A DNA stretch of 64,000 bases, taken from the NCBI GenBank assembly GCA_965279375.1, contig OZ257156.1, positions 4,832,001 through 4,896,000 on the forward strand. Direction: 5' to 3'. The stretch is from Gemmatimonas sp. Its GTDB lineage: Bacteria; Gemmatimonadota; Gemmatimonadetes; Gemmatimonadales; Gemmatimonadaceae. Below the pieces are notes generated by a model. That model saw only the letters and a program-made list of their open reading frames with translations, made no database searches and had not been told where the DNA came from. The position numbers and the translations under genes are program-made. Below are positions 1 through 64,000 of the stretch, in pieces; positions within the stretch are counted from its first letter, which is position 1; each line of letters begins with the position of its first letter.

Positions 1-469
1 TGCGAGGGTCACGCTGCGCGACGGCGGTGACGCCGTTGAACAGCGGAACGAGCGTCTCGCCACGTTCGGTGCCCGCCTCGCTGGCCCAGACCAGCGGCCG
101 CATCACGATGCCGTCGGTGAAGAGCGAGGCGACCGCCGGATGCGCCCACGCCGTGGCGACGCCCTGTCGATCCGGGCCGTGCACCGCAGGGAACGCGTAG
201 CGTACGCCGTGCAACAGGAACTCGCGCAGCGCGGGTCTCGCGATCGTGCGACTACCGGCCTTACAGAGTCCCGCCAACTGCAGCCGCGCGACCGAGCGGT
301 GCACCGCGCTGGTGCTCGTGGCCAGCGCCTCGGCGAGCGGTTCATAGCGTTCTTCGGCAACCAGAAGTAAGCGAAGCGCAACGGCGACATCGAACGGGCG
401 AAGCGAAGGTTGCGACGGCACAGACGGCGGGTCGGGGTGAGCGGGAGGCGGTGTTGAAACACTGAACAC
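1..469 (-). CDS. Winged-helix/HTH hypothetical protein, 3' end runs off the window
   Basis: Not in the ORF track. Manual translation gives ...LRPFDVAVALRLLLVAEERYEPLAEALATSTSAVHRSVARLQLAGLC...LREFLLHGVRYAFPAVHG...GVATAWAHP...PLVWASEAGTERGETLVPLF, open to the window edge, with an HTH-like LAEALATSTSAVHRSVARL. Start is GTG at 469 or 421. Confidence 0.75.
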   Translation of the reverse strand, partial: MFSVSTPPPAHPDPPSVPSQPSLRPFDVAVALRLLLVAEERYEPLAEALATSTSAVHRSVARLQLAGLCKAGSRTIARPALREFLLHGVRYAFPAVHGPDRQGVATAWAHPAVASLFTDGIVMRPLVWASEAGTERGETLVPLFNGVTAVAQRDPR

Positions 470-529
470 GATAGTTATGCGCCCAAAATGCGCGCCGGTC
501 CAGTCATGAACTTACATCCAGATCGAGCG

Positions 530-2104
530 TCAGGCCGGGGAATCCAGTCGTTCGCGGATTCGCCGTGCCAGCGTGAGGTCGGTGAACGGCTTCTCCACCA
601 GGGCCACTCCGCGATCGAGTGCGCCGTGCGGTGCGATGGCGTCCTCCGTGTAGCCGGACATGTACAACACGCGCAGCCCGGGGCGCTCCATGCCGAGCAG
701 TTCGGCGACGCGGCGACCATTGGAGCGCGGAAGCACGACGTCGGTGAGCAGAAGATCGATCGGCGCGGCGTAGTCTTTGGCGAGCTGCATCGCCTGGTCG
801 CCGTCGGCGGCGACGAGCACGGTGTAGCCGCGTCGTTCGAGCATGGCGCGTACGACCTCTCGCACAGCTGACTCGTCCTCCACGACGAGAATCGTCTCGC
901 GACCGCCAAGCACTTCAGTACTCGGACGCGACGACGGTTCGTCGGGCGCCTCGGAGGAGACGGGGAGATACACCTTGAACGTGGTGCCCACGCCGACTTC
1001 GCTATAGACCCAGATGTGCCCACCCGTCTGCCGCACGATACCGTAGACGGTGCTCAAGCCAAGTCCGGTGCCGCCACTCTTGGTGGTGAAGAACGGCTCG
1101 AAGATGCGTTCACGTGTGGCTCGATCCATTCCGGCTCCCGTGTCCGAGACGACGAGGCACACATACGGACCGGCGCCGACATCGTGATGCCGCGCGACGT
1201 AGCTCTCCGTCAGAAGCGCGGTACCGCTCTCGATGGTGAGCGTGCCGCCGTCCGGCATCGCCTCGCTGGCGTTGACGACGAGGTTGAGCAGCACCTGCTC
1301 GAATTGCATCGGGTCGGCGTACACCGAGGGCAGCGGCTCCTGAAACACGGAGCGAATGTTGACGTTGGCGCTGATGATGCGGCGCATCAGACGCTCCATC
1401 TCGCGAATGAGCGCGTTCACGTCGATGTGGCGCGGTCGCATGATCTGCTTGCGACTGAAGGCGAGGAGCTGTCGTGTGAGCGCCGATGCGCGGTCGGACG
1501 CGGCCTTGATCTGCTGCACCTCTTCGTAGGCGCCCGTGCCGGGATCGAGCTCGGTGAGCAGCAGTTCGCTGAAGCCACCGATCGCCGTGAGCACATTGTT
1601 GAAGTCGTGCGCGACGCCGCCGGCGAGTCGACCAACCGCGTCCATCTTCTGCGCCTGAAAGAGCTGTTCTTCGAGCAGCCGCCGATCAGTGATATCGCGA
1701 TAGATGCTGATCCAGTGCGAATGCCGACCTGCATCGTCGACGATCGGCGAGACGTCCACTTCGGCCCAGAAGGCGCGCCCGTCACGCGCGTGGAGCAGCA
1801 ATTCGACGCGACTGGATTCCGGTGCAGCGCCCGCCTCACGCGCACGCAGGAGGGCGTCCCACGATGGATTGAGCCCCTCGAGCATCGGCAGCGCATGGCC
1901 GAGTACTTCTTCGCGTCGCCAGCCGGTCATGCGCTCGAATGCCCCGTTGACGAACGCGATGCGCGGTGGGTCGGACGCCGCATCGAGCGGCAGGCGAGAG
2001 ATGATGACCGCATCGTTCAATCGTGCAACACCGGCACGCAGCATTCGCAGTTCGGCGGCATCGCTCACGCCGTCATCCACGACGATGGGGTGCGCTATCG
2101 GCAT
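530..2104 (-). CDS. PAS-domain hybrid sensor histidine kinase/response regulator
   Basis: PAS (FVNGAFERMTGW), H-box AHDFNN, N-box NLVVNASEAM, G boxes DTGAGM and GTGLGL, C-terminal receiver (LVVEDE, LLTDVVLP, YMSGY, KPF). GAGGGG RBS precedes ATG 2104. Confidence 0.93.
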   Translation of the reverse strand: MPIAHPIVVDDGVSDAAELRMLRAGVARLNDAVIISRLPLDAASDPPRIAFVNGAFERMTGWRREEVLGHALPMLEGLNPSWDALLRAREAGAAPESSRVELLLHARDGRAFWAEVDVSPIVDDAGRHSHWISIYRDITDRRLLEEQLFQAQKMDAVGRLAGGVAHDFNNVLTAIGGFSELLLTELDPGTGAYEEVQQIKAASDRASALTRQLLAFSRKQIMRPRHIDVNALIREMERLMRRIISANVNIRSVFQEPLPSVYADPMQFEQVLLNLVVNASEAMPDGGTLTIESGTALLTESYVARHHDVGAGPYVCLVVSDTGAGMDRATRERIFEPFFTTKSGGTGLGLSTVYGIVRQTGGHIWVYSEVGVGTTFKVYLPVSSEAPDEPSSRPSTEVLGGRETILVVEDESAVREVVRAMLERRGYTVLVAADGDQAMQLAKDYAAPIDLLLTDVVLPRSNGRRVAELLGMERPGLRVLYMSGYTEDAIAPHGALDRGVALVEKPFTDLTLARRIRERLDSPA

Positions 2105-2370
2105 GTGCCCCTCGATGTCGAGGGAGTCGCGAGCTCGCGTCGCAGCGCAGTCGTACAACGTGGTCTCATTCAAACCGCCTCTGCAGTGCAGTGGCGCCGG
2201 CGTCGGCGTCATTGGAGACAACAGCATTAGCCGGGGTGCATTGAATCCCGGCCTGCAAGCAAGCTATACAGCGCAACAGCGCTGGCAAGATTGCTCTTGT
2301 CAGCGCCGTCGATCACTTCGTCCCGGCTCGATGCACTCAATCAGCGCTGAGGCACCGCGTCACGCCCCGA

Positions 2371-4377
2371 TCAGGGGACCACTCGACCCGATCCCCAGCT
2401 GTCGTTGCCGCGATCGATGTCGAGCAGGCGGTGTTCGGGGTCGAGCTCCACACGCACCAGCGTCTTGCCGGTGAACCGATACTCGCGCACGTAGTTGCGG
2501 CTGTTCGTGCTCCAGACCTCGGCCGGATAGACGTAGTCCTGCGTCGTCCCGTCGGAGAAGGTGAAGCGGGCGCGGATCGGCAACACGCCGCGTTCGCGGT
2601 TGCCGTACAGCACCGCCACCTTGGACGTGTCCCCTTGGGTCCGTACGACGACGGTATCGATGCTCTGATCGAAGCGCGCATTCTCCACGAACCACTCGCG
2701 CCAGAACCAGTCGAGGCGACGGCCGGCGGCATCCTCCATGGTGCGGAAGAAGTCCGTCGGGGTGGGATGCTTGTAGGCCCAGCGGGCGACGTATGTGCGA
2801 AACGCATCGTCGAACGCCTCGGGCCCGAGGATCTCCTGCCGCAGCAGCTGCAGTCCAACGCTCGGCTTCACGTAGGCAGCTTCGCCGAGCAGCGGGGGCG
2901 CGATGCGGTCCGGGTTGATGTTCACCGGCTTGTCCACGCCCTGCGCCATGTACTGCTCGATCAGACGGCGCTCTTCGGCGGCACGCGCCATCTGGTCGCC
3001 CTTCTCCGGGTAGCGACGTGCTTCCGAGAAGGTATTGATGAAGGTGTTGAATCCTTCGTCCTGCCACATGTACACGCGCTCGTTGCTGCCGACGATCATC
3101 GGGAACCACATGTGTCCGATTTCGTGCGTGACGACGTTGTACAGGTCGTACACATCCTCGCTCTTGTTCTCCATCGCGATCATCGGATACTCCATGCCGC
3201 TGATCGGTCCCTCCACGGCCGAGATGTGCGGCCACGGATACATGAACCAGCGCTCCGAGTATTCCATGATCGACATGCGCGACTGATCGGCCGCGTCGTG
3301 CCAGTTGACTGCGGCGCTCGGGCGATAGTAGGCGTAGGCCATGATCCCCTTCCAGCTCGACGCATCCCACTGAAAGTCGGGGGACGCAGCCCACACCGCG
3401 TCGCGCACGTTCTTCGCAACGAACTTCCACGTCAGCATACCCGTCTTGCGAGGGCGCGCCGCGCCGCTGGTGAGTTCGTCGGCGGTGATGAGTCGGACGA
3501 CCGTATCCGACTTGGCCGCCACCGCGTGGCGCTTGATCTGCGTCGGCGTCAGCACCTCGGCGGCGTTCTGCAACGCCCCGGTTGCCGCGACGATGTATCC
3601 CGCCGGCACGGTGATGGCGAGCGAGTAGTCGCCGTAGTCGAGATAGAATTCACCCTGGCCGAGATACGGCTCGATGTTCCAGCCACGCACGTCGTCGTAG
3701 ACCGCCGCGCGCGGGAACCACTGCGCGATCTCGAAGAGCGCGCCATCGTAGCCCATGCGATCTGCGCCGTGCTCAGGCACGAGGAACGTCCACGCGGCCT
3801 CGATCGTGGCGGTCTTGCCCGGCGCGAGCGGCTCGGCCAGATCGACCTTCATCATCGTTTCGTTGACGCGCTTGGCGAGCGGCGCGCGCTTCGCGGCCTT
3901 TCCAGCCGCCGCAGCGAACGTCTGATCGAGCCGCGTGAAGTTGTAGCCGCCCTCGAAGCCGCGGGCACCGAAGCGCGACTCTTCAGGGAAGATGTACGAG
4001 TTGAGCGACTTGCCGCGGAATGCGTTCTGCTCGACCTGCAGCCAGATGAAGCGCAGCGTGTCCGGCGAACGATTCGTGTAGCGCAGCGTCATCTCGCCCT
4101 TGATCGTCTTCGCCGCGGTGTCGAGCGTCGCGGCGAGCGTGTAGTCGGCGCGGTTCTGCCAGTAGCGCGAGCCCGGCGCGCCGCTGCCCGCACGCTGTTC
4201 GTTGGCCGTCGGCAGCGCCAGCGGAGCGAAGATGGACGTATCGCTGACCGAACGCGGACGCGGCGGCGTCACCTGAATCGGCGGATTGACCTGCTGCGCA
4301 CAAAGGGCGGTGGGAGCGCCGAGAACCGGCAGCGTCGCCACGGTGAGCAGGGCAAGACGGGTGAGCAATTGCGACAT
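2371..4377 (-). CDS. Secreted M1-family zinc metallopeptidase (aminopeptidase N-like)
   Basis: Signal peptide, GMEYP exopeptidase motif, HEIGH zinc motif followed by WQDEG. Confidence 0.9.
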   Translation of the reverse strand: MSQLLTRLALLTVATLPVLGAPTALCAQQVNPPIQVTPPRPRSVSDTSIFAPLALPTANEQRAGSGAPGSRYWQNRADYTLAATLDTAAKTIKGEMTLRYTNRSPDTLRFIWLQVEQNAFRGKSLNSYIFPEESRFGARGFEGGYNFTRLDQTFAAAAGKAAKRAPLAKRVNETMMKVDLAEPLAPGKTATIEAAWTFLVPEHGADRMGYDGALFEIAQWFPRAAVYDDVRGWNIEPYLGQGEFYLDYGDYSLAITVPAGYIVAATGALQNAAEVLTPTQIKRHAVAAKSDTVVRLITADELTSGAARPRKTGMLTWKFVAKNVRDAVWAASPDFQWDASSWKGIMAYAYYRPSAAVNWHDAADQSRMSIMEYSERWFMYPWPHISAVEGPISGMEYPMIAMENKSEDVYDLYNVVTHEIGHMWFPMIVGSNERVYMWQDEGFNTFINTFSEARRYPEKGDQMARAAEERRLIEQYMAQGVDKPVNINPDRIAPPLLGEAAYVKPSVGLQLLRQEILGPEAFDDAFRTYVARWAYKHPTPTDFFRTMEDAAGRRLDWFWREWFVENARFDQSIDTVVVRTQGDTSKVAVLYGNRERGVLPIRARFTFSDGTTQDYVYPAEVWSTNSRNYVREYRFTGKTLVRVELDPEHRLLDIDRGNDSWGSGRVVP

Positions 4378-4454
4378 GAAGGACACGCCTTGTGAGCAGG
4401 GAGAGTGGGTGCACCGCCGAAGTCTAAGGGACTCCCGGCGTGGATGGGCTGCGG

Positions 4455-5066
4455 CTACCCCTGCCCTTTCTCGGGCACGATCGTTTCACCCTTCGCCAAC
4501 ATCGTCACGAGCGTGGCAATCTTCCGGGCGCGGCCAGCCGGCGTCTTCATGTTGTTGGCGCGGAAGGCGAGCGCGAACAGGTTCATCTTGCCCAAGCGCA
4601 GGAACGTCGCCTTGGCACGGGGATTGGCCTCGATTGCCGCCCGCAGATCCTCCGGGATCGCTTCATGCGACGCCTCGCGAATGGGCGCGTAGGCCGCGTC
4701 CCAGCGACCGTCCGCCTTGGCCGCCTCCACCTGCCGATGCCCAGCGGCCTGCATGCGTCCCTCGGCGGTGAGCCGTGCGATGTGCTCACGGTTCACCTGA
4801 CTCCAGATGCTCTTGGCCCTTCGCGGCGTGAAGCGCTGCAGGAACGAGTCGGCGTCGTGCGACTTCTTCAACCCGTCGATCCACCCCCAACAGAGGGCCA
4901 CGTCGAGTGCCTCCGCGTACGTGATGCTGGCGCGCCCCGAACCCTTCTTGTGGATCTTGAGCCAGAGCTCGGTCTCGCGCTCATGATGCGCGGACAACCA
5001 CGATTCGAACTCGACAGCGGTCTCGAACGCACGGATTCTGGCTGGATCGGGGATGACCGGAGGCAT
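4455..5066 (-). CDS. YdeI/OmpD-associated family protein
   Basis: ALCWGWIDG, FTPRRAKSIWSQVN, GRWDAAY and IPEDLRAAIEANP motifs typical of the family. Confidence 0.85.
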   Translation of the reverse strand: MPPVIPDPARIRAFETAVEFESWLSAHHERETELWLKIHKKGSGRASITYAEALDVALCWGWIDGLKKSHDADSFLQRFTPRRAKSIWSQVNREHIARLTAEGRMQAAGHRQVEAAKADGRWDAAYAPIREASHEAIPEDLRAAIEANPRAKATFLRLGKMNLFALAFRANNMKTPAGRARKIATLVTMLAKGETIVPEKGQG

Positions 5067-5203
5067 GCGCGAGACGGGCGACGGTTGAGAGGGCGGGAGA
5101 CGTGACGAGCGCGGCCGGCGCGACATGCGTCGTGCGGGAGGAAGTTACGCCCCCAGCGGTGGAAGCGCTGGCGCCACGCCGCATGCGTCCTCAGCTTTCG
5201 CGG

Positions 5204-6388
5204 ATGTCTGAATCCTCTGCTCCTGCGTTCCATGCCACGCCCGTGTTTCCGCGTGGATTTCGTTGCGCCAGCCGCAACGTCGGACTCAAGCCGACGGCGC
5301 GCGACCTGACGCTGTTTGCCAGCGAGGTCGACGCCGTCGCGGCCGCTGTTTTCACGCGCAATCACTTCCCGGGTGCACCGATCATCCTGGGCCGAGAGAC
5401 GATGCGCGGTGGCGTGCTTCGCGCGATCATCGCCAACAGCAAGGTGAGCAACGTCGCGACCGGATTGCGTGGCGTGGAGAATGCGCGCCGCATGGCCGCC
5501 GCCGCCGCAGAGGAGCTGGGAACGGACGCGAGTCGCGTGCTCGTGAGCTCCACTGGCGTGATTGGCGTACAGTTGCCGATCGAGAAGATCGTCACGGGCG
5601 TGCAGGGCATGCGCGCGGAGCTACAGGACGATCCGATGGTTGGCGCCGAAGGGATCATGACCACGGACACGCACCCCAAGGCACTGTCGGCATCGGTCGG
5701 CAACGCCACGATCACGTGGGTGGCCAAGGGCTCCGGCATGATCGAGCCCAACATGGCGACGATGCTCTCGTACATCTTCACCGATGCCAAGTTCGACGCG
5801 GCGACGCTCGACGCACTGCTGCGGCGCGCGGTGCGCGACTCGTTCAACGTGTTGAGCGTGGACACGGACACGAGCACGTCGGATACGTGCGCCATTCTCG
5901 CCAACGGACTGGCCGGCGAGGTGGATCACGACGCGTTTTTCGAGACGTTGCGCGCGGGCTGCGTGCGCATGACGGAAATTCTCGCGCGTGACGGCGAAGG
6001 CGCCACACGACTGATTCGCGTGACGGTTGATGGCGCGCTCAACGACGCCGAAGCGCACGTGGTCGCCAAGTCTATCGTCAACTCGCCACTGGTGAAGACG
6101 ATGGTGCACGGCGCCGATCCCAATGTCGGCCGCTTGCTGATGGCCGTGGGCAAGTGCTTCGACTGCACGATCGTGCCCGCCGGCACCGACGCGTGGATCA
6201 ACGATTTCCAGGTCGTGCAGAGCGGTGAGCGGCTGTCGTTCGACGATGCCGTGGTGCGTGAGACACTCTCGCGCGAGTTGGTGGATCTGCGCGTCGCGCT
6301 CGGCGTGGGGAGCGGCACGGCGCGAGCGTACGGCTGCGATCTGACGAAGGGCTACGTTGAAGAGAACGCCGCGTACTACTCGAGCTGA
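5204..6388 (+). CDS. argJ: Glutamate/ornithine N-acetyltransferase ArgJ
   Basis: SSTGVIG, IMTTDT, KGSGMIEPNMATML (autocleavage Thr), DTSTSDT, RDGEGAT, GCDLT..YV motifs. Confidence 0.95.
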   Translation: MSESSAPAFHATPVFPRGFRCASRNVGLKPTARDLTLFASEVDAVAAAVFTRNHFPGAPIILGRETMRGGVLRAIIANSKVSNVATGLRGVENARRMAAAAAEELGTDASRVLVSSTGVIGVQLPIEKIVTGVQGMRAELQDDPMVGAEGIMTTDTHPKALSASVGNATITWVAKGSGMIEPNMATMLSYIFTDAKFDAATLDALLRRAVRDSFNVLSVDTDTSTSDTCAILANGLAGEVDHDAFFETLRAGCVRMTEILARDGEGATRLIRVTVDGALNDAEAHVVAKSIVNSPLVKTMVHGADPNVGRLLMAVGKCFDCTIVPAGTDAWINDFQVVQSGERLSFDDAVVRETLSRELVDLRVALGVGSGTARAYGCDLTKGYVEENAAYYSS

Positions 6389-6402
6389 CTTCCTAGCGAC
6401 CC

Positions 6403-6706
6403 GTAGCCGGTCACGCCGTTCGCTCCACTGATCTCCCGCCACTCACCACCCGTAGCCCGAAACAGGGTTGTGTCGGGTTGGCGGTCCTCGACCCCGCCTG
6501 ATCTGAGTGAAAAACTCTGAACCGGGGACTGGCGACCGCGTGCTGCCGCCGCTCTGACACTGCTCTGTTCCGGGTCGCGAGTGGTGAGTGGGCAGTCTTG
6601 AGTGGATCGAACGGCGTGACCGGTTACCCGTAAACCGAATGGAGCGAACGGCGCGACCGACTACCCGCAAAACCCGATGGAGCGACCGGCGTGACCGGTT
6701 AACGAA
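6403..6706. repeat. Intergenic REP/REPIN-like element: one inverted plus three tandem copies of a ~26-bp unit around a long imperfect hairpin
   Basis: 6403-6429 is the reverse complement of AGTGGAGCGAACGGCGTGACCGGCTAC. Near-identical direct copies start at about 6601, 6640 and 6678 (period 37-38 bp). Inner inverted arms include CCACTCACCAC/GTGGTGAGTGG and CCCGAAACAGGG/CTCTGTTCCGGG. Confidence 0.8.
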
Positions 6707-7549
6707 TTACAGCTTGGCGCCGAGTATGGCGACATCGCGACCGGCGTGGCCCGCGGCCAGAGCGGAATCCATCGCGGCCGCAAACGCGCGCAGCATCGGC
6801 GTCGGCTGCGTGCCAGCGGTCTCGAGCATCAACCGCAGATCCTTGCGCGCAACTTCGAGCGTGAACTGCGGGTCGTAGTTGCCGCTCACCATCATCTGGC
6901 CGCGCAGTCCCCCTGGGGCCACGGTGATCTTGGACAGCATTTCGAGTGCGCCCGCGCGGTCGACACCGTTCGCGTCAGCCATGTGCATCACGTCGGCGAT
7001 CACCCCGATCAACGGCAGAATCGTCGCGTTGCCGAACAGCTTGTACAGCGCCGCGAGGTCGGGCCGTTCGCCGACATGCCATAGCTCGCCGGTCATGACC
7101 GTGAGCGCCTCACGGACGCGCGCGAATCGCTCCGTCGGTCCGGCGACGAGCATCATGCCCTTTGCTTCGCGTGCGGCGCCGGGTCCCATCATCACCGGGG
7201 CGTGCAGATACTGCAAACCGTCGGCATCGAGTGCGGCCGCGCGCGCAGCGGTGCGCACGGGAAGCGTCGTCGAATGGTCCACGATCACTGTGGCCGGATC
7301 GAGGGCGTGTTTGATCTCCGCGATGGTCGCATCGACCACATCGTCATCGAGCAGCACCAGATGCACGCGCTCTGCGCGTTCAACGGCCTCGGCGGCGGAA
7401 TCAACGATCGTGGCGCCCAGCGTATCGAGTCCCGCGGCCTTGGCGCGCGTACGATTCCAGACGACGACGTCCGTGCCGCCCCGTGCGAGCATTCCCTCGA
7501 CGAATCCCCGACCCAACAGGCCCAGCCCCAACAGAGCGACGCGCGCCAT
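6707..7549 (-). CDS. NAD(P)-dependent oxidoreductase, 3-hydroxyisobutyrate (beta-hydroxyacid) dehydrogenase family
   Basis: Rossmann GLGLLG, WNRT, DHSTT, APVMMG, catalytic K in YKLFGN, KDLRL. Confidence 0.88.
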   Translation of the reverse strand: MARVALLGLGLLGRGFVEGMLARGGTDVVVWNRTRAKAAGLDTLGATIVDSAAEAVERAERVHLVLLDDDVVDATIAEIKHALDPATVIVDHSTTLPVRTAARAAALDADGLQYLHAPVMMGPGAAREAKGMMLVAGPTERFARVREALTVMTGELWHVGERPDLAALYKLFGNATILPLIGVIADVMHMADANGVDRAGALEMLSKITVAPGGLRGQMMVSGNYDPQFTLEVARKDLRLMLETAGTQPTPMLRAFAAAMDSALAAGHAGRDVAILGAKL

Positions 7550-7614
7550 ACAGCTTCTCCGTTAACGGTGTCCCGAAATATGGCGACCGAAGCAGACGTC
7601 GCGCATGCGCATCG

Positions 7615-10600
7615 TCACTCCGGCTCGACCGCGTCGGAGAGCAGCGAAGGCAATCCAGGCAGGCCGGCGCTGTCGACCGTCTCGGCCCACTGGTGCCAGC
7701 GCTTGAGCTTGCGCGAAAGTGCGCTGATGTCCACCTGCTGCACGATGGCGCCGCGCGTCTCCTTCGCGTGCAGCGCGGTCGCCTGCAGCCGGAAGTAGCG
7801 GTGCTCCGTCGGCGAATGGCACGGATACTCCAACTCGAAGTAGTCGCGAGTACCATCGAGCACCGACTTGAGGCCATCTGCTGCGGCCCGAGCCTGCGGT
7901 TCACCCGCGGCCGTCGCCGCGGCGATGTAGTTGAGGCCCACCCCGACGGCGACGGCCAAGGGCGCGTGGTTGCTCTCGGCGAAACGCCGCCACGCGCGGT
8001 TGGTCTGCACGATCGTTCCATCGGCGCTCAGCACCGCCGTGCTCGCCGGCAACGAGTCGAGCACCTCCTGCAAGCGCAGCTCGCCGCGCTTCACTTCGGT
8101 GACATCGATGACACTCAGAATTGCGCCGTGGGCCCCCGGCTCCCGCGTGAGATACGGGAGCACACGCAAGTGAATGTGCGTCCCGTCAGGCATCTGCAGT
8201 TCATGTGACTCGGCCACCGATGTTGCGATCACCTTGCGGGACATGGCCACCAGATCAAGTCCCGGGAGTTTCGATGCGATATGCTCCAGCGGTCGCCCTT
8301 CGTCCTGCGGCAGCACGTTCAGCAAGTTCACCGCCGCCTGCGTGAACTTGCGAATGCGCAACTTCTCGTCCACAAAGAGCGTACCGACGCCCGTCGAGCG
8401 GAGCAGGTTCTCGATGTCGTCGTTGAGCGCGATCAGTTCGCTGATCTTTTGCTGGAACTCCGCGTTGACCGTCTGCAACTCTTCGTTGACGGACTGCAGC
8501 TCTTCATTCGTGCTCTGCAGCTCTTCGTTGGACGCGAGCAGCTCCTCATTGGTCGCCTGCAGCTCTTCGTTCGACGTCTCGAGCTCTTCGATAGTGGCCT
8601 GCAGGTTCTCCTTCGTGAACTGCAGCTCGCGCTCCAACTGTGCCACGCGCAGTTGCGATGTGTCATCGGCGGCCAGGCTGTCGCTGACACCGCCGGCCAA
8701 TGGCGGAGCGCCACTCTGGAAGAACACGGCATAGCCGGAAGCTCGGTCGACACCCATCACCAGCGGGCGTACGTAGAGCGTCACCGTCGGCTGATCGGGG
8801 GCGACCTCGATCCCTTCATACACGACCTGCCGTCGATCGCGCGAGATGCGCGCCAGCGCCGTGCGGAGCGCGCTGGCCAGCGGCTTGATGAGAAGGCGGA
8901 AGATTTCGAGTGTGGAGCGGCCCGTTGGTACCTGCAGCAAGCCGCTCACATCACCAAACGTATGGATCAGGTGAAAATCCGCGTCGAGAATCACGCAGCG
9001 CAGCGTGAGAACCTGCGTCAGCTCCTGCAGCACGAGCTCCAGCATGTCGTCATCAACGGCCGCGCGGAGACTGCCTGCACGCGGCAGCACCGTGACGCCG
9101 TCTGTAACCGCACCGCCGTGCAGGCCGTGCTGGCCCGTACGACGCATGCGCAGAGGGAGCGCGTCGGCCAGCGTGTTGCGTCCGGGGTTGAGCGCCTGAT
9201 AGACCTTCCACTTGGCATCGACCACGTGAAAGAGCGACGCGAGCGTGCCCACGGTTTCGCTCGAGCCGAGAAACAGATAGCCACGCACACGCAACGCGTA
9301 CGCGAGCAGGGCAATCACCCGACGCTGCAGATCGCTGCCGAGGTAGATCAGCATGTTGCGGCAGGACACGAGGTCCATGCGCGTCAACGGCGGATCCTTG
9401 AGCAGGTTGTGACGCGCGAAGATCACCCGGTCGCGCAACGCACGGGAGACGCGGTAACCGTCGCCGTCCACCGTGAAGAAGCGCGCGATCCGCTCGGGGG
9501 TGACGTCGGCCGCGATGGAATCGGTGTAGCGCCCCGCGGCCGCGAACTCCACCGCCTCGGCATCCACATCCGTCGCGAACACGCGAATGGGCCGCGACTC
9601 GCCGCGCTCCTCGAGCGCCTCCATGAGCAACATGACGATCGAGTACGCCTCTTCACCCGTGGAGCATGCCGACACCCAGACGCGCACTTCCTGGTCGGGC
9701 GGCAGGTCGCGCAGCAACTCCGGAATGATTCGACTCTCCAGCAATCGGAACGCATCGTCATCGCGAAAGAAGCGCGTCACGTTGATCAACAGATCGCGAT
9801 GCAGCTGCATCAACTCCGCTTGCGACGACTCGAGCAGTCGCACGTAGTCGTCCCAGCCGAGCCCGGAGTGCATGAGCACGCGCCGCTCGATGCGACGGAT
9901 GATGGTGTTGGGCTTGTAGCCACTGAAGTCCGTGCCGATACGATCGCGCAGCATTGCGATTATGCGCTGCACCTGCGATGGCGTACCGACCGGCTGATCA
10001 GAGACGCCAGCGATGGTGATGGCACCGCGTCGCGCGAAGAACTGCACGATGATCGCGGGCATGTCTGCCACCGACAGCACCTGATCCGCGAGCCCGGTGG
10101 CGACCACGCTCCGCGGCATGCCGTCGAACTGTGCCTCCGCGGGATCCTGCACGAGCACGAGGCCACCTTCCGCCTTGAGTTCGCGCGCGCCGCGCGTGCC
10201 GTCACTTCCGGTACCGGAGAGCACCACACCGACGGCATTCTCGCCCTGTGATGCGGCCAGCGACGTGAAGAACGCGTCGATCGGCAGATGCAGTCCGGCG
10301 CCGCTCGGCTGCTCCTCGACACGCAAGACGCCGTCGAGAATGGAGAGGTTCGACTTGGGCGGATTGAGATAGACCGTGTCCGGCTCGAGGCGCTCGCCAT
10401 CGGCAGCCCGCACCACGCGCAGGGTCGTGTGGCGCGTGAGCAGTTCCACCATGAGCGACTTGTAGTCGGGCGACAGATGCTGGATCACCACGTACGCGAT
10501 CCCGGCTTGCGCGGGCGCGCTGTCGAAGAACAACTGCAGAGCTTCCAGGCCACCGGCGCTCGCGCCGATCGCACACACGCCGATCGGTCGCAGTGCGGCG

Positions 10601-10653
10601 GTGCCCCGGGAGGCTGAGGCATCGAGAGTCTCGGTCAACCGCGGATCAGTCAT
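7615..10653 (-). CDS. CheB methylesterase-CheR methyltransferase-coiled coil-PAS fusion protein
   Basis: CheB GASAGG/IQHLSP/GTGSDG triad, CheR ACSTGEEAYS and DLVSCRNMLIY, heptad repeat (S/T)NEELQ, C-terminal PAS domains. Confidence 0.93.
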   Translation of the reverse strand: MTDPRLTETLDASASRGTAALRPIGVCAIGASAGGLEALQLFFDSAPAQAGIAYVVIQHLSPDYKSLMVELLTRHTTLRVVRAADGERLEPDTVYLNPPKSNLSILDGVLRVEEQPSGAGLHLPIDAFFTSLAASQGENAVGVVLSGTGSDGTRGARELKAEGGLVLVQDPAEAQFDGMPRSVVATGLADQVLSVADMPAIIVQFFARRGAITIAGVSDQPVGTPSQVQRIIAMLRDRIGTDFSGYKPNTIIRRIERRVLMHSGLGWDDYVRLLESSQAELMQLHRDLLINVTRFFRDDDAFRLLESRIIPELLRDLPPDQEVRVWVSACSTGEEAYSIVMLLMEALEERGESRPIRVFATDVDAEAVEFAAAGRYTDSIAADVTPERIARFFTVDGDGYRVSRALRDRVIFARHNLLKDPPLTRMDLVSCRNMLIYLGSDLQRRVIALLAYALRVRGYLFLGSSETVGTLASLFHVVDAKWKVYQALNPGRNTLADALPLRMRRTGQHGLHGGAVTDGVTVLPRAGSLRAAVDDDMLELVLQELTQVLTLRCVILDADFHLIHTFGDVSGLLQVPTGRSTLEIFRLLIKPLASALRTALARISRDRRQVVYEGIEVAPDQPTVTLYVRPLVMGVDRASGYAVFFQSGAPPLAGGVSDSLAADDTSQLRVAQLERELQFTKENLQATIEELETSNEELQATNEELLASNEELQSTNEELQSVNEELQTVNAEFQQKISELIALNDDIENLLRSTGVGTLFVDEKLRIRKFTQAAVNLLNVLPQDEGRPLEHIASKLPGLDLVAMSRKVIATSVAESHELQMPDGTHIHLRVLPYLTREPGAHGAILSVIDVTEVKRGELRLQEVLDSLPASTAVLSADGTIVQTNRAWRRFAESNHAPLAVAVGVGLNYIAAATAAGEPQARAAADGLKSVLDGTRDYFELEYPCHSPTEHRYFRLQATALHAKETRGAIVQQVDISALSRKLKRWHQWAETVDSAGLPGLPSLLSDAVEPE

Positions 10654-10655
10654 GG

Positions 10656-12920
10656 TCAGGCCACGAGGGAGCTGAGAGAGGATGGCGGAGCGTCGAGCAC
10701 GCGTCGCACGCGCGCCAACAAGTCCGCCGGTGTCCACGGCTTGTGCAACACGGGATGATCCGACGGCGCGCGATACTCTTCGCCGGGACCCACGTGACCG
10801 ACGTACCCGGTCACCCAGAGGAGGCGTGCAGTCGGCGTATGGGTGCGCAATGCGTCCAACACCCGTGCGCCGCCGCCATCAGGCATGACCACGTCCGAAA
10901 TGATCAGGTCGAACGGCACATCGGTGCGGCGCTTGTTCTGCTCCAGCAGCAAGGCTGCAGAATTGCCGCTGTCCGCTTCCGTCACGTCATAGCCAGCGCT
11001 TCGCAGCACGCGCGCCGTCAGACGACGAATGGCGGCATCGTCCTCGACCAGCAGCAAGCGCTCCGCTCCGCCGGTGGAGATCACCGGCACGGCACTCGGC
11101 GTGTAGCGTGGCTCCTGCTTGACGTCGGCGATCGGGAATCGCAGCGAGACCGTGGTGCCGCCACCTGGACTGCTCTCCACTGACACGCTTCCGCGCATCT
11201 GCTGCATCAACCCGTACACCATCGACATGCCAAGTCCCGTGCCCTCGCCCGCACGCTTCGTCGTATAGAACGGCTCGAAGATGTGCGAGAGCACGTCGCC
11301 CGCCATGCCGGCACCGGTGTCGGAGACCGTAACGTATACATGGCGCACCACCGCGCCCACCGAGGCGGCACGGCGATCGATGCGCGAGATGTCATCCTCC
11401 TGCACGCTCACGACGACGCGCAGTTCGCCTTCCTCCAGCTGCATTGCGTCGCGCGCATTCGTGGCGAGGTTGAGCAGGATCTGCTGCACGGCGGTGGCGT
11501 CACCGTTCGTGGCGGGAATTGTCCCGTCGACGGAGAAGTGCACGGCCATCCATTCCGGCAACACACGCCTGAGTATGTGGCACAAGTCGCCGATCACGAC
11601 GTCGAGCCGCAGCGGCTCGAGCTGCAGCTGCTCCTGTCGACCGAACGCCATGAGCTTGCGCACCAGATCGGCGCCACGGTTGGCTGCGCGCAGAATGTCC
11701 ACGAGACCGCTATGAATCTCTTCGACCTCCGACGCACCCGGCGACGACAGCAGCACGTCCGCGCTCGCCACGACGACGGTGAGCAGGTTGTTGAAGTCGT
11801 GCGCGATGCCGCCGGTGAGTTGGCCGAGTGCTTCCATCTTCTGTGACTGACGCAGCTGCGCTTCCATCGCGCGCGCCGACGTGACATCGCGCAGCACGGC
11901 GAGATGACGCCCCGGCAGAAAGTTGGCTCGCGCGACGTACTCCACCTCGATACGCGCGCCGTCCGCACGGGCCAGGCGAACGACGCCACGCCCTTCCCCG
12001 CGGTCGCGAACGGCGCGCAGCGCGGCGGTGAGCTCCGTGCGTTGCATCGGATCAACAAGACTGCGAAAGGCACGCCCGACGATTCGCGTCTCGCGCCGCG
12101 CGAACAGCGTCGACGCCGCAGGGTTGGCGGAGACGATGCGTCCGACGTCATCGAAGATCAGGATCGTATCGCTCGCGCCTTCGAATACCGCTCGGAAGTG
12201 GGCCAGTGCCTCGAGTCGTGCGAGTTCGCGCCGATGCACTTCCGATGTCTCGATGTGCTGCACGACTGCGCCCGATTGACCGCCGAGCGCGGACACCGCG
12301 ATGCGATACCAGCGGGTGGCCTCGCCTGTACCTTCGGCGTATTCGCGCTCGAACGCCAGGGAGCGTCGCGACAGAACCTCGCGCACTCCCGCGGCCACGA
12401 GCGCGGCATCTGCGTTGCCGGTCGATGCAGCGCGCTCGCACACGTCGATGTAGTTGGCACCGAAGCCGGCGTGATCGAGACCAACGTCATCGTCGCTCGC
12501 CGCAAGGTGCCACCGCGCATTGCCGGCGAGGATGACGCCGCGTTCGTCGAGAATTGCGAGACTCGATGGGAGCGCATCCAGTACATCTTCGAGCACGTGC
12601 ATGCTCTCCTCGATCGATTCGACCATGTTGCGCTGCACGGTGGAATCCGTCACGCGCACCAGTCGTGCATCGACGCCATCCCAGCGACACCCCGTCCACG
12701 TCGCCGCGAAGACACGTCGACCTCCCATCGTAGACGACACGAACTCGAGGTGCGAGTCCGCCGTCGTCGCGAGGAGTTGCATGATGCGAGGTTCCGCTGG
12801 CAACAACCGTTCGCCGGCGCTGTTGGCGGCGAGCACGCGACCGCTGCCGTCCACAACGAAGTGGGCATCGGGCAAGGCAGCGAGGAGCGGTTGTGACTGC
12901 CGGGATTCCAGCTCCAGCAT
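10656..12920 (-). CDS. Multi-PAS hybrid sensor histidine kinase/response regulator
   Basis: PAS repeats, AHDFNN H-box, NLATNARDAM, DTGAGM, GTGLGM, receiver (LVEDD, ISDVVMP, KPW). Ends 2 bp before the CheBR start. Confidence 0.92.
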   Translation of the reverse strand: MLELESRQSQPLLAALPDAHFVVDGSGRVLAANSAGERLLPAEPRIMQLLATTADSHLEFVSSTMGGRRVFAATWTGCRWDGVDARLVRVTDSTVQRNMVESIEESMHVLEDVLDALPSSLAILDERGVILAGNARWHLAASDDDVGLDHAGFGANYIDVCERAASTGNADAALVAAGVREVLSRRSLAFEREYAEGTGEATRWYRIAVSALGGQSGAVVQHIETSEVHRRELARLEALAHFRAVFEGASDTILIFDDVGRIVSANPAASTLFARRETRIVGRAFRSLVDPMQRTELTAALRAVRDRGEGRGVVRLARADGARIEVEYVARANFLPGRHLAVLRDVTSARAMEAQLRQSQKMEALGQLTGGIAHDFNNLLTVVVASADVLLSSPGASEVEEIHSGLVDILRAANRGADLVRKLMAFGRQEQLQLEPLRLDVVIGDLCHILRRVLPEWMAVHFSVDGTIPATNGDATAVQQILLNLATNARDAMQLEEGELRVVVSVQEDDISRIDRRAASVGAVVRHVYVTVSDTGAGMAGDVLSHIFEPFYTTKRAGEGTGLGMSMVYGLMQQMRGSVSVESSPGGGTTVSLRFPIADVKQEPRYTPSAVPVISTGGAERLLLVEDDAAIRRLTARVLRSAGYDVTEADSGNSAALLLEQNKRRTDVPFDLIISDVVMPDGGGARVLDALRTHTPTARLLWVTGYVGHVGPGEEYRAPSDHPVLHKPWTPADLLARVRRVLDAPPSSLSSLVA

Positions 12921-13110
12921 GAAGGACGGAGGGAGGACTCGTGCCGTTCAGCACAATCGTCGCTGAACACCATGCATTCGGAGAGCTGCGCCAATTCTCG
13001 CGCACACGGAGAAGCGACGCTAGTGCACGTTTAACGCTCAATGTGCGAGGTCGTTCCGTGCAACGCATGCATCCGGAGACACGAACCACCAAAGACTAGG
13101 ACTAGCGGTC

Positions 13111-14682
13111 CTATCTCTTGGCGACGAATGGCACCGTGGAGGGTGCGTGTCGATGCCGTGTCGCTTGCTCGTAACCATATGCAAGCTTGATGAGCGTCGG
13201 CTCACTCCATGCGCGCCCGAAGAACGTCATCCCCGCGGGAAGAACCCCTTCTCGCGTGTATCCCATCGGCACAGTGATCGCCGGGAAGCCCGTCGTGGGC
13301 GAGAAGAGCTGGCTGTTGTCGCCGTGCGGTGTGTTGAGATCGCCGATCAGCCTCGGCGGATTGCTCCACGTCGGGTAGACCAGCGCGTCGAGATGCAGTG
13401 AGTCCATCATCTGCGTGACGGCCACGCGCAACGCCGCGCGTACGCCTTCGCGACTCACACAGCCTGGTGCCGTTTCCGGCGTGTCAGTGCCGGCGACCGC
13501 GTCGCGCAATCGCTGTTCGACCGTCGGGTGATACTTCCGGCTCTTGATGATGTCGTCGAGCGTTTTCACCGGCGCATTCGCACCACGCGCCGCGAAGTAG
13601 CGTTCCAGATCCGCCTTGAAGCGATTGCATCCGCCCTGCTGTCGCCGCTGAATGACGTCGAGAGAGTCGACACGCGCCGGATCGACGATGATCGCGCCGG
13701 CCTTCCTGAGATCTTCGATGGCGCGGACAAAGACGGTGTTCACTTCGGCGTCGAGCGTGGGCCGCTCGTACGCCTGACGGAGAATGCCGATGCGTGCGCC
13801 CTTGAGTCCACCCGGCACGAGCGCCGCACGATAGTCCGGCGCGCGCTTGGCGTCGGCCTGCGCGGTGACCGTATCAGCGGGGTCGCTGCCGGCGACGACA
13901 TTGAACACTTCGACTGCGTCGGCCACCGTGCGGGCCATTGGACCAGCGATGTCGGCGACGGCATTCAGTGGCACCACCCCCGCGCGCGAGGTCAGCCCCA
14001 TCGTGCTGCGGATGCCGACGAGCGCCTGATGCGACGACGGCCCGCGAATGGAATTGCCGGTGTCGCTGCCGAGTCCCACTTCACCGAAGTTGGCAGCGAC
14101 GGCGGCCGCCGTACCGCCGCTCGATCCCGCCGTGACCCGATCGAGCGCGTACGGATTGCGTGAATAGCCGGGAAGGATCGAGCTGACCGTTTCGTACGGT
14201 GTGAACGCCCACTCCGCGAGATTGGATTTGGCGAGCACGATCGCGCCGGCGGCGCGCACGCGGGCCACCATCGTCGCATCCTGCTGCGGGACCCACCCTT
14301 CCAGCGCCAGCGAGCCCGCGGTGGTCTGCAGGTCGCGCGTTTCGAAGTTGTCCTTCACGATCATGGGAATGCAGTGAAGCGCACCAACCGGGCCAGTCGC
14401 CGCGTAGCGCTTGTCGAGCGAGTCGGCGACGGCGAGTGCCTTGGGATTGAGCACCACGAGCGCATTCACCGCCGGCCCACGCTTGTCGTACGCGGCGATG
14501 CGGTCGAGATAGCGCTGCACCAGCGCTCGACAGGTGAGCGTGCGCGCCTTGAACGCCGCATGCACAGCGGCGATCGTCGTCTCTTCCACGCGAAAGCCGC
14601 TCGTGCCGGATGCACGTTGCGCCTGCAACAAAGCGGGTGACAGCACAGCCCACAGCGCCGCCAACGGCAGCAGCGGGCGCAT
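13111..14682 (-). CDS. Secreted amidase-signature family protein
   Basis: Catalytic K in IVKDN, GSSGGTAAAVA, GSDTGNSIRGPSS, N-terminal signal peptide. Confidence 0.92.
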   Translation of the reverse strand: MRPLLPLAALWAVLSPALLQAQRASGTSGFRVEETTIAAVHAAFKARTLTCRALVQRYLDRIAAYDKRGPAVNALVVLNPKALAVADSLDKRYAATGPVGALHCIPMIVKDNFETRDLQTTAGSLALEGWVPQQDATMVARVRAAGAIVLAKSNLAEWAFTPYETVSSILPGYSRNPYALDRVTAGSSGGTAAAVAANFGEVGLGSDTGNSIRGPSSHQALVGIRSTMGLTSRAGVVPLNAVADIAGPMARTVADAVEVFNVVAGSDPADTVTAQADAKRAPDYRAALVPGGLKGARIGILRQAYERPTLDAEVNTVFVRAIEDLRKAGAIIVDPARVDSLDVIQRRQQGGCNRFKADLERYFAARGANAPVKTLDDIIKSRKYHPTVEQRLRDAVAGTDTPETAPGCVSREGVRAALRVAVTQMMDSLHLDALVYPTWSNPPRLIGDLNTPHGDNSQLFSPTTGFPAITVPMGYTREGVLPAGMTFFGRAWSEPTLIKLAYGYEQATRHRHAPSTVPFVAKR

Positions 14683-14958
14683 GCGCGGGCGCACCAGCAC
14701 GCGGCCGGTGTCGCGCGTCGTGCAACGATCGGATGAACTGCGAGTGACGCGCATGGGAGCCCGGGCGAGAGCGTTTTCGAAGACGAACGGTGTGCGGAAA
14801 GGGAGGTCGGCCGCGCGACGGACTGGATCGTTTCGCGCGGTGACGTGCGTTAGGGTATCGTTGCGCGAATGGGATCGCCAGTTGAACCAACGCCGATCTC
14901 CCGTTGCCTGTCCGCTTCTTCACGCGCGCACGTATCTCACACGCTCACACCCGCTGCG

Positions 14959-16287
14959 ATGTCCCTGCTCGACCGCGCGCACTCAGTGGCGCCGCTGGAC
15001 TACGATCGCTGGCGAGTGCCGCCATCCGCGCTGGCCATCCATCTTGCGATCGGTCAGGCGTATGCGTTCAGCGTCTTCAACTTGCCGCTGTCGCGTCTGC
15101 TGGGCGGTGCCGCCGCTGCGCCCGGTGACTGGAGCATCAGTCGCATCGGCTGGGTGTTCAGCACGGCCATCGTGGCGCTCGGGCTCTCTGCCGCACTCTT
15201 TGGTCGATGGCTCGAGCGCGTTGGACCGCGATTGGCGATGACGACGGCGGCGCTCTGCTTTGCTGGCGGGCTGCTCGTCGGCGCGGCTGGTATTGCCACG
15301 CATCAGTTCTGGTTGCTCCTGCTCGGCTACGGCGTACTGGGCGGCATTGGATTGGGCATCGGCTACATCTCGCCTGTGTCCACGCTGCTCAAGTGGTTTC
15401 CCGATCGTCCGGGCATGGCGACTGGACTCGCGATCATGGGCTTTGGTGGTGGTGCGATGATCGCCTCGCCGCTCTCGGTCGCGCTCATGGCGCGATTCAA
15501 GTCCGACACGAGCCCCGGGGTCGCCGAAACATTTGTAGTGCTCGGCGTGCTATATCTGGCCTTGATGCTGTTCGGCGCGTTCACTGTGCGCATTCCGGCA
15601 CCGGGCTGGGCACCGAGCAACGCGAATGCGACCGCCGCGCGCGCCGTGCCGCAGGTCGCGTCGGTGACCGCTCGCGACGCGATTCGCACGGCACCGTTCT
15701 GGCTGCTGTGGATCATGCTGTGCACGAACGTGACGGCGGGGATCGGCGTGCTTGGACAAGCGTCGGCGATGATTCAGGAGACGTTCCCGGGTCGCATCGG
15801 CGTCGAGGCGGCCGCAGGATTCGTCGGCGTGCTCAGTCTCGCCAATCTCAGCGGACGCTTTCTGTGGTCGTCGCTGTCGGACCACATCGGTCGACGCGCC
15901 ACCTATCTCACCTTCTTTGCGTTGGGCACGGCGCTGTACGCATGCATTCCGTCGGCCGGTCGATCGGGGAGCGTGCCGCTCTTTGTCGGCGCGTTCGTCG
16001 TGCTGCTCACGATGTATGGCGGCGGCTTCGCGACGATTCCCGCGTACTTGCGCGATCTGTTTGGCACGCAGGAAGTCGGCGCGATTCACGGGCGACTGCT
16101 CACGGCATGGTCCACCGCCGGCGTGCTCGGCCCCGCGCTCGTGAACTACGTGCGTGAGTATCAACTGGCGAACGGCGTCGCCGAGAGTGAAGCGTACGGC
16201 GTCACGATGTATGTCATGGCGGTGCTGCTCGTGGTCGGGCTGATCGCCTCGCTGCGCTTGCGCAGCTACTCGGGGGCACGCGTATGA
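14959..16287 (+). CDS. MFS transporter, oxalate/formate antiporter (OFA) family
   Basis: IGQAYAFSVFNLPL, KWFPDRPGMATGLAIMGFGGGAMIASP, MYGGGFATIPAYLRDLFG, about 12 hydrophobic segments. Confidence 0.9.
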   Translation: MSLLDRAHSVAPLDYDRWRVPPSALAIHLAIGQAYAFSVFNLPLSRLLGGAAAAPGDWSISRIGWVFSTAIVALGLSAALFGRWLERVGPRLAMTTAALCFAGGLLVGAAGIATHQFWLLLLGYGVLGGIGLGIGYISPVSTLLKWFPDRPGMATGLAIMGFGGGAMIASPLSVALMARFKSDTSPGVAETFVVLGVLYLALMLFGAFTVRIPAPGWAPSNANATAARAVPQVASVTARDAIRTAPFWLLWIMLCTNVTAGIGVLGQASAMIQETFPGRIGVEAAAGFVGVLSLANLSGRFLWSSLSDHIGRRATYLTFFALGTALYACIPSAGRSGSVPLFVGAFVVLLTMYGGGFATIPAYLRDLFGTQEVGAIHGRLLTAWSTAGVLGPALVNYVREYQLANGVAESEAYGVTMYVMAVLLVVGLIASLRLRSYSGARV

Positions 16288-16391
16288 CGCGACGCTGGGG
16301 ACCGCTGATCGCGGCGTGGCTGGTGGTGCTGATCCCCGCGGCGTGGGGAGTCACGCAGACGTTTTTCAAGGCACTCGCGCTCTTTCGGTGA
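16284..16391 (+). CDS. MFS transporter small subunit (35 aa)
   Basis: Below the ORF-track cutoff. MTRRWGPLIAAWLVVLIPAAWGVTQTFFKALALFR, ATGA overlap with the MFS stop. Matches the AWxxVxIPxxWGVxxT peptides that follow OFA-family genes. Confidence 0.85.
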   Translation: MTRRWGPLIAAWLVVLIPAAWGVTQTFFKALALFR

Positions 16392-16558
16392 CGGCCGCAC
16401 CCTAACGCCCGATCGCAACCCCTTTATTCGCAGGGGCTTGAATTTCGTCCCTGAGAGGGTAAGCGTTCCCGCATTGTGACGGCCGACATAGGCTGCGTAT
16501 TGTTGCGCGACGTCGCGTAATGCAGCGGATGTTGGTCTTCTCCGCCGGGAGCGTGCGC

Positions 16559-17635
16559 ATGAAGCAGTCGTCGCCTGAGCCCCAGCCGAACCGCTACACC
16601 GCCATCACCTCCGCCAGCGCCCCGTCGCTCCGCGGCGCATACTCGCCTCCGAGCGAAGTCGCCCCCGCTGCGCTGCAGGAGCTGCGTGACGCAGGATTCG
16701 ATCTGCTCGACACCGTCGCACGTGGCGGATTTGGCGTGGTGTATCGCGCTAGAGAACGCGCACTCGAGCGTGATGTCGCGATCAAGCTGATCGATCATCA
16801 GTCGTCGCAGCGAGCGGGCGCACCGCAACCGATGCAGGAGATCGCGTCGCTCTCGGCGCTGCGCCATCCGAACGTCGTGCCGTTGTATGGCTCGGGCATC
16901 CTGCAGGGTGGCATCGCATATCTGGTGATGCCGTGGATCGACGGGAGTTCGCTGCGGGCACGTCTCGCGCGCGATGTGCAACTCCCGGTCGAGACGGTGC
17001 TGCGCATCGGGATCGAACTGGCCGATGCGCTGGCCGCATTTCACGCGCGCGGTCTCGTGCATCGCGATGTGAAGCCCGAGAATGTCTTGCTCGACGGCGA
17101 ACGCGCGATCCTCATCGACATGGGGCTGGTGTGCGCGAAGCGCGACGCGTTGCCACCGGACGCAGAGGCGGAGCCCTTGATCGGCACCCCGAGCTACATG
17201 AGCCCCGAACAGTGGACGCCGGGCGGTGCCATTGATGGTCGCGTCGACGTGTATGGACTCGGCTGCCTGCTCTACGAATTGCTGACGGGCGCGCTGCGAC
17301 ACGAGCGCAATCCGCTCCGCTCGCGCGCGAAGAACCCGTTCGTGTGGACGGAGAGCGCGCATGCCTCCGATCTGCTGTCGCCTCCGCAGGGCGATCCGTG
17401 GCGCACGCGGCCCAGCCTGCGGCGGCGGCGTCCCGACGCGCCAGTTTCACTCGAGCGCCTACTCTACCGCGCGCTCGATCCGGACCCGGCCAAACGCCTC
17501 TCGTCGGCGCCGGAGTTCAAGCAGGAACTGGAGGCCGTACAGCGCACATTCCTTCGCGCGCCCACCCCGCTGCGCGGCCTGCGCGCACTGCTGCAGGCCG
17601 CGACCAGCATCGGACGTACGGCAGCGCAGGATTAA
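16559..17635 (+). CDS. Eukaryotic-like Ser/Thr protein kinase (stand-alone kinase domain)
   Basis: RGGFGVVY, VAIK, HRDVKPEN, DMG, GTPSYMSPEQ, DVYGLGCLLYELLTG. Alternative start at 16520. Confidence 0.9.
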   Translation: MKQSSPEPQPNRYTAITSASAPSLRGAYSPPSEVAPAALQELRDAGFDLLDTVARGGFGVVYRARERALERDVAIKLIDHQSSQRAGAPQPMQEIASLSALRHPNVVPLYGSGILQGGIAYLVMPWIDGSSLRARLARDVQLPVETVLRIGIELADALAAFHARGLVHRDVKPENVLLDGERAILIDMGLVCAKRDALPPDAEAEPLIGTPSYMSPEQWTPGGAIDGRVDVYGLGCLLYELLTGALRHERNPLRSRAKNPFVWTESAHASDLLSPPQGDPWRTRPSLRRRRPDAPVSLERLLYRALDPDPAKRLSSAPEFKQELEAVQRTFLRAPTPLRGLRALLQAATSIGRTAAQD

Positions 17636-18693
17636 GTCGCTGCCGAGCCCACCGAGTCCCCCACGAGCGGCATCACCTGCTCGGCGAATCGCTCCATCTC
17701 TTCCAGCTGCGGGCTGCTCTGCAGCAACAGCAGGTTGATACCCACCGATTCCAGTTCTCGCACGCGATCGGCGACTTGCTCAGGCGTGCCGACCAATCCC
17801 GCGCGCAAGCCGCGGTTCGAGACCGAGTAGTCCTGCAGCGACAGCCGCTGGTCGAGCTGCGTGTTGCCGATCCAGTCCTGATAGTTGGCGTAGCCCGGTG
17901 ATCCAGGCTGCACGTTGGTGATGCGGTCGAGCTCGCGCTTGGCTTCCGCCTCCGTGTCGCGCACGATCGCGTAGGCCGCCATGCCGAACTGCATCGGGCG
18001 CAGACCCGCGCGTTCGCGACGCGCGCGCATGTCCGCAATCTTCGGCGCAATGCGCTCGGCCGGATCGCCGTGCATCACATACGAATCGCACTGCGTGCTG
18101 ATAAGCGTCTTGGCCGCGTCCGACTCGCCTCCCGCGTACAGCACCGGATGCGGTCGCGACCAGCTGGATACCGGCTTGGGTTCGACGATCAACTCGTCCA
18201 CCTGGTAGTACGCACCCTGATAGCTGAACGACGGCTCGCGCCACGCGCCATGGAGCACGTCGAGCCATTCGGCGGTGCGCGCATAGCGGTTGTCGTGCTC
18301 GTCGAACTGCGACCCGTAGCGACGCGCTTCGTCCTTCCACCACGACGACACCACGTTGAGCGACAGGCGGCCGTTGCTGATCAGGTCGATGTTGGCCGCT
18401 TGCTTGGCCAGCGTGGCTGGATGATGAAACGTGGGGCGCACCGCCACCATCAACTCGAGACGCGACGTGACGGCGGCCAAGGCGGCCGCCGTGGACCACG
18501 CATCGAGCGCTGGCGCCGACACGCCCTTGATGTCGTTCAAGAAGAGTTCGGCGATGAGCGTGAGATCGTAGCCAATCTCCTCACTGCGACGCGCCAGACG
18601 CTGCACGTACGGCCAAGTCGCCTCCATGCCCTCGTCGGGCACATTGCGCAGCCAGCCGCCGAAGATCGGGAGCCAGTAGCCGTAGCGCATCAT
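17632..18693 (-). CDS. LLM-class flavin-dependent monooxygenase (SsuD/SfnG-like)
   Basis: GYWLPIFGGW, LIAELFLND, LELMVAVRP, SNGRLSLNVVSSW, YAGGES, GLVGTPEQVA. Confidence 0.9.
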   Translation of the reverse strand: MMRYGYWLPIFGGWLRNVPDEGMEATWPYVQRLARRSEEIGYDLTLIAELFLNDIKGVSAPALDAWSTAAALAAVTSRLELMVAVRPTFHHPATLAKQAANIDLISNGRLSLNVVSSWWKDEARRYGSQFDEHDNRYARTAEWLDVLHGAWREPSFSYQGAYYQVDELIVEPKPVSSWSRPHPVLYAGGESDAAKTLISTQCDSYVMHGDPAERIAPKIADMRARRERAGLRPMQFGMAAYAIVRDTEAEAKRELDRITNVQPGSPGYANYQDWIGNTQLDQRLSLQDYSVSNRGLRAGLVGTPEQVADRVRELESVGINLLLLQSSPQLEEMERFAEQVMPLVGDSVGSAAT

Positions 18694-19688
18694 CCCGCCG
18701 TCACGAGCGCGCCGACACCCGCCTCCTGCTCCGCCTTCTCGACGCGCGACTGCAGGTAGTCCACCAGCGGCACCCAGGGATCGAAACCGACCACGTTCGG
18801 TGCGTCGGCGACGAAGTTGGACAGCGCGTTGACGTCGTAGAAGTAGTGCTTGCCGTCGCGATCATCCACGAGGAATTCGATGCCGCCCACATCGATGCGC
18901 GCGGCCTTCGAGATGCGCTCCACCTGCGCGATGATCTCCTCCGACGGATGCGCCGCTTCCACACGCATCCCCGACTTGGGTGCGTCGATCGCGCACGCGC
19001 CACCTACCAGCGCGACACCAGACGTCGTCTGGCACGCGTCGGCCGGGCACAGGTCGAACGAATCCTGCGGCGGATAGACGTTGATGGCGTAGAGATACTT
19101 GCCGTTGAGCGTCTCCACGCGGGTGATGTGTCCATTGCGAAGCGGGGCCGCTTCCTGCACGAGCGCCGTGCCGTCCACGCCGAGATCGACCGTGCCTGCA
19201 GCAACGGCGTCGGCGAGCGCTTCGCGTGTCTCGTAGCGCACGATGCCCGCGCCCGATCCACCCACGTTCGCCTTCACCAGCACCGGGAAGCGAAAGCCCT
19301 CGGCGGCATCAAGCGCACGCGACGCACTGTTGATGACCCGCGCCTTGGGGAACGGCAGGCCAAGCTGGCGCAGCAGATCGAGCTGCGTGGCCTTGGAGAG
19401 TTCGAACGTGTACGCATCGGCGCCGTTCACCACGGGGACGCCCAGTCGCTCGAGATGTCGCAACCAGTGCAGCGTGTAGAAGGTGCTCTGCGCATGTCCG
19501 CGCAGATACGCCGACGGGCTGGCGCGATTGAACACCAGCGACCACGGCGTGGAGCGTTCGGCGGGATCGAAGAGATGCGCCGCCGCATCGAGACGCGCAT
19601 ACGGGAGACCGCGGCGATCCAGCTCCGCGAACAATGGGCGGAACCAGTCCGGGTGCTCGTGATAAATGGCAATCGGGAGTGCAGACAT
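18690..19688 (-). CDS. RimK-like ATP-grasp ligase with Cys-rich insert
   Basis: LVFNRASPS, VVNG, SKATQ, VKANVGGSGAGI, LVQE, GGIEF, YDVNALSNF and CPADAC..C motifs. Stop overlaps the LLM start (ATGA). Confidence 0.85.
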   Translation of the reverse strand: MSALPIAIYHEHPDWFRPLFAELDRRGLPYARLDAAAHLFDPAERSTPWSLVFNRASPSAYLRGHAQSTFYTLHWLRHLERLGVPVVNGADAYTFELSKATQLDLLRQLGLPFPKARVINSASRALDAAEGFRFPVLVKANVGGSGAGIVRYETREALADAVAAGTVDLGVDGTALVQEAAPLRNGHITRVETLNGKYLYAINVYPPQDSFDLCPADACQTTSGVALVGGACAIDAPKSGMRVEAAHPSEEIIAQVERISKAARIDVGGIEFLVDDRDGKHYFYDVNALSNFVADAPNVVGFDPWVPLVDYLQSRVEKAEQEAGVGALVTAG

Positions 19689-19725
19689 CCGAACGCTCCA
19701 GCAAAGGGAACGCCGTCCAGACACG

Positions 19726-19754
19726 AAAAAGCCCGGCGACAGAAGCCGCCGGGC
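19726..19754 (-). terminator. Intrinsic terminator in the leader of the ATP-grasp/LLM operon
   Basis: Minus strand GCCCGGCGGC-TTCT-GTCGCCGGGC-TTTTT, about 38 bp upstream of the ATG at 19688. Confidence 0.85.
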
Positions 19755-19757
19755 ATT

Positions 19758-19812
19758 CGCGTTTTAGCTCGTTGTTTTACGTGGCGGCAATAGGCGGCAA
19801 AAGACCACGATC
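19758..19812 (-). promoter_or_regulatory. SAM-II (SAM-alpha)-like riboswitch aptamer
   Basis: Minus strand CGTGG-TCTTTT-GCCGCC-TATTGC-C-GCCACG-TAAAACAACGA-GCTAAAA. It has P1 CGTGG/CCACG, a U-rich L1, UAUUGC, an A-rich linker and GCUAAAA, as in known SAM-II aptamers. Confidence 0.8.
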
Positions 19813-19912
19813 CATCAGTTGTTCCTGCAGACTAGATGCGGGGACAAAAGTGGTCAAGCACTGAGAATATCAAAATTGGGACAGTTTGCTGAGCCGCACC
19901 GGCACTCGGCGA

Positions 19913-21994
19913 CTACCGCGGCCAGCTGTTATCCGCCGGGTTCTTGTCCGGAAAACGCTTGTGCGGGTCGAGCGTGAGCTTCTCGATCTTGCGGCCGCCA
20001 AACACGAGCTCGGCGTTGAAGGTCTTGCTGCCGGCGAACCAGACGTCCACTGGCCAGGTCACGACCGCGGTCACGCTGTCCGTCATCACCGCGTTCTTCA
20101 TCGGGCGAATGGCCGGACCGGTCGGCGCGAACTTCACCTCCAGCACCACCGGCGACGGCATCTGGCCGTCCTGCTTCACCACCACGCTGGTGCGGAAGCC
20201 CTTCGTCTTCACGGTGTCGATGCGCGCGTCCACACTCTCCGTCGTGAACAGCCACGCGTTCCAGAACCAGCTCAGATCCTGACCCAGCGCTTTGTTCATG
20301 AAGAACATGTAGTCCCACGGCGACGGGTGCTTGAAGAGCCACGCGTTGGCCCACTCGCGGTGCGCGCGCTGCACGGCGCTGTCACCGACGATGCCGCCGA
20401 GTGCGGAGAGCATGAGCGGCGTCTTGCTGTAGGTCGTGAAGCCGTAGAAGCCGGGGCCCGCGTAGTTGGCGTTCCACATCATCGGCGGTTCGGCTTCATT
20501 GCCGCTGGTGCGGCCGTAGCTCTGTCCCGGCCCGTCGAGCACCGGCGCACGCTTGGCTGCATCGGCGTCGGAGAGGATGTTCATGTACTGATTGAAGCCC
20601 TCGTCCATCCAGCCGTACCACGTCTCGTTATTGCTCACCACCATCGGCCACCACTGATGGCCCGTCTCGTGGTCGGCAGCGCCCTGGTTGGAGTTGATGA
20701 CCATCGGGTACTCCATGCCGGCGCTGGGGCCGTCCTGCAGCGTGAGCTGCGGAAACTGATACGGGAACCAGAGCTTGCTGTAGAACTCGAGCGCGTGGCG
20801 CGAGATCTCGCCGGCACGAGCGTACTGCGCCGCGCGTCCCGGCAGGTAAAGCATGTGCACCGGAATCGCGCCCTTGGTCGGAATCGTCGCACGCGTGGCC
20901 GTCCAGACGAACTTCTTGGCGGTGGCCCACGCGAAGTCGTTGACCGTGTCGGCATGGAAGCGCCAGACGAGGCGGCCGCGTGCGTCACCCGTGGCGGTCG
21001 CTACGCCGGGCCCCACTTCTTCGGGTCCAACGATGGTGGTGTTGGCATCGGACGCGGTCACGGTCGCGAGCCGCTCGCGCGCCTTGGCGGTGAGCACCTG
21101 CTCCGGGTTCTGCAGCACGCCCGTGCCGCTCACGATCCAGCCGGCGGGCACATCGATGCGCACGTCGAAGGTGCCAAAGTTGTTGTAGAACTCGGAGGGA
21201 CCGATGTAGAGCTCGGAGTCCCAGCCGCGGAGATCGTCGTACACGGCCACGCGCGGGAACCACTGCGTGGGCTGGTAGAGCGTGTCTGCCCAGCGCTGCA
21301 CCATGCGATGCCCCGAGCCGGGGCCACCGGGCAGCTTGTGCGACCAGTCGATCTCGATGGTCGACGTCGCGCCCGCGGCGATGGCGTTGCTGAGTCGGAC
21401 GCTCGCCGACGTGGACCGACCGTTGCGCAGTACCGGCTCCGAGGCAGGCGCGTTGGCCGCGTTGGCTTGGGCGGCCGCGATGGCCCGCGCGCCGGATGCA
21501 CCGTCGCCAGCCGGCGCGCTATTGGAAGAAATGTTGACCGTTTTGCCGTCGATGGACATGCGCGAGATGACCATGCCGTCGGTCACCTCCGCAGGCACCC
21601 ACGGCGCCGCGTGCGGCGCATTGCCGAGGAAGTGATTCGGGTCGAGTCGGAGCGCGATCGCCGTGAGCGAATCCTTGCTGGTGTTGTGCAGGGTAATGCG
21701 CGCCTTGCCGGTCAATCGGGACGTAGACGGATCGAGCGCGACATCGATGCTGTAGTCGGTGCGCAACTGCCAGTAATTGCGACCGGGACGACCCGTGGAG
21801 TCGCGGGTGCCGGCAGCGTACGCACGACGGATGGCGCTGGTGATCGGGATGTCGCGACGGATCGCGCGCTCGGGCAGCTTGGCGGCGGCAGCGCCGCGCG
21901 CAGTAGCCTGAGCGGCCAGCGAGGTCGCGGACGCGAACGTGAGCAGTGACCAAACCGTGACGCGCGCGACGAACGGACGATGACGACGGGACAT
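19913..21994 (-). CDS. Secreted M1-family metallopeptidase (paralog of 2371-4377)
   Basis: AGMEYP, HETGH..WMDEG. Shares YWQ.R.DY and QWFPR.AVYDD.RGW blocks with the first M1 gene. Confidence 0.9.
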   Translation of the reverse strand: MSRRHRPFVARVTVWSLLTFASATSLAAQATARGAAAAKLPERAIRRDIPITSAIRRAYAAGTRDSTGRPGRNYWQLRTDYSIDVALDPSTSRLTGKARITLHNTSKDSLTAIALRLDPNHFLGNAPHAAPWVPAEVTDGMVISRMSIDGKTVNISSNSAPAGDGASGARAIAAAQANAANAPASEPVLRNGRSTSASVRLSNAIAAGATSTIEIDWSHKLPGGPGSGHRMVQRWADTLYQPTQWFPRVAVYDDLRGWDSELYIGPSEFYNNFGTFDVRIDVPAGWIVSGTGVLQNPEQVLTAKARERLATVTASDANTTIVGPEEVGPGVATATGDARGRLVWRFHADTVNDFAWATAKKFVWTATRATIPTKGAIPVHMLYLPGRAAQYARAGEISRHALEFYSKLWFPYQFPQLTLQDGPSAGMEYPMVINSNQGAADHETGHQWWPMVVSNNETWYGWMDEGFNQYMNILSDADAAKRAPVLDGPGQSYGRTSGNEAEPPMMWNANYAGPGFYGFTTYSKTPLMLSALGGIVGDSAVQRAHREWANAWLFKHPSPWDYMFFMNKALGQDLSWFWNAWLFTTESVDARIDTVKTKGFRTSVVVKQDGQMPSPVVLEVKFAPTGPAIRPMKNAVMTDSVTAVVTWPVDVWFAGSKTFNAELVFGGRKIEKLTLDPHKRFPDKNPADNSWPR

Positions 21995-22156
21995 GGACGC
22001 GATTGGGAAAGGGAGAAATGGCAACAGGAGTACGCTGGGGGGCGCGGGGTATCGGGGCAAGGCTGATCTCCCCGGAGAAGCGGGCCGAGGTGCATTCCCG
22101 GAGGCATTTCCGCGGCTACATTCTGCGATCATGAATGCTTCCCGCCCCGCTGCGGC

Positions 22157-23257
22157 ATGACGCTGGCGCTCGAACGTATCGCGCACCGTGTTGGCCAGGC
22201 GACGCACATCTATCCGCTCGACCTCACGCTCGAGGCAAACGCGCTGACCGTACTTCTCGGTGCGACGCGCGCTGGCAAGACAACGTTGCTCCGCATCATG
22301 GCCGGACTGGATGTGCCATCGGAGGGACGCGTCCGTGCAGACGGCACCGACGTGACGGGTCGATCGGTGCGTGATCGCAACATCGCGATGGTCTATCAGC
22401 AGTTCATCAACTATCCGTCGCTCACGGTGGCGGAGAACATCGCCTCGCCGTTGCAGCGCCAGGCCGCGAGCGGTAGCGGCTTGTCGAAATCAGAGATTGA
22501 GGCGCGTGTGCAGGCCATCGCCACCCGACTCAAGATCGACCAGTTGCTGGACCGCCGGCCAGCGCAGCTCTCGGGTGGGCAGCAGCAGCGCGTGGCACTG
22601 GCGCGTGCACTGGCCAAACGTGCGCCGCTGATGCTGCTGGATGAACCGCTGGTCAATCTCGACTACAAGCTGCGTGAGTCGCTGCGCGACGACCTGTGCG
22701 AGCTGTTCGCCGCCGGAGAGTCCACCGTGGTGTACGCCACGACCGAACCCGCTGAGGCGCTGTTGCTGGGCGGGCACACGGCCGTGCTCGACGCGGGCGA
22801 GCTCCTGCAGTACGGCCCTACGCACGAGGTTTTCCACGCGCCGCGTTCCCTGCGCGTGGCACGTGCGTTCAGCGATCCGCCGATGAACTTTCTCGCCGGT
22901 CACGCGGCGGAAGGACAGGTGCGGTTGGCGAACGAGAACGTCTGGCCGATCACCTCGCCACACGCGAGTGCGCCACTCACCGGTGCGTGCACGGTCGGTC
23001 TGCGTGCGGGCGCGCTACGCCTGACGCAGCGCCCAAACGACATCTCCATCGCCGCGACCGTCACGCTGGCCGATATCGCGGGCTCCGACACGTTTCTGCA
23101 CGCCGACACCATGCTCGGCGGACTGGTTGCGCAGTTGCCCGGCGTGGTGCTGCTCGATGCGGGCGAACGCGTGGTGCTGCACTTCGATCCATCGCAGCTT
23201 TACCTGTTCGATGGCAACGGCGCGCTCGAGCTGGCACCGCAGCTGGGGCGACGCTGA
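22157..23257 (+). CDS. ABC transporter ATP-binding subunit 1 (glycerol-type, GlpS-like)
   Basis: GATRAGKTT, MVYQQFINYP, LSGGQQQR, LDEPLVNLDYKLRE, YATTEP. Confidence 0.88.
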   Translation: MTLALERIAHRVGQATHIYPLDLTLEANALTVLLGATRAGKTTLLRIMAGLDVPSEGRVRADGTDVTGRSVRDRNIAMVYQQFINYPSLTVAENIASPLQRQAASGSGLSKSEIEARVQAIATRLKIDQLLDRRPAQLSGGQQQRVALARALAKRAPLMLLDEPLVNLDYKLRESLRDDLCELFAAGESTVVYATTEPAEALLLGGHTAVLDAGELLQYGPTHEVFHAPRSLRVARAFSDPPMNFLAGHAAEGQVRLANENVWPITSPHASAPLTGACTVGLRAGALRLTQRPNDISIAATVTLADIAGSDTFLHADTMLGGLVAQLPGVVLLDAGERVVLHFDPSQLYLFDGNGALELAPQLGRR

Positions 23258-23258
23258 C

Positions 23259-24383
23259 ATGGCGCAGATCGATCTCGCCCTGTCGCATTCGTACGTCGCA
23301 CACCCCACGCGCGCAGAGGACTACGCGCTGCATCCACTGACGATGCGCTTCGATGACGGCGGCGCCTATGCGCTGCTCGGGCCGTCAGGCTGCGGCAAGA
23401 CGACGATGCTCAACCTGATCTCGGGGTTGCTGACGCCGTCGCAAGGCACAGTGCTCTTCGACGGGGTGGATGTGACCGAGCGCGCACCGCAGCAGCGCAA
23501 CATTGCGCAAGTCTTTCAGTTCCCCGTTGTGTACGACACGATGAGTGTGGCGGAGAATCTCGCCTTCCCGCTCAAGAACCGTGGTGTGGATGAGGCACGC
23601 ATTCGTGCGCGCGTGGGGATCATCGCCGAGATGCTCGATTTGAGTGCGCAGCTCGATCGACGCGCGGCGGGGCTCACCGCCGACGCCAAGCAGCGCATTT
23701 CGCTCGGCCGCGGCCTGGTGCGCGAGGATGTGGCCGCGGTGCTCTTCGACGAGCCGCTGACAGTGATCGATCCGCAGCTCAAGTGGCAGCTCCGACGCAA
23801 GCTCAAGCAGGTACACGCGGAACTCAAGCTGACGCTCATTTACGTCACGCACGATCAGGTGGAAGCACTCACCTTCGCCGATCAGATCGTGGTGATGATG
23901 CAGGGGCGCGCGGTGCAGACCGGCAGCGCGGCCGATCTCTATCAGCGACCATCGCACCCGTTCGTGGGGCATTTCATCGGCTCACCGGGAATGAACTTCG
24001 TGCGCGCGCGGGTCGAAGCGTTCGCGCTGATTCTCGCGGGCCAGCGCGTGCCGCTCGGCACCGCGCTTCATGGTGGCCGCACGGAATTTCCGAGTGGCGA
24101 CTTCGTGTTGGGTGTGCGACCGGAGTACGTGACGCTGACCGAAGCGCACGCACCGGGGGCTGTCCTGGGACACGTCACGCAGCGGCAGGAGTTGGGCATG
24201 TACGTTCTGGTCACCGCTCGTATCGGTGAGGGCGACGCCGCGACGACAGTGCGCGCCCGTTTACAGTCAGAGGAAGTGATACCGCGTGTGGGAGACGAGG
24301 TATGGCTGCAGCTGGCGGGCACGCACAGCTGCGCGTACGCACCAACGCTGTTTGACGAGTTGACCGCGGCGGGAGTGCGATGA
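23259..24383 (+). CDS. ABC transporter ATP-binding subunit 2 (glycerol-type, GlpT-like)
   Basis: GPSGCGKTT, QVFQFPVVYDTM, degenerate signature LTADAKQ, FDEPLTVIDP, YVTHDQ. Confidence 0.88.
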   Translation: MAQIDLALSHSYVAHPTRAEDYALHPLTMRFDDGGAYALLGPSGCGKTTMLNLISGLLTPSQGTVLFDGVDVTERAPQQRNIAQVFQFPVVYDTMSVAENLAFPLKNRGVDEARIRARVGIIAEMLDLSAQLDRRAAGLTADAKQRISLGRGLVREDVAAVLFDEPLTVIDPQLKWQLRRKLKQVHAELKLTLIYVTHDQVEALTFADQIVVMMQGRAVQTGSAADLYQRPSHPFVGHFIGSPGMNFVRARVEAFALILAGQRVPLGTALHGGRTEFPSGDFVLGVRPEYVTLTEAHAPGAVLGHVTQRQELGMYVLVTARIGEGDAATTVRARLQSEEVIPRVGDEVWLQLAGTHSCAYAPTLFDELTAAGVR

Positions 24384-25276
24384 AAACGCCCAAGCCGATC
24401 AACCAGAAGGCGTGGCTGCTGGTGCTGCCGGTGGTGTTGTGTGTGGCGTTCTCGGCGGTGCTGCCGCTGATGACCGTGGTGAACTATTCCGTGCAGGATA
24501 TCATCTCGCCGGAGCGACGCATCTTTGTGGGCACGGAGTGGTTTGCCGCCGTGCTGCGTGACAGCGACCTGCATGCCGCGCTGGGGAGACAGCTGCTGTT
24601 CTCGCTGTGCGTGCTGCTGGTGGAAGTGCCGCTCGGCATTGCGCTGGCGCTGTGCATGCCCGCCACGGGATGGCGCGCGTCGGCCGTGCTGGTGGTGATT
24701 GCGTTGTCGTTGCTGGTGCCGTGGAACGTGGTGGGCACCATCTGGCAGATCTTCGGGCGCACCGACATCGGATTGCTCGGCACGACGCTCACGAAGTTGG
24801 GGATCGACTACAACTACGCCGGGCACGCGGGCGACGCGTGGCTGACCGTGCTGCTGATGGATGTGTGGCACTGGACGCCGTTGGTGGCCCTACTCTGCTT
24901 TGCCGGCCTGCGTGCCATTCCCGATGCGTACTATCAGGCCGCACGCATCGATGGCGCGAGTGCGTTCGCCGTGTTCCGCTACATCCAGCTCCCCAAGCTG
25001 CGTGATGTGCTGATGCTGGCGATTCTGCTGCGTTTCATGGACAGCTTCATGATCTACACGGAGCCGTTCGTCCTCACGGGCGGCGGGCCGGGCAACGCCA
25101 CCACGTTCCTCAGTCAGTATCTCACACAGAAGGCCGTGGGACAGTTTGACCTGGGGCCAGCGGCCGCGTTCTCGCTGATCTACTTCCTCCTGATCCTGCT
25201 GTTTTGCTTTGTGCTGTATCAGTGGATGCAACGCGTGGGGGAGGAATCGAACATGGCGGAGGGCGGCAATGGCTAA
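24380..25276 (+). CDS. Carbohydrate ABC permease (GlpP-like)
   Basis: Multiple TM segments, MDVWHWTP, EAA-like QAARIDGAS, LLRFMDSF. Confidence 0.9.
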   Translation: MKTPKPINQKAWLLVLPVVLCVAFSAVLPLMTVVNYSVQDIISPERRIFVGTEWFAAVLRDSDLHAALGRQLLFSLCVLLVEVPLGIALALCMPATGWRASAVLVVIALSLLVPWNVVGTIWQIFGRTDIGLLGTTLTKLGIDYNYAGHAGDAWLTVLLMDVWHWTPLVALLCFAGLRAIPDAYYQAARIDGASAFAVFRYIQLPKLRDVLMLAILLRFMDSFMIYTEPFVLTGGGPGNATTFLSQYLTQKAVGQFDLGPAAAFSLIYFLLILLFCFVLYQWMQRVGEESNMAEGGNG

Positions 25277-26087
25277 GCCTCGCCTGCGTATCGGTGTGCG
25301 TACGCTATTTCTGATCGCATACCTCCTGTTCGCCATCGTGCCGGTGTACTGGATGGTGAACATGTCGCTGCGTTCCAATCAGGAGATCGTCTCCGCGTTC
25401 AGCTTCTTTCCGCGCGCGCTCACGCTGGAGCACTACCGCACCATCTTCACCGATGCGTCGTGGTACTCGGGCTACATCAATTCGCTGATATACGTCGCGC
25501 TCAACACGGTGATCTCCCTCGCCGTCGCGCTTCCGGCAGCCTACGCCTTCTCGCGCTATCGTTTTCTGGGAGACACGCACGTCTTCTTCTGGCTGCTGAC
25601 AAACCGCATGACCCCGCCGGCGGTCTTTCTGCTGCCGTTCTTTCAGCTTTACTCCACGTTGGGGCTGATGGATACGCACATCGCCGTGGCGCTGGCGCAT
25701 CTCGTGTTCAACGTGCCGCTCGCGGTGTGGATTCTCGAAGGCTTCATGAGTGGGATCCCCCGTGAAATCGACGAGACGGCGTACATCGACGGCTACAGCT
25801 TTCCGCGCTTCTTCGTCACGATGTTCCTGCCGCTGATCAAGGCCGGCGTTGGTGTGGCGGCGTTCTTCTGCTTCATGTTCAGCTGGGTGGAGCTGCTGAT
25901 GGCGCGCACGCTCACCAGCGTGAACGCCAAGCCGATCGTCGCCGTCATGACGCGTACGGTGTCTGCCTCCGGCATGGACTGGGGGGTACTCGCCGCGGCC
26001 GGAGTGCTCACGCTGGTGCCGGGTGCGATCGTGATCTGGTTCGTGCGCCACTACATCGCCAAGGGCTTCGCCATGGGACGCGTCTAG
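25269..26087 (+). CDS. Carbohydrate ABC permease (GlpQ-like)
   Basis: AAYAFSRY, LLTNRMTPPA, EAA-like DETAYIDG, ends KGFAMGRV. Confidence 0.9.
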   Translation: MAKPRLRIGVRTLFLIAYLLFAIVPVYWMVNMSLRSNQEIVSAFSFFPRALTLEHYRTIFTDASWYSGYINSLIYVALNTVISLAVALPAAYAFSRYRFLGDTHVFFWLLTNRMTPPAVFLLPFFQLYSTLGLMDTHIAVALAHLVFNVPLAVWILEGFMSGIPREIDETAYIDGYSFPRFFVTMFLPLIKAGVGVAAFFCFMFSWVELLMARTLTSVNAKPIVAVMTRTVSASGMDWGVLAAAGVLTLVPGAIVIWFVRHYIAKGFAMGRV

Positions 26088-26100
26088 TGGGAGGCCGCTG

Positions 26101-26409
26101 ATGCTGCGCTGGATGGCGTGGACACCGCCGGTGGCGATTTTTTTCGGCACCATCGTGCTCGTGCTGATCGGTATGACGGTGTGGGAGATCAAGTCGCCCA
26201 GTATCACGCGACGCGGCTTTCTCCCCATCGCGACCACACGCGGCGATCGGCTCTTCATCGGCCTGCTGTCGATGGCCTTTGCCAATCTCGGGTTCGTCGC
26301 CTTCCGTGAGCGACTGGGCGCCGCAGTCGGCGCCGCCTCGCCACCGTCGATGCTGATCGGCTTGGGCGTCTCGCTGCTGTTACTGCTCTGGATCATGCGA
26401 AAGGGCTGA
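26101..26409 (+). CDS. Small membrane protein DUF2160 (GlpU-like)
   Basis: WMAWT and RRGFLPIATTRGDRLFIGLL motifs. Sits between the permeases and the binding protein. Confidence 0.85.
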   Translation: MLRWMAWTPPVAIFFGTIVLVLIGMTVWEIKSPSITRRGFLPIATTRGDRLFIGLLSMAFANLGFVAFRERLGAAVGAASPPSMLIGLGVSLLLLLWIMRKG

Positions 26410-26464
26410 CCGGCCGCTACGTTCGCAGCCACAGTTCCCGCCACCACTCTCCGTTCGAGGCCTC

Positions 26465-28213
26465 GTGCGCCGCTCATCATCCTACGCTGCTGCCCTGACG
26501 GCGCTATTCGCCGTCGCCTGCGGTGGCGACGCTCCCAAGTCGTCTGCCCCCAGCCGCACTGCTGCGGCGTGGATCGACAGCGAATTCCAGCCGTCGACGC
26601 TCACCAAGCCAGAGCAGACCGCCGAGATGCAGTGGTTCGCCGATGCGGCCGCCAAGCTCAAGGCGAAGGGCGTGAAGAAGATCTCCGTTGTGTCGGAAAC
26701 AATCACAACGCACGAGTACGAGAGCAAGACGCTGGCGAAGGCGTTCACCGACATCACCGGCATCGAGGTCGCACACGACCTGCTGCAGGAAGGCGACGTC
26801 GTCGAGAAGCTGCAAACGTCGATGCAGTCGGGGCAGTCGATCTACGATGGCTGGATCTCCGATTCCGACTTGATCGGCACGCACTATCGCTACGGCAAGA
26901 TTCTCTCGCTCACCGACTACATGGCGGGCGCAGGCAAGGAGTTCACGAGCCCCACGCTCGATCTCACGGACTTCATCGGCACGAGCTTCACGACCGCGCC
27001 AGACAAGAAGCTCTATCAACTCCCCGACCAGCAGTTCGCCAACCTCTACTGGTTCCGCGCCGATCTCTTCGCGCGCCCGGAACTGCAATCGGCCTTCAAG
27101 GCCAAGTACGGTTACGACCTCGGCGTGCCGCTCAACTGGAGCGCTTACGAAGACATCGCCGCCTTCTTCACCAACGACGTGAAGACGATCGACGGCAAGC
27201 CGATCTACGGCCACATGGACTACGGCAAGAAGGACCCGTCGCTCGGCTGGCGCTTCACCGATGCGTGGCTCTCGATGGCCGGTGCAGCGGACATTGGCAC
27301 GCCGAATGGTCTGCCCGTGGACGAGTGGGGCATTCGCGTGGCCGACGACAAGTGCACACCGGTCGGCGCGTCGGTCTCGCGCGGCGGTGCGACGAATTCG
27401 CCGGCGGCCGTGTACGCGCTCACGAAGTACGTGGAGTGGCTCAAGGCCTACGCGCCCAAGGAAGCAGCGGGCATGACCTTCGGTGAGTCGGGCCCGGTGC
27501 CGGCGCAGGGGCAGATCGCGCAGCAGATCTTCTGGTACACCGCATTCACCGCCGACATGACCAAGCCGGGTCTTCCCGTGGTGAACGCCGACGGTTCGCC
27601 CAAGTGGCGCATGGCGCCCGGCCCCAATGGCCCGTACTGGAAGCCCGGGATGCAGAACGGCTATCAGGACGTTGGCTCCTGGACGTTCTTCAAGGATCAC
27701 GATCCGAATCAGCTCGCGGCCGCGTGGTTGTACGCGCAGTTCGTCACCAGCAAGACGGTGTCGCTCAAGAAGTCGATCACCGGTCTGACGTTCATCCGCG
27801 ACAGCGACATCCGCGCCGAGTACTTCACCACCAACGCCAACAAGTACGGTGGTCTGATCGAGTTCTATCGCAGCCCCGCGCGCGTGGCGTGGACCCCCAC
27901 GGGCACCAACGTTCCCGACTACCCCAAGCTCGCGCAGCTGTGGTGGAAGAACGTGGCGGTTGCTGTCACCGGCGAGAAGACGCCGCAGCAGGCGATGGAC
28001 AACCTCGCCGACGAGATGGATCAGGTGATGGCGCGACTGGAGCGTGCAGGAATGGCGGCCTGTGCACCCAAGCTCAATCCTGCTGGAGATCCGTCGACGT
28101 ACCTCAGCGAAACGAACGCGCCCTGGAAGCAACTCGCGAACGAGAAGCCCAAGGGCGCGACAATCAGCTACGACACCTTGCTGACTGCGTGGAGGCAGGG
28201 GCGCGTGCGCTAG
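26465..28213 (+). CDS. ABC substrate-binding lipoprotein (GlpV-like, glycerol)
   Basis: Lipobox AVAC, VVSETITTHEYE, DSDLIGTHYRY, LPDQQFANLYWFR, WTPTGTNVPDYPKLAQLWW. Confidence 0.88.
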   Translation: MRRSSSYAAALTALFAVACGGDAPKSSAPSRTAAAWIDSEFQPSTLTKPEQTAEMQWFADAAAKLKAKGVKKISVVSETITTHEYESKTLAKAFTDITGIEVAHDLLQEGDVVEKLQTSMQSGQSIYDGWISDSDLIGTHYRYGKILSLTDYMAGAGKEFTSPTLDLTDFIGTSFTTAPDKKLYQLPDQQFANLYWFRADLFARPELQSAFKAKYGYDLGVPLNWSAYEDIAAFFTNDVKTIDGKPIYGHMDYGKKDPSLGWRFTDAWLSMAGAADIGTPNGLPVDEWGIRVADDKCTPVGASVSRGGATNSPAAVYALTKYVEWLKAYAPKEAAGMTFGESGPVPAQGQIAQQIFWYTAFTADMTKPGLPVVNADGSPKWRMAPGPNGPYWKPGMQNGYQDVGSWTFFKDHDPNQLAAAWLYAQFVTSKTVSLKKSITGLTFIRDSDIRAEYFTTNANKYGGLIEFYRSPARVAWTPTGTNVPDYPKLAQLWWKNVAVAVTGEKTPQQAMDNLADEMDQVMARLERAGMAACAPKLNPAGDPSTYLSETNAPWKQLANEKPKGATISYDTLLTAWRQGRVR

Positions 28214-28277
28214 GCTCCCCAGCCAGCGACACGCCCCCACACGCCACGTCGTTTTCTACATCAACGCTTCGCCTCGA

Positions 28278-28865
28278 CTACCGGCCGCGGCGCCCACCGC
28301 CGCGGCTCACGAACACGATCGGCTGCACGAACCCGCCGCGGAATCCGATGCCGCCGTACATGCCGTACATCCACGGATCATAGAACGGATACGCGCCGTA
28401 ACCGAATCCCATGCCGTAGCCGTATCCGTAGCCCCAGCCGTTGGGCGACCGACGCGTCTGCTCGTTTGAAGAGACCTCGAGCGGCGCGACGGAGACACTC
28501 GCGTTCCCCTGCACATCCTTGCATGAACGCTTCTGTTTGTCCGCCTTCGCGACCAGCTTGCCATCCTTCCACAACTCCATCGCTTCGCGCGACTTGGACG
28601 ACAACTCGACGGTCTCCCGAGCGCCCAGCGTCAGCTTCGTGTGCTCATTCGACTTGGCGATCGAGTACTCCAGCTCCACCGACTGTGTCCCGTCGTTGCG
28701 AATGAGAAAGCGATCGTCGCACAGATAGCCGAACGTCAACTGCGCCGCATCGGCGATCGGCGTGCGCGAGACTTCCACCACCTGCGCATCCAATCGCATC
28801 GCATTCGACACGCCGGCTACCGCGACAGCGCAGAACGACAGCGCGACCCTACGTAGCGTGTGCAT
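28278..28865 (-). CDS. Secreted hypothetical protein with Gly/Tyr-rich C-terminus
   Basis: AGGAGAGG RBS, signal peptide, two Cys, GWGYGYGYGMGFGYG...RGGGRRGR tail. Confidence 0.75.
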   Translation of the reverse strand: MHTLRRVALSFCAVAVAGVSNAMRLDAQVVEVSRTPIADAAQLTFGYLCDDRFLIRNDGTQSVELEYSIAKSNEHTKLTLGARETVELSSKSREAMELWKDGKLVAKADKQKRSCKDVQGNASVSVAPLEVSSNEQTRRSPNGWGYGYGYGMGFGYGAYPFYDPWMYGMYGGIGFRGGFVQPIVFVSRGGGRRGR

Positions 28866-29126
28866 GGTGCCTCTCCTGATGTAAGCGCCTTTGCCGCATC
28901 GGCCCCCGCCGATACTCGCGCTGGCCTTCAATGCAGTAGACACGTGCGCCGAATGACACCCTACATGTCCAGGCAGTAGGACGGTCGAGTCTCGGATTGA
29001 GGGCAGATCGTCGCCTCCCGATGCTGCGGGGCACGAATTGTGCACCTCGCTTTCAGACGGTGGCGGAGACTCTTGCCGCAACATCGTCAGGTTCTGTGCT
29101 GGCCCTCCTTTCGGCAATCAGCAGCG

Positions 29127-29555
29127 ATGGAACGTGACGTGGGGCAGATGCACCGCGCGATCGCCTTGCACATCAGCCGAACACGTGCCGACAGCGTCGC
29201 CGTTGCTGAGTCAGTCCTGAGTAGCTACCGCGCGATCACGGCCGCGCTGGCGCCGATCATCGGCAGGCAGGGCGTCGGTGCGCTGCAGCTGCGCAGCGTC
29301 CAGCTGGCACAGACGCGCTACCCGTGGATTGCACTGGGGCAACTCCCAACGGGCACATCGGTCGACCTCGACGCGCTGCGCGCTGCATTGGTTGCACGGC
29401 CACACGATGAAGCCGTGCCCGCTGGCGTTGCCGTGCTCACATCGTTCTGCGACCTGCTGACGAGTCTGGTCGGCGCATCGCTCACCTGGCGCCTGCTCGA
29501 TGGCGTTTGGCCACCCCTTCGCGGCGGCGATCTCACGCAGGAAGCTGCGCAATGA
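29127..29555 (+). CDS. Conserved hypothetical protein coupled to the KaiC-like ATPase
   Basis: All-helical LAPIIGRQGVGAL...LLTSLVGASLTWRLL. Stop overlaps the ATPase start (ATGA). Confidence 0.75.
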   Translation: MERDVGQMHRAIALHISRTRADSVAVAESVLSSYRAITAALAPIIGRQGVGALQLRSVQLAQTRYPWIALGQLPTGTSVDLDALRAALVARPHDEAVPAGVAVLTSFCDLLTSLVGASLTWRLLDGVWPPLRGGDLTQEAAQ

Positions 29556-31042
29556 ACGGACACGTGGTCATCAAGCGCCTGCCCACCGGAGTGCCGGGAC
29601 TCGACGACGTCCTCGGCGGCGGTCTTCCCGAACTGTCGTTCAACATCATCGCCGGTGCGCCGGGGTGCGGTAAGACCACACTCGCCCACCAAATGATGTT
29701 CGCGATGGCATCGCCGGAAAACCGCGCGCTCTACATCACCGTGCTCGGCGAGCCGCCCCTCAAAATGATGCGCTATCAGCAGCAGTTCGGGTTCTTTGCT
29801 GAAGACGCGCTGCCGAACGCCGTGCGATTCGTGAACGTTGCGGACACTGTGGCCACCGGCGATCTGGACGCATTGCTGCAGCAGATCGCGCGCGAGGTCG
29901 ACGCCTACTCGCCACGATTCGTCTTCGTCGATTCGTTTCGTTCAGTCATGCTGGCCGGAAGCGAAGGCGCGCCCTCGCGCGGTACGCTGCAGCAGTTCGT
30001 GCAGCAACTTGGCATGCTGATGACCAGCTGGCATGCCACGACATTTCTCATCGGCGAATACGCCGACGACGTCGATGCAAACCCCGTCTTCACCGTCGCC
30101 GACGGCGTGCTGTGGCTACGCCAGAGCCTCCAGCGCAATTCGATGGTGCGAAAGATCGAGGTGGTGAAGATGCGCGGACAGGAAACGCTCCCGGGGCTGC
30201 ACGCATTTCGGATTCGCCCCTCGGGCATCGAGGTATTCGCTAACGCGCCGTTGCCACTGATTCCCAACAAGCCCTTCGCGCCGATCTCCGCACGCCTGCT
30301 CATGGGAATTCCCGGCTGCGACGAGATGCTCGGAGGTGGACTGCCGCAGGGGTATTCGCTCCTCATCGCCGGACCGTCCGGCTCGGGGAAGAGCGTCATG
30401 GCAGCCGCTTTTCTCGCCGAGGGTGCGCGCTGTGGCGAGACAGGAGTGCTGGCCGCGTTCGAGCAGCATCCGTCACGATCACGCAATCGTGTGCTGGCGG
30501 ACTTGATTGCCAACGGCAGCGTGGCGCTGGTGGATACGCGCGCCCCCGATCTGTCGATCGAGGAAGTGCTCCTGCTCATCCTGCGGTCGGCGCACGCGCT
30601 CAAGGCCACGCGCGTGGTGATCGATTCGCTCTCCGGTTTTGAACTCGCCCTCGCGCCGACGTTTCGCGAGGACTTCCGCGAATCGCTGTCCCGCTTGGTC
30701 ACGACGCTGGCCAATGCCGGGCTCACCGTACTGATGACATCGGAGCTGGAGGATCGGTACACAGACCTTCGCTTCAGTCCATACGGCACGGCGTTTCTCA
30801 CCGATGCCATCATCGTGCATCGATACATCGAGCTCGACAGCCGACTTCGTCGCGTGCTCGCGGTAGTGAAGGTGCGAGCGAGTGCCCACTCAAACGAATT
30901 GCGGGAATACACCATCACCGAGCGTGGTTTGCAGATCGGCAGCATGCTGCTCGAGCATGACGGGCTGCTCGGCGGACATCCGACGCACTCGCACGCTGCC
31001 CAACCGGCCGACCACCACGAGGCTCCGCCGCTCGATGGCTGA
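29552..31042 (+). CDS. KaiC/RAD55-family double-domain ATPase
   Basis: PTGVPGLDDVLGGG, two Walker A motifs (GAPGCGKT, GPSGSGKS), Walker B VDS and IDS, KMRG and KVRA arginine fingers. Confidence 0.9.
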   Translation: MNGHVVIKRLPTGVPGLDDVLGGGLPELSFNIIAGAPGCGKTTLAHQMMFAMASPENRALYITVLGEPPLKMMRYQQQFGFFAEDALPNAVRFVNVADTVATGDLDALLQQIAREVDAYSPRFVFVDSFRSVMLAGSEGAPSRGTLQQFVQQLGMLMTSWHATTFLIGEYADDVDANPVFTVADGVLWLRQSLQRNSMVRKIEVVKMRGQETLPGLHAFRIRPSGIEVFANAPLPLIPNKPFAPISARLLMGIPGCDEMLGGGLPQGYSLLIAGPSGSGKSVMAAAFLAEGARCGETGVLAAFEQHPSRSRNRVLADLIANGSVALVDTRAPDLSIEEVLLLILRSAHALKATRVVIDSLSGFELALAPTFREDFRESLSRLVTTLANAGLTVLMTSELEDRYTDLRFSPYGTAFLTDAIIVHRYIELDSRLRRVLAVVKVRASAHSNELREYTITERGLQIGSMLLEHDGLLGGHPTHSHAAQPADHHEAPPLDG

Positions 31043-31841
31043 GCGGCCGCGTGAGCGAAAGCCGACGGCGCGCACCGCGGCGCATGTTCGCGAAGCCAAC
31101 GAACAGCTGGTCTTCGCCATGCTGCGCGCGCAGGCCGACGGCGAAGCGGCGGCGTGGGCGCTGCAGGAAGCGTTTCGCGCCGCGGAGCTGGATCTGCTCA
31201 CCGGACTGCCCAAGCGGGCGCTCATGCTCGATCGCTTGACGAACGCCATGGCCAACGCCCGGCGGCACACCACTCGTCTCGCGCTGCTGTTCGTCGACCT
31301 CAATGGATTCAAGGCGATCAATGACACATTTGGGCATGCCATCGGTGATCAGGTGCTGCAGCGAGTCGCGCACTGTCTCGTCGCCACCGTCCGCAACACG
31401 GACACCGTCAGTCGCCACGGTGGCGACGAATTTCTGATACTGCTCTCCGAAGTCTCGCATCCCGCCGATGCGCGTCAGATCGCGGCAAAGTTCAGTGAAC
31501 TGCTCGCCGAGCAGCGTTTTATCGGCCACGAGGAGATTCATCTGACCGCGAGCATCGGTGTCAGCATCTTCCCGGACGACGGCGTCGATGCCGCGACGCT
31601 TATTGAACGCGCCGATGAGGCAATGTACCGGGAGAAGCGGCACGAGCCCGACCCTTACCGACAGTCGGCGCGGCTGGAGCCGTTCGATGTGCAGCGCCGT
31701 CACGAACGGCTCAGCGCGGTGAACGAGCAACTCGTGCTGGCCTCGCTCCGCGCCGACCAACTGCATCGCTCCGCCGAGCGAACCATCCACGAGCTGCGCG
31801 CGGAGATCCAGCGGCTCAAGCGACAGCCGCGGAGTTCCTAA
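31035..31841 (+). CDS. Diguanylate cyclase (GGDEF domain)
   Basis: DLLTGLP, FVDLNGFKAINDTFGHAIGD, intact RHGGDEF, ASIG, RADEAMYREK. Confidence 0.9.
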   Translation: MAERPRERKPTARTAAHVREANEQLVFAMLRAQADGEAAAWALQEAFRAAELDLLTGLPKRALMLDRLTNAMANARRHTTRLALLFVDLNGFKAINDTFGHAIGDQVLQRVAHCLVATVRNTDTVSRHGGDEFLILLSEVSHPADARQIAAKFSELLAEQRFIGHEEIHLTASIGVSIFPDDGVDAATLIERADEAMYREKRHEPDPYRQSARLEPFDVQRRHERLSAVNEQLVLASLRADQLHRSAERTIHELRAEIQRLKRQPRSS

Positions 31842-31893
31842 CCGGCTGTTTCGTCCATCGCCGGCGTCGCGACAGGGGACGGCGCGCCCGAGG

Positions 31894-33918
31894 CTACGAC
31901 GGCAGCTCGCGCTCGAGGCGACGACGTTCCTGACGAATGACCGCCGTGGGCGACTTGCTGAACGTCGGATGCAGTGACGTCTCCCACGCCGCTTGCTGTC
32001 GCGCACAGCGCGCCCGCACGACGGCGGGCTCGGTCACACCGTCGGCGATGCTCTCCTCGCGCCACGTCAGCGTCAGCGCGAGCAGTTCGTCCGCCAACAT
32101 CAACTCGCGCTCGCCGGGGTCCGCGGCGGGCTCGTCGTCCTCTTCTACCAAGAGCGGATCGGCGAGCATCACGCGCGCATAGAGATCGTGATCCAGCTGA
32201 TAGTGCCACCAGAGCGCGCTCTTCCCCGGATCGTCCTCGGTCGGTGCCGACGCGATGCGGGCATCCAACGCAGCGCGCTCGTCGAGAATCCCCGCGGCCC
32301 ACGCGCAGACGATCCCCTCGCTCTCGAGCCACGAGAAGAACAGGCGCAGCGTTGCGACCAGTGCACCGACCTCGGCGCGCGCCTTGGGCGCGTGCGACGG
32401 ATACCACGAGTACAGGAACACCCGCAGGTGCGCCTCGTGCAGCGCCGCCACGGTCACGCCGTGCCCAAACGCGAGATGCTCGATGAACAGCTGCGCGTTG
32501 GACGCATGTGTGCGCAGCGTCTGATCGGCGCGTGCCCGTACGCGCTCTCCGCCACGTGCATCGAGCCACGCCAGAAATCGATCGACCCGCTCCAACTCGG
32601 TGGCCAGTCGTGCGTCGAGCGCCTCCTCCGACTCGAGATCGCGCGGGAAGAGCGCCGCAGCACTTGCCGCAGGGCCCGTCGCACAGCCGGCGGAGAGTTG
32701 CTCGGGTACGGACCAGAGTCGTACGCGGTCAGGGGCGCGCGTACCGCGATAGGACACGTGCAATCCGGCCGCCGCGTCATCACGATGCCACTCAACGTCG
32801 AGCGGTTCGTTGGTGGGCGGCAGTCCGCTGTCGGTCGCGACCAGGTTGGCCAACGCATCCAGCGTGCGCGTCAACATCGCCGTCTGCACCCGCGTGACTC
32901 CACCGGCCGGCGTATTGGCGACGCTGAGAATCGGGTGCGCCGCGTTATCCGCGACGGTCCACTTGTGGCGACGAAACTCCTGCTGCATCGGTCGCGGCAG
33001 GGCGCTTCGTGGATCGAAGTAGAGCGAAATCACCGCGCCCTGAAGCCCGCGCATCAAGTCGTCGGGATCGTCCGTCTCGAAGATGCGCAGGAAATCGGTC
33101 TCGTCCTCGTAGAGCACGACGCCAAACTGTTCGCCGGATGCGCCGAGTACGCACGCGTGCCAGGAGTTTGTCGGCCGATCGGTCGCCGTGAAAGAGACTA
33201 GTTCCGTGTCATCGAGTCGTGTCCACGGACTCGCCCGCCAGAAACGCGCGGCCGCATCGAAGAGTGCTGTGCGTGCGTCGTCCGCCATGCCCCACGCCGA
33301 CCACTCGAGTGGCATGGAGAGCAGTATGATGCCTTCGCGGGAGTCTGATTCGCCCTCGACAGCGTCCTCGTTGCCGAGCTGCTTCCGCAAACCGTTCGCA
33401 GCGCGGTCGAGCTCCGGCAGCAGCGCTGACGCGACGACGCGTGTTGGACCGTCGATCAGCCGCTGCATCGCCTGCGCGACGCTTGGGTGTCGAACACGCA
33501 GCGTGTCGGGCGCCTGTAACGTCACGCCATGCCGAGCATGGATGCCGTCCACCGTTTCGCGCATCCACGCCAGCAGCATTTCGGCGACGTCCTCCGGCTC
33601 CGACGGGGGTGCCGCGTCCGGTTGGATTCCGATCACGTAGTCGCCGATGACCAGCAGTCGCACGCAGAAGCGTCCGACCCGCTCATCATCGAGTGCGACG
33701 GGGACCGGCACCGCATCGAGCTCCCAGATGTCATCCCGATCGAACGCCTGCAGGACTTCCGGCGATACCCCGAGCTCGGGTGCGCTCGCGCCGACGCCGG
33801 GCTCGGCGCCCTGCACCAAGCGCAGCGAGCGGGCGCGCTCCGTGTCCGCGTCGAGGCAGCATTGCTTGTACTTCTTGCCCGATCCGCACGGACATGGCGC
33901 GTTGCGACTGATCGACAT
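31894..33918 (-). CDS. SEC-C motif multidomain protein
   Basis: N-terminal RNAPCPCGSGKKYKQCC. Long ORF with GC-rich coding pattern. Confidence 0.85.
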   Translation of the reverse strand: MSISRNAPCPCGSGKKYKQCCLDADTERARSLRLVQGAEPGVGASAPELGVSPEVLQAFDRDDIWELDAVPVPVALDDERVGRFCVRLLVIGDYVIGIQPDAAPPSEPEDVAEMLLAWMRETVDGIHARHGVTLQAPDTLRVRHPSVAQAMQRLIDGPTRVVASALLPELDRAANGLRKQLGNEDAVEGESDSREGIILLSMPLEWSAWGMADDARTALFDAAARFWRASPWTRLDDTELVSFTATDRPTNSWHACVLGASGEQFGVVLYEDETDFLRIFETDDPDDLMRGLQGAVISLYFDPRSALPRPMQQEFRRHKWTVADNAAHPILSVANTPAGGVTRVQTAMLTRTLDALANLVATDSGLPPTNEPLDVEWHRDDAAAGLHVSYRGTRAPDRVRLWSVPEQLSAGCATGPAASAAALFPRDLESEEALDARLATELERVDRFLAWLDARGGERVRARADQTLRTHASNAQLFIEHLAFGHGVTVAALHEAHLRVFLYSWYPSHAPKARAEVGALVATLRLFFSWLESEGIVCAWAAGILDERAALDARIASAPTEDDPGKSALWWHYQLDHDLYARVMLADPLLVEEDDEPAADPGERELMLADELLALTLTWREESIADGVTEPAVVRARCARQQAAWETSLHPTFSKSPTAVIRQERRRLERELPS

Positions 33919-33939
33919 CTCGGGCTCGGTGCGGCGCGA

Positions 33940-34800
33940 CTACTTGCTGGTCGCGAGCTTGGTGGCCTGCTCGATGTCGGTGGCGTGCGCCTGATACTCT
34001 GGCAGGTTCTTCTTGAGCTCCGCGTCCTTCACGGCGAGGAACTGCTTCCAGGCCGTTTCCGCGGCAGCGGCATCGCCCTTGAGGCGATAGGTGCGTCCCC
34101 GCAGCGATAGCGCGAGCAGATGGTCGGGCGAGGCCTTGAGAATCGTGTCGGCCTGCGCGAATGCCACGTCGTAGCTGCCCGTCTCGGACGCGACGCGACC
34201 GTAATCGTAGCGGGCATCGGTGTCGAGCTCGGGCCCCAGCACGTCGAAGCTGGCCATCGCCATCGGCGCGAAGAACGAGGCGCTGTCCCTCTTCCCTTCC
34301 TCGACGTAGCGCATGATGCGGTCGTAGAGGCGGCCGGCACGTTCGCGCGGGCTCATCGCGGAGATATCCGGCGGCGCGCCGCCGCCGCCACCGCCGTTGG
34401 CGAACGGAGCCACACCGGGCGGCGTTCCGGCGGCCCCCTCGGCGGCAGGCGCGGTGGCGGTGCCCTGACCCGAGAAGTAGGCCACCACCGCGATCAGCAG
34501 CAGCGCGGCGAGCCCCCACGGAGCGTAGGTCGCCACCGACGAACCGCCCGCAGCGGCCGGTGAAGCTGCGGCGGCAGCCGACGCGGCGGCGGAGCCAGCG
34601 CCGAGCGGGCGCGTGGGCGTGTCGGCGGTCGGGATGGTGGAGGTGCCGCACTCGCGGCAGAACCGTGCCCCCGGCTTGAGCGGGGCGTTGCAGTTTCGGC
34701 AGCTCGGAGCACCCAACGCGGTGCCGCAGGTCTCACAGAACTTGCCCGAGGCTTGGCTGCCACAGGCCGCACAGATCGTCGTCGCGTCTCGTTCGCTCAT
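33940..34800 (-). CDS. Double zinc ribbon-TM-TPR-like protein
   Basis: CAAC..FCETCG..CRNC..FCRECG, Ala-rich linker, one TM helix, TPR-like C-terminus. Confidence 0.82.
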   Translation of the reverse strand: MSERDATTICAACGSQASGKFCETCGTALGAPSCRNCNAPLKPGARFCRECGTSTIPTADTPTRPLGAGSAAASAAAAASPAAAGGSSVATYAPWGLAALLLIAVVAYFSGQGTATAPAAEGAAGTPPGVAPFANGGGGGGAPPDISAMSPRERAGRLYDRIMRYVEEGKRDSASFFAPMAMASFDVLGPELDTDARYDYGRVASETGSYDVAFAQADTILKASPDHLLALSLRGRTYRLKGDAAAAETAWKQFLAVKDAELKKNLPEYQAHATDIEQATKLATSK

Positions 34801-34997
34801 GGGACCAAGTTGGGCGAGGCCTCTGGCGTTGTGTACCCCCCTGCCTGGCGCGGAACGAACCGGGACGGAATTCACACAATTCCACCAGTGATACCGACGC
34901 GATTCGCGGTTGCGCTCGTTAGGTTACGTGAGCTTACGAGCGCGTGGCGTGTCGTCGCAGATGCGGCGTCGCGCCCAGTCCGTCCCCTGCTCTTCAG

Positions 34998-35735
34998 ATG
35001 CTCCCTGCCGCGGTCGATCGCCCCGCGATCATTCTGGACAACATCGCGCACCGATTTGGACGTCGGTGGGCCGTTCGCGGCGTGTCGGTGTCCGTGGCGC
35101 GCGGTGAGGTGCTGGCCATCATGGGGCACAACGGCAGCGGCAAGAGCACACTGCTGCGCGTGGCAGCGACCGCGATCCGCCCGACGCGCGGCGTCGGCTC
35201 GGTCAACGGCGTCGACCTCGTGAAGGATCCGCAGCGCGTGCGCGCGATGCTGGCGCTGCTCTCCACTGAGCCGGGCGTCTACGGCGACCTGACGGCGCTC
35301 GAGAATTTGCGATTCGCCGCCAAAATGCTCGGCGTGTCGGCCGACGGGCTGGCGCTGCAGCGTGCCCTCGATCGGGTGGGGCTTGGGCGCGAGGGGGACG
35401 AACGCGCCCGCAACATGTCGTCCGGCATGCAGCGCCGCCTGTCCATCGCACGGCTGCTGCTGCGTGAACCACAGGTCCTGCTGCTGGATGAGCCGTACAA
35501 CTCGCTCGATCCGGCCGGCGCCCATCTGGTCAACGAACTCATTCGCGAGACGCGCGACCGCGGCGGCAGCGTGCTGCTGGTCGCGCACGATCTGGGGCGG
35601 AGCGAGGGTTTGGCGCACCGCACCGTCGAGATGCGAGACGGGTTGCTGGAAGAGGAGCCGGATACTTCGGACGTCGTTCCGCTGGATACCAAGTCGGCGC
35701 GCGTCATGCGCGTGGAACGCGGAGGCAGCCGGTGA
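34998..35735 (+). CDS. ccmA: Heme exporter ATP-binding protein CcmA
   Basis: GHNGSGKST, MSSGMQRR, LLDEP. First gene of the ccm operon. Confidence 0.9.
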   Translation: MLPAAVDRPAIILDNIAHRFGRRWAVRGVSVSVARGEVLAIMGHNGSGKSTLLRVAATAIRPTRGVGSVNGVDLVKDPQRVRAMLALLSTEPGVYGDLTALENLRFAAKMLGVSADGLALQRALDRVGLGREGDERARNMSSGMQRRLSIARLLLREPQVLLLDEPYNSLDPAGAHLVNELIRETRDRGGSVLLVAHDLGRSEGLAHRTVEMRDGLLEEEPDTSDVVPLDTKSARVMRVERGGSR

Positions 35736-36442
35736 GTACCGACAGCGCAGCGCTGACGTCGCTGCAGGCCGATTGGGGTCGGGTCAAGGCGGTGGCGTGG
35801 AAGGACCTCACAGCAGAGCGGCGAACCAAGTCCAACTTCAACGCCGTCGTCGCGATGGCGGGGCTGATTCTCCTGTTCTTCGGCTTTGCCCTCGGTCCGG
35901 ACGCCGAAGGGCTCCGCAACGCAGCGGCCGGGGTGCTCTGGCTGACCATCCTCTTCAGCGGCGTGCTGGCGTTCAACCGTTCGTACCAGCTGGAGCTCGA
36001 GGCGGGCGCGCTGGAACAGCTGCTGATGTATCCCGGCGAGCGCTGGGCGATTTATCTGGGCAAGTTTCTGGCGAATCTCGCGTTCGTTTTTTTGGTCGAG
36101 GCGGTCACACTGCCGCTGACCGGGGTGCTGTATCATGTCGCCTTCCCGGAGCGATGGGCGACGGTGCTGCTGGTACTGTTCCTCGGCACCACGGGCTTCG
36201 TGTCGCTGGGAACGCTCTACGCGGCGATGGCCAGCCGCAGTCGGTCCCGAGAGGTATTGCTGCCGCTGCTGCTCTTTCCGATGCTCGTGCCGGTGCTGAT
36301 TGCAGCGAGCGGGGCGACGGCGTCGTTGTTGGTAGGCGATGTGATGGGTGACAGCCGGGCGTGGATCCGCCTGCTGGGCTCCTTCGATGTCATTTTTGTC
36401 GTAGCGTCCACCTGGGCGTTTCAATTCGTGATCGAGGGGTGA
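35732..36442 (+). CDS. ccmB: Heme exporter protein CcmB
   Basis: WKDLTAERR, FGFALGP, GVLW, LLPLLLFPMLVPVLI. Confidence 0.92.
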   Translation: MSTDSAALTSLQADWGRVKAVAWKDLTAERRTKSNFNAVVAMAGLILLFFGFALGPDAEGLRNAAAGVLWLTILFSGVLAFNRSYQLELEAGALEQLLMYPGERWAIYLGKFLANLAFVFLVEAVTLPLTGVLYHVAFPERWATVLLVLFLGTTGFVSLGTLYAAMASRSRSREVLLPLLLFPMLVPVLIAASGATASLLVGDVMGDSRAWIRLLGSFDVIFVVASTWAFQFVIEG

Positions 36443-36453
36443 GGAGATAATCC

Positions 36454-37209
36454 GTGGCTGAAAGCACGCTGAGAACCGCCGCGCCCAAAGCGCCGCCCAC
36501 CGCGCTGCCGATCGAGCTCGAGGCCATGCCGGGCTGGCTCACCGCGTTGACGTGGCTGACCCCTGTCGCCGTCGTCGCGGCCGAGGCTTGGTTCGTCTAC
36601 GCCTCCGCGCCGGATCGCGACATGGGGCATTTGCAGAAGATCATGTACGTGCACGTGCCGGCCGCGTGGAACGCCTTTCTGGCTTTCCTGCTCGTTTTCG
36701 TGCAGAGCGTGCGGTACTTGTGGACGCGCAACGAGCGCGCCGACCTGCTGGCTGCCGCGGGCGCCGAAGTCGGCGCGGTCCTGACCGGACTGACGCTGGC
36801 GCTCGGGTCGATCTGGGGGCGTCCTACCTGGGGCGTCTGGTGGACGTGGGATGCGCGCCTGACCTCCACGGCCGTGCTCTTTCTCGTCTACGTGGGCTAC
36901 CTGGCGCTGCGCGGCCTGACGGACGACCCGGAGCGTCGGGCGCGGTGGAGTGCCGCGGTTGGCATTCTGGGCGCGCTCAACGTGCCGATCGTGTACATGT
37001 CGGTGAAGTGGTGGCGCACACTGCACCAGATGCAGTCGGCTCCCAGCACCGTCGATCCCACGTACGCGTGGGGACTTCGTGCGAACTCAATTGCCTTCCT
37101 GCTCGTTTTGATTGTGTTCATCTCACATCGCTATCGTGGATTGGTGGCGGAGTACGTATTGGAACGTCGCGCCGATGAAGCGGCGCTGACACGGAGGGCT
37201 GGCGCATGA
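36454..37209 (+). CDS. ccmC: Heme exporter protein CcmC
   Basis: YVHVPAAW, WWD motif GSIWGRPTWGVWWTWDARLTS, SVKWWRTLHQ. Confidence 0.95.
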   Translation: MAESTLRTAAPKAPPTALPIELEAMPGWLTALTWLTPVAVVAAEAWFVYASAPDRDMGHLQKIMYVHVPAAWNAFLAFLLVFVQSVRYLWTRNERADLLAAAGAEVGAVLTGLTLALGSIWGRPTWGVWWTWDARLTSTAVLFLVYVGYLALRGLTDDPERRARWSAAVGILGALNVPIVYMSVKWWRTLHQMQSAPSTVDPTYAWGLRANSIAFLLVLIVFISHRYRGLVAEYVLERRADEAALTRRAGA

Positions 37210-37358
37210 ACGGCATGGTCATCGATTCCTGGCCGTACGTGATCGCGTCGTTCGTCCTCACGTGGGTAGTACTAGTGGGCTACAGCGTTCGTCTTTTTCG
37301 CATGATGCGCCGCAATGGCGCAGCGGCGACTTCCCCTGCTTCGGCAACACGCTCATGA
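37206..37358 (+). CDS. ccmD: Heme exporter protein CcmD (50 aa)
   Basis: Below the ORF-track cutoff. MNGMVIDSWPYVIASFVLTWVVLVGYSVRLFRMMRR..., single TM with YV..F then basic residues. ATGA overlaps with both ccmC and ccmE. Confidence 0.85.
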   Translation: MNGMVIDSWPYVIASFVLTWVVLVGYSVRLFRMMRRNGAAATSPASATRS

Positions 37359-37852
37359 CCAGCTCTCCCGCTCCCGATTCGGCGTCGCCCGTTTCCGCCG
37401 GCCCGCGCAACCCGTCGCGCAAGCCGATGGCCATCACGGCGCTCGTCCTCCTCGTCGGCGCTTTCGGCTACCTGATGTACGGCGGTGTCGAAGAGAATCT
37501 CGTGTACTTCCTGACCCCCAACGAACTGGTGGCCAAGGGCGAGAAGGCAGTGGATCGCCCGGTGCGACTCGGCGGACAGGTGGTGCCCGGCTCCGTGGTC
37601 TGGAACGCCGAAGCGCTCGACCTGCGCTTCCGCGTGACGGATGGCTCCAAGGAGGTGCTCGTGCACTCCTCCGGTGCGCCGCCACAGATGTTCCGCGCCG
37701 GCATCGGCGTCGTGGTGGAAGGCAAGTACGGCCGCAGCGGCGTCTTCGAGTCGCACAGCCTGATGGTCAAGCACTCGAACGAGTACCGCGCACCCAAGGC
37801 GGGTGAAGAAGGTCATCCGGCGCGCCTCGACAAGACGCTGATCCGGAGCTGA
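37355..37852 (+). CDS. ccmE: Heme chaperone CcmE
   Basis: N-terminal TM, YFLTP, RLGGQV, PQMFR.G.GVVVEG, HxxxY motif KHSNEY. Confidence 0.93.
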   Translation: MTSSPAPDSASPVSAGPRNPSRKPMAITALVLLVGAFGYLMYGGVEENLVYFLTPNELVAKGEKAVDRPVRLGGQVVPGSVVWNAEALDLRFRVTDGSKEVLVHSSGAPPQMFRAGIGVVVEGKYGRSGVFESHSLMVKHSNEYRAPKAGEEGHPARLDKTLIRS

Positions 37853-37856
37853 TCAA

Positions 37857-39890
37857 GTGACACGCATTCTTGGCCTGGCGAGTGTCTGGATCGCGCTGGT
37901 AATGGCGGTTTACGGCATCGTCGCCGCGGTCATCGGACTCACCAAGCAGCGGCAGGCCTACGTCGCCAGCGCGATGCAGGCGGTGTACGTCAACTTCGCG
38001 CTGCTGACGCTGGCGACCGGCGCGATGATCTACGGCTTGGTCACGCACGACTTCAGCATCGGCTACGTCGCGCAGGTGGGCAGCCGTACCACGCCGCTCT
38101 TCTACACGATCATCTCGCTCTGGGGCGCACTCGAAGGCTCCATCCTCTTCTGGGGATGGGTGCTGACGATGTACAGCGCTGTCGTGGTGTACAGCAATCG
38201 CAAGCGCGAAGGCAATCTCGTGCCCTGGTCCGCGGTCGCGCTGATGACGATCTGCCTCTTCTTCTTCATCCTGCTCGTCGGTCCGGCCGACCCGTGGGGG
38301 CTCGTTTCGCCCACGCCGGCGGATGGCCCGGGTCCTAACCCGCTGCTGCAGAACCACATCCTGATGGCGGTGCATCCGCCGCTGCTGTATCTGGGCTACG
38401 TCGGGATGTCGGTGCCGTTTGCATTCGCCGTGGGCGCGCTGATGGCCGGCGAGATCCACTCCGCCGACTGGATCAAGCTGACGCGCCGCTGGACGTTGAG
38501 CGCATGGTCGCTCCTCTCGCTAGCGATCATCGCTGGCATGTGGTGGAGCTACGAAGTGCTTGGCTGGGGCGGCTACTGGGCGTGGGATCCTGTCGAGAAC
38601 GCGTCGTTCATGCCGTGGCTCACCGCCACCGCCTTCCTGCACTCGGTCATGGTGCAGGAGCGTCGCGGGATGCTCAAGCTGTGGAACGTGAACCTGATTG
38701 TCTCCACGTTCCTGCTCACCATCCTCGGCACCTTCCTCACGCGCTCCGGCATCATTTCGTCGGTGCACGCGTTCACGACGGGCACGATCGGCTACTACTT
38801 CCTCGCCTTCATCGCGCTCTGTCTCGTTGTCTCGCTCGTGCTGATCGGCGGCAACAGCGACAAGCTGCGCAGCGACGGCTACCTCGACTCGGCGGCCTCG
38901 CGTGAAACGATCTTCCTCTTCAACAACCTGTTTCTGACTGGCTTCACCTTCGTGGTGGTGCTGGGGACGCTCTTCCCGCTGGTCGCGGAAGCATTCAAGG
39001 GTGTGAAGGTCACGGTCGGCGCGCCGTTCTTCAACAAGATGACCATCCCGATCTGCGTCGCCCTGCTGTTCCTCATGGGCGTCGGGCCGGCGTTGCCGTG
39101 GAAGGCGGCGTCGCGTGCACAGCTGCGCACGATGTTCATCCTGCCGTCGGTGGTGGCGATCGCGATCATCGGCATCGCGCTCGCGATGGGCATGCGCGAC
39201 GCGTATGGCATGGCGGCGTTTGCGTTCGCCGGCTTCGCCCTGGTGTGCAACCTGCGCGAGTACTGGATCGGAGCGGCGGCGCGCATGCGCGCCCATGGTG
39301 AAGCGTTTCCCGTGGCACTCGCGCGTCTCATCGGCGCCAACCGTCGTCGCTACGGCGGGTTCATCGCGCACATCGGCATCATCACCGTCGCGGCGGCAGT
39401 CACCGCGTCGTCCAGCTTCCGCTTTGAACGCGACGCCACGCTCAAGCCGGGCGCCGTCATGCCGGTCAAGGGCGATCTGTCCGTGCGCTTCAAGTCGCTC
39501 TGGGAAAAGGATGAGCCGCAGCGTCAGGTGATCGGCGCCGATGTCGAAGTGCTCGACAAGGGCGAGATCATCGGCACGCTTGATCCGCGGATGAACTTCT
39601 ATCGCTCGCAGCAGCAGCCGGTGCCAACGCCGGCCGTGCGCAGCCGTCTCGTCGGTGACGTGTACATCAACCTGATGGCGTTCACGCCGGATGGTCAGTC
39701 GGCGACGCTCAAGGTGATCGTCGAGCCGTTCGTGCCGTGGATCTGGTTTGGTGGACTCATCGTCGCGTTTGGCGCCGTCGTGTCCGCGTGGCCCGTCTCC
39801 CGTCGGTCAGCGCGTGCGGTCGCCGCCGTAGTGCCGCCGATGTCGCGTCCGCAGGGGACGCCCGTCACCGCATCGAGCGTGGCGCAATGA
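37857..39890 (+). CDS. ccmF: Cytochrome c heme lyase CcmF
   Basis: WGALEGS, NPLLQN, HPPLLYLGY, WGGYWAWDPVENASFMPW, RSGIISSVHAF. Confidence 0.96.
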   Translation: MTRILGLASVWIALVMAVYGIVAAVIGLTKQRQAYVASAMQAVYVNFALLTLATGAMIYGLVTHDFSIGYVAQVGSRTTPLFYTIISLWGALEGSILFWGWVLTMYSAVVVYSNRKREGNLVPWSAVALMTICLFFFILLVGPADPWGLVSPTPADGPGPNPLLQNHILMAVHPPLLYLGYVGMSVPFAFAVGALMAGEIHSADWIKLTRRWTLSAWSLLSLAIIAGMWWSYEVLGWGGYWAWDPVENASFMPWLTATAFLHSVMVQERRGMLKLWNVNLIVSTFLLTILGTFLTRSGIISSVHAFTTGTIGYYFLAFIALCLVVSLVLIGGNSDKLRSDGYLDSAASRETIFLFNNLFLTGFTFVVVLGTLFPLVAEAFKGVKVTVGAPFFNKMTIPICVALLFLMGVGPALPWKAASRAQLRTMFILPSVVAIAIIGIALAMGMRDAYGMAAFAFAGFALVCNLREYWIGAAARMRAHGEAFPVALARLIGANRRRYGGFIAHIGIITVAAAVTASSSFRFERDATLKPGAVMPVKGDLSVRFKSLWEKDEPQRQVIGADVEVLDKGEIIGTLDPRMNFYRSQQQPVPTPAVRSRLVGDVYINLMAFTPDGQSATLKVIVEPFVPWIWFGGLIVAFGAVVSAWPVSRRSARAVAAVVPPMSRPQGTPVTASSVAQ

Positions 39891-40507
39891 ACTGGAAGCG
39901 TGCGGCGCTGCTCACGGCGTTCGTTGGTGGTCCGATGATCGCGCTGCTGTCGTACGGCATGACGCGCGATCCGCGCAGCATTCCGTCGCCGTTGCCAGGG
40001 CGTCCGGCACCGGTATTCACACGCAGCGTCTTTGCACCGGGCAACGATCCGGTGCTGCGCCTCCCCGTTGGTGACTCGGTGCGGCTCGCCGACCACAAGG
40101 GGCAAGTCGTCGTCGTGAACTTCTGGGCCTCGTGGTGTCTGGCCTGTCGCGATGAACATGAGGCGCTGTCCAACGTCGCGCGGCGGTACGCTGGGCAGAA
40201 CGTGCGCTTCTACGGCCTGCTCTACAACGATCAGCCCAAGAACGGCATCGACTGGATCGAGATGATGGGTGGTCAGGCGTACCCGGCGCTCGAAGATCCG
40301 GGCGCTCGCGCGGCGATCGACTACGGCTTGTACGGCGTGCCGGAAACGTTCGTCGTCGACCAGCACGGCAGCGTGGCGCACAAGTATCTCGGACCGGTCA
40401 ATCCGGGTGAGTTAAGTGCGCTGATCGACTCCCTGCTGACCACCAACAAGACCTCCACCGACGCACCAGTGGTTCGTACGCTGCCATCGGCCGAGCCGAA
40501 GCAGTGA
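39887..40507 (+). CDS. ccmG: Thiol:disulfide oxidoreductase CcmG/DsbE
   Basis: VVVNFWASWCLAC, YGLYGVPETF, N-terminal anchor. Confidence 0.9.
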   Translation: MNWKRAALLTAFVGGPMIALLSYGMTRDPRSIPSPLPGRPAPVFTRSVFAPGNDPVLRLPVGDSVRLADHKGQVVVVNFWASWCLACRDEHEALSNVARRYAGQNVRFYGLLYNDQPKNGIDWIEMMGGQAYPALEDPGARAAIDYGLYGVPETFVVDQHGSVAHKYLGPVNPGELSALIDSLLTTNKTSTDAPVVRTLPSAEPKQ

Positions 40508-40980
40508 CGCGGGGAATCGTCGGCACGCTGCGTGCCATCGTCGGGGCGTGCGCACTGAGCGCGATGATGGCGGTGCCACTGCACGCGCAGGGGCAGATGC
40601 AGCCTGCGGCGCCCAAGGCGGGCGTTCCGCTCGCGGGCGCCGACACCCTGCTCGATGCGCGCACCAAGAGCGTCGCCTCGCGCCTGCGTTGCCCGGTGTG
40701 CCAAGGAGAATCGATTCAGGACTCGCCGGCCGAACTCGCTGGCCAGATGAAAGACCTGGTGCGCGAGCAGCTCGCCAGTGGTCGCAGCGAGGCGCAGGTC
40801 TACGAGTACTTCACCGCGAAGTACGGCCAGTGGATTCTGCTCGAGCCCAAGGCGGAAGGCATCAACCTGCTCGTCTACGGACTCCCCATCGCGTTTCTCG
40901 TGCTCGGTGGCGCGGGACTGATGATGGCGGTCAAGAAGTGGACGCGACCGCCCGCAGATCCCATCACCACGTCGGAGTAG
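40504..40980 (+). CDS. ccmH: Cytochrome c biogenesis protein CcmH
   Basis: LRCPVCQGESIQDS, KYGQWILLEP, C-terminal TM. Confidence 0.93.
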   Translation: MTRGIVGTLRAIVGACALSAMMAVPLHAQGQMQPAAPKAGVPLAGADTLLDARTKSVASRLRCPVCQGESIQDSPAELAGQMKDLVREQLASGRSEAQVYEYFTAKYGQWILLEPKAEGINLLVYGLPIAFLVLGGAGLMMAVKKWTRPPADPITTSE

Positions 40981-40984
40981 CGGC

Positions 40985-41458
40985 ATGTTTCGGATCGTCT
41001 CACCTGCCGCGAGACGCACGGCAGTTTGCTCACTCGGCGTTGCGACCACGATGCTGCTCGTAGCCTGTGGAGCGGAGGACACAGCTGGTCGTCAGCCACT
41101 CGGCGCAGGTGCTGCCGCCGCTGGTGCGGTACCAGCTCCGGCGGCCGACGCGCCATCGGCATTGAATGCCACGATTCCGGAGGGTCCCGTTCTCTCGGGT
41201 GAAGCCAAGCTCGCGCTGGATGCGGGGAACACCGCGTATCGCGCCAAGAAGTACGCCGAGGCGATCGGGTACTATCGGGCCGCTGCGGCGGCGGCGCCCA
41301 CGCAAGCCGCCCCGTGGTTTGGCGTCTTCATGGCGGCCAACGAGCTCAAGGATCAGGCGCTCGCCGACAGCGCGATGGCCAGGGTGGATGCGCTGTCGGC
41401 CGATGCCAAGGCACTGCAGGATCACGGGACCAGCAAGCCGGCCGTTCCAAACCCGTAG
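40985..41458 (+). CDS. TPR-like lipoprotein
   Basis: Lipobox LVAC, TPR-like AGNTAYRAKKYAEAIGYYRAA..P..AAPWFG. Starts 4 bp after ccmH. Confidence 0.75.
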   Translation: MFRIVSPAARRTAVCSLGVATTMLLVACGAEDTAGRQPLGAGAAAAGAVPAPAADAPSALNATIPEGPVLSGEAKLALDAGNTAYRAKKYAEAIGYYRAAAAAAPTQAAPWFGVFMAANELKDQALADSAMARVDALSADAKALQDHGTSKPAVPNP

Positions 41459-41556
41459 GAGCGGCTTCGGCACGGATTGAAACCATCCGAGCCACAGCAC
41501 CCGTCAAAGGAAGTGTAGCCCGCCGAACATCGCGCTCTCTCTCCCCACGGTGCTCC

Positions 41557-42690
41557 ATGCGAAATCCCGCCCATCGCTCCGCATCACTCGCCGTAGCCAC
41601 GCACAACGGCGACGGCAGCTTCGTCACCGCGTCCGCCCGCACGGCGGGACTACTCGGCGCGCTTGCGCTCATGAGCAGCGCACTCGCGCCCGAGGCTCAG
41701 GCACAGTCGGAGCGGAGAACGCTCAGCGGCTCGTCCGTGGCGATCTACAATCTCGTCGGCAATGTGTCCGTCGAGTCCGGGCGCGGATCGGACGTGGTGG
41801 TGGAGGTTACGCGCCGCGGCGGCGATGCGCGGGAGCTGCGCATCGAGACCGGAGAGATTGGCGGCCGACAGACGCTCCGGGTGGTCTACCCCGACGACGA
41901 CATCATCTATCCAGGCCGTCGCGATTCCTGGGGAAGCACCGAGGTCCAAGTGAATGACGACGGCACGTGGGGCGGCAAGCGTTGGCGCGGCGGCCGTCGC
42001 GTCCGCATTCGCTCGCGAGGCCGCGGCACGGAAGCGTGGGCCGATGTACGTATTCTCGTGCCCACGGGCAAGAGCGTGGCTGCGCACGTCGCCGTGGGCG
42101 AGCTCAATGCGGACGGAGTGGATGGCAACATCGCGCTCGAGAGTGGATCAGGACGTACCACGGCATCGAATGTTCGCGGATCGCTGTCCGTGGATGTTGG
42201 CTCTGGCGGCGTGACGGTGCGCGATTCGGATCTGAGTGATCTCTCGATCGACACCGGTTCTGGTGGCGTATCGCTCTCCGGCGTGGTCGCGAATCACTGC
42301 GTCATCGACACCGGCTCCGGCGGAGTGCAGGGTGACAACGCCGCGTGCGATGCGCTGGATATCGACGTGGGCTCGGGCGGCGTGCGCTTTCTCGACTCGC
42401 GCTCCTCAGCGGTGCGCATCGATGCCGGCAGCGGGACCGTGTCGATGACGCTGCGCAACTCGCCGCGTTCGGTGAACATCGAGTCGGGCTCGGGCGGTGT
42501 CCTGCTTGGCGTGCCCGGTTCGTTGAGCGCGGATATCGATATCGAAACCGGCAGCGGCGGCATCGAGACCGACTTCATGCTCCGCACGAATCGCGTTGAA
42601 CGCAATCACGTGCGCGGCGTAATCGGCGACGGAGCGGGCCGCATTCGCATCGAGACCGGCTCCGGTTCGGTGAAGCTGCGTCGCAACTAA
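41557..42690 (+). CDS. DUF4097 beta-strand repeat (adhesin-like) protein
   Basis: Signal-like segment followed by many (D/E)xGSG repeats, ending IETGSGSVKLR. Confidence 0.85.
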   Translation: MRNPAHRSASLAVATHNGDGSFVTASARTAGLLGALALMSSALAPEAQAQSERRTLSGSSVAIYNLVGNVSVESGRGSDVVVEVTRRGGDARELRIETGEIGGRQTLRVVYPDDDIIYPGRRDSWGSTEVQVNDDGTWGGKRWRGGRRVRIRSRGRGTEAWADVRILVPTGKSVAAHVAVGELNADGVDGNIALESGSGRTTASNVRGSLSVDVGSGGVTVRDSDLSDLSIDTGSGGVSLSGVVANHCVIDTGSGGVQGDNAACDALDIDVGSGGVRFLDSRSSAVRIDAGSGTVSMTLRNSPRSVNIESGSGGVLLGVPGSLSADIDIETGSGGIETDFMLRTNRVERNHVRGVIGDGAGRIRIETGSGSVKLRRN

Positions 42691-42701
42691 CGCAGCGCGC
42701 G

Positions 42702-44036
42702 CTACTTCTTCTTCACTGTTGGCAGCACCGTGAGCGCGAACGGATCTGCGTTCGGATCCTCGTGCCACTCGTACTCGAGACTTTTCGCCAGCAACCGCGC
42801 GCGATCCTTGCCGTAGAGCTTGGCCACCATGCCGAGCGCCATGTCGGTACCAGCGGACACACCGGACGACGTCAGCAGCTTGCCGTCGTCCACCCAACGC
42901 GCCTTGGGCATCCACTGCACCGATGGGTCCTGCTCCATCGCCAGTGCAAAGTAGGCCTTGTTTGATGTCGCCTTGTGCCCAGCGAGAATTCCCGCCTTCG
43001 CCAGCAACGCTGAACCCGTGCACACCGACGTCGTCAGCTCGGTGCGCGCGTGCTGCGTGCGGAGATAATCGAGGAACGCCGCGTTCTTGAGCTCCGTGAA
43101 CGTACCCACACCGCCGGGCACCATCATCACATCGAGCGGCGGCGCATTCGCAAACGAGTACTCGGCAATGGTAGAGACTCCCTGTGCCGATTTGACCGGC
43201 CCCGCCTTCTCGGCCACGAGCACCACCTTGAACTCCGTCACGTACGACCACATCTCGATCGGCCCAAAGACATCGAGGACCTCGAACCCTGGGTAGAGCA
43301 CGATCCCCACGGTCTTCTTGGTGGAGGCACCTGGCGGCGACACAGCCGGCGTTGCGGCGCTCGCCGAGGTAGCCACCGTCTTGATGGCTGGATCGAGGGC
43401 TGCCTTGAGATACGCGGCGCGCCCGCCCGAAATGCTGGCGAGATACTCGTCTCGATTGGAGACGCCATCGCCATCAGCATCGCCATCGTATGCGAGATAC
43501 TTGCTGAGCGCGACAGCAAGCGTGTAGTCGCTCTTGAGTGGTGCACCGAACGTGCCCGACATCTCGTTGTACGCGGCGAACGATCCTTTGCCGAGCATGG
43601 CGTATCCGGCGCTCACGTCGGCGGCCGTCGGGTAGCGGCTGGCCAGCGACTGCATGTCGGTCGTAGCGGAAGCCCGCGCTTGCAGAAACGCCGCCCGCAC
43701 GAGTGCATGCGTGACGCCTCGCGATGCGCTCCGATCGAACGTCGGATTGGCGAGAATCGCTGAGACCAGCGCCAACTCATCGGCGTCGAGCATGCCGTTT
43801 GGCTTGCTGGTGACATCAAGGTTGGCGTCGGTGGTGTTGGGTGCAAAGCCCAGCCCTTTCATCGCGGCGTCGAAGTCCACGACGAGCGGAAGCGGCGGAT
43901 TGGCGCGTGGCTGCGACTGTGCCTGTACTGTGTCCGTCGCGCCGAGCATGATGGTCGCAGTAGCGGCGGTCAGTCTGGCAACCTTTGACAGTGACCGACG
44001 TGAAGTCCGACGTCGCGGCGCACGCGCCGCGATCAT
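42702..44036 (-). CDS. Secreted fusion: uncharacterised Asp-rich N-terminal domain plus DJ-1/PfpI (isonitrile hydratase-like) domain
   Basis: Basic/hydrophobic signal peptide, NGMLDADE and DGDADGDGVSNRDEY loops, C-terminal YPGFEVLDVFGP, MVPGG, SVCTGS, TSSGVSAGTDM. ATGA overlap with copC. Confidence 0.88.
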   Translation of the reverse strand: MIAARAPRRRTSRRSLSKVARLTAATATIMLGATDTVQAQSQPRANPPLPLVVDFDAAMKGLGFAPNTTDANLDVTSKPNGMLDADELALVSAILANPTFDRSASRGVTHALVRAAFLQARASATTDMQSLASRYPTAADVSAGYAMLGKGSFAAYNEMSGTFGAPLKSDYTLAVALSKYLAYDGDADGDGVSNRDEYLASISGGRAAYLKAALDPAIKTVATSASAATPAVSPPGASTKKTVGIVLYPGFEVLDVFGPIEMWSYVTEFKVVLVAEKAGPVKSAQGVSTIAEYSFANAPPLDVMMVPGGVGTFTELKNAAFLDYLRTQHARTELTTSVCTGSALLAKAGILAGHKATSNKAYFALAMEQDPSVQWMPKARWVDDGKLLTSSGVSAGTDMALGMVAKLYGKDRARLLAKSLEYEWHEDPNADPFALTVLPTVKKK

Positions 44037-44439
44037 TTGCCTGTCACCTTGAAGTCGATCGTGCCGTTGACGACATGGCCGTCCTTGGACATTGCCTTCC
44101 ACGTCACCTTGTAGGCGCCCGCCGCGAGCGGCTTGCTGATCGCGGCAGACAGTGGAGCGTCCTTGGCTTCAGCACGCGTCACCGGCGCCGTTGCAATGGC
44201 AACGCCTGCATCCGTCGCCAATGCGATCTTGGTTGCCGGTACTTCCGCGGCTCGGAGAGCCAGAGCTGAATCGCTTCGGGCGACTTGGCGAGCGTGGTGT
44301 CTGCCGACGGGAAGGATTTGAGCAGCCGCAGATGACGCATCGCGGCACTCGGTGCTGCAACGGCCGCGAGGGCAGCAGCAACGGAAACGACAGCGACAGT
44401 ACGACGAGCAGTGACGTTAGCGAGGGGGCGAGCGATCAT
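44033..44439 (-). pseudogene. copC: Copper-binding protein CopC, interrupted by a 1-bp frameshift (real lesion or sequencing error)
   Basis: Frame 1 gives signal peptide + HLRLLKSFPSADTTLAKSPEAIQLWLSEP. Frame 2 continues AEVPATKIAL...LAAGAYKVTWKAMSKDGHVVNGTIDF. Adding one base at about 44248 joins the two. Confidence 0.85.
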
Positions 44440-45593
44440 CGGGCACTCCAGGGGTTTGAATGTTGGGGATTCGTGAGAAACGAGCTGTCGGTGAGTGAGC
44501 GAAGAAACGCCAGCATGTCCTGCACTTCGCGCGGTGTGAGACCCATGCGCTTCATGAATTCGCTGCGGTACGGATTGGTCGCGCCAACGCCGGCGTGCGG
44601 CCCTGTCCGAATGGAGCGGCCACCCGCGTTGTAATGCGCGATCACCTGTTCGAGCGTCGCAATGCTGCCGTCGTGCATGTACGGCGCCGTCACGGCCACG
44701 TTGCGCAGCGACGGGGCCTTGAAGCGACCCATGTCCTCGTCGATGCCGGTGATCTCATGCACGCCGGTGTTGGGTGCCGGATACGCGCCGGTTCCACCGA
44801 TGTTGTAGAGTGCCGTATTGTGAAATTCGATTTCGGCGAAGCCTTTGCCTTCGTAGTCCGAGGTGCCAGTGAAGTTGAAGCCACCGTGACAGTGGAAGCA
44901 CTCGGTCTTCTCGGAGAAGAAGAGTTCCTCACCGCGTCGCGCCGACGCACTGATCGCGTGCAACTGGCCCGCCTTGTAGCGATCGTACGGCGAGTTCCCT
45001 GACAGCAGCGTGCGCTCGAATGACGCGATCGCCTTCACGATCTGGTCGAGCGTGACTCGCGCCGTATCGTCAGGAAAGGCCGCGGCGAACATCGCCTGAT
45101 ACTTGGGCACCGCCGCGAGGCGAGCGAGCAGCTGCTTCTCCTGTCCGCTCAGCCCCATCTCCACCGGCGATTCGCCGAACATCGGCACGATCGCCTGCTG
45201 CTCGAGCGAACGCATGCCGGGGTTGGCCCACGTGAGCGCCGGAGTGTACGCCACGTTCGCCAACGACATGCTGCTGCGCGGGTGCACCTGCCCCGTCGAG
45301 CCCAACGAACCCGCTCGACCATCCGTGAACGCGAGACGCTGGATGTGACAGCTGCCGCAGCTGAACGTGCCGTTCCCCGAGAGTCGCGTGTCGTAGAACA
45401 GATGTCGGCCAAGCGTGACCTTCTCCGTCGTCATCGGATTCGATGCGGGCACCTTGGGCACCGGGAAACCCTTCGGGAGATCCCACGACCATGCGCGGCG
45501 CGGCGTCCACGCCGTGAAGCCGGCCAGCGCGCACGCGGCAACGATCAGCGACGCAGCGCCAACGGTGCGCAACGAACTCTGACGAATAGTCAC
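44436..45593 (-). CDS. mbnH: MbnH-family di-heme cytochrome c peroxidase/MauG-like enzyme
   Basis: LGRHLFYDTRLS, two CxxCH motifs (CGSCH, CFHCH), LTWANP, FKAPSLRNVAVTAPYMHDGS. Adjacent to mbnP. Confidence 0.88.
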   Translation of the reverse strand: MTIRQSSLRTVGAASLIVAACALAGFTAWTPRRAWSWDLPKGFPVPKVPASNPMTTEKVTLGRHLFYDTRLSGNGTFSCGSCHIQRLAFTDGRAGSLGSTGQVHPRSSMSLANVAYTPALTWANPGMRSLEQQAIVPMFGESPVEMGLSGQEKQLLARLAAVPKYQAMFAAAFPDDTARVTLDQIVKAIASFERTLLSGNSPYDRYKAGQLHAISASARRGEELFFSEKTECFHCHGGFNFTGTSDYEGKGFAEIEFHNTALYNIGGTGAYPAPNTGVHEITGIDEDMGRFKAPSLRNVAVTAPYMHDGSIATLEQVIAHYNAGGRSIRTGPHAGVGATNPYRSEFMKRMGLTPREVQDMLAFLRSLTDSSFLTNPQHSNPWSAR

Positions 45594-45605
45594 GATCGAG
45601 TCTGG

Positions 45606-46565
45606 CTACTTGCCGGCAGTGCCAACGCGCATCGCATCGCCGCGCTGCGCGCGGAAGAAGCGCGGAGTGTCCGCGCCGGTCGATGACGGATGCGGCAGAC
45701 CGAGCGACGCAAAGAGTCCGCCGCAGTCGCTGTCCGACTCGGCCGACATGCACCCCGCCGCCGTCTTTGGCTGATTCTTGCGCACGTCGCTTCGAGCGAG
45801 CAGTGCGGCCAGATCGGCGACGACCACATCACGCTTCGGGTCGAAGCCCGGAAGCGCAATCGTCGCGCGGTTCGGATGACCGCAGCTCTTGGGAGTCTTT
45901 GCCGTGGAGTCGGCAGTGACGCATCCGGTGCTGCCCAGATGAATCACCCACGGCGTGGGCGCCGAGTCAGCGGCGGTCGCGCGCATGTCCACACGCAGGA
46001 ACTTGTGCCCCGACTGCCACGCCCAGAACAGCTGCGACAACGACAGTGGCGGCGGTGCCTTGGCGAGATCTTCGTGATTGCGGGAGAACGGAACGCCGAG
46101 CGCGAAGGAGACGCCGCGGTAGTCGCCAGCGGGTGCCATCACAACGACGTAGTCACGCGTTTCAGGCGTGCCGTTCGCGCACGATCCAGTCGCGTTCTCG
46201 AAGTCCACGAGTGCGACATCCGCGTCCTGCCACGGCGCTTCTGCGCGCAGCGCGGCGCGCACGGTGTCCCCGCGCGACGAGACGAGCTTGATGTCGCTCA
46301 CGTAGAAGCGGAAATCACTGGCGGTCACACTGGCGCGCGATGTACCGATGCCGTCGTATTTGGTGCCGCAACGAAAGGCCGCGGTGTCCACCACGCCGCG
46401 GAAGCGCACGGTCAGGGGAACGAGCGAGTCGCTCGCGGCCCGCGACGGCCGCGGGCGCTCGGCGGCGGCGGAGTCGGTAGCGACCGCGCCTAGCAGCGAG
46501 AGCGTGATCGCGCCGATGGCGCACAAACCGGCGGGAGCGATGAGGCGGGACAAGCGTTGGGACAT
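45606..46565 (-). CDS. mbnP: MbnP-family copper-binding protein (metallo-mystery pair Cys-motif protein)
   Basis: Signal peptide, FRCG, DFRFYVSD, WQ...VALVDFEN...C.NG, GVPF..NH, WxW motif FWAWQSGHKF, HLGSTGC, GCMS...DC. Confidence 0.88.
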   Translation of the reverse strand: MSQRLSRLIAPAGLCAIGAITLSLLGAVATDSAAAERPRPSRAASDSLVPLTVRFRGVVDTAAFRCGTKYDGIGTSRASVTASDFRFYVSDIKLVSSRGDTVRAALRAEAPWQDADVALVDFENATGSCANGTPETRDYVVVMAPAGDYRGVSFALGVPFSRNHEDLAKAPPPLSLSQLFWAWQSGHKFLRVDMRATAADSAPTPWVIHLGSTGCVTADSTAKTPKSCGHPNRATIALPGFDPKRDVVVADLAALLARSDVRKNQPKTAAGCMSAESDSDCGGLFASLGLPHPSSTGADTPRFFRAQRGDAMRVGTAGK

Positions 46566-46591
46566 GAGAGCTCCGGAGAGAATCGGAGGCC

Positions 46592-46623
46592 CCTCCACCG
46601 CGTCAGGCCCGACGCGATGGAGG
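46592..46623 (-). promoter_or_regulatory. 13-bp stem-loop in the mbnP 5' leader
   Basis: Minus strand CCTCCATCGCGTC-GGGCCT-GACGCGGTGGAGG (one G-U pair), about 26 nt upstream of the mbnP ATG, with no U-tract. Confidence 0.55.
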
Positions 46624-46837
46624 CACAACCGGCTGGAGGCCTGAAGGCACCGGTTGCGTGCTGCTCCGAGGACAAGAACTGGAGAAGTGGAGACCGCGCG
46701 CGACACGGAGCACGCACAACAGCGCGCAAACACGCGCGCCAACGCGTGCGTTCGTGAACGCAGATGCTCAGCGTCGGATAGACGCTGCGCTTACCGGTCT
46801 GTGATGTGAGGTGTGGCCGACCTTGCGGCCACCGACG

Positions 46838-47338
46838 TCAGGTGCGAACGCTGACGGGAGGCGCGATGGCGAACGGGAGGACGAAGTCCACCCAGCGCGT
46901 AACGAGTGCAGGATGCTCTTGCGGCAACGACACTTGGCCGACGCGTTCCACGACCCGCAACACCACCGCAGCAGGCTGCTGCGGCATGGCGACAATTGCG
47001 CAGCAGTGGCCGAGACAATCGCACGGATGTGGCGCCGGCGATCGCTCGCCTTGGCCATCACTCGTTGTGGCAGGCGCCGTGTGCGCCATGTGCGCGTGAG
47101 GCGCACTCTCCTCGTGCACGCTCGCAGCATGCGCAGCGGACGTAAGCGCGCTTCCGTTCACGTCGATCGGCGATTCGGCGGGAGCACTCATGCCCTGCAT
47201 CGCGCCGTGCGCCATGCCGTGTTCCGCACCGTGGCCGCCAGACGGGCACGACAAAACCGCCGGGCGGGCAGCGATGAAGCTGCACCACACCAACGCCATG
47301 ACGGCCTGCATCAGCCAGGATTTGCGCAACCGCGACAT
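46838..47338 (-). CDS. His/Met/Cys-rich exported protein, DUF2946/CruR-like leader candidate
   Basis: N-terminal hydrophobic segment, HGAEHGMAHGAMQGM and HAHMAH, CDCLGHCC, C-terminal LPFAIAPP. Lies upstream of mbnPH-copC. Confidence 0.7.
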   Translation of the reverse strand: MSRLRKSWLMQAVMALVWCSFIAARPAVLSCPSGGHGAEHGMAHGAMQGMSAPAESPIDVNGSALTSAAHAASVHEESAPHAHMAHTAPATTSDGQGERSPAPHPCDCLGHCCAIVAMPQQPAAVVLRVVERVGQVSLPQEHPALVTRWVDFVLPFAIAPPVSVRT

Positions 47339-47370
47339 GCGAATAGCCTACGGCAGGTGGGCCGCGCATG

Positions 47371-49029
47371 TCAAGCCGAGCAGAATCCCCTCGCAACCAG
47401 CAGTGCGCGCACTGGCTCCGCCGCCATGCTCTCCGCTGACTCGTGCCACCGATTGAACGACTCGGCGCGCGTTGCGCCGGCGTCGAGCAGTGCGGCAGTG
47501 ATCGACACATAGTCGTCCACGCGCGGATTGTTCGCATTGGTGGAACCGTGGGCCGTCCACGCGATCGGTGAGCTGCCGTAGTTGCTGTCCCGCTGATTCA
47601 CTGGTGCGCCGGCGGCGATCAGCTGCGCCACCAGCGCTACGCGTCCGTGCCACGCGGCCCAATGCAGCGGCGTGCCGCCCCACTCGCCGTCCTGATCGAG
47701 CGGCCAACCCAGCGCGAGCATCAGGGCCACGCTCGCATCGCGTCGCTCGTCGATCGCTACGCCCAACGCCTGCCGATCTTCGGCAGTCAGTTCCGACAAG
47801 ACTCGCGGATGCGCCGTCAGCACGGCGCGCGCCGACGCTTCATCGGCCACGGCACAGGCACCGAGCAACAGATCGACGGGCGCGAGGTCATCGACAACCG
47901 CGCCGTGCTGCTGCAAGTACGCCGCAGCGGCCCTATTGCCCGCGCGTACCGCCAACGCGTACGGCGTTCGTCCATCGCGTCGGCGAACCGTGATGTTTGC
48001 ACCGTGTGCGACGAGCAACGCGACGACCGATGCGTCGTACCCGGACGCAACCACCCGATGCAGCGGCACCTCGCCGGCGTACGATTTACCTGCGTGCGAG
48101 TTACCCTCGTCGGTCGCACCGGCATTCTCTCCAGCAACGAAGCTCCGCACGTTCGGATCGGCACCATGCGCGAGCAGCCACTCCATGCCGCGGAGTACGG
48201 ACGCACTGATCGGATTGGACGCACGATGCGTGGCCAGAAAGTAGAGCGGCGTGTTGCCGGACGCGCCGTGCCGTCCGCTCAGCTCCGCACCGAACTCACG
48301 CAGCGCCTCCAGACATTCGCGGTGATCGTGCTGCGCGGCGTGATACACGCTTTCGCCGTCGGTCGGGTTGGCGCCACGCTCGAGTAGGAGCCGAGTGAGT
48401 GGCTCATCGTTGGCGACGCAGGCAAAGTAGAGAATGGGAATGCGTGCCGTAGCATCGCCCAGCGGCACGGAAGCGTTCGCGCTCGCCCCTGCGTCCAGCA
48501 GCAACCGTACGCTCTCCAACCGTGCGCGAGGCGACACGTCCAACTGCGCGTGCAGCGCACACTGCATCGCATACACGATCGGCTCGGTGCCATCGGGCTC
48601 GGTGGGTCGCATTGCCGAGGACGGATCCGACGCGATCCAGTCGGCGAGCGCGTCGACATTTGCCGTCGCGGCCGCCGTGTGCACGTTCACGCCAGAGATC
48701 GCGGGGTACGCGGTCAGCAGCTCATGCGCCCGCGCGAACTGCTCATCGCGCACGGCCTTGAGAAAGAGCGCGGCGTTCACCCGCAGCGGATCCGCCGCTT
48801 CGACCGTGCGCACCAGCTCCTCCCACGAGCGAAGCCCGGCCTGTGTGGCCAGCGCACGCTGCGCATCCGCGATGGTGAGCGCCTCGCGCATCACGTCGTC
48901 GCTGGCGGAGACAAACTCCGGAAGCAGCCCGCGCAGTCGCTTGAGCAACACGGCATCGCCCTGTTGCGCCGCGCGCAGCAACTGCATCGACTGCGTCTGC
49001 AGTGCGGCGATCGAGAATCCATCCGCCAT
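47371..49029 (-). CDS. Ankyrin-repeat protein
   Basis: Repeated LLxxGAxxN, GNTPLY, GRTPY and GGTPLHWAA motifs. GGAGG RBS before ATG 49029. Confidence 0.9.
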   Translation of the reverse strand: MADGFSIAALQTQSMQLLRAAQQGDAVLLKRLRGLLPEFVSASDDVMREALTIADAQRALATQAGLRSWEELVRTVEAADPLRVNAALFLKAVRDEQFARAHELLTAYPAISGVNVHTAAATANVDALADWIASDPSSAMRPTEPDGTEPIVYAMQCALHAQLDVSPRARLESVRLLLDAGASANASVPLGDATARIPILYFACVANDEPLTRLLLERGANPTDGESVYHAAQHDHRECLEALREFGAELSGRHGASGNTPLYFLATHRASNPISASVLRGMEWLLAHGADPNVRSFVAGENAGATDEGNSHAGKSYAGEVPLHRVVASGYDASVVALLVAHGANITVRRRDGRTPYALAVRAGNRAAAAYLQQHGAVVDDLAPVDLLLGACAVADEASARAVLTAHPRVLSELTAEDRQALGVAIDERRDASVALMLALGWPLDQDGEWGGTPLHWAAWHGRVALVAQLIAAGAPVNQRDSNYGSSPIAWTAHGSTNANNPRVDDYVSITAALLDAGATRAESFNRWHESAESMAAEPVRALLVARGFCSA

Positions 49030-49174
49030 ACCATCCTCCATGTGGCGACCCGCGCCGACTCGTCGAATCGGGCACGGCCGCATCCCGCGCAATCATGTAC
49101 ACGCTGTCGTCGAAGTGCCAATGTAACGATCGGGCAAAGAAGCCGGACTGTCACTGCTGCCGCTTTTTGTGGAC

Positions 49175-49888
49175 ATGCAGAATGCCTCGATGATCCAGCC
49201 TGTTCCGACTGCAACCGGCAGCTACTCCGTGCTCGACGTGCTTGCCGACGTCGTGAAGTTCTGGCAGATCATCATCTTCGTCTTTGGTGCCTACCAGTTC
49301 TACGCCAATCGACGCGAACGACTCGCGGCGGACAAGGTGCGCGAAGCGCAGGAGCGGAAGGACTCCAACTTTCAGGCGTGGCAAGTCGTCAACAGCTCGC
49401 AGGGAAAAGGCGGCAGCGGCGGACGCATCGATGCGCTGGCGAACCTCGCCAGAAATGCGCAATCCCTGGCAGGAGTTAATGCCGACGGTGCGTGGCTCGT
49501 CGGTGTTGACCTGCGCGGTGCCGACCTCACGCATGCAAGCTTCAAGGACGCCAATCTGCAGGGTGCGCAATTGGCCGGCGCCAATCTTCGCCACGCGAAC
49601 CTCGAGGGCGCCAACCTGACGGCCGCTCAACTCGATGGTGCGTATCTGCAAGGCGCCCGAGTGGCTGGTGCTCGACTCTCGGCGGCGTCGCTTCTGTCGG
49701 CTGACCTCGCGGATCTCGTCGGGTGGCAGGAGATCGCGAGTCTAACCTACGCGCGTCTCCAACACGTGCAGCGTGCACCCGCCGGATTCCGGGCGTGGGC
49801 CGTCACTCAGGGCGCGGAGGACCAGTCGCCTAACGAGCCAACGGATGCGGACGGGCATGCCTTTTCGACGCAATTCCGCGCCATGTAG
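49175..49888 (+). CDS. Membrane-anchored pentapeptide-repeat protein
   Basis: TM helix, then A(D/N)Lxx repeats (ADLTH ASFKD ANLQG AQLAG ANLRH ANLEG ANLTA). Confidence 0.88.
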   Translation: MQNASMIQPVPTATGSYSVLDVLADVVKFWQIIIFVFGAYQFYANRRERLAADKVREAQERKDSNFQAWQVVNSSQGKGGSGGRIDALANLARNAQSLAGVNADGAWLVGVDLRGADLTHASFKDANLQGAQLAGANLRHANLEGANLTAAQLDGAYLQGARVAGARLSAASLLSADLADLVGWQEIASLTYARLQHVQRAPAGFRAWAVTQGAEDQSPNEPTDADGHAFSTQFRAM

Positions 49889-50026
49889 CAACGCAGCCTG
49901 ACGGGCGAGGGCGTCGTCTGCCATAGGAGCCTCCGTCGGCTAGCGCGTGCGCCAGAGCGCACGCATATATCAGGGCCGATATCTCACCACTGTATCATCT
50001 GTAAAATCACCGACTGGAGCCTTTTG

Positions 50027-50974
50027 ATGTCCCAGAAGATCATCGCCGTCTTCGGCGCCACGGGCGCGCAGGGCGGCGGCGTGGTTCGCGCCATTGCCGC
50101 AGACCCAAGCAGCGGGTTCGTCGCACGCGCCATCACGCGCAACCCCGAGTCTGACAGCGCCAAGGCGCTCGCGGCGCTCGGCGTGGAAGTCGTTGCCGCC
50201 GATGCCGACAAGCCCGAGACGTTGGCCGCGGCGCTCGCCGGCGCGTACGGCGCGTTCGTCGTCACGAATTTCTGGGAGCACTTCAACGCGGAACGTGAAG
50301 GCGCGCAGGCCTCAGCGATCGCCCGCGCCACCAAGGCGGCCGGCCTGCAGCACGTGGTCTGGTCCACGCTCGAAGACACGCGCAAGTGGATTCCGCTCAG
50401 CGACTCGAGGCTCCCGACGCTGCACGGCAACTACAAAGTCCCGCACTTCGACGCCAAGGGTGCGGTCGATCAGGTGTTCGCCGAGGAAGGTGCGCCGACG
50501 ACGTACATGATGGCGGCGTTCTACTGGGACAACCTCATTCACTTCGGCATGGGCCCGCGCGCGGGCGAGAACGGCGAGCTTGTGCTCGCGTTTCCGTTGG
50601 GTGGCGCGAAGCTCCCGGGTATCGCCGCGGCTGATATCGGCGGATGCGCGTTTGGCATCTTCAAGGAGGGCGCGTCTACGATTGGAAAGCGAATCGGCAT
50701 CGCCGGCGAGTCGCTGAGCGGCGCCGACATGGCCGCCAAGCTGGGCAAGGCGATCGGTCGTGCGGTGCACTTCTTCGACGTGCCCTTCGACACCTACCGC
50801 GGGCTTGGATTCCCTGGTGCCGAAGATCTCGGCAACATGTTCGAATTCCAGGCGATCCTCGGCGACGAATTCCAGTCGGCGCGCGACGCCGCGCGTTCTC
50901 GCGTGCTCAACCCAGCCATCCACGATTTCGATGCGTGGCTGTCCAAGAACGCGGCGGCGATTCCGATTGGTTGA
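50027..50974 (+). CDS. NmrA/HSCARG family NAD(P)-binding protein
   Basis: VFGATGAQGG, AITRNP, VTNFWE, VPHFDAK. Confidence 0.92.
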   Translation: MSQKIIAVFGATGAQGGGVVRAIAADPSSGFVARAITRNPESDSAKALAALGVEVVAADADKPETLAAALAGAYGAFVVTNFWEHFNAEREGAQASAIARATKAAGLQHVVWSTLEDTRKWIPLSDSRLPTLHGNYKVPHFDAKGAVDQVFAEEGAPTTYMMAAFYWDNLIHFGMGPRAGENGELVLAFPLGGAKLPGIAAADIGGCAFGIFKEGASTIGKRIGIAGESLSGADMAAKLGKAIGRAVHFFDVPFDTYRGLGFPGAEDLGNMFEFQAILGDEFQSARDAARSRVLNPAIHDFDAWLSKNAAAIPIG

Positions 50975-51002
50975 TTGACCAGCAGCACCGAGGTGCAGTG
51001 CG

Positions 51003-51413
51003 TCAGCGTCGCTTGCGCTGCCCCTCGGTGACCAGCTGCTGATAGAGCCGGCGACGCGCGCGCGCGGCAGTCTCCAGCGTGGCGCCGTCCTTGAGCGTCT
51101 TGGAGAGCGAGCGCTGCTTGTATGTCGCGCGCACCACCAGCCCGCCCTGCGGCGTATGGTAGACGCCCACAACGCCGCTTGGTGTGCGTGCCTTGGTCAC
51201 GATGGGCACGCCATCGATGTAGACCTGCTTGTGCTTCTGGTGCTGACGCAGCACCCAGGCCGCGCACTTTTCCTTGGCCTTCTTCTTCCCGCCGTGCAGG
51301 CGATCGGAGAAGAAACGAGAGGGCGGACGGGCACCGTCCACCTCGAAGTAAATGCGACCCTGCCACCCGAAGCTGTTCTTCTCGGGCTGTTCGATGCGAA
51401 TGACGCCTTTCAT
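51003..51413 (-). CDS. Small basic AP2-domain-like DNA-binding protein
   Basis: MKGVIRI...GWQGRI...SRFFSDRLHGGKKKA...A and SGVVGVY. This is the AP2/integrase-type three-strand-plus-helix pattern, and the protein is very basic. Confidence 0.65.
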   Translation of the reverse strand: MKGVIRIEQPEKNSFGWQGRIYFEVDGARPPSRFFSDRLHGGKKKAKEKCAAWVLRQHQKHKQVYIDGVPIVTKARTPSGVVGVYHTPQGGLVVRATYKQRSLSKTLKDGATLETAARARRRLYQQLVTEGQRKRR

Positions 51414-51694
51414 GAGCGGACGCTAGAACGTGAGACGCCTGACTCCGACCGTGAGCCAGAAGGAATGGGAATACTATATGCCGAAATAGTATCCGAGTCG
51501 AGCCGTTCGCAACAGCGCTCTGCGGTGTGCGTCACGTCACCGACCGCGCTGCGTTAAACAATCCTTGCCAGCCGGGTGACCCGGCGGCCGAGATCGCCGA
51601 GTCACGCATCCGCCCGTATTATCCCGCCAGACTGATTTCGCCGCCGCCTGCGCGGTCGGCACGGATTAGTCTCCCCTTGCCGCAGGACCACGCT

Positions 51695-53173
51695 GTGAAC
51701 CCTCTGCTGTCCCGTTGCCGTCGACGCGCGCGCGACTCGTCGCTGGTGGCGCTGCTCCTGGTCGCGCTCCTGCTCAGCGCGCCGCGTTCAATGCACGCAC
51801 AGCCGGCGGACCCGCGGTTCGAGTCGCTGGTGACGATGGCCGAAGCGAAGATGAAGCTCTACGGGGTGCCTGGTCTGTCCATCGGAATTATTCACGATGG
51901 TGTCGTGCAGATCCGCGGTGTCGGAGTCACCAACATCGAAGACCCGCTGCCGATCACGCCGCATACCGTCTTCCCCATCGCGTCGATCTCCAAGACGTTC
52001 GCGACGACGGCCACCATGCGATTGGTCGAGCAAGGCAAGATCGACCTGCGCGCGCCGGTTCGGACATATCTTCCCGACTTTGCGCTCCAGGACACCGCCG
52101 TCGCGCGTACCGTGACCGTCTGGCACTTGCTCACGCACTTGGGCGGCTGGGAAGGTCAGGTCTCCGGTCCGGATCGTGGTTCCGAAACGCTGCCCAACTT
52201 CGTGGCCTCGATGTCGGGCGTCATGCAGGTCGCACCGCCGGGCGCAGCGTGGAGCTACAACAACGCTGGCTTCAGCATCGATGGACGCGTGATCGAGTCC
52301 GTCACGGGGCAGTCCATCAACGACGCCGTGCGGGACCTGGTCTTTCGGCCGCTTGGGCTCGAGCATGCGGGCACGACAGCCGGCGATTTCATCGTGCAGC
52401 GCTTCGCCGCGGGACACATCACGCGCAACGGCGTCCCGACGCTGCAACGCCCCTTCGTACCGTCTACCGGAGTGACCGCTGGCGGCGTTGGTCTGTGCAT
52501 GACGGACCTCATGACGTACGCGCGCTTTCACCTCGGCGATGGCACGTCACCACGCGGCGAGCGTTTGCTGTCGCGCGAGACGCTGCAGCGCATGCGCACG
52601 ATGCAGGCACACAAGCAGGGCACGGACGACGACATCGGCCTCAGCTGGCATCTGCGCACCGTGAGCGGCGTACGCACCGCGTCGCACGGAGGAACACTCG
52701 GCGGGCACAATCTCCTGCTCGAGATCGCGCCCGACCGCAACTTCGCCATCGCGATTCTCACGAACTCGAACGTCGGATGGCGTGTCATTCAGGATGTGGA
52801 GCGCGAGGCGCTCCGCACGTACCTCGGGGCGACGTACGCGTCCAATCAGGGCATCGCCCACCGCGGCGTGCTCGAAACGCTGCCCTCAGCGACGCCGTTG
52901 GCCAAGCAGCCCGCGCTCTCGAGCTATACCGGCACCTTTGCACGCCCGTCTAACACGGTCGTCGTGCGCGCGGACAGCACGGGGCTGGTGCTGCAGGTGC
53001 GACCGATCAACGGGCAACCATCCCCGGAAATGCGCCTCGCGTTCTTCGGACCCGATCGTGCCGTGGTCCTCGACGGCACCGATCAAGGACAGGCGGTGGA
53101 GTTCGTACGCGACGGAAACGGCCGAGTGATGTGGGTGCGCGTGACTGGCCGTGTGGCGGTACGCACTCCATGA
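51695..53173 (+). CDS. Secreted serine hydrolase, beta-lactamase/AmpC-like family
   Basis: SxxK (ASISK), LLTH, YxN (YNN), HGG, signal peptide. Confidence 0.9.
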   Translation: MNPLLSRCRRRARDSSLVALLLVALLLSAPRSMHAQPADPRFESLVTMAEAKMKLYGVPGLSIGIIHDGVVQIRGVGVTNIEDPLPITPHTVFPIASISKTFATTATMRLVEQGKIDLRAPVRTYLPDFALQDTAVARTVTVWHLLTHLGGWEGQVSGPDRGSETLPNFVASMSGVMQVAPPGAAWSYNNAGFSIDGRVIESVTGQSINDAVRDLVFRPLGLEHAGTTAGDFIVQRFAAGHITRNGVPTLQRPFVPSTGVTAGGVGLCMTDLMTYARFHLGDGTSPRGERLLSRETLQRMRTMQAHKQGTDDDIGLSWHLRTVSGVRTASHGGTLGGHNLLLEIAPDRNFAIAILTNSNVGWRVIQDVEREALRTYLGATYASNQGIAHRGVLETLPSATPLAKQPALSSYTGTFARPSNTVVVRADSTGLVLQVRPINGQPSPEMRLAFFGPDRAVVLDGTDQGQAVEFVRDGNGRVMWVRVTGRVAVRTP

Positions 53174-53213
53174 CCCATCGCTCGGCGAGCCACCCTAACC
53201 TACGGATACCGGC

Positions 53214-54935
53214 ATGAAGCGACTCCTCATCGGCACGCTGATCGTGTCTGCAGTTGGTTGTGCAGGACGATCGTCCGTGTCCTCCTCGCCAACGGTGCCA
53301 CAGACGTTCGACCTCGTGATCGAGAACGGTCGCGTCATCGACGGCACCGGTGCGGCGTGGTTCTACGGCGACATCGGTATCACGGGCGATCGCATCAGCC
53401 TCGTCACCACGCGCGGCATGCTTCGCACGGCGAGCGCACGCCAACGCATTGACGCCGCAGGGCTCGCGGTCGCACCGGGATTCATCGATATCCAGAGCGG
53501 CTCGACGAACGCGTTCCTGCGGGGCGACTCACGTGTCGTGGGCAAGGTTACGCAGGGCGTCACCACGGAAGTCTTCGGCGAAGGCGGCACGCCGGCACCG
53601 CTGAGTCCGGAGATGCTCACGCGCTCTTTGGCCGCACTCGACCCAGCCGACACGCTGTCGCGACGACTGCTGCCGCTGTTCGCGACACCGCACGGGTTCG
53701 CCGAGATGTTTCGCGTGATCGAAGCGCGCGGCGCAAGCGTGAATGTGGGCGCCTTCGTGGGGGGCAGTACGCTGCGGGAGTACGGCATGGGATTGGCCGA
53801 GGGTGCACCGCCAGCTACCGCGCTCGAAGCGATGAAGGGAGCCGCGGCTCGCGCGATGCAGGACGGGGCGCTCGGGTTTTCGACCGCGCTCATCTATCCG
53901 CCCAGCACGTTCGCCAAGACACCGGAGCTCGTGGAGATCGCCAAGGTCGTGCGCGGGGCCGGTGGCATCTACATCACCCACATGCGCTCGGAGGGCGACC
54001 AACTACTCGAGTCCATCGACGAGGTGATTCGGATCAGCCAGGAGAGCGGCATTCCGGCGGAGATCTATCATCTCAAGGCGAGCGGAATCCGCAACTACGC
54101 CAAGGGGCCGTTGGCGATTGCGCGCATCGATTCAGCGCGCGCTGCGGGGCTCGATGTGCAGGCGGACATGTATCCGTACACCGCCGGCGCGACGGGATTG
54201 AGCTCGTGTCTGCCACCGTGGAGTGCCGCGGACGGCAAGCTGTTCGACAATCTCGCGAGCAAGGAGATGCGCGCGAAGATGCGCGCCGAGATGGAGCATC
54301 AGACGTTCGAGTGGGAGAACCTCTGCGAACTCGCCACGCCGCCCAATGTGCTCATCTCGCGGCTCAGCTCCCCCACGATGGCGCAGTACGGCGGCATGCG
54401 GTTGTCGGCCATCGCCGCTGCGATGAAGACCGACTGGATCGAAGCGGTGATGAATCTCGTGCAGACGGAGCACAACCGCGTGGAGACCACGTACTTCATG
54501 ATGGATGAAGACAACGTGCGCCTGAATCTGCGGCAGCCGTGGATGAAGATCGGCACCGACGCCGGCGCCGTCGATCCGGCCACGTTCAGAGGGCTCGTGC
54601 ATCCGCGTTCGCTCGGCACGTTCCCGCGCATTCTTGGCCGCTACGTGCGCGACGAGCGACTGATGCCGCTCGAAGAGGCGGTGCGCAAGATGACGTCGGC
54701 GACGGCGACTCGGCTCTCGCTACACGAGCGCGGCCTGCTCAAGCCGGGTATGTACGCGGACGTCGTCATCTTCGACCCGCGCACCATCATCGACAAGGCG
54801 ACGTACGAGCAACCGCTGCAGGCGTCGGTTGGCGTCCGCGACGTGTTCGTCAATGGCGTCGCAGTGCTGCGCGATGGTCAGCACACGGGAGCCAAGCCGG
54901 GGCGCATTGTTCGCGGGCCCGGGTACAGGCGGTAG
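53214..54935 (+). CDS. N-acyl-D-amino-acid deacylase family lipoprotein (amidohydrolase)
   Basis: Lipobox AVGC, APGFID, THMRSEG, YHLK, DMYPY, GTDAG, HPRSLGTFPRILGRYVRD. Confidence 0.88.
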   Translation: MKRLLIGTLIVSAVGCAGRSSVSSSPTVPQTFDLVIENGRVIDGTGAAWFYGDIGITGDRISLVTTRGMLRTASARQRIDAAGLAVAPGFIDIQSGSTNAFLRGDSRVVGKVTQGVTTEVFGEGGTPAPLSPEMLTRSLAALDPADTLSRRLLPLFATPHGFAEMFRVIEARGASVNVGAFVGGSTLREYGMGLAEGAPPATALEAMKGAAARAMQDGALGFSTALIYPPSTFAKTPELVEIAKVVRGAGGIYITHMRSEGDQLLESIDEVIRISQESGIPAEIYHLKASGIRNYAKGPLAIARIDSARAAGLDVQADMYPYTAGATGLSSCLPPWSAADGKLFDNLASKEMRAKMRAEMEHQTFEWENLCELATPPNVLISRLSSPTMAQYGGMRLSAIAAAMKTDWIEAVMNLVQTEHNRVETTYFMMDEDNVRLNLRQPWMKIGTDAGAVDPATFRGLVHPRSLGTFPRILGRYVRDERLMPLEEAVRKMTSATATRLSLHERGLLKPGMYADVVIFDPRTIIDKATYEQPLQASVGVRDVFVNGVAVLRDGQHTGAKPGRIVRGPGYRR

Positions 54936-55013
54936 CGGCTGCACGCCGGAGCGCTCGACGATCATGTCCGAAAGCGGCGAGTGTTCTGCGAGGTGACAGC
55001 GTAAGCTCCTCCC

Positions 55014-56501
55014 ATGTCTCCTCCATCGATGCCTTCGCCGATCGACTGTGATCGCGCACGCGCCGCCAAGGATGCCCGCTTTGACGGCCTATTCTTTACG
55101 GCCGTGCGCAGCACGCGCGTCTACTGCCGCCCGGTGTGTCCGGCGCCGACGCCGAACCAACGCAACGTCCTCTATTTCCCCACGGCGGCGGCCGCCGCGG
55201 GTGCCGGCTACCGCCCGTGCTTGCGATGCCGTCCCGAACTCTCGCCAGATGTCCGGTGGGGCGGCGAGGAGACGGTGCACCGTGCCTTGTCGCTGATCGC
55301 GGATGGGGAGTTGGAGGAGCGTTCCGTCGAGGTGCTTGCCGAACAGGTGGGCGTCAGCGGTCGGCAATTGCGGCGACTCTTCCTGCAACACTCCGGTGCC
55401 ACGCCGATCGCCGTGCACACCACGCGACGCTTGTTGCTGGCAAAGCAACTCCTGACCGAGACGTCGTTGCCCGTCACGCAGGTCGCCTTTGCCTCCGGCT
55501 TTCAGAGTGTGCGGCGATTCAATGCGGCGTTCGCGAGAGGTTGCGGGATGGCACCGACTGCAGTGCGCCGGTTAAACACAGGTACCCCGGTGGCCGGCTT
55601 CGCACTGCGGCTGGCCTATCGGCCACCGTTCGACTTCGGGTTGATGCTGTCGTTTCTCGCCAAGCGCGTGATGCCCGGGATCGAGCGGGTCTGCGACAAC
55701 AGCTACGAACGGGTGGTCGGTCCGGTCGACGCCTCCACGCTTGTTCGTGTTTCCGCACGCCCTGGCAAGACGGAGTTGTCGCTCGAGATTTCGAACACGG
55801 ACCCACAGCGCATTCCAGATATCGTGCGACGAGTGAGGCGGATGTTCGATCTGGATGCGGACCTGGCGGCTGTGCACTCGGTCTTGTCACAGGAGCCCCT
55901 GCTGGCCGCCGGTATAGCGCGACGTCCCGGCCTGCGCGTACCCGGCGGCTGGGACGGCTTCGAGGTGGCAGTACGTGCGGTGCTGGGTCAACAGATCAGT
56001 GTTGCCGGAGCAACCACGTTGGCGCATCGACTGGTGCAGGCGTATGGGCAGGAGCGACCCGATGCACCGCATGGATTGAATCGATGCTTTCCGCGCGCCG
56101 ACGCGTTGGTTAACGCCCCACTGGAGCAGATTGGCTTGCCCAGCGCGCGAGCGGAAACGATTCGCGGATTGGCGGACGCCGTGCTTCACGGCCGCGTCGG
56201 ATTTCACGCGGGCCAGCGACTGGACGCCGTCGTCCGCACGTTCACCTCGCTGCGCGGCATCGGCGACTGGACGGCGAACTACATCGCGATGCGTGGGCTC
56301 GGGCATCCGGACGCCTTTCCCGCTGGGGATCTGGTTCTACAGCAGGTGCTTGGCCAGGGGAAGCGATTGAGCGAACGAGAGGCGGAAGCGCGGTCGCAGG
56401 CGTGGCGCCCGTGGCGCGCGTATGCCGTGCTGCATCTGTGGCAGCTGTCTGGCGAGTCTCCACTGAACGAGTCGACCGCCGAGGTGACGCATGTGGTGTG
56501 A
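55014..56501 (+). CDS. alkA: Ada zinc finger/AraC-AlkA fusion (DNA-3-methyladenine glycosylase II)
   Basis: DARFDG..F..V.ST..YCRPVC, YRPCLRCRP, AraC HTH, AlkA RAVLGQQIS, HhH LRGIGDWTA..AMR..DAFP. Confidence 0.93.
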   Translation: MSPPSMPSPIDCDRARAAKDARFDGLFFTAVRSTRVYCRPVCPAPTPNQRNVLYFPTAAAAAGAGYRPCLRCRPELSPDVRWGGEETVHRALSLIADGELEERSVEVLAEQVGVSGRQLRRLFLQHSGATPIAVHTTRRLLLAKQLLTETSLPVTQVAFASGFQSVRRFNAAFARGCGMAPTAVRRLNTGTPVAGFALRLAYRPPFDFGLMLSFLAKRVMPGIERVCDNSYERVVGPVDASTLVRVSARPGKTELSLEISNTDPQRIPDIVRRVRRMFDLDADLAAVHSVLSQEPLLAAGIARRPGLRVPGGWDGFEVAVRAVLGQQISVAGATTLAHRLVQAYGQERPDAPHGLNRCFPRADALVNAPLEQIGLPSARAETIRGLADAVLHGRVGFHAGQRLDAVVRTFTSLRGIGDWTANYIAMRGLGHPDAFPAGDLVLQQVLGQGKRLSEREAEARSQAWRPWRAYAVLHLWQLSGESPLNESTAEVTHVV

Positions 56502-57021
56502 CCGATTCAACACGCCAATTGGGCTGCTCACGGTGGCCGTCGACGACGCGGGATTGCGCTATGTGCTGTTCGAGCACGGCAAGCATCCGCCCCCAGACCA
56601 GTTGGGCTGGCGGTTTGATCAGGGCGCGACACGCGAACCCCGCGAGCAGTTGCTCCAGTACTTCTCGGGCGATCGCCGGTCGTTCGATCTGAAGTTGGGT
56701 CCTTCCGGTACGGACTTTCAGCTCCGCACGTGGCGCGCACTGGGCGAAATCCCGTACGGCACAACGTGGAGCTACTCGGAACTCGCGATCCGCGTTGGCG
56801 CTCCCACGGCGGTCCGGGCGGTGGGCGCCGCCAACGGACGCAATCCGCTTCCGATCGTGCTCCCCTGCCATCGTGTCATCGGCAGCAACGGCAGTTTGAC
56901 CGGCTTTGGTGGCGGACTGCCCGTGAAGCGGTGGCTGCTCGACCTCGAGAACCAAGGACAAGACAACCAACGCGGCGAATCACGAAGCCCACGCACTGAT
57001 GGTACCCTGTCGCTGTGGTGA
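56491..57021 (+). CDS. ogt: Methylated-DNA-protein-cysteine methyltransferase
   Basis: GTDFQ, IPYG..SY, RAVG.ANGRNP, active site PCHRV, GGGL..K. Confidence 0.95.
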   Translation: MWCDRFNTPIGLLTVAVDDAGLRYVLFEHGKHPPPDQLGWRFDQGATREPREQLLQYFSGDRRSFDLKLGPSGTDFQLRTWRALGEIPYGTTWSYSELAIRVGAPTAVRAVGAANGRNPLPIVLPCHRVIGSNGSLTGFGGGLPVKRWLLDLENQGQDNQRGESRSPRTDGTLSLW

Positions 57022-57060
57022 GCGACATTGCGCCGTGTGGTCTGTCGAGGCACCGAAACG

Positions 57061-57094
57061 ACAGCGCGGCCGGTGAAATCACCGGCCGCGCTGT
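57061..57094. terminator. Perfect inverted repeat between convergent ogt and pilC (likely terminator)
   Basis: ACAGCGCGGCCGGTGA-AA-TCACCGGCCGCGCTGT, 16-bp perfect arms. Confidence 0.7.
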
Positions 57095-57123
57095 TGGTTC
57101 TTGGAGGGCGTTGTCTCGAGCCC

Positions 57124-58320
57124 CTACTTCACCGCGTTCACCATGTCGAAGATCGGCAGGTACATCGCGACGATCATGCCGCCAACCACCACGCCGAGGA
57201 ACACGATCATGATGGGCTCGAGCAGTGAGAGCAGCGCGCTCACGGCCGCGTCCACTTCGTCGTCGTAGAAGTCGGCGATCTTGGTCAGCATTTCATCCAG
57301 ACCGCCCGTCTGCTCACCGACGGCGATCATGCTGATCACCATGGGCGGGAACACGTTCGACTTTTGCAGCGGGCCGGCGATGGTTTCACCACCAGCGATG
57401 CTGGCGCGGCTGCTCATGATGGCGTCCTGCACGACGCGATTGCCCGACGTGCGCGCGGTGATTTCGAGACCGTCGAGAATGCTGACGCCAGACGAAATCA
57501 GCGTGCCGAGCGTGCGGGTGAAGCGCGACACGGCCGACTTGCGGAGCACGTCGCCCAACACCGGCACGTGCAGCATGGCGCGGTCGATGACGAGCTGACC
57601 ACTCGGCGTGGAGTAGTACTTCTTGATCGCGAAGAACCCGCCTGCGCCACCTGCGATCAGCAGGTACCAGTACGAAGTCAGGAATCCTGACAACGCGATC
57701 ACCACGCGCGTCGGGAGCGGCAGCTCCATGCTGACGGAGCTGAACATGCTCGCGAACACGGGAATGACCTTCCACAGCAGGATGACCACGCACAAGCCGG
57801 CCACGCACATGATGACCGTGGGGTAGATCATCGCGCCCTTCACTTTGCGAACGAGGGCGTCGTTCTTTTCCATGAAGATCGCGAGGCGATTGAGGATGGT
57901 ATCGAGGATACCACCCGCCTCACCGGCTGCGACCATGTTGGTGTACAGGTCCGAGAACGCTTTGGGATGCTTGCGCATCGCGTCGGCGACCGTGTTACCG
58001 GACTCCACGTCGAACACGACATCGCGCACCACCGCGGCCAGCGACTTGTTCTCGCTCTGCTTGGCGAGAATGTCGAGCGCCTGCACGAGCGGCAGACCGG
58101 CGTTGATCATCGTGGAGAACTGTCGCGTGAAGATCACGATGTCGCGCATGCTGATGCCGCCACCGGTCTTCTTGGCGCGCGCCTTCTCCTCATCGACCTT
58201 GATGATCGTCAGGCGCTGCCGACGCAGCTGCGCGACGACTTCATCGCGCGACGGCGCATCGATCGTCGCCGACTTGAGCTCGCCGTTGTTGTTGCGCGCG
58301 GTGTAGGTAAACGTAGGCAT
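57124..58320 (-). CDS. pilC: Type IV pilus platform protein PilC
   Basis: FTRQFSTMINAGLPL, AGEAGGILD, VGEQTGGLDEML, EPIMIV..MYLPIF. Confidence 0.95.
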   Translation of the reverse strand: MPTFTYTARNNNGELKSATIDAPSRDEVVAQLRRQRLTIIKVDEEKARAKKTGGGISMRDIVIFTRQFSTMINAGLPLVQALDILAKQSENKSLAAVVRDVVFDVESGNTVADAMRKHPKAFSDLYTNMVAAGEAGGILDTILNRLAIFMEKNDALVRKVKGAMIYPTVIMCVAGLCVVILLWKVIPVFASMFSSVSMELPLPTRVVIALSGFLTSYWYLLIAGGAGGFFAIKKYYSTPSGQLVIDRAMLHVPVLGDVLRKSAVSRFTRTLGTLISSGVSILDGLEITARTSGNRVVQDAIMSSRASIAGGETIAGPLQKSNVFPPMVISMIAVGEQTGGLDEMLTKIADFYDDEVDAAVSALLSLLEPIMIVFLGVVVGGMIVAMYLPIFDMVNAVK

Positions 58321-58403
58321 GCGTTACTCCTGGAAATCGAACTGGAATGCGAACTCGAAAGCGAAGCTGATGACAGAACGGGTGCTGCGGTGCGCGCGAT
58401 CGT

Positions 58404-59558
58404 TCATCGGCGTACTCCGCCGGTGAGCGTGCGTTCGGCCTGGCGTCGATCGGGACCGGCGGCCTCGTCGCCCGGACCCTTGCCGATCATGCGCAGGAAC
58501 TCGTTGGGATCGCCCGAAGCGCGCACGCATTCGTCGGCGCTCACGGTGCGGGTCACATAGAGCTGATAGAGCGCGTCGTTCATCGTCTGCATGCCCCACT
58601 TCTTGCCCGACTGCATCAGCGAGTAGATCTGGTGCACCTTGTCGTCGCGAACGAGCGCGCGAATAGCTGGGGTGACGACGAGAATCTCGCAGGCCATCGC
58701 ACGCCCCTTTCCGGCAACCTTGGGGAGCAGCACCTGCGTGATGATGCCTTCGAGCACGAACGCCAACTGCGCGCGCACCTGACTCTGCTGATGGCTTGGA
58801 AAGACGTCGATGATGCGGTTGATCGCTTCGGCCGCGCTGTTGGTGTGCAACGTGGCGAAGACGAGGTGGCCGGTTTCGGCGATCGTGAGCGCCGCCTGGA
58901 TCGTCTCCAGGTCGCGCATTTCGCCGATCAGGATGACGTCCGGGTCTTCACGGAGCGCGTACTTGAGCGCGGAGGCGAAGCTCTTGGTATCCGCGCCGAC
59001 CTCGCGCTGATTGATGATGCAGTTGCGGTGCCGATGAATGAATTCGATCGGATCTTCGACGGTGATGATGTGCCCGCGACGTTCGGTGTTGATCTTGTCG
59101 ATCAGCGCGGCCAGCGTCGTGCTCTTGCCCGAACCGGTAGGCCCCGTGACGAGCACCAGCCCACGCGGACGCTCGGCGAAGCCCGCGATGACCGGCGCGA
59201 GATTCAGATCGTTGAACGTCTTGATGTTGAACGGGATCTGTCGGATCACCATGCTCACGCAGCCACGCTGCTTGAACACGTTGCCACGAAAGCGCGACAG
59301 GTTCGCGATGCCGAACGAGAAGTCGAGCTCGTCCTCCATTTCGAACCGCTTCTTCTGGTTTTCCGTGAGCACCGAGTACGCCAGCTGCAGCGTGTCGCGC
59401 GGCGTCAGCACATGCTCGACCGCCGAGCTCACGATATCGCCGTCTACGCGCAACTTCGGCCGATCTCCCGCCGTGATGTGGAGGTCGGACGCATCCTTCC
59501 CGATCATCTCGTCAAGGAGCGTCCGGAGGGAGACAGGCGTCTGGCTGGGAGCAGTCAT
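58404..59558 (-). CDS. pilT: Type IV pilus retraction ATPase PilT
   Basis: ASDLH, GPTGSGKST, EDPIEF, LREDPD, GHLVFATLH, AIRALVR, GMQTM. Confidence 0.95.
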   Translation of the reverse strand: MTAPSQTPVSLRTLLDEMIGKDASDLHITAGDRPKLRVDGDIVSSAVEHVLTPRDTLQLAYSVLTENQKKRFEMEDELDFSFGIANLSRFRGNVFKQRGCVSMVIRQIPFNIKTFNDLNLAPVIAGFAERPRGLVLVTGPTGSGKSTTLAALIDKINTERRGHIITVEDPIEFIHRHRNCIINQREVGADTKSFASALKYALREDPDVILIGEMRDLETIQAALTIAETGHLVFATLHTNSAAEAINRIIDVFPSHQQSQVRAQLAFVLEGIITQVLLPKVAGKGRAMACEILVVTPAIRALVRDDKVHQIYSLMQSGKKWGMQTMNDALYQLYVTRTVSADECVRASGDPNEFLRMIGKGPGDEAAGPDRRQAERTLTGGVRR

Positions 59559-59650
59559 GGATGCGGAAGAGGATCAGGTACCGAACCGCCGCGGGGCGAT
59601 CCGAGGAAGGACGAGCCGATCGGTGAGTCGAAACCCACCGTCACACGGAA

Positions 59651-61495
59651 CTACGCAGACGTTTCACGGATGACCTGATCGAGCGTGGTCAGTCCCTTGA
59701 GCACCTTGAGCCAGCCGTCCATGCGCAGCGACAGCATCCCCTCGGAGATGGCGGTATCGCGCAGCACTTGCACGTCGACATTCTGCATGACGCACTTCTT
59801 GATGGTCTGCGTCATGAACATCACTTCGTAGACACCCTGACGACCCTTGAGACCGGTGCCCGCGCACGCGTCGCAGCCGGTGCCCTTGAAGAACGGCAGC
59901 TCGCCGATGCGCGTATCGAGGCTGAGGTTGGTCAGAAACGGTGCGGCTTCAGCGGTGGCGCCCTTGCGTGCGTCGTTCAGCGCTTCGTCGGTGAAGCGCA
60001 GCTCGCGCATGGTGGTATTCGCCGTCACCTTCGCGCCCGCCAGTTCGGCCACGTCCGGCGTGTATTTGCGCTTGCACCGTGGGCAAATGCGTCGCACGAG
60101 ACGCTGCGCCAGGATCAGATTGAGCGCCGACGCGACGTTGAACGGCTCGAGGCCCATGTCCAGCAGTCGCGTGATCGTTTCCGGCGCCGAGTTGGTGTGC
60201 AGCGTGCTCATGACCATGTGACCCGTGAGCGCGGCCTTGATGGCGATGCCGCCCGTCTCCAGATCTCGAATTTCGCCGACCATGATGACGTTCGGATCCT
60301 GTCGCAGGAACGCCTTCAGTGCCGCGGCGAACGTCATGCCGATGTCGGTGCGCACTTGCACCTGATTGATGCCGTAGAGGTTGTACTCGACGGGATCTTC
60401 GGCGGTCATGATGTTCGTATCGCCGGTGTTGATCTTCGACAGCGCCGAATACAGCGTCGTCGTCTTGCCGGAACCGGTCGGTCCCGTCACCAGCACCATG
60501 CCGTACGGGTTGGAAATCGCTTCCATCAGCTCGCGTTCGGCGCGCGGCTCGATACCGAACTTCTCGAGATCGAGCGTCAGGTTGCCCTTGTCGAGGATTC
60601 GAAGCACGACCTTTTCGCCGAACAGCGTGGGGAGCACGCTCACGCGGAAGTCGATGACCTTCTTGCCGACCTTGAGCTTGATGCGCCCGTCCTGCGGCAC
60701 GCGACGCTCGGCGATGTTCAGCGACGCCATGATCTTGAAACGGGAGATCAGCGCCGCACGCATCTTGAGGGGCGGCTTCATCACTTCCTGCAGCGCACCG
60801 TCGATACGGTAGCGCACGCGCAGATCGTGCTCGAAGCACTCGAAGTGAATGTCGGACGCGCCTTTATGCACAGCGTCCACGAGAATGGCGTTGATCAGCT
60901 TGACGACGGGCGCTTCGTCGACCTGCGCGGCGAGGACACTCGCATCCTGCGCGTCATCCTGCGACTCGATGACCTCCACATCGTCTTCTTCGGCCGCGGC
61001 GATGTCCTGCAGCAGCGACTGCATGTGGATCTCATTCGCTTCGTAGTGCTTCTCGATCGCCGCGCGCATCGAGTACTCACCGGCGAGCACCGGGATGATG
61101 TCGTAGCGCGTGATGAACTTGAGATCTTCGACGACACCCATCACCGTCGGGTCGGCGATGGCGACCGTCAGCTGCCGGCCCTCGCGCTTGAGCGGCAGCA
61201 CGGTGTGCTTCGACGCCAGCTCGGCCGGAATCAGCTTCAGCAGGCGCGTATCGACTTCGAATCGGGCAAGATCGACGGCCGGCATGCGATACTGGCGGGC
61301 CAGCATACGCACGACTTCAGTCTCCGGCACCAGTCCCATCTTCACGACGGTCAGCCCAAGTCGCTGCCCAGGATGCTGGGTCTGCTCTGCAAGAGCTTTC
61401 GCGAGGTTGTCCTTGGTGAGTAATCCCTCGCGTACGAGCAGATCACCCAACCGTTCTGTTGGACGTGCCGGGCTTGAAGTCGCGGGAGCTGCCAT
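59651..61495 (-). CDS. pilB: Type IV pilus assembly ATPase PilB
   Basis: MshEN-like RLGDLLVREG and RLGLTVVKMG, ASDIH, GPTGSGKT, LRQDP, CPRC...CDAC. Confidence 0.95.
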   Translation of the reverse strand: MAAPATSSPARPTERLGDLLVREGLLTKDNLAKALAEQTQHPGQRLGLTVVKMGLVPETEVVRMLARQYRMPAVDLARFEVDTRLLKLIPAELASKHTVLPLKREGRQLTVAIADPTVMGVVEDLKFITRYDIIPVLAGEYSMRAAIEKHYEANEIHMQSLLQDIAAAEEDDVEVIESQDDAQDASVLAAQVDEAPVVKLINAILVDAVHKGASDIHFECFEHDLRVRYRIDGALQEVMKPPLKMRAALISRFKIMASLNIAERRVPQDGRIKLKVGKKVIDFRVSVLPTLFGEKVVLRILDKGNLTLDLEKFGIEPRAERELMEAISNPYGMVLVTGPTGSGKTTTLYSALSKINTGDTNIMTAEDPVEYNLYGINQVQVRTDIGMTFAAALKAFLRQDPNVIMVGEIRDLETGGIAIKAALTGHMVMSTLHTNSAPETITRLLDMGLEPFNVASALNLILAQRLVRRICPRCKRKYTPDVAELAGAKVTANTTMRELRFTDEALNDARKGATAEAAPFLTNLSLDTRIGELPFFKGTGCDACAGTGLKGRQGVYEVMFMTQTIKKCVMQNVDVQVLRDTAISEGMLSLRMDGWLKVLKGLTTLDQVIRETSA

Positions 61496-61560
61496 GGTAC
61501 TCAGTGACGGTCGAGAGCGGGCGAGAGAGGGTAGAGACGCCGACCGCTCGCCTCACTTTG

Positions 61561-62112
61561 TTATGGACGGGACCCACTGGAAAACGTCACCAGTGGGGCG
61601 ATGAGCGCCGCGGTTGTAACGCCGATGCCGGGAACGTGACGGAGCGCGTCGATATCTTCGAATGGGCCGTGCCGTACGCGCCACGTGACGATGCGCTTTG
61701 CGAGCGCTGGACCGATGCGTGGCAACTGCTCGAGCTCAGACGCGGATGCGCTGTTGATCTCCAGCGGCTGGGCGGACGAGGGCCCTGAAATCGCTGGAGT
61801 CGTCGGCGCTCGACGTCGGGCTCCGCGAGAAGGTGTCGGCGGGCGAGGCGATTCTCTTGAGGCCCCAGCACGATCCCGGCGACGGCTCCGCCGGCCCGAC
61901 CGATCGCTTCCTGCTTCTCGGGCCGAATCCACCGCAGCCAGCTGCGCCGCGAGGGCTCGCTCCGCAGGCGATCCCGACTCAGCGGCGCTGGTTCCAGTGG
62001 CCCGCTCGAGCTCCGCGTTAAGCCGACGCGCCGACTGCCAGCGCGCCGCGCCGCCCAGACAGGCGACGACAGCGAGGAAGCTCAGGGCACGACGTTCGGC
62101 GGCGGTGGGCAT
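61561..62112 (-). CDS. comEA: ComEA-family helix-hairpin-helix DNA-binding protein
   Basis: N-terminal TM, INSASASELEQLPRIGPALAKRI and LRHVPGIG HhH pair. Confidence 0.85.
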   Translation of the reverse strand: MPTAAERRALSFLAVVACLGGAARWQSARRLNAELERATGTSAAESGSPAERALAAQLAAVDSAREAGSDRSGRRSRRRDRAGASRESPRPPTPSRGARRRAPTTPAISGPSSAQPLEINSASASELEQLPRIGPALAKRIVTWRVRHGPFEDIDALRHVPGIGVTTAALIAPLVTFSSGSRP

Positions 62113-62231
62113 GCGCGCAGGGTAGCCGAACGCATAGACGCCCCCGCCATCAGTTGCACGCCCCCACGCTCATTACCACGCAAGCGGCCAAGCACTCGCC
62201 GCCCGCAGCCCGCAGCCCGTAACCGGAAACT

Positions 62232-64000
62232 CTACCGCAACTCTCCGGCAAAGAACCGCAGCTGCATCGTCGCACTCAGCACCGTGTTGGAAATCCGTCG
62301 GTTGAGCGTGCGATCGAACGAGAGCACGTGGGATCCGGTCAGGCTGAACGTGACCAGCTCGGACACGTCGGTCGCCGCGTTGAGATTGAACGCCTGTCGC
62401 CCGTTGTTGGTCAGCACCGAGCTGATACCTGTGGAGGTGCCCGTCTCCGCGCCGCCCAGCGTGCTTGAGGCTATGGCTCCGATCACACCACCCACGACGG
62501 TCTTCGTTTCCTCGGACTGATACGACAGCTGCGTGCGCAGGTTGCTGCGTGTGTTCCAGCGCTTGGGCAGCTTGAAGCTGCGCGAGACATCGAAACTCAT
62601 CTGGCGAGTATCGAGGGCGGTCAGCGATCCCGGGCGCGAGTCCTCACGCTTGATGCGGTTGAACGAGCCGTTGGTGGTGACGCCACCGAAGAACGCCCAG
62701 CTCAACGTACCGGACAGCGGCCGACTCTTTGCCAGCGTTCGACTGCGATCGAAGAGCGCGCCGGTCTCGTTGGGGATACTGGTCTGCTGCTCCGTCACGA
62801 GGTAGCGGCCGTTGACCGACACCAGGTTGAGCACCTTCGCCAGCGACTTGGGTCGCCAGCTCCAACGCAGCGTGTAGTCTGGGTGCACGCGCTGCTCGCT
62901 AGTGATGAGTGCCTGGAATCCGTCGAGCGAACGACGCAGCCACGTTTCGGTGGTGCCGCGTTCAAAGCGCGAACCGAACGTGAGACCAAGCGGCAGGTTC
63001 ACGGAGCCGAGTGCGGTGAACTGCTTGACGCGTCCAGCGGCCGTCGCGAGTCGCGAATTCACGCCACGGAAATCCGTTACTCCGCCCAATCCGAACTGAT
63101 AGCCAACGCCCGGCATGAAGACGGTGTTGTCGTAGTTCGAATTGAGACTTTGCGACCAACGCAATTCGATCGGCGCGAAGAAGCGGCCCAACCAGCGCGT
63201 CCGCGACTTCTCGGTCGTGCGATCGAGCACGAATCGGCCAAGATCCACCGTCGTGCCGGCGCGCCAAGTCTGTGCCGCACCAAGTCGCTTGGGCAAGCGG
63301 AAGGCGCTCGTCGAGTCGCCTTCGCGCAACAGCGCGCGCGCGTTGGGATCCTTGTTCAAGTCAAAGCGCGACGTGAAGTCGAGTACGGGTCGCAGCCAGG
63401 GCGCCACGTTGGGTGCGAAGCCAACAGCCGACGTCAGCGAGCGCTCGCGCTCCAGTCCAAAGTTCGCTCCGACAAAGCGAATGCGCTCTGCTTCCGCGGC
63501 CTCGCGCCGAGCAATGCTGTCCGGCAACGTCGTCGCATCGCGATAGTCGCGCAGATCGAGGAGCTGGCGCGCGTCCAAGCTCGCGGTGAGCGACGGCACG
63601 GGCTGGAACTCCATGCGTGCACTGTTCTGCCAGTAGTGCGTCAGGCCGTACACCACCCGTCCTGTATCTGTCACCGAGGCCGCTGCCTTGGTGAACGACG
63701 TGAACGAGTTGGTGTTGCGCGCCAGCGAACTGGTGAGCCTGAACTGCGTGGGCGACCAGCGATACTTCTGCGTGAGCAGACCACGCACGACCCCGCTCTG
63801 CTGCCATGATTGCGGCAGCGCGCCCAGCATCCGGCCAAGGAAAGACGGTAGCGCCCCTTCTCGCTGGTCGTTGGCGAGGTTGAGCGTCGCGCCAAACACG
63901 TAGTTGCTGCTCTTGGCCGACTGAAACGCACTTTGCGACGTGCCGTTGGACCACGAGCCGTTGAGCGCGAGTCCGTTGACCACGGGCGCGTACCACCCGT
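62232..64000 (-). CDS. C-terminal part of a large outer-membrane beta-barrel protein (possibly SprA-like), 5' truncated
   Basis: Frame is open to the window edge. Long series of amphipathic beta-strands rich in S/T/N/R/aromatics, ending MQLRFFAGELR. The family assignment is tentative. Confidence 0.7.
   Translation of the reverse strand, partial: GWYAPVVNGLALNGSWSNGTSQSAFQSAKSSNYVFGATLNLANDQREGALPSFLGRMLGALPQSWQQSGVVRGLLTQKYRWSPTQFRLTSSLARNTNSFTSFTKAAASVTDTGRVVYGLTHYWQNSARMEFQPVPSLTASLDARQLLDLRDYRDATTLPDSIARREAAEAERIRFVGANFGLERERSLTSAVGFAPNVAPWLRPVLDFTSRFDLNKDPNARALLREGDSTSAFRLPKRLGAAQTWRAGTTVDLGRFVLDRTTEKSRTRWLGRFFAPIELRWSQSLNSNYDNTVFMPGVGYQFGLGGVTDFRGVNSRLATAAGRVKQFTALGSVNLPLGLTFGSRFERGTTETWLRRSLDGFQALITSEQRVHPDYTLRWSWRPKSLAKVLNLVSVNGRYLVTEQQTSIPNETGALFDRSRTLAKSRPLSGTLSWAFFGGVTTNGSFNRIKREDSRPGSLTALDTRQMSFDVSRSFKLPKRWNTRSNLRTQLSYQSEETKTVVGGVIGAIASSTLGGAETGTSTGISSVLTNNGRQAFNLNAATDVSELVTFSLTGSHVLSFDRTLNRRISNTVLSATMQLRFFAGELR

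Follow-up and report, generated by a model that had tools for sequence, protein, structure and literature searches.

A SAM-II-preceded ATP-grasp/LLM monooxygenase operon in Gemmatimonas: a candidate route from methionine sulfone to homocysteine

Within a 64,000-nucleotide stretch of Gemmatimonas sp. DNA (hereafter the window), we analyzed a two-gene operon encoding an ATP-grasp protein and a class C flavin-dependent LLM monooxygenase. Our preferred model, to which we give a probability of roughly 0.45, is that the LLM splits methionine sulfone, giving homocysteine sulfinate, and that the ATP-grasp protein reduces this product, in a sulfiredoxin-like manner, to homocysteine. In more general terms, the odds appear about even that this widespread ATP-grasp family and a convergent, CxC-tailed family are small-molecule sulfiredoxins, i.e. 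ATP-driven reductases of free sulfinic acids, which together with the LLM would reverse methionine sulfone formation in bacteria devoid of sulfite reductase.

A two-gene operon behind a divergent SAM-II riboswitch

As read from its open reading frames, the operon lies on the minus strand, and the LLM start overlaps the ATP-grasp end by ATGA. The following features were assigned:

19852..19857, minus strand: putative -35 element TTGACC, 17 nt from the -10 element, with TTGAC at the same place in relatives
19829..19834, minus strand: putative -10 element TAGTCT, from spacing and relatives
19747..19818, minus strand: SAM-II (SAM_alpha, RF00521) aptamer, Rfam 29.4 bits, with P1 formed by 19809-19804 and 19785-19780
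19724..19754, minus strand: intrinsic terminator, 10-bp stem (19754-19731) plus U run, from terminator scan and folding
19696..19699, minus strand: ribosome-binding site GGAG, from the sequence
18690..19688, minus strand: 332-aa ATP-grasp protein with the RimK/LysX/ArgX fold, predicted to act as an ATP-dependent sulfinate reductase, from sequence and structure comparisons
17632..18693, minus strand: 353-aa LLM, a class C flavin-dependent enzyme of the 3RAO/8VW6 family, predicted to act as a sulfone C-S monooxygenase, from sequence comparison

The neighbouring genes, likewise read from the sequence, are peptidase-like upstream and Ser/Thr-kinase-like (convergent) downstream, and the operon in the window comes without a co-transcribed reductase or transporter. 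A consensus scanner called no promoter in the window, the -35/-10 pair included; from these two putative elements we infer a transcript start near 19822.

At gathering level, an Rfam search of the entire window returned no hits, and the aptamer matched RF00521 below the cut-off (29.4 versus 36 bits; E = 7.5e-5 in a 401-nt search). Its L1 reads UCUUUUG versus UGAUUUG, the conserved GA dinucleotide being CU here, and in the closest relatives this GA is changed to CA or CU. Helices P1, P2a and P2b were 100% paired across 20 aligned copies, among which P1 carried two compensatory changes, and the SAM-contact bases U10, U11, U21 and U44 (PMC3303485) are invariant in the SAM-II alignment and retained in the window. 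Only two SAM-II copies are present in the source genome, one before the ATP-grasp/LLM pair and the other, a canonical paralogue of 40.5 bits, before metY-metX. The compensatory P1 changes and this canonical metY paralogue support the reality of the SAM-II in the window, with putative SAM binding, despite its sub-cut-off score; the coupled operon behind a riboswitch described in the initial annotation is confirmed.

The 5' arm of the terminator (GGCGGC) can pair upon folding with GCCGCC in the P1 3' strand, forming an antiterminator. Once the full terminator has been transcribed (92 nt), the termination fold is the more stable one (-29.8 versus -21.9 kcal/mol for antitermination), so that read-through would need to be kinetic. 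A terminator-type SAM-II has been predicted for S. meliloti metZ, according to the available part of PMC9373788.

Conservation and genomic context of the pair

The ATP-grasp and LLM genes were adjacent in 76/80 GTDB Gemmatimonadota loci and in each of the 38 LLM-positive genomes among the 201 examined, in line with the conserved coupling postulated earlier. Similarly, 74 of the 80 metagenome LLM loci carry one of two ATP-grasp types, the remaining six having at most 854 nt of sequence upstream. The pair is also present in phyla other than Gemmatimonadota, where SAM-II, SAM-I or Cys/Met leader peptides may precede it; judged by neighbouring genes, it is also found on Acidobacteria- and Actinobacteria-like contigs.

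By pattern search, SAM-II precedes the pair in 23/80 GTDB loci; loosening the pattern adds L012 and L027. A Cys/Met-rich leader ORF was found in 32/80, reaching at least five C/M per 10 codons in 29, a density that no SAM-II locus attains. In Bacillus (L087) and Deinococcus (L088), the pair follows a SAM-I that scores above cut-off. No leader was recognisable by our own patterns in 22/80 GTDB and 59/80 metagenome loci, and an Rfam scan of 20 metagenome loci gave no hits. In one locus (L191) the pair is embedded in the gene order metN-metI-[pair]-metQ, and in three others (L195, L162, L160) met transporter genes lie directly 3' of it. Counting these four metNIQ loci and four loci with an adjoining SsuE-like reductase (MetQ, MetI and SsuE calls being mostly slightly below curated cut-offs), the earlier statement that neither a flavin reductase nor a transporter is adjacent holds for this window but not for relatives. 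SAM off-switches and Cys/Met leaders mark supply genes rather than sulfur-consuming ones. The SAM control and the sulfur/methionine supply role proposed beforehand are both supported.

Other neighbourhoods differ. In Deinococcus deserti (L089), the pair is preceded by the cysteate sulfo-lyase CuyA and the racemase CuyB, each scoring above its NCBIfam cut-off, and in Spirosoma (L084) the LLM that partners the ATP-grasp is most similar to PDB 7OLF/7OH2, which bear sulfonate-enzyme names; these two loci point to sulfonates and speak against our model. A GNAT gene adjoins the LLM in three loci (L129, L137, L141), and in L129 an amidase, of a type seen in this single locus among all those examined, lies between the two genes, which recalls N-acyl protection pathways and likewise counts against the model. 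Tailoring or export genes were not conserved near the pair in the loci examined. The ATP-grasp also occurs without this LLM, in 16 distant copies among the 201 genomes and in Pediococcus and Bacillus plasmids. A Pediococcus T-box (69.7 bits, below cut-off) was set aside owing to its ambiguous specifier and its position ~3 kb upstream across IS30.

Invariant cysteines in the ATP-grasp active-site loop

The AlphaFold2 model of the ATP-grasp protein (pLDDT 91.9) was closest in fold to ArgX (Z 27.5, rmsd 2.3 A over 276 residues) and LysX (Z 27.3), and the ATP/metal residues K99, K139, Q178, E271, D285 and N287 are conserved, placing it within the superfamily. It does not reach the RimK-family alpha-L-glutamate ligase model (TIGR00768, 56.7 bits versus a cut-off of 143.4), and the FRSN loop with Asn213 typical of that family is replaced by F[DN]LC. 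Alignment to RimK defines the corresponding feature:

19032..19058, minus strand: active-site loop F-D-L-C214-P-A-D-A-C219

Across the family the loop reads F[DN]LCPADxC, with FNLC aligned to RimK FRSN and Cys214 at RimK N213, a residue which, in the accessible portion of PMC10375531, contacts the ATP gamma-phosphate region. On this sequence alignment, Cys214 is a candidate for a catalytic residue beside the gamma-phosphate, as a sulfiredoxin-like enzyme would need. Both Cys214 and Cys219 were invariant (160/160). The cysteine cluster FDLCPADACQ...GAC noted initially is present (residues 211-220 and 230-232), but only the Cys-x4-Cys part of it is invariant: a third Cys lies within 30 residues in 119/119 close homologues and is missing in 14/75 locus orthologues. 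An Fe-S cluster was demoted accordingly, only two cysteines being invariant. Of seven putative catalytic residues, every one of the 34 representatives with C214 retains five or more, and 11/12 without it retain four or fewer. E11, R55, S57, S59 and R63 are invariant too, which suggests an amino-acid substrate. No LysW or RpsF-type partner was found near the gene, and a protein atlas queried with a homologue returned unnamed or generic ATP-grasp clusters only.

At some loci the first family is replaced by a distant ATP-grasp family, with 21% identity between the two. In the latter, a loop Cys of its own and a C-terminal CxC are both invariant (120/120 each), and five relatives from unrelated contexts used as outgroups have neither. 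An archaeal copy carries both and adjoins an NtaA/DmoA-family LLM. In a profile comparison, the Cys loops of the two families were not in register.

An LLM related to dimethylsulfone monooxygenase

The LLM matches PF00296 (208 bits versus a cut-off of 27.9), and the FMN-phosphate His/Tyr/Ser motif of class C flavin monooxygenases (H133, Y137, S191) is invariant in 158 LLM sequences. Since single-sequence structure prediction gave a pLDDT of 33, the comparisons below rest on sequence. The best structure matches were 3RAO (E 1e-128), a B. cereus protein (PMC11588060), and 8VW6 (E 5e-116); a Bacillus orthologue of this family sits behind SAM-I and adjoins an ATP-grasp homologue. We found no function in print for either, 3RAO appearing as search model and structural neighbour. 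The label 'alkanesulfonate monooxygenase' of 8VW6 is the depositor's naming.

The closest characterised LLM is the dimethylsulfone monooxygenase SfnG (PDB 8T0U, E 2.6e-49), although the SfnG model TIGR04021 scored 248.1 against 382.95 bits. SfnG W11, W121, H136, Y140 and N297 correspond to W7, W118, H133, Y137 and N293, kept in 158/158, and Q53, R55, Y60 and Y296 are changed to A, L, I and S. A strict DMSO2 site is not preserved: W11, W121 and N297 are kept, F267 is Tyr, and Q53, R55, Y60, W285 and Y296 are lost. In addition, invariant R16, D54, K56 and R294 appear; the last, beside N293, could bind a sulfonate, an observation against our model. The SfnG site avoids positive charges because neutral sulfones bind (PMC11588060). 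In MsuD, W195, R225 and R296 are essential (PMC8234197), and they are replaced by H208, A240 and N293 (the last via a two-residue ungapped extension). With 180 versus 518 bits and with both this triad and the RGGA sulfonate loop absent, the protein falls outside SsuD/MsuD.

Sulfur metabolism in carrier genomes

No sulfite reductase domain (PF01077) was detected in the source genome G000 (99.95% complete, one contig), and among 38 pair-positive genomes it was found in 5 and not detected in 33. MetY was found in 8/38, scoring eight candidates per genome in genomes that are mostly MAGs, and 25/38 had neither. A homocysteine methyltransferase domain is present in 37/38. The lack of sulfite reductase and of MetY was not enriched over background (p 0.36 and 0.32, related genomes not being independent). 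Since most carriers show no sulfite reductase domain (33/38) and no MetY (30/38), the end product of the pair is probably a thiol.

A model for the pair and its alternatives

According to our model, low SAM would let the antiterminator form and the genes be transcribed. The LLM, with FMNH2 from an unlinked or SsuE-like reductase, would break the C-S bond as SfnG does, yielding homocysteine sulfinate and formaldehyde from methionine sulfone. The ATP-grasp protein may then phosphorylate the sulfinate, like the glutamate carboxylate in its relatives, homocysteine sulfinate being a glutamate isostere. Attack by Cys214 would give a thiosulfinate, which Cys219 would resolve together with the optional third Cys and the cell's thioredoxin, as in sulfiredoxin, and the homocysteine could feed Met and SAM synthesis via MetH as well as Cys synthesis via reverse trans-sulfuration. 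Further points against the model are the many loci with no recognisable leader, the five lost substrate-site residues of SfnG, the greater stability of the termination fold and the lack of sulfite reductase and MetY being unenriched over background. The identity of the substrate as methionine sulfone is the weakest step of this model; direct import of homocysteine or cysteine sulfinate would account for stand-alone ATP-grasp copies.

In an amide ligation followed by oxygenation, as proposed in the initial annotation, the ATP-grasp might acylate a Met/Cys derivative, S-substituted or sulfoxidised, on its amine; C-S cleavage by the LLM would then give a thiol or sulfenate, and a housekeeping peptidase would deacylate the product, with the cysteines reducing the sulfenate or carrying an acyl thioester. 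The known members of the RimK/LysX/ArgX fold are indeed amide ligases, CmoJ and YxeK cleave N-acetyl substrates and the Cmo route also ends in thiol-level sulfur (as far as the available excerpts go), and the amidase of L129 would fit. However, that amidase is confined to one locus, acylation genes, where present, are separate GNATs, the ATP-grasp has LLM-free copies, and the R203/R211/N213 region of RimK is replaced. Moreover, the loop Cys at RimK N213 is invariant and co-conserved with putative substrate and metal residues, and the replacement family has invariant cysteines of its own, which ligation leaves unexplained in two distant families; this reading has therefore become less likely, and we regard it as unlikely. 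Quite unlikely, in our view, is a route in which the LLM releases methanesulfinate, either from DMSO2 or, along with aspartate semialdehyde, from methionine sulfone, and the ATP-grasp reduces it to methanethiol for methionine synthesis. The proximity to SfnG, the replacement by small residues of precisely those near its cleaved methyl, a neutral sulfone that needs no transporter and the metY-metX genes under the same switch type all fit; the scarcity of MetY (8/38), the MetNIQ context and the invariant ATP-grasp residues pointing to an amino acid do not.

Sulfonate desulfonation, in which the LLM would free sulfite from cysteate, homocysteate or a ligated amino-sulfonate and the ATP-grasp would either protect the amine or activate sulfite so that thiols could reduce it without a sirohaem sulfite reductase, draws on cuyA-cuyB in D. 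deserti, on the Spirosoma partner and on the invariant basic R16, K56 and R294, charges that SfnG avoids (PMC11588060). As carriers mostly have no sulfite reductase domain, making plain sulfite release useless in 33/38, and as the LLM has neither the MsuD triad nor the RGGA loop, we consider this distinctly unlikely. We know of no single dithiol enzyme that reduces sulfite by six electrons. A variant with cysteate or taurine protection before desulfonation was demoted on the same two grounds, the missing sulfite reductase domain and triad. Finally, the cysteines might bind Zn or Fe-S or sense redox, the pair making a small sulfur metabolite instead of salvaging one. The third Cys of close homologues is compatible with this, but its absence from 14/75 locus orthologues, the sulfur-supply leaders and the lack of conserved tailoring or export genes render it highly improbable.

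Searches that covered subscription journals sparsely, and from which supplementary regulon tables could escape, yielded no paper on the ATP-grasp/LLM pair, and the pathway still appears uncharacterised, as annotated initially. They likewise gave nothing on methionine sulfone as a sulfur source via a monooxygenase or linked to a riboswitch, no bacterial pathway for homocysteine sulfinic acid, nothing joining cysteate, ATP-grasp and monooxygenase and, in the accessible portions of the sources, nothing relevant on an ATP-grasp sulfinic acid reductase.

Methionine sulfone and free cysteine and homocysteine sulfinates are usually seen as dead ends, oxidised only onward to sulfite, and an ATP-driven sulfinate repair step is not yet known outside the repair of damaged proteins. 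If our model is true, an ATP-grasp acting as reductase would be a reaction type new to that superfamily, the orphan structures 3RAO and 8VW6 and many proteins labelled 'alpha-L-glutamate ligase' or 'D-aspartate ligase' would gain a function, and the reduced-sulfur source of abundant soil lineages without sulfate assimilation (Gemmatimonadota; Acidobacteria- and Actinobacteria-like contigs) would be explained. If ligation came first, the pair would be a variant of Cmo-type salvage.

Comparison with known systems

The window leader shares the P1/P2 pseudoknot and the SAM-contact uridines with SAM-II (RF00521) and differs in its drifted L1 and a score under gathering. With the amide ligases RimK, LysX and ArgX, the ATP-grasp has in common the fold (Z 25-27.5), the ATP-binding lysines and R190, the counterpart of RimK R189, described in the available text as the Arg holding the acid to be phosphorylated; it differs by 16-22% identity and by the replaced loop region. 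The LLM retains the FMN-binding His/Tyr and the sulfone-oxygen donors W121 and N297 of SfnG, but five substrate-site residues are lost, and it is paired with an ATP-grasp whereas SfnG feeds MsuC/MsuD and sulfite.

The B. subtilis Cmo pathway, in the accessible part of PMC10863075, proceeds by acetylation, oxidation, cleavage, reduction and deacetylation. As far as these excerpts show, Cmo/Yxe S-alkylcysteine salvage resembles our model in relying on an LLM to break a C-S bond, in regenerating an amino acid with a thiol and in requiring a reduction; it differs by an acetyltransferase, a sulfoxidase and a deacetylase and by a sulfenate product without ATP-dependent reduction. Its LLM also belongs to another subfamily (YtnJ-type structures E ~1e-14 versus this LLM), and a linked N-acetyltransferase and deacetylase are absent from the window, with GNAT at three loci and amidase at one overall.

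Sulfiredoxin itself has a fold different from that of ATP-grasp proteins. The chemistry proposed here would be the same, as outlined in the available text of PMC12093155: ATP/Mg-dependent phosphorylation of the sulfinate, attack by an enzyme Cys, a thiosulfinate and its resolution by thiol. Sulfiredoxin acts on protein Cys-SO2H, whereas the substrate of the ATP-grasp protein would be a free metabolite.

A two-gene operon behind a SAM-II leader

On the minus strand of the window, a putative promoter is followed by a leader of ~135 nt, an ATP-grasp gene and the gene for an LLM flavin monooxygenase, which bears out the two-gene operon behind a riboswitch proposed in the initial annotation:

19857-19852, minus strand, putative -35 element TTGACC (sigma70-like, sequence reading)
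19834-19829, minus strand, putative -10 element TAGTCT, 17 nt from the -35 (sequence reading)
19688-18690, minus strand, ATP-grasp ORF, 332 aa
18693-17632, minus strand, LLM ORF, 353 aa

A promoter scanner made no call upstream of the leader. The two ORFs overlap by ATGA, and since the kinase-like gene beyond them is convergent, with its end at 17635, the operon comprises these two genes.

Rfam returned no match at gathering level over the whole window, and in the leader a sub-gathering SAM-II match (29.4 bits, E 7.5e-5) with a terminator 3' of it. The source genome (G000; 5.31 Mb, single contig, Gemmatimonas records as nearest relatives), of which the window covers C1:4832001-4896000, has only one further, canonical SAM-II copy (40.5 bits):

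L001:1500-1600 (G000:C1:4478130-4478201), SAM-II and terminator-like hairpin before metY-metX, with a GGCGGC arm as in the window copy

Across 20 aligned copies P1, P2a and P2b were fully paired, with two compensatory changes in P1. The window copy retains the SAM-contact uridines named in the accessible part of PMC3303485, and at two L1 bases, which vary from GA via CA to CU among relatives, it reads CU. Upon folding of the nested secondary structure of the RNA alone, an antiterminator in which the 3' strand of P1 pairs with the 5' arm of the terminator was favoured over P1 in the 80-nt nascent transcript (-20.1 versus -11.6 kcal/mol), and the terminator over the antiterminator once completely transcribed (-29.8 versus -21.9 kcal/mol). 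Because the antiterminator wins on nascent RNA and the complete terminator wins thereafter, these folds suggest a kinetically controlled OFF switch.

Conservation of the pair and of its control

The pair is real and widespread. In 76 of the 80 GTDB loci the LLM gene directly follows the ATP-grasp gene; four loci deviate, two of them because they end at a contig edge. Among 201 genomes of the phylum (including G152, flagged unpublished), a close ATP-grasp occurs in 40 and the LLM in 38, always adjoining the ATP-grasp, so that the coupling read from the window holds across relatives. Sixteen further genomes encode a distant ATP-grasp but lack this LLM; no partner gene is common to the 12 inspected (L108-L119, other families of the class), and in L116 the gene lies after an aldehyde-dehydrogenase-like ORF. 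The window-type ATP-grasp accompanies the LLM at 70 of 80 metagenome loci and a distant 426-aa type at four, the other six being short upstream. A Pediococcus plasmid (L086:4551-8939) holds a T-box, a thioredoxin-fold gene, a GltP-like symporter interrupted by IS30, and then an ATP-grasp without LLM. Two plasmid-collection records, L087 (5.5 Mb) and L216 (2.6 Mb), have the size of chromosomes and are probably mislabelled.

A pattern search upstream of the 80 GTDB loci recognised SAM-II at 23 and a Cys/Met-rich leader ORF at 32; 22 gave no match, and three were too short. In L019-L081 (e.g. L032, L043 and L047, upstream of 6001) as well as in L121, L122, L125, L127, L187 and L204, these short ORFs occupy the SAM-II position of relatives; a terminator-like hairpin comes after each of those inspected, and ORF and SAM-II are nearly mutually exclusive. 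A SAM-I switch lies before the pair in Bacillus (100.5 bits), where the LLM gene comes first and the ATP-grasp gene second, and also in Deinococcus peraridilitoris (60.6 bits). The predicted SAM control is thereby supported, and with SAM-II, SAM-I and Cys/Met leader ORFs all found ahead of it, the module is under the control of three unrelated kinds of device that respond to sulfur amino acids.

The genes on either side differ from locus to locus, and a few are informative. That no flavin reductase or transporter is adjacent, as initially noted, is true of the window and fails in some relatives: an SsuE-like reductase lies nearby in L123, L148, L027 and partly L124, and met transporter genes flank the pair in L191 (metN-metI-pair-metQ) or lie 3' of it in L195, L162 and L160. 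A divergent MetE-like gene adjoins the pair in L140. Domain searches of G000 found a single PF01613 flavin reductase, ~70 kb from the pair, and no PF03358.

Sulfur metabolism of carriers

The domain search detected no nitrite/sulfite reductase domain in G000 (control found in 11 of 14 genomes), and the only PAPS-reductase-family match reads as CysD. MetH and MetY-MetX are present, as are CysK-, CBS- and cystathionine-lyase-like genes, named by reading translations. At G000:C1:2542621-2546280 (L092) lie cysQ-, cysC- and cysD-like genes. As neither cysH nor sulfite reductase turned up in this genome, the activated sulfate is probably used for sulfation rather than assimilation.

Of the 38 pair-positive genomes, five have PF01077, eight MetY, 25 neither and 37 a homocysteine methyltransferase domain; these are related MAGs, and the PF01077/MetY absences show no enrichment over background. 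With PF01077 in only 5/38, sulfite would be a useless end product of a SAM-repressed pathway in most carriers, and with MetY in only 8/38, methanethiol would lack its usual acceptor in most; every carrier is compatible with homocysteine or cysteine as the product. A thiol-level product is likely, and a role of the pair in sulfur-amino-acid supply highly likely.

Paired cysteines in two ATP-grasp lineages

The confident AlphaFold2 model of the ATP-grasp (62-sequence alignment) has ArgX, LysX and RimK as closest folds, and the Cys motif aligns with the RimK 'FRSN' loop. In RimK, according to PMC10375531, N213 abuts the ATP gamma-phosphate and lies close to R189, the arginine that binds the acid due for phosphorylation; the counterpart of R189, R190, is retained here. 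Of the Cys cluster initially described, C214 and C219 are invariant in 160/160 locus orthologues, the third Cys being optional. Among 46 distant representatives C214 persists in 34 and C219 in 30, and loss of C214 accompanies loss of other conserved residues. P0163, P0189, P0195, P0203, P0231 and P0244 lack the Cys loop and also most of the metal and substrate residues; these are possibly pseudo-enzymes.

A replacement ATP-grasp family (21% identity), annotated as D-aspartate or carboxylate-amine ligase and hosted by Deinococcus, actinobacterial contigs and a haloarchaeon, takes the place of the window-type ATP-grasp beside LLMs at these loci:

L088:6701-7981
L089:6599-7879
L129
L137
L141
L143
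L211:6001-7233

In 120/120 homologues the loop Cys is invariant and the C-terminus carries a CxC. An archaeal copy, which adjoins an LLM of the NtaA/DmoA family, has both features, and five relatives found in other contexts have neither.

A candidate route and its relation to known systems

The searchable literature, which largely excludes subscription journals, yielded no published description of the pair. In the route that we favour (probability about 0.45 when taken as a whole), the LLM would cleave methionine sulfone to homocysteine sulfinate, a glutamate isostere, which the ATP-grasp would reduce to homocysteine. The ATP-dependent sulfinate reduction by itself stands at slightly better than even odds, and sulfiredoxin provides a chemical precedent (PMC12093155, accessible part).

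The initial annotation had instead suggested ligation by the ATP-grasp followed by oxygenation by the LLM. Protection before cleavage does exist in nature, as the Cmo pathway also yields thiols in this way (PMC10863075), and GNAT and amidase genes at a few loci speak against the sulfinate route. We nevertheless consider ligation first unlikely, as a thiol pair in each of two distant ATP-grasp lineages recruited to C-S-cleaving LLMs is predicted by a redox step and not required by amide ligation. The favoured route is further opposed by genes for cysteate sulfo-lyase and racemase (cuyA-cuyB, both exceeding the NCBIfam cut-offs) immediately upstream of the pair on a D. deserti plasmid (L089:4879-6602), by the sulfonate-type LLM partner of the Spirosoma ATP-grasp, and by the lack of a recognisable leader at many loci.

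The LLM belongs to the uncharacterised 3RAO/8VW6 family and scores below every NCBIfam cut-off, SfnG being nearest. All three residues given as essential for MsuD in the available part of PMC8234197 are replaced. Of the SfnG site, as described in the accessible portion of PMC11588060, it retains W11, W121, H136, Y140 and N297 and lacks Q53, R55, Y60, W285 and Y296; R16, D54, K56 and R294 are gained relative to SfnG, retained and gained residues alike being invariant in 158/158. The basic residues could suit a sulfonate as well, either cleavage side being compatible. Compared with SfnG, the active site appears to bind a sulfone but to be open at one side, where a charged chain could be accommodated; this would fit methionine sulfone and the MetQ context.

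Follow-up and report, generated by a model that had tools for sequence, protein, structure and literature searches.

A probable periplasmic DJ-1 protein encoded with mbnP, mbnH and copC in Gemmatimonas sp.

The window analysed here, a stretch of 64,000 nucleotides from contig OZ257156.1 of Gemmatimonas sp., contains five genes that all lie in the same orientation on the minus strand: a CruR-like leader, mbnP, mbnH, copC and a gene for a two-domain DJ-1 protein. The putative CruR/DUF2946-like leader (46838..47338, minus strand; 166 aa) stands first in the operon and is separated from mbnP by an intergenic gap of 272 bp. It has a CxCxxxCC cysteine cluster followed, after 44 residues, by an IAPP sequence (the APP motif) near its C terminus, and these motifs are kept in the related loci L021, L022 and L100 and in a second leader that heads a TonB receptor in L104. 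Passages of PMC9426467 give the marks of CruR as a match to PF11162 (DUF2946) and CxxC and RAPP motifs about 45 residues apart. Because our leader matched PF11162 only weakly (E = 0.70), we assigned it by its position and by this motif spacing. The next gene, mbnP (45606..46565, minus strand), encodes a 319-aa WxW copper-binding protein, whose membership of the family was confirmed by matches to PF20243 (E = 9e-42) and TIGR04052 (265 bits; cut-off of 140), a WAW motif at position 181 and the adjoining mbnH. Only 12 bp separate it from mbnH (44436..45593, minus strand; 385 aa), which encodes a di-haem MauG-like enzyme and was placed in the MbnH family by TIGR04039 (505 bits; cut-off of 363) and CxxCH motifs at 79 and 232. 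In the literature on these families, CruR-type leaders turn such operons on under copper scarcity, MbnH converts a tryptophan of MbnP to kynurenine to create a copper site, and CopC is a periplasmic copper carrier. Promoter and terminator scans did no better than chance (no promoters, and 4 terminators against 3.3 expected).

An earlier first-pass annotation of this DNA had described the five co-oriented genes, with ATGA overlaps at mbnH/copC and copC/DJ-1 and without a TonB receptor or a methanobactin biosynthesis gene in the cluster. We found the same arrangement. The copC/DJ-1 overlap also occurs in L021, L022 and L100. ATGA overlaps are common in operons and are therefore weak evidence of shared function. 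No TonB receptor lies within the window's gene cluster, and the claim about methanobactin holds for the MbnB family, as PF05114 had no match anywhere in the window's genome (99.95% complete) in a search whose positive control matched (1 of 14). That annotation overlooked, however, that copC (44033..44439, minus strand; 407 bp, with an ATGA overlap at each end) is broken across two frames near 44247 in the window's assembly, with PF04234 matching both halves. Contigs from four of four runs, which come from one sample in one study and possibly from the window's own source, carry one additional C behind 44247 and are otherwise identical, giving a gene of 408 bp and a protein of 135 aa, as in L021 and L022. 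The frameshift is therefore most likely a one-base assembly error; given the additional base in all four, we judged a genuine copC pseudogene unlikely.

The final gene (42702..44036, minus strand) encodes a 444-aa protein comprising a probable signal peptide (residues 1–39, approximately), a helical N-terminal domain (N-domain; about 50–220), a flexible linker (223–238) and a DJ-1 domain (240–440). PF01965 matched residues 242–404, and an AF2 model of the whole protein had a mean pLDDT of 89 and a pTM of 0.57. The LDxxGP and SVCTGS motifs noted in the first pass are present as LDVFGP (Asp255) and SVCTGS (Cys339). Across 120 homologues, Asp255, Cys339 and Tyr422 are invariant and Thr340 and Asp398 are at least 90% conserved; these residues align with Asp17, Cys101, Tyr181, Thr102 and Asp157 of Pseudomonas isocyanide hydratase (ICH/InhA; structure 3NON). 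Judged from this alignment, the DJ-1 active site is intact. The signal peptide that had been claimed for the protein fared less evenly: the protein encoded in the window has a weak hydrophobic stretch (KD 1.53 against a heuristic value of 1.8), but 115 of the 117 homologues with an N-terminal extension exceed KD 1.8. The protein is probably exported to the periplasm.

We then compared the DJ-1 domain with ICH, since the first-pass annotation had called it isonitrile-hydratase-like and had suggested a phylogeny against InhA/ICH. It scored 155 bits with 3MGK, a ThiJ-family protein of Clostridium acetobutylicum, and 111 bits with ICH, whereas ICH orthologues scored 290 and 267 bits. Structural matching gave the same order, with Z 31.9 and rmsd 1.5 over 196 aligned residues for 3MGK (41% identity), and Z 29.3 and rmsd 2.1 over 191 for 3NON. 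Identity to ICH is about 35%. In a DJ-1 tree built without the sequences of 3MGK, ICH itself, XanA and SfaF, the fusion clade had a support of 99/100, and FastTree and quick trees produced the same fusion/ICH split as the careful tree. An AU test (40 of 113 rows, LG+G4) in which ICH was represented by three plasmid stand-ins, two of them checked against ICH, rejected a single clade of the fusion and these stand-ins (p = 0.0014); a single clade of the fusion and the broad ICH/3EWN group was not rejected (p = 0.097). By these sequence comparisons the fusion is not an ICH orthologue and belongs to the 3MGK clade, with which it shares its best sequence and structure match and the T.NK and EYxW..D...DPF motifs. 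3MGK itself is a stand-alone chain of 211 residues titled only 'probable protease/amidase', for which we found no function. The fusion also departs from ICH at particular sites: the T[ST]HW segment of ICH (H121-W122) is TSNK (N-K) in the fusion, Gly150 is an invariant Ser391, and the C-terminal EYxPxPPF becomes EYEW..D...DPF. The G150T mutation reduces the kcat of ICH by about 80%, according to sections of PMC10462001, and parts of PMC12570138 indicate that a reactive cysteine alone does not confer ICH activity. Although the Asp and Cys on which the earlier argument drew do align with those of ICH, the pair is not diagnostic of ICH, because similar LD..GP and SVC[TS]G motifs occur in GlxA/AraC-type regulators and in a paralogue in the window's own genome. 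That genome has no ICH-clade gene. A closer relative of ICH is the 3EWN-like DJ-1 family (180 bits to ICH). Beyond the DJ-1 fold that both have, the fusion differs from ICH in adding the probable signal peptide and the N-domain. In published descriptions, ICH, SfaF, Rv0052 and XanA either act inside the cell or come from producing organisms, whereas the fusion is encoded in an uptake operon in which we saw no synthase. A search for the isonitrile synthase family (PF05141) gave no match in five genomes, but was uninformative, as its positive control was equally blank.

The N-domain (43377..43889, minus strand) has two Asp-rich loops and belongs to no Pfam family. Its profile found 488 representatives at E ≤ 1e-3; the best 150 of these were listed, and 58 were scanned in Pfam. 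Across this set, the N-domain is a mobile module with up to 11 copies in large proteins. One of the 58 scanned representatives is an MbnH fusion (P0142; TIGR04039, 441 bits; cut-off of 363), and four are fusions of the N-domain, DJ-1 and CopC, an arrangement also present in L045/L046. Matches to EF-hand and parvalbumin families were weak (E of at least 0.03), as were atlas matches for the N-domain (below 0.9, with TSP3-type leads). A single-sequence model of the N-domain alone reached a pLDDT of 41; in searches with the full-length model, the DJ-1 domain filled the matches. We regard it as probably a tether or docking module stabilised by calcium, rather than a copper site.

To follow up the suggestion that neighbourhoods be surveyed, we counted genes for MbnP, MbnH, CopC, CopD, PCuAC and SCO as copper genes. 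They occur within about 8 kb in 18 of 28 GTDB N-domain loci, with both mbnP and mbnH in 10; the remaining 10 loci have no copper gene nearby. Stand-alone relatives had copper genes in 4 of 11 close and 1 of 43 distant cases, and mbnP or mbnH in none of the 54. Gene order varies among the loci of Gemmatimonadota, Acidobacteriota, Alphaproteobacteria and Gammaproteobacteria, and the fusion is kept beside mbnPH, copC/D, PCuAC and SCO in several phyla, counter to the non-conservation that would have spoken against the first-pass reading. The copper linkage of the fusion is thus conserved at the level of gene neighbourhoods; it survives rearrangement in three phyla and includes gene fusions. These locus counts are not independent, because several loci are near-duplicates and the fusion loci themselves supplied the profiles. 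The fusion is rare, being present in 3 of 401 genomes of the phylum against 26 with mbnP, and DJ-1 is absent from 17 of 20 other mbnP regions. We set aside a fourth N-domain match among the phylum genomes, in G135 (E = 2.7e-4), whose sequence has two stops. Outside these counts, a metagenome scan yielded eight loci, mostly short, two of which have, upstream of the fusion, the TonB receptor described next.

This receptor is a recurrent partner. A single siderophore-type TonB receptor family, 38–88% identical to the L026 copy, is present in 12 of the 28 N-domain loci, and in nine of those it lies upstream of the fusion, with 7–134 bp between the two genes. No dedicated receptor is present in loci of Gemmatimonadota and Acidobacteriota, and the window's genome has no orthologue (best 24–27% identity, 151 bits). 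In a Caulobacterales-centred sample of 401 genomes, 23 had the receptor, followed by a 3EWN-like DJ-1 gene in 17, by the fusion in 3 and by neither in 3. A predicted exported DJ-1 gene therefore lies directly downstream in 20 of the 23 loci, often with a CruR-like leader ahead. L160, L161 and L166 have the order receptor, 3EWN-like DJ-1, mbnP, mbnH, copC and copD/PCuAC. By gene order, the copper linkage recurs for this second DJ-1 clade, in the slot that the fusion occupies behind the receptor and beside mbnPH. Across the extended receptor loci, only 6 of 22 have copper genes, and 9 of 22 have neither copper genes nor a leader.

We propose that the DJ-1 protein may act in the periplasm as a cysteine enzyme, altering a copper ligand brought into the cell and so freeing the metal, as an accessory to a copper-starvation uptake operon; on present sequence evidence we put this at about an even chance. 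The CruR-like leader would switch the operon on when copper is scarce, and a TonB receptor, adjacent in the proteobacterial relatives and presumably unlinked in the window's genome, would import the copper–ligand complex. Cys339, assisted by Asp255, would attack the ligand and destroy its metal-binding group, and MbnP, CopC or PCuAC would pick up the freed copper, MbnH building the MbnP site from Trp to kynurenine. Isonitrile chalkophores are the leading candidate substrate, tentatively and with about half of that chance; the remainder falls to another hydrolysable ligand. A fuller version is similarly tentative: Gram-negative bacteria starved of copper would pirate actinomycete or fungal copper-isonitriles, which the receptor would import and the exported 3EWN-like protein, the 3MGK-clade fusion or both, acting as ICH-subfamily enzymes, would hydrate in the periplasm, leaving MbnP/MbnH, CopC/D and PCuAC/SCO to capture the copper. 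The ICH-related 3EWN-like protein in the receptor/mbnPH setting lends indirect support to the isonitrile reading. Portions of PMC13674278 and PMC8872721 present hydration to formamides as a postulated route of metal release from diisonitriles.

Other explanations fit parts of these data. The DJ-1 protein could instead be a copper carrier or repair helper whose cysteine binds or relays copper, or which removes reactive carbonyl or oxidative damage, in contact with CopC or MbnH and not by acting on a ligand from outside. Fusions to both proteins exist, the Gemmatimonadota and Acidobacteriota loci lack a dedicated receptor, and G326 keeps copC, the fusion, a cytochrome c, PCuAC and SCO at a locus where mbnP is truncated and mbnH is missing. 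Human DJ-1 also binds copper. But only a single cysteine is conserved, no histidine is conserved above 70%, scores to glyoxalase-type families are weak (TIGR01383, 67.5 bits; cut-off of 131), and the tight receptor–DJ-1 adjacency better suits a small-molecule substrate; we consider this role unlikely.

Less likely still is a purely defensive enzyme that hydrates free, copper-starving isonitrile antibiotics, with copper starvation as their signal and no copper harvested. ICHs are described as defensive in parts of PMC10462001 and PMC10792529, SF2768 inhibits Gram-negative bacteria through copper sequestration according to a section of PMC13500777, and the receptor has no orthologue in the window's genome; yet a detoxifier needs no dedicated importer, the enzyme gene directly follows the receptor in 20 of 23 receptor loci, and the fusion lies outside the ICH clade. 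We give an equally low probability to a general periplasmic amidase-like enzyme carried on a mobile cassette, or to one that serves another metal or nutrient entering through the receptor. This reading would accord with the 42 of 43 distant relatives without copper neighbours, with L024, L027, L029 and L030, where the fusion has a penicillin amidase gene on one side and one of the phosphotriesterase family on the other, with the receptor's nearest structures, which at about 160 bits are receptors for iron siderophores (entries labelled FoxA/CntO), and with the receptor–DJ-1 pairs of Methylocystis and Methylosinus, which adjoin a two-component system (in Methylocystis also pqq/mxa) and not copper genes. 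Against it, the copper linkage outlasts rearrangement, includes fusions and recurs in the second clade.

The ligand-altering enzyme that we favour would extend known copper systems. Our operon has its core genes and layout in common with operons of MbnP/MbnH with CopC, PCuAC, SCO and TonB receptors behind CruR (DUF2946), as seen in parts of PMC3621798, PMC9426467, PMC11951088 and PMC13729199. The DJ-1 partner and the lack of PF05114 in the window's genome set our operon apart; the text of PMC9426467 and three text supplements do not mention DJ-1/PfpI. CrtA, a copper-chelate TonB transporter of Bordetella, belongs to a CruR-led operon that imports chelated copper, with a xenometallophore suggested as its ligand; set beside our receptor by description only, it differs in its partner, PepSY_TM, and DJ-1, PfpI and MbnP go unmentioned (PMC12914433). 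Our literature searches turned up no description of an exported DJ-1 in such copper operons or receptor pairs. In portions of a 2026 paper, the machinery handling diisonitriles is called largely unknown and hydratase-driven release is postulated (PMC13674278), and part of a review has SF2768 use apparently confined to Streptomyces (PMC13500777). The receptor–enzyme pair of Caulobacter and Phenylobacterium genomes provides named genes for the questions of how chalkophore copper is released, which other organisms can use it, and what role mbnPH pairs have outside methanobactin producers. If piracy were true, it would supply a function for two structural-genomics DJ-1 clades and a receptor for isonitrile chalkophores. 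The proposed scheme resembles siderophore receptor and hydrolase modules, whose enterobactin esterase logic is mentioned in a section of PMC8872721. In those modules, too, the ligand is imported and then destroyed by an enzyme, which frees the metal, but the context here is copper and the enzyme is of the DJ-1 cysteine type rather than an esterase. On two sphingomonad plasmids, DUF2946 and the same receptor family are followed by an alpha/beta hydrolase, and a hydrolytic partner therefore recurs behind the receptor.

The five-gene copper operon proposed by the first-pass annotation was confirmed, with all genes on the minus strand: a 166-aa leader, a CruR/DUF2946-like ORF that heads the operon (46838–47338), is followed by mbnP (45606–46565), mbnH (44436–45593), copC (44033–44439) and the gene for a 444-aa protein (42702–44036) in which a helical N-terminal domain (N-domain) is joined to a DJ-1 domain, hereafter the fusion. 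MbnP and MbnH exceed the curated family cut-offs, and we found both ATGA overlaps (mbnH/copC and copC/DJ-1) in the window sequence. The copC gene is split over two frames, most likely by an assembly error, because the contigs of four of four runs (one sample) differ from the window here by a single additional base after 44247 and match it in all else. The window's genome is a single contig of 5.3 Mb, 99.95% complete, and homologues with named sources suggest Gemmatimonadota. A DUF4097 gene (41314–42690) stops 11 bp from the DJ-1 stop, and a ccm-type cytochrome c maturation cluster (34944–41458, plus strand) is convergent with the operon; MbnH requires c-type haem attachment. Immediately upstream of the leader lies a 573-aa ankyrin-repeat protein (47371–49092, minus strand), which did not recur among neighbours.

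The fusion is real and is conserved as an accessory of copper-uptake operons whose type is already known. With neighbour profiles built from fusion loci, we examined the best 80 of 542 confirmed GTDB loci plus two phylum hits, counting copper genes within ~8 kb. The copper link proved stronger than first claimed: a copper gene was present at 18 of the 28 N-domain loci in this set, which count the split form L055 and the broken copy L077 among them, versus 4/11 close and 1/43 distant stand-alone relatives. These 28 loci contained mbnP and mbnH (10), CopC (12, two fused), PCuAC (8), SCO (5) and the leader (10), and mbnP/H was found beside none of the 54 stand-alone relatives in the set, even at E<=1e-3. 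Pfam confirmed the identity of 122 selected neighbours. The N-domain loci of the set come from Gemmatimonadota, Acidobacteriota and Proteobacteria, with varying gene orders and some near-duplicates. In Hyphomonadaceae (L024, L027, L029 and L030), the fusion lies between penicillin-amidase and phosphotriesterase-family genes, adjoined by TetR and MaoC; phosphotriesterase and TetR also flank it at L101.

Among 401 phylum genomes, 3 have the fusion and 26 have mbnP (23 over the cut-off), so the fusion is accessory. In all three genomes, mbnP or its remnant adjoins the fusion. Of the 25 remaining mbnP places over the cut-off, 21 were covered by 20 additional regions, and the fusion was absent from all 20. 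Three of these 20 regions have an ICH/3EWN-type DJ-1 gene (ICH, isocyanide hydratase; 3EWN, a structure-named relative). In two Gemmatimonadota genomes, such a gene follows one ORF that scores for MbnP as well as for MbnH (L193, 10872–14750; L201, 5190–8859). At the fusion locus of G326 (L100, 9641–12323), mbnP is truncated and mbnH absent from the locus, which is a deletion or mis-assembly; the leader, copC, fusion, cytochrome c, PCuAC and SCO are kept.

The fusion's DJ-1 domain conserves the ICH catalytic Asp and Cys and the equivalents of Thr102, Asp157 and Tyr181, the Asp–Tyr pair being transferred onto ICH here from the Ralstonia numbering in an excerpt of PMC10792529. However, the Asp/Cys motifs on which the isonitrile-hydratase assignment had been based are common to GlxA-type regulators too, and ICH membership is too strong a label. 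The best match, 3MGK, is itself uncharacterised and scores 155 bits (Z 31.9); ICH follows with 111 bits (Z 29.3), a score that its orthologues exceed with 290 and 267 bits. On a tree of 40 rows picked from 113 domains, the fusion clade had 99/100 support; its grouping with three ICH stand-ins was rejected (p=0.0014), and grouping with a broad ICH/3EWN group was not (p=0.097). Where ICH has a THW segment, the fusion has TSNK, and its tail differs. The domain may therefore work in an ICH-like way but is not classed as ICH.

An AlphaFold model of the fusion (120 homologues; mean pLDDT 89, pTM 0.57) predicts a disordered N terminus, a confident all-helical domain (~50–220), a flexible linker and the DJ-1 domain. 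The N-domain matched no Pfam family and has two conserved Asp-rich loops, one invariant Met and no conserved Cys; we infer a calcium-stabilised tether. It is a mobile module, with 488 representatives at E<=1e-3 and up to 11 copies in some. Among 58 proteins scanned from the best 150 of these, four combine N-domain, DJ-1 and CopC and one joins MbnH to the N-domain. Large proteins with 5–11 matches each (P0121, P0130, P0132 and P0137), some with P-proprotein or CHRD domains, represent an undescribed repeat module. Export, first claimed from a signal peptide, is suggested by heuristic measures for the family (a hydrophobic N-terminal stretch in 115/117 homologues), but the window protein's own stretch is weak.

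One siderophore-type TonB receptor family occurred in 12 of the 28 N-domain loci (best 80 of 542 plus two), directly upstream in nine, and in six receptor-bearing loci of that set the fusion is immediately followed by another DJ-1 gene, whose product begins with a twin-Arg-like sequence (3EWN 268 bits, ICH 180, 3MGK 68). In a sample of 401 genomes centred on the order of G424 (Caulobacterales), the N-domain was present in 5 and the receptor in 23. Directly behind the receptor, 17 of these 23 carry a gene for a 3EWN-like DJ-1, cases chosen without regard to a DJ-1 neighbour; another 3 carry the fusion there, and the last 3 have neither. The 22 extended receptor loci contained a DJ-1 gene (20), copper genes (6) or a leader-like ORF (11, three weak), nine having neither copper gene nor leader; three run receptor, DJ-1, mbnP, mbnH, copC, copD/PCuAC. 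A proteobacterial leader profile reached 59 bits against NCBI-annotated DUF2946 genes and did not match the window's leader. On sphingomonad plasmids (2/2), DUF2946 and receptor precede an alpha/beta hydrolase. In three Methylocystis/Methylosinus records, a more distant receptor precedes a 3EWN-like gene, with no copper genes there; a fourth such DJ-1 (Nitratireductor) is without a receptor. On methanotroph plasmids (L154, L155 and L159), a TonB receptor–DJ-1 pair lies opposite a two-component system, and pqqA/mxa genes adjoin in Methylocystis. Stand-alone fusion-clade members (L038, L040, L047, L050 and L051) have different TonB receptors in their vicinity, accompanied by CruR-like leaders, and PCuAC is present in three.

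The favoured reading is that a copper ligand would be imported and destroyed enzymatically, and its copper passed to copper chaperones. We infer each step of its chemistry, transport and regulation, and give the whole an even chance; it would explain the receptor adjacency, export signals, intact active site and CopC/MbnH fusions. The rival readings are a copper carrier or repair helper, which we consider unlikely, and a role in defence only, or as a passenger or an enzyme for another substrate, each of which seems less probable still. Within the import-and-destruction reading, piracy of isonitrile chalkophores, the substrate first proposed, is doubtful for this 3MGK-clade protein, if somewhat less so than a carrier role. 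The receptor–enzyme pairing opens the chalkophore idea to direct test. Such an accessory DJ-1 module is apparently undescribed: no title or abstract opening among those searched linked DJ-1/PfpI proteins to MbnP/H or copper TonB receptors, and passing mention is possible in subscription journals or in figures and supplements, for example in CruR Fig. 7 or CrtA Table S3 (background literature, in excerpt: PMC13674278, PMC8872721, PMC13500777, PMC12914433, PMC10462001, PMC12570138, PMC10792529, PMC3621798, PMC13729199, PMC9601215, PMC11951088, PMC5974471, PMC9426467).

A search of the window's genome found no copy of the siderophore-type receptor family and no ICH-clade gene. An orphan second mbnH (L103, 8101–9288; 469 bits) lies without mbnP, and a separate cluster holds copC–copD, cytochrome c, SCO and PCuAC (L102, 8342–12080). 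Near 747,500 (L104, 7479–10618), there is another leader, which shares the Cys cluster of the operon's leader and has a GPP end. Behind it come genes for a TonB receptor, a thioredoxin-like protein and a BNR protein; this receptor is a candidate unlinked copper importer.
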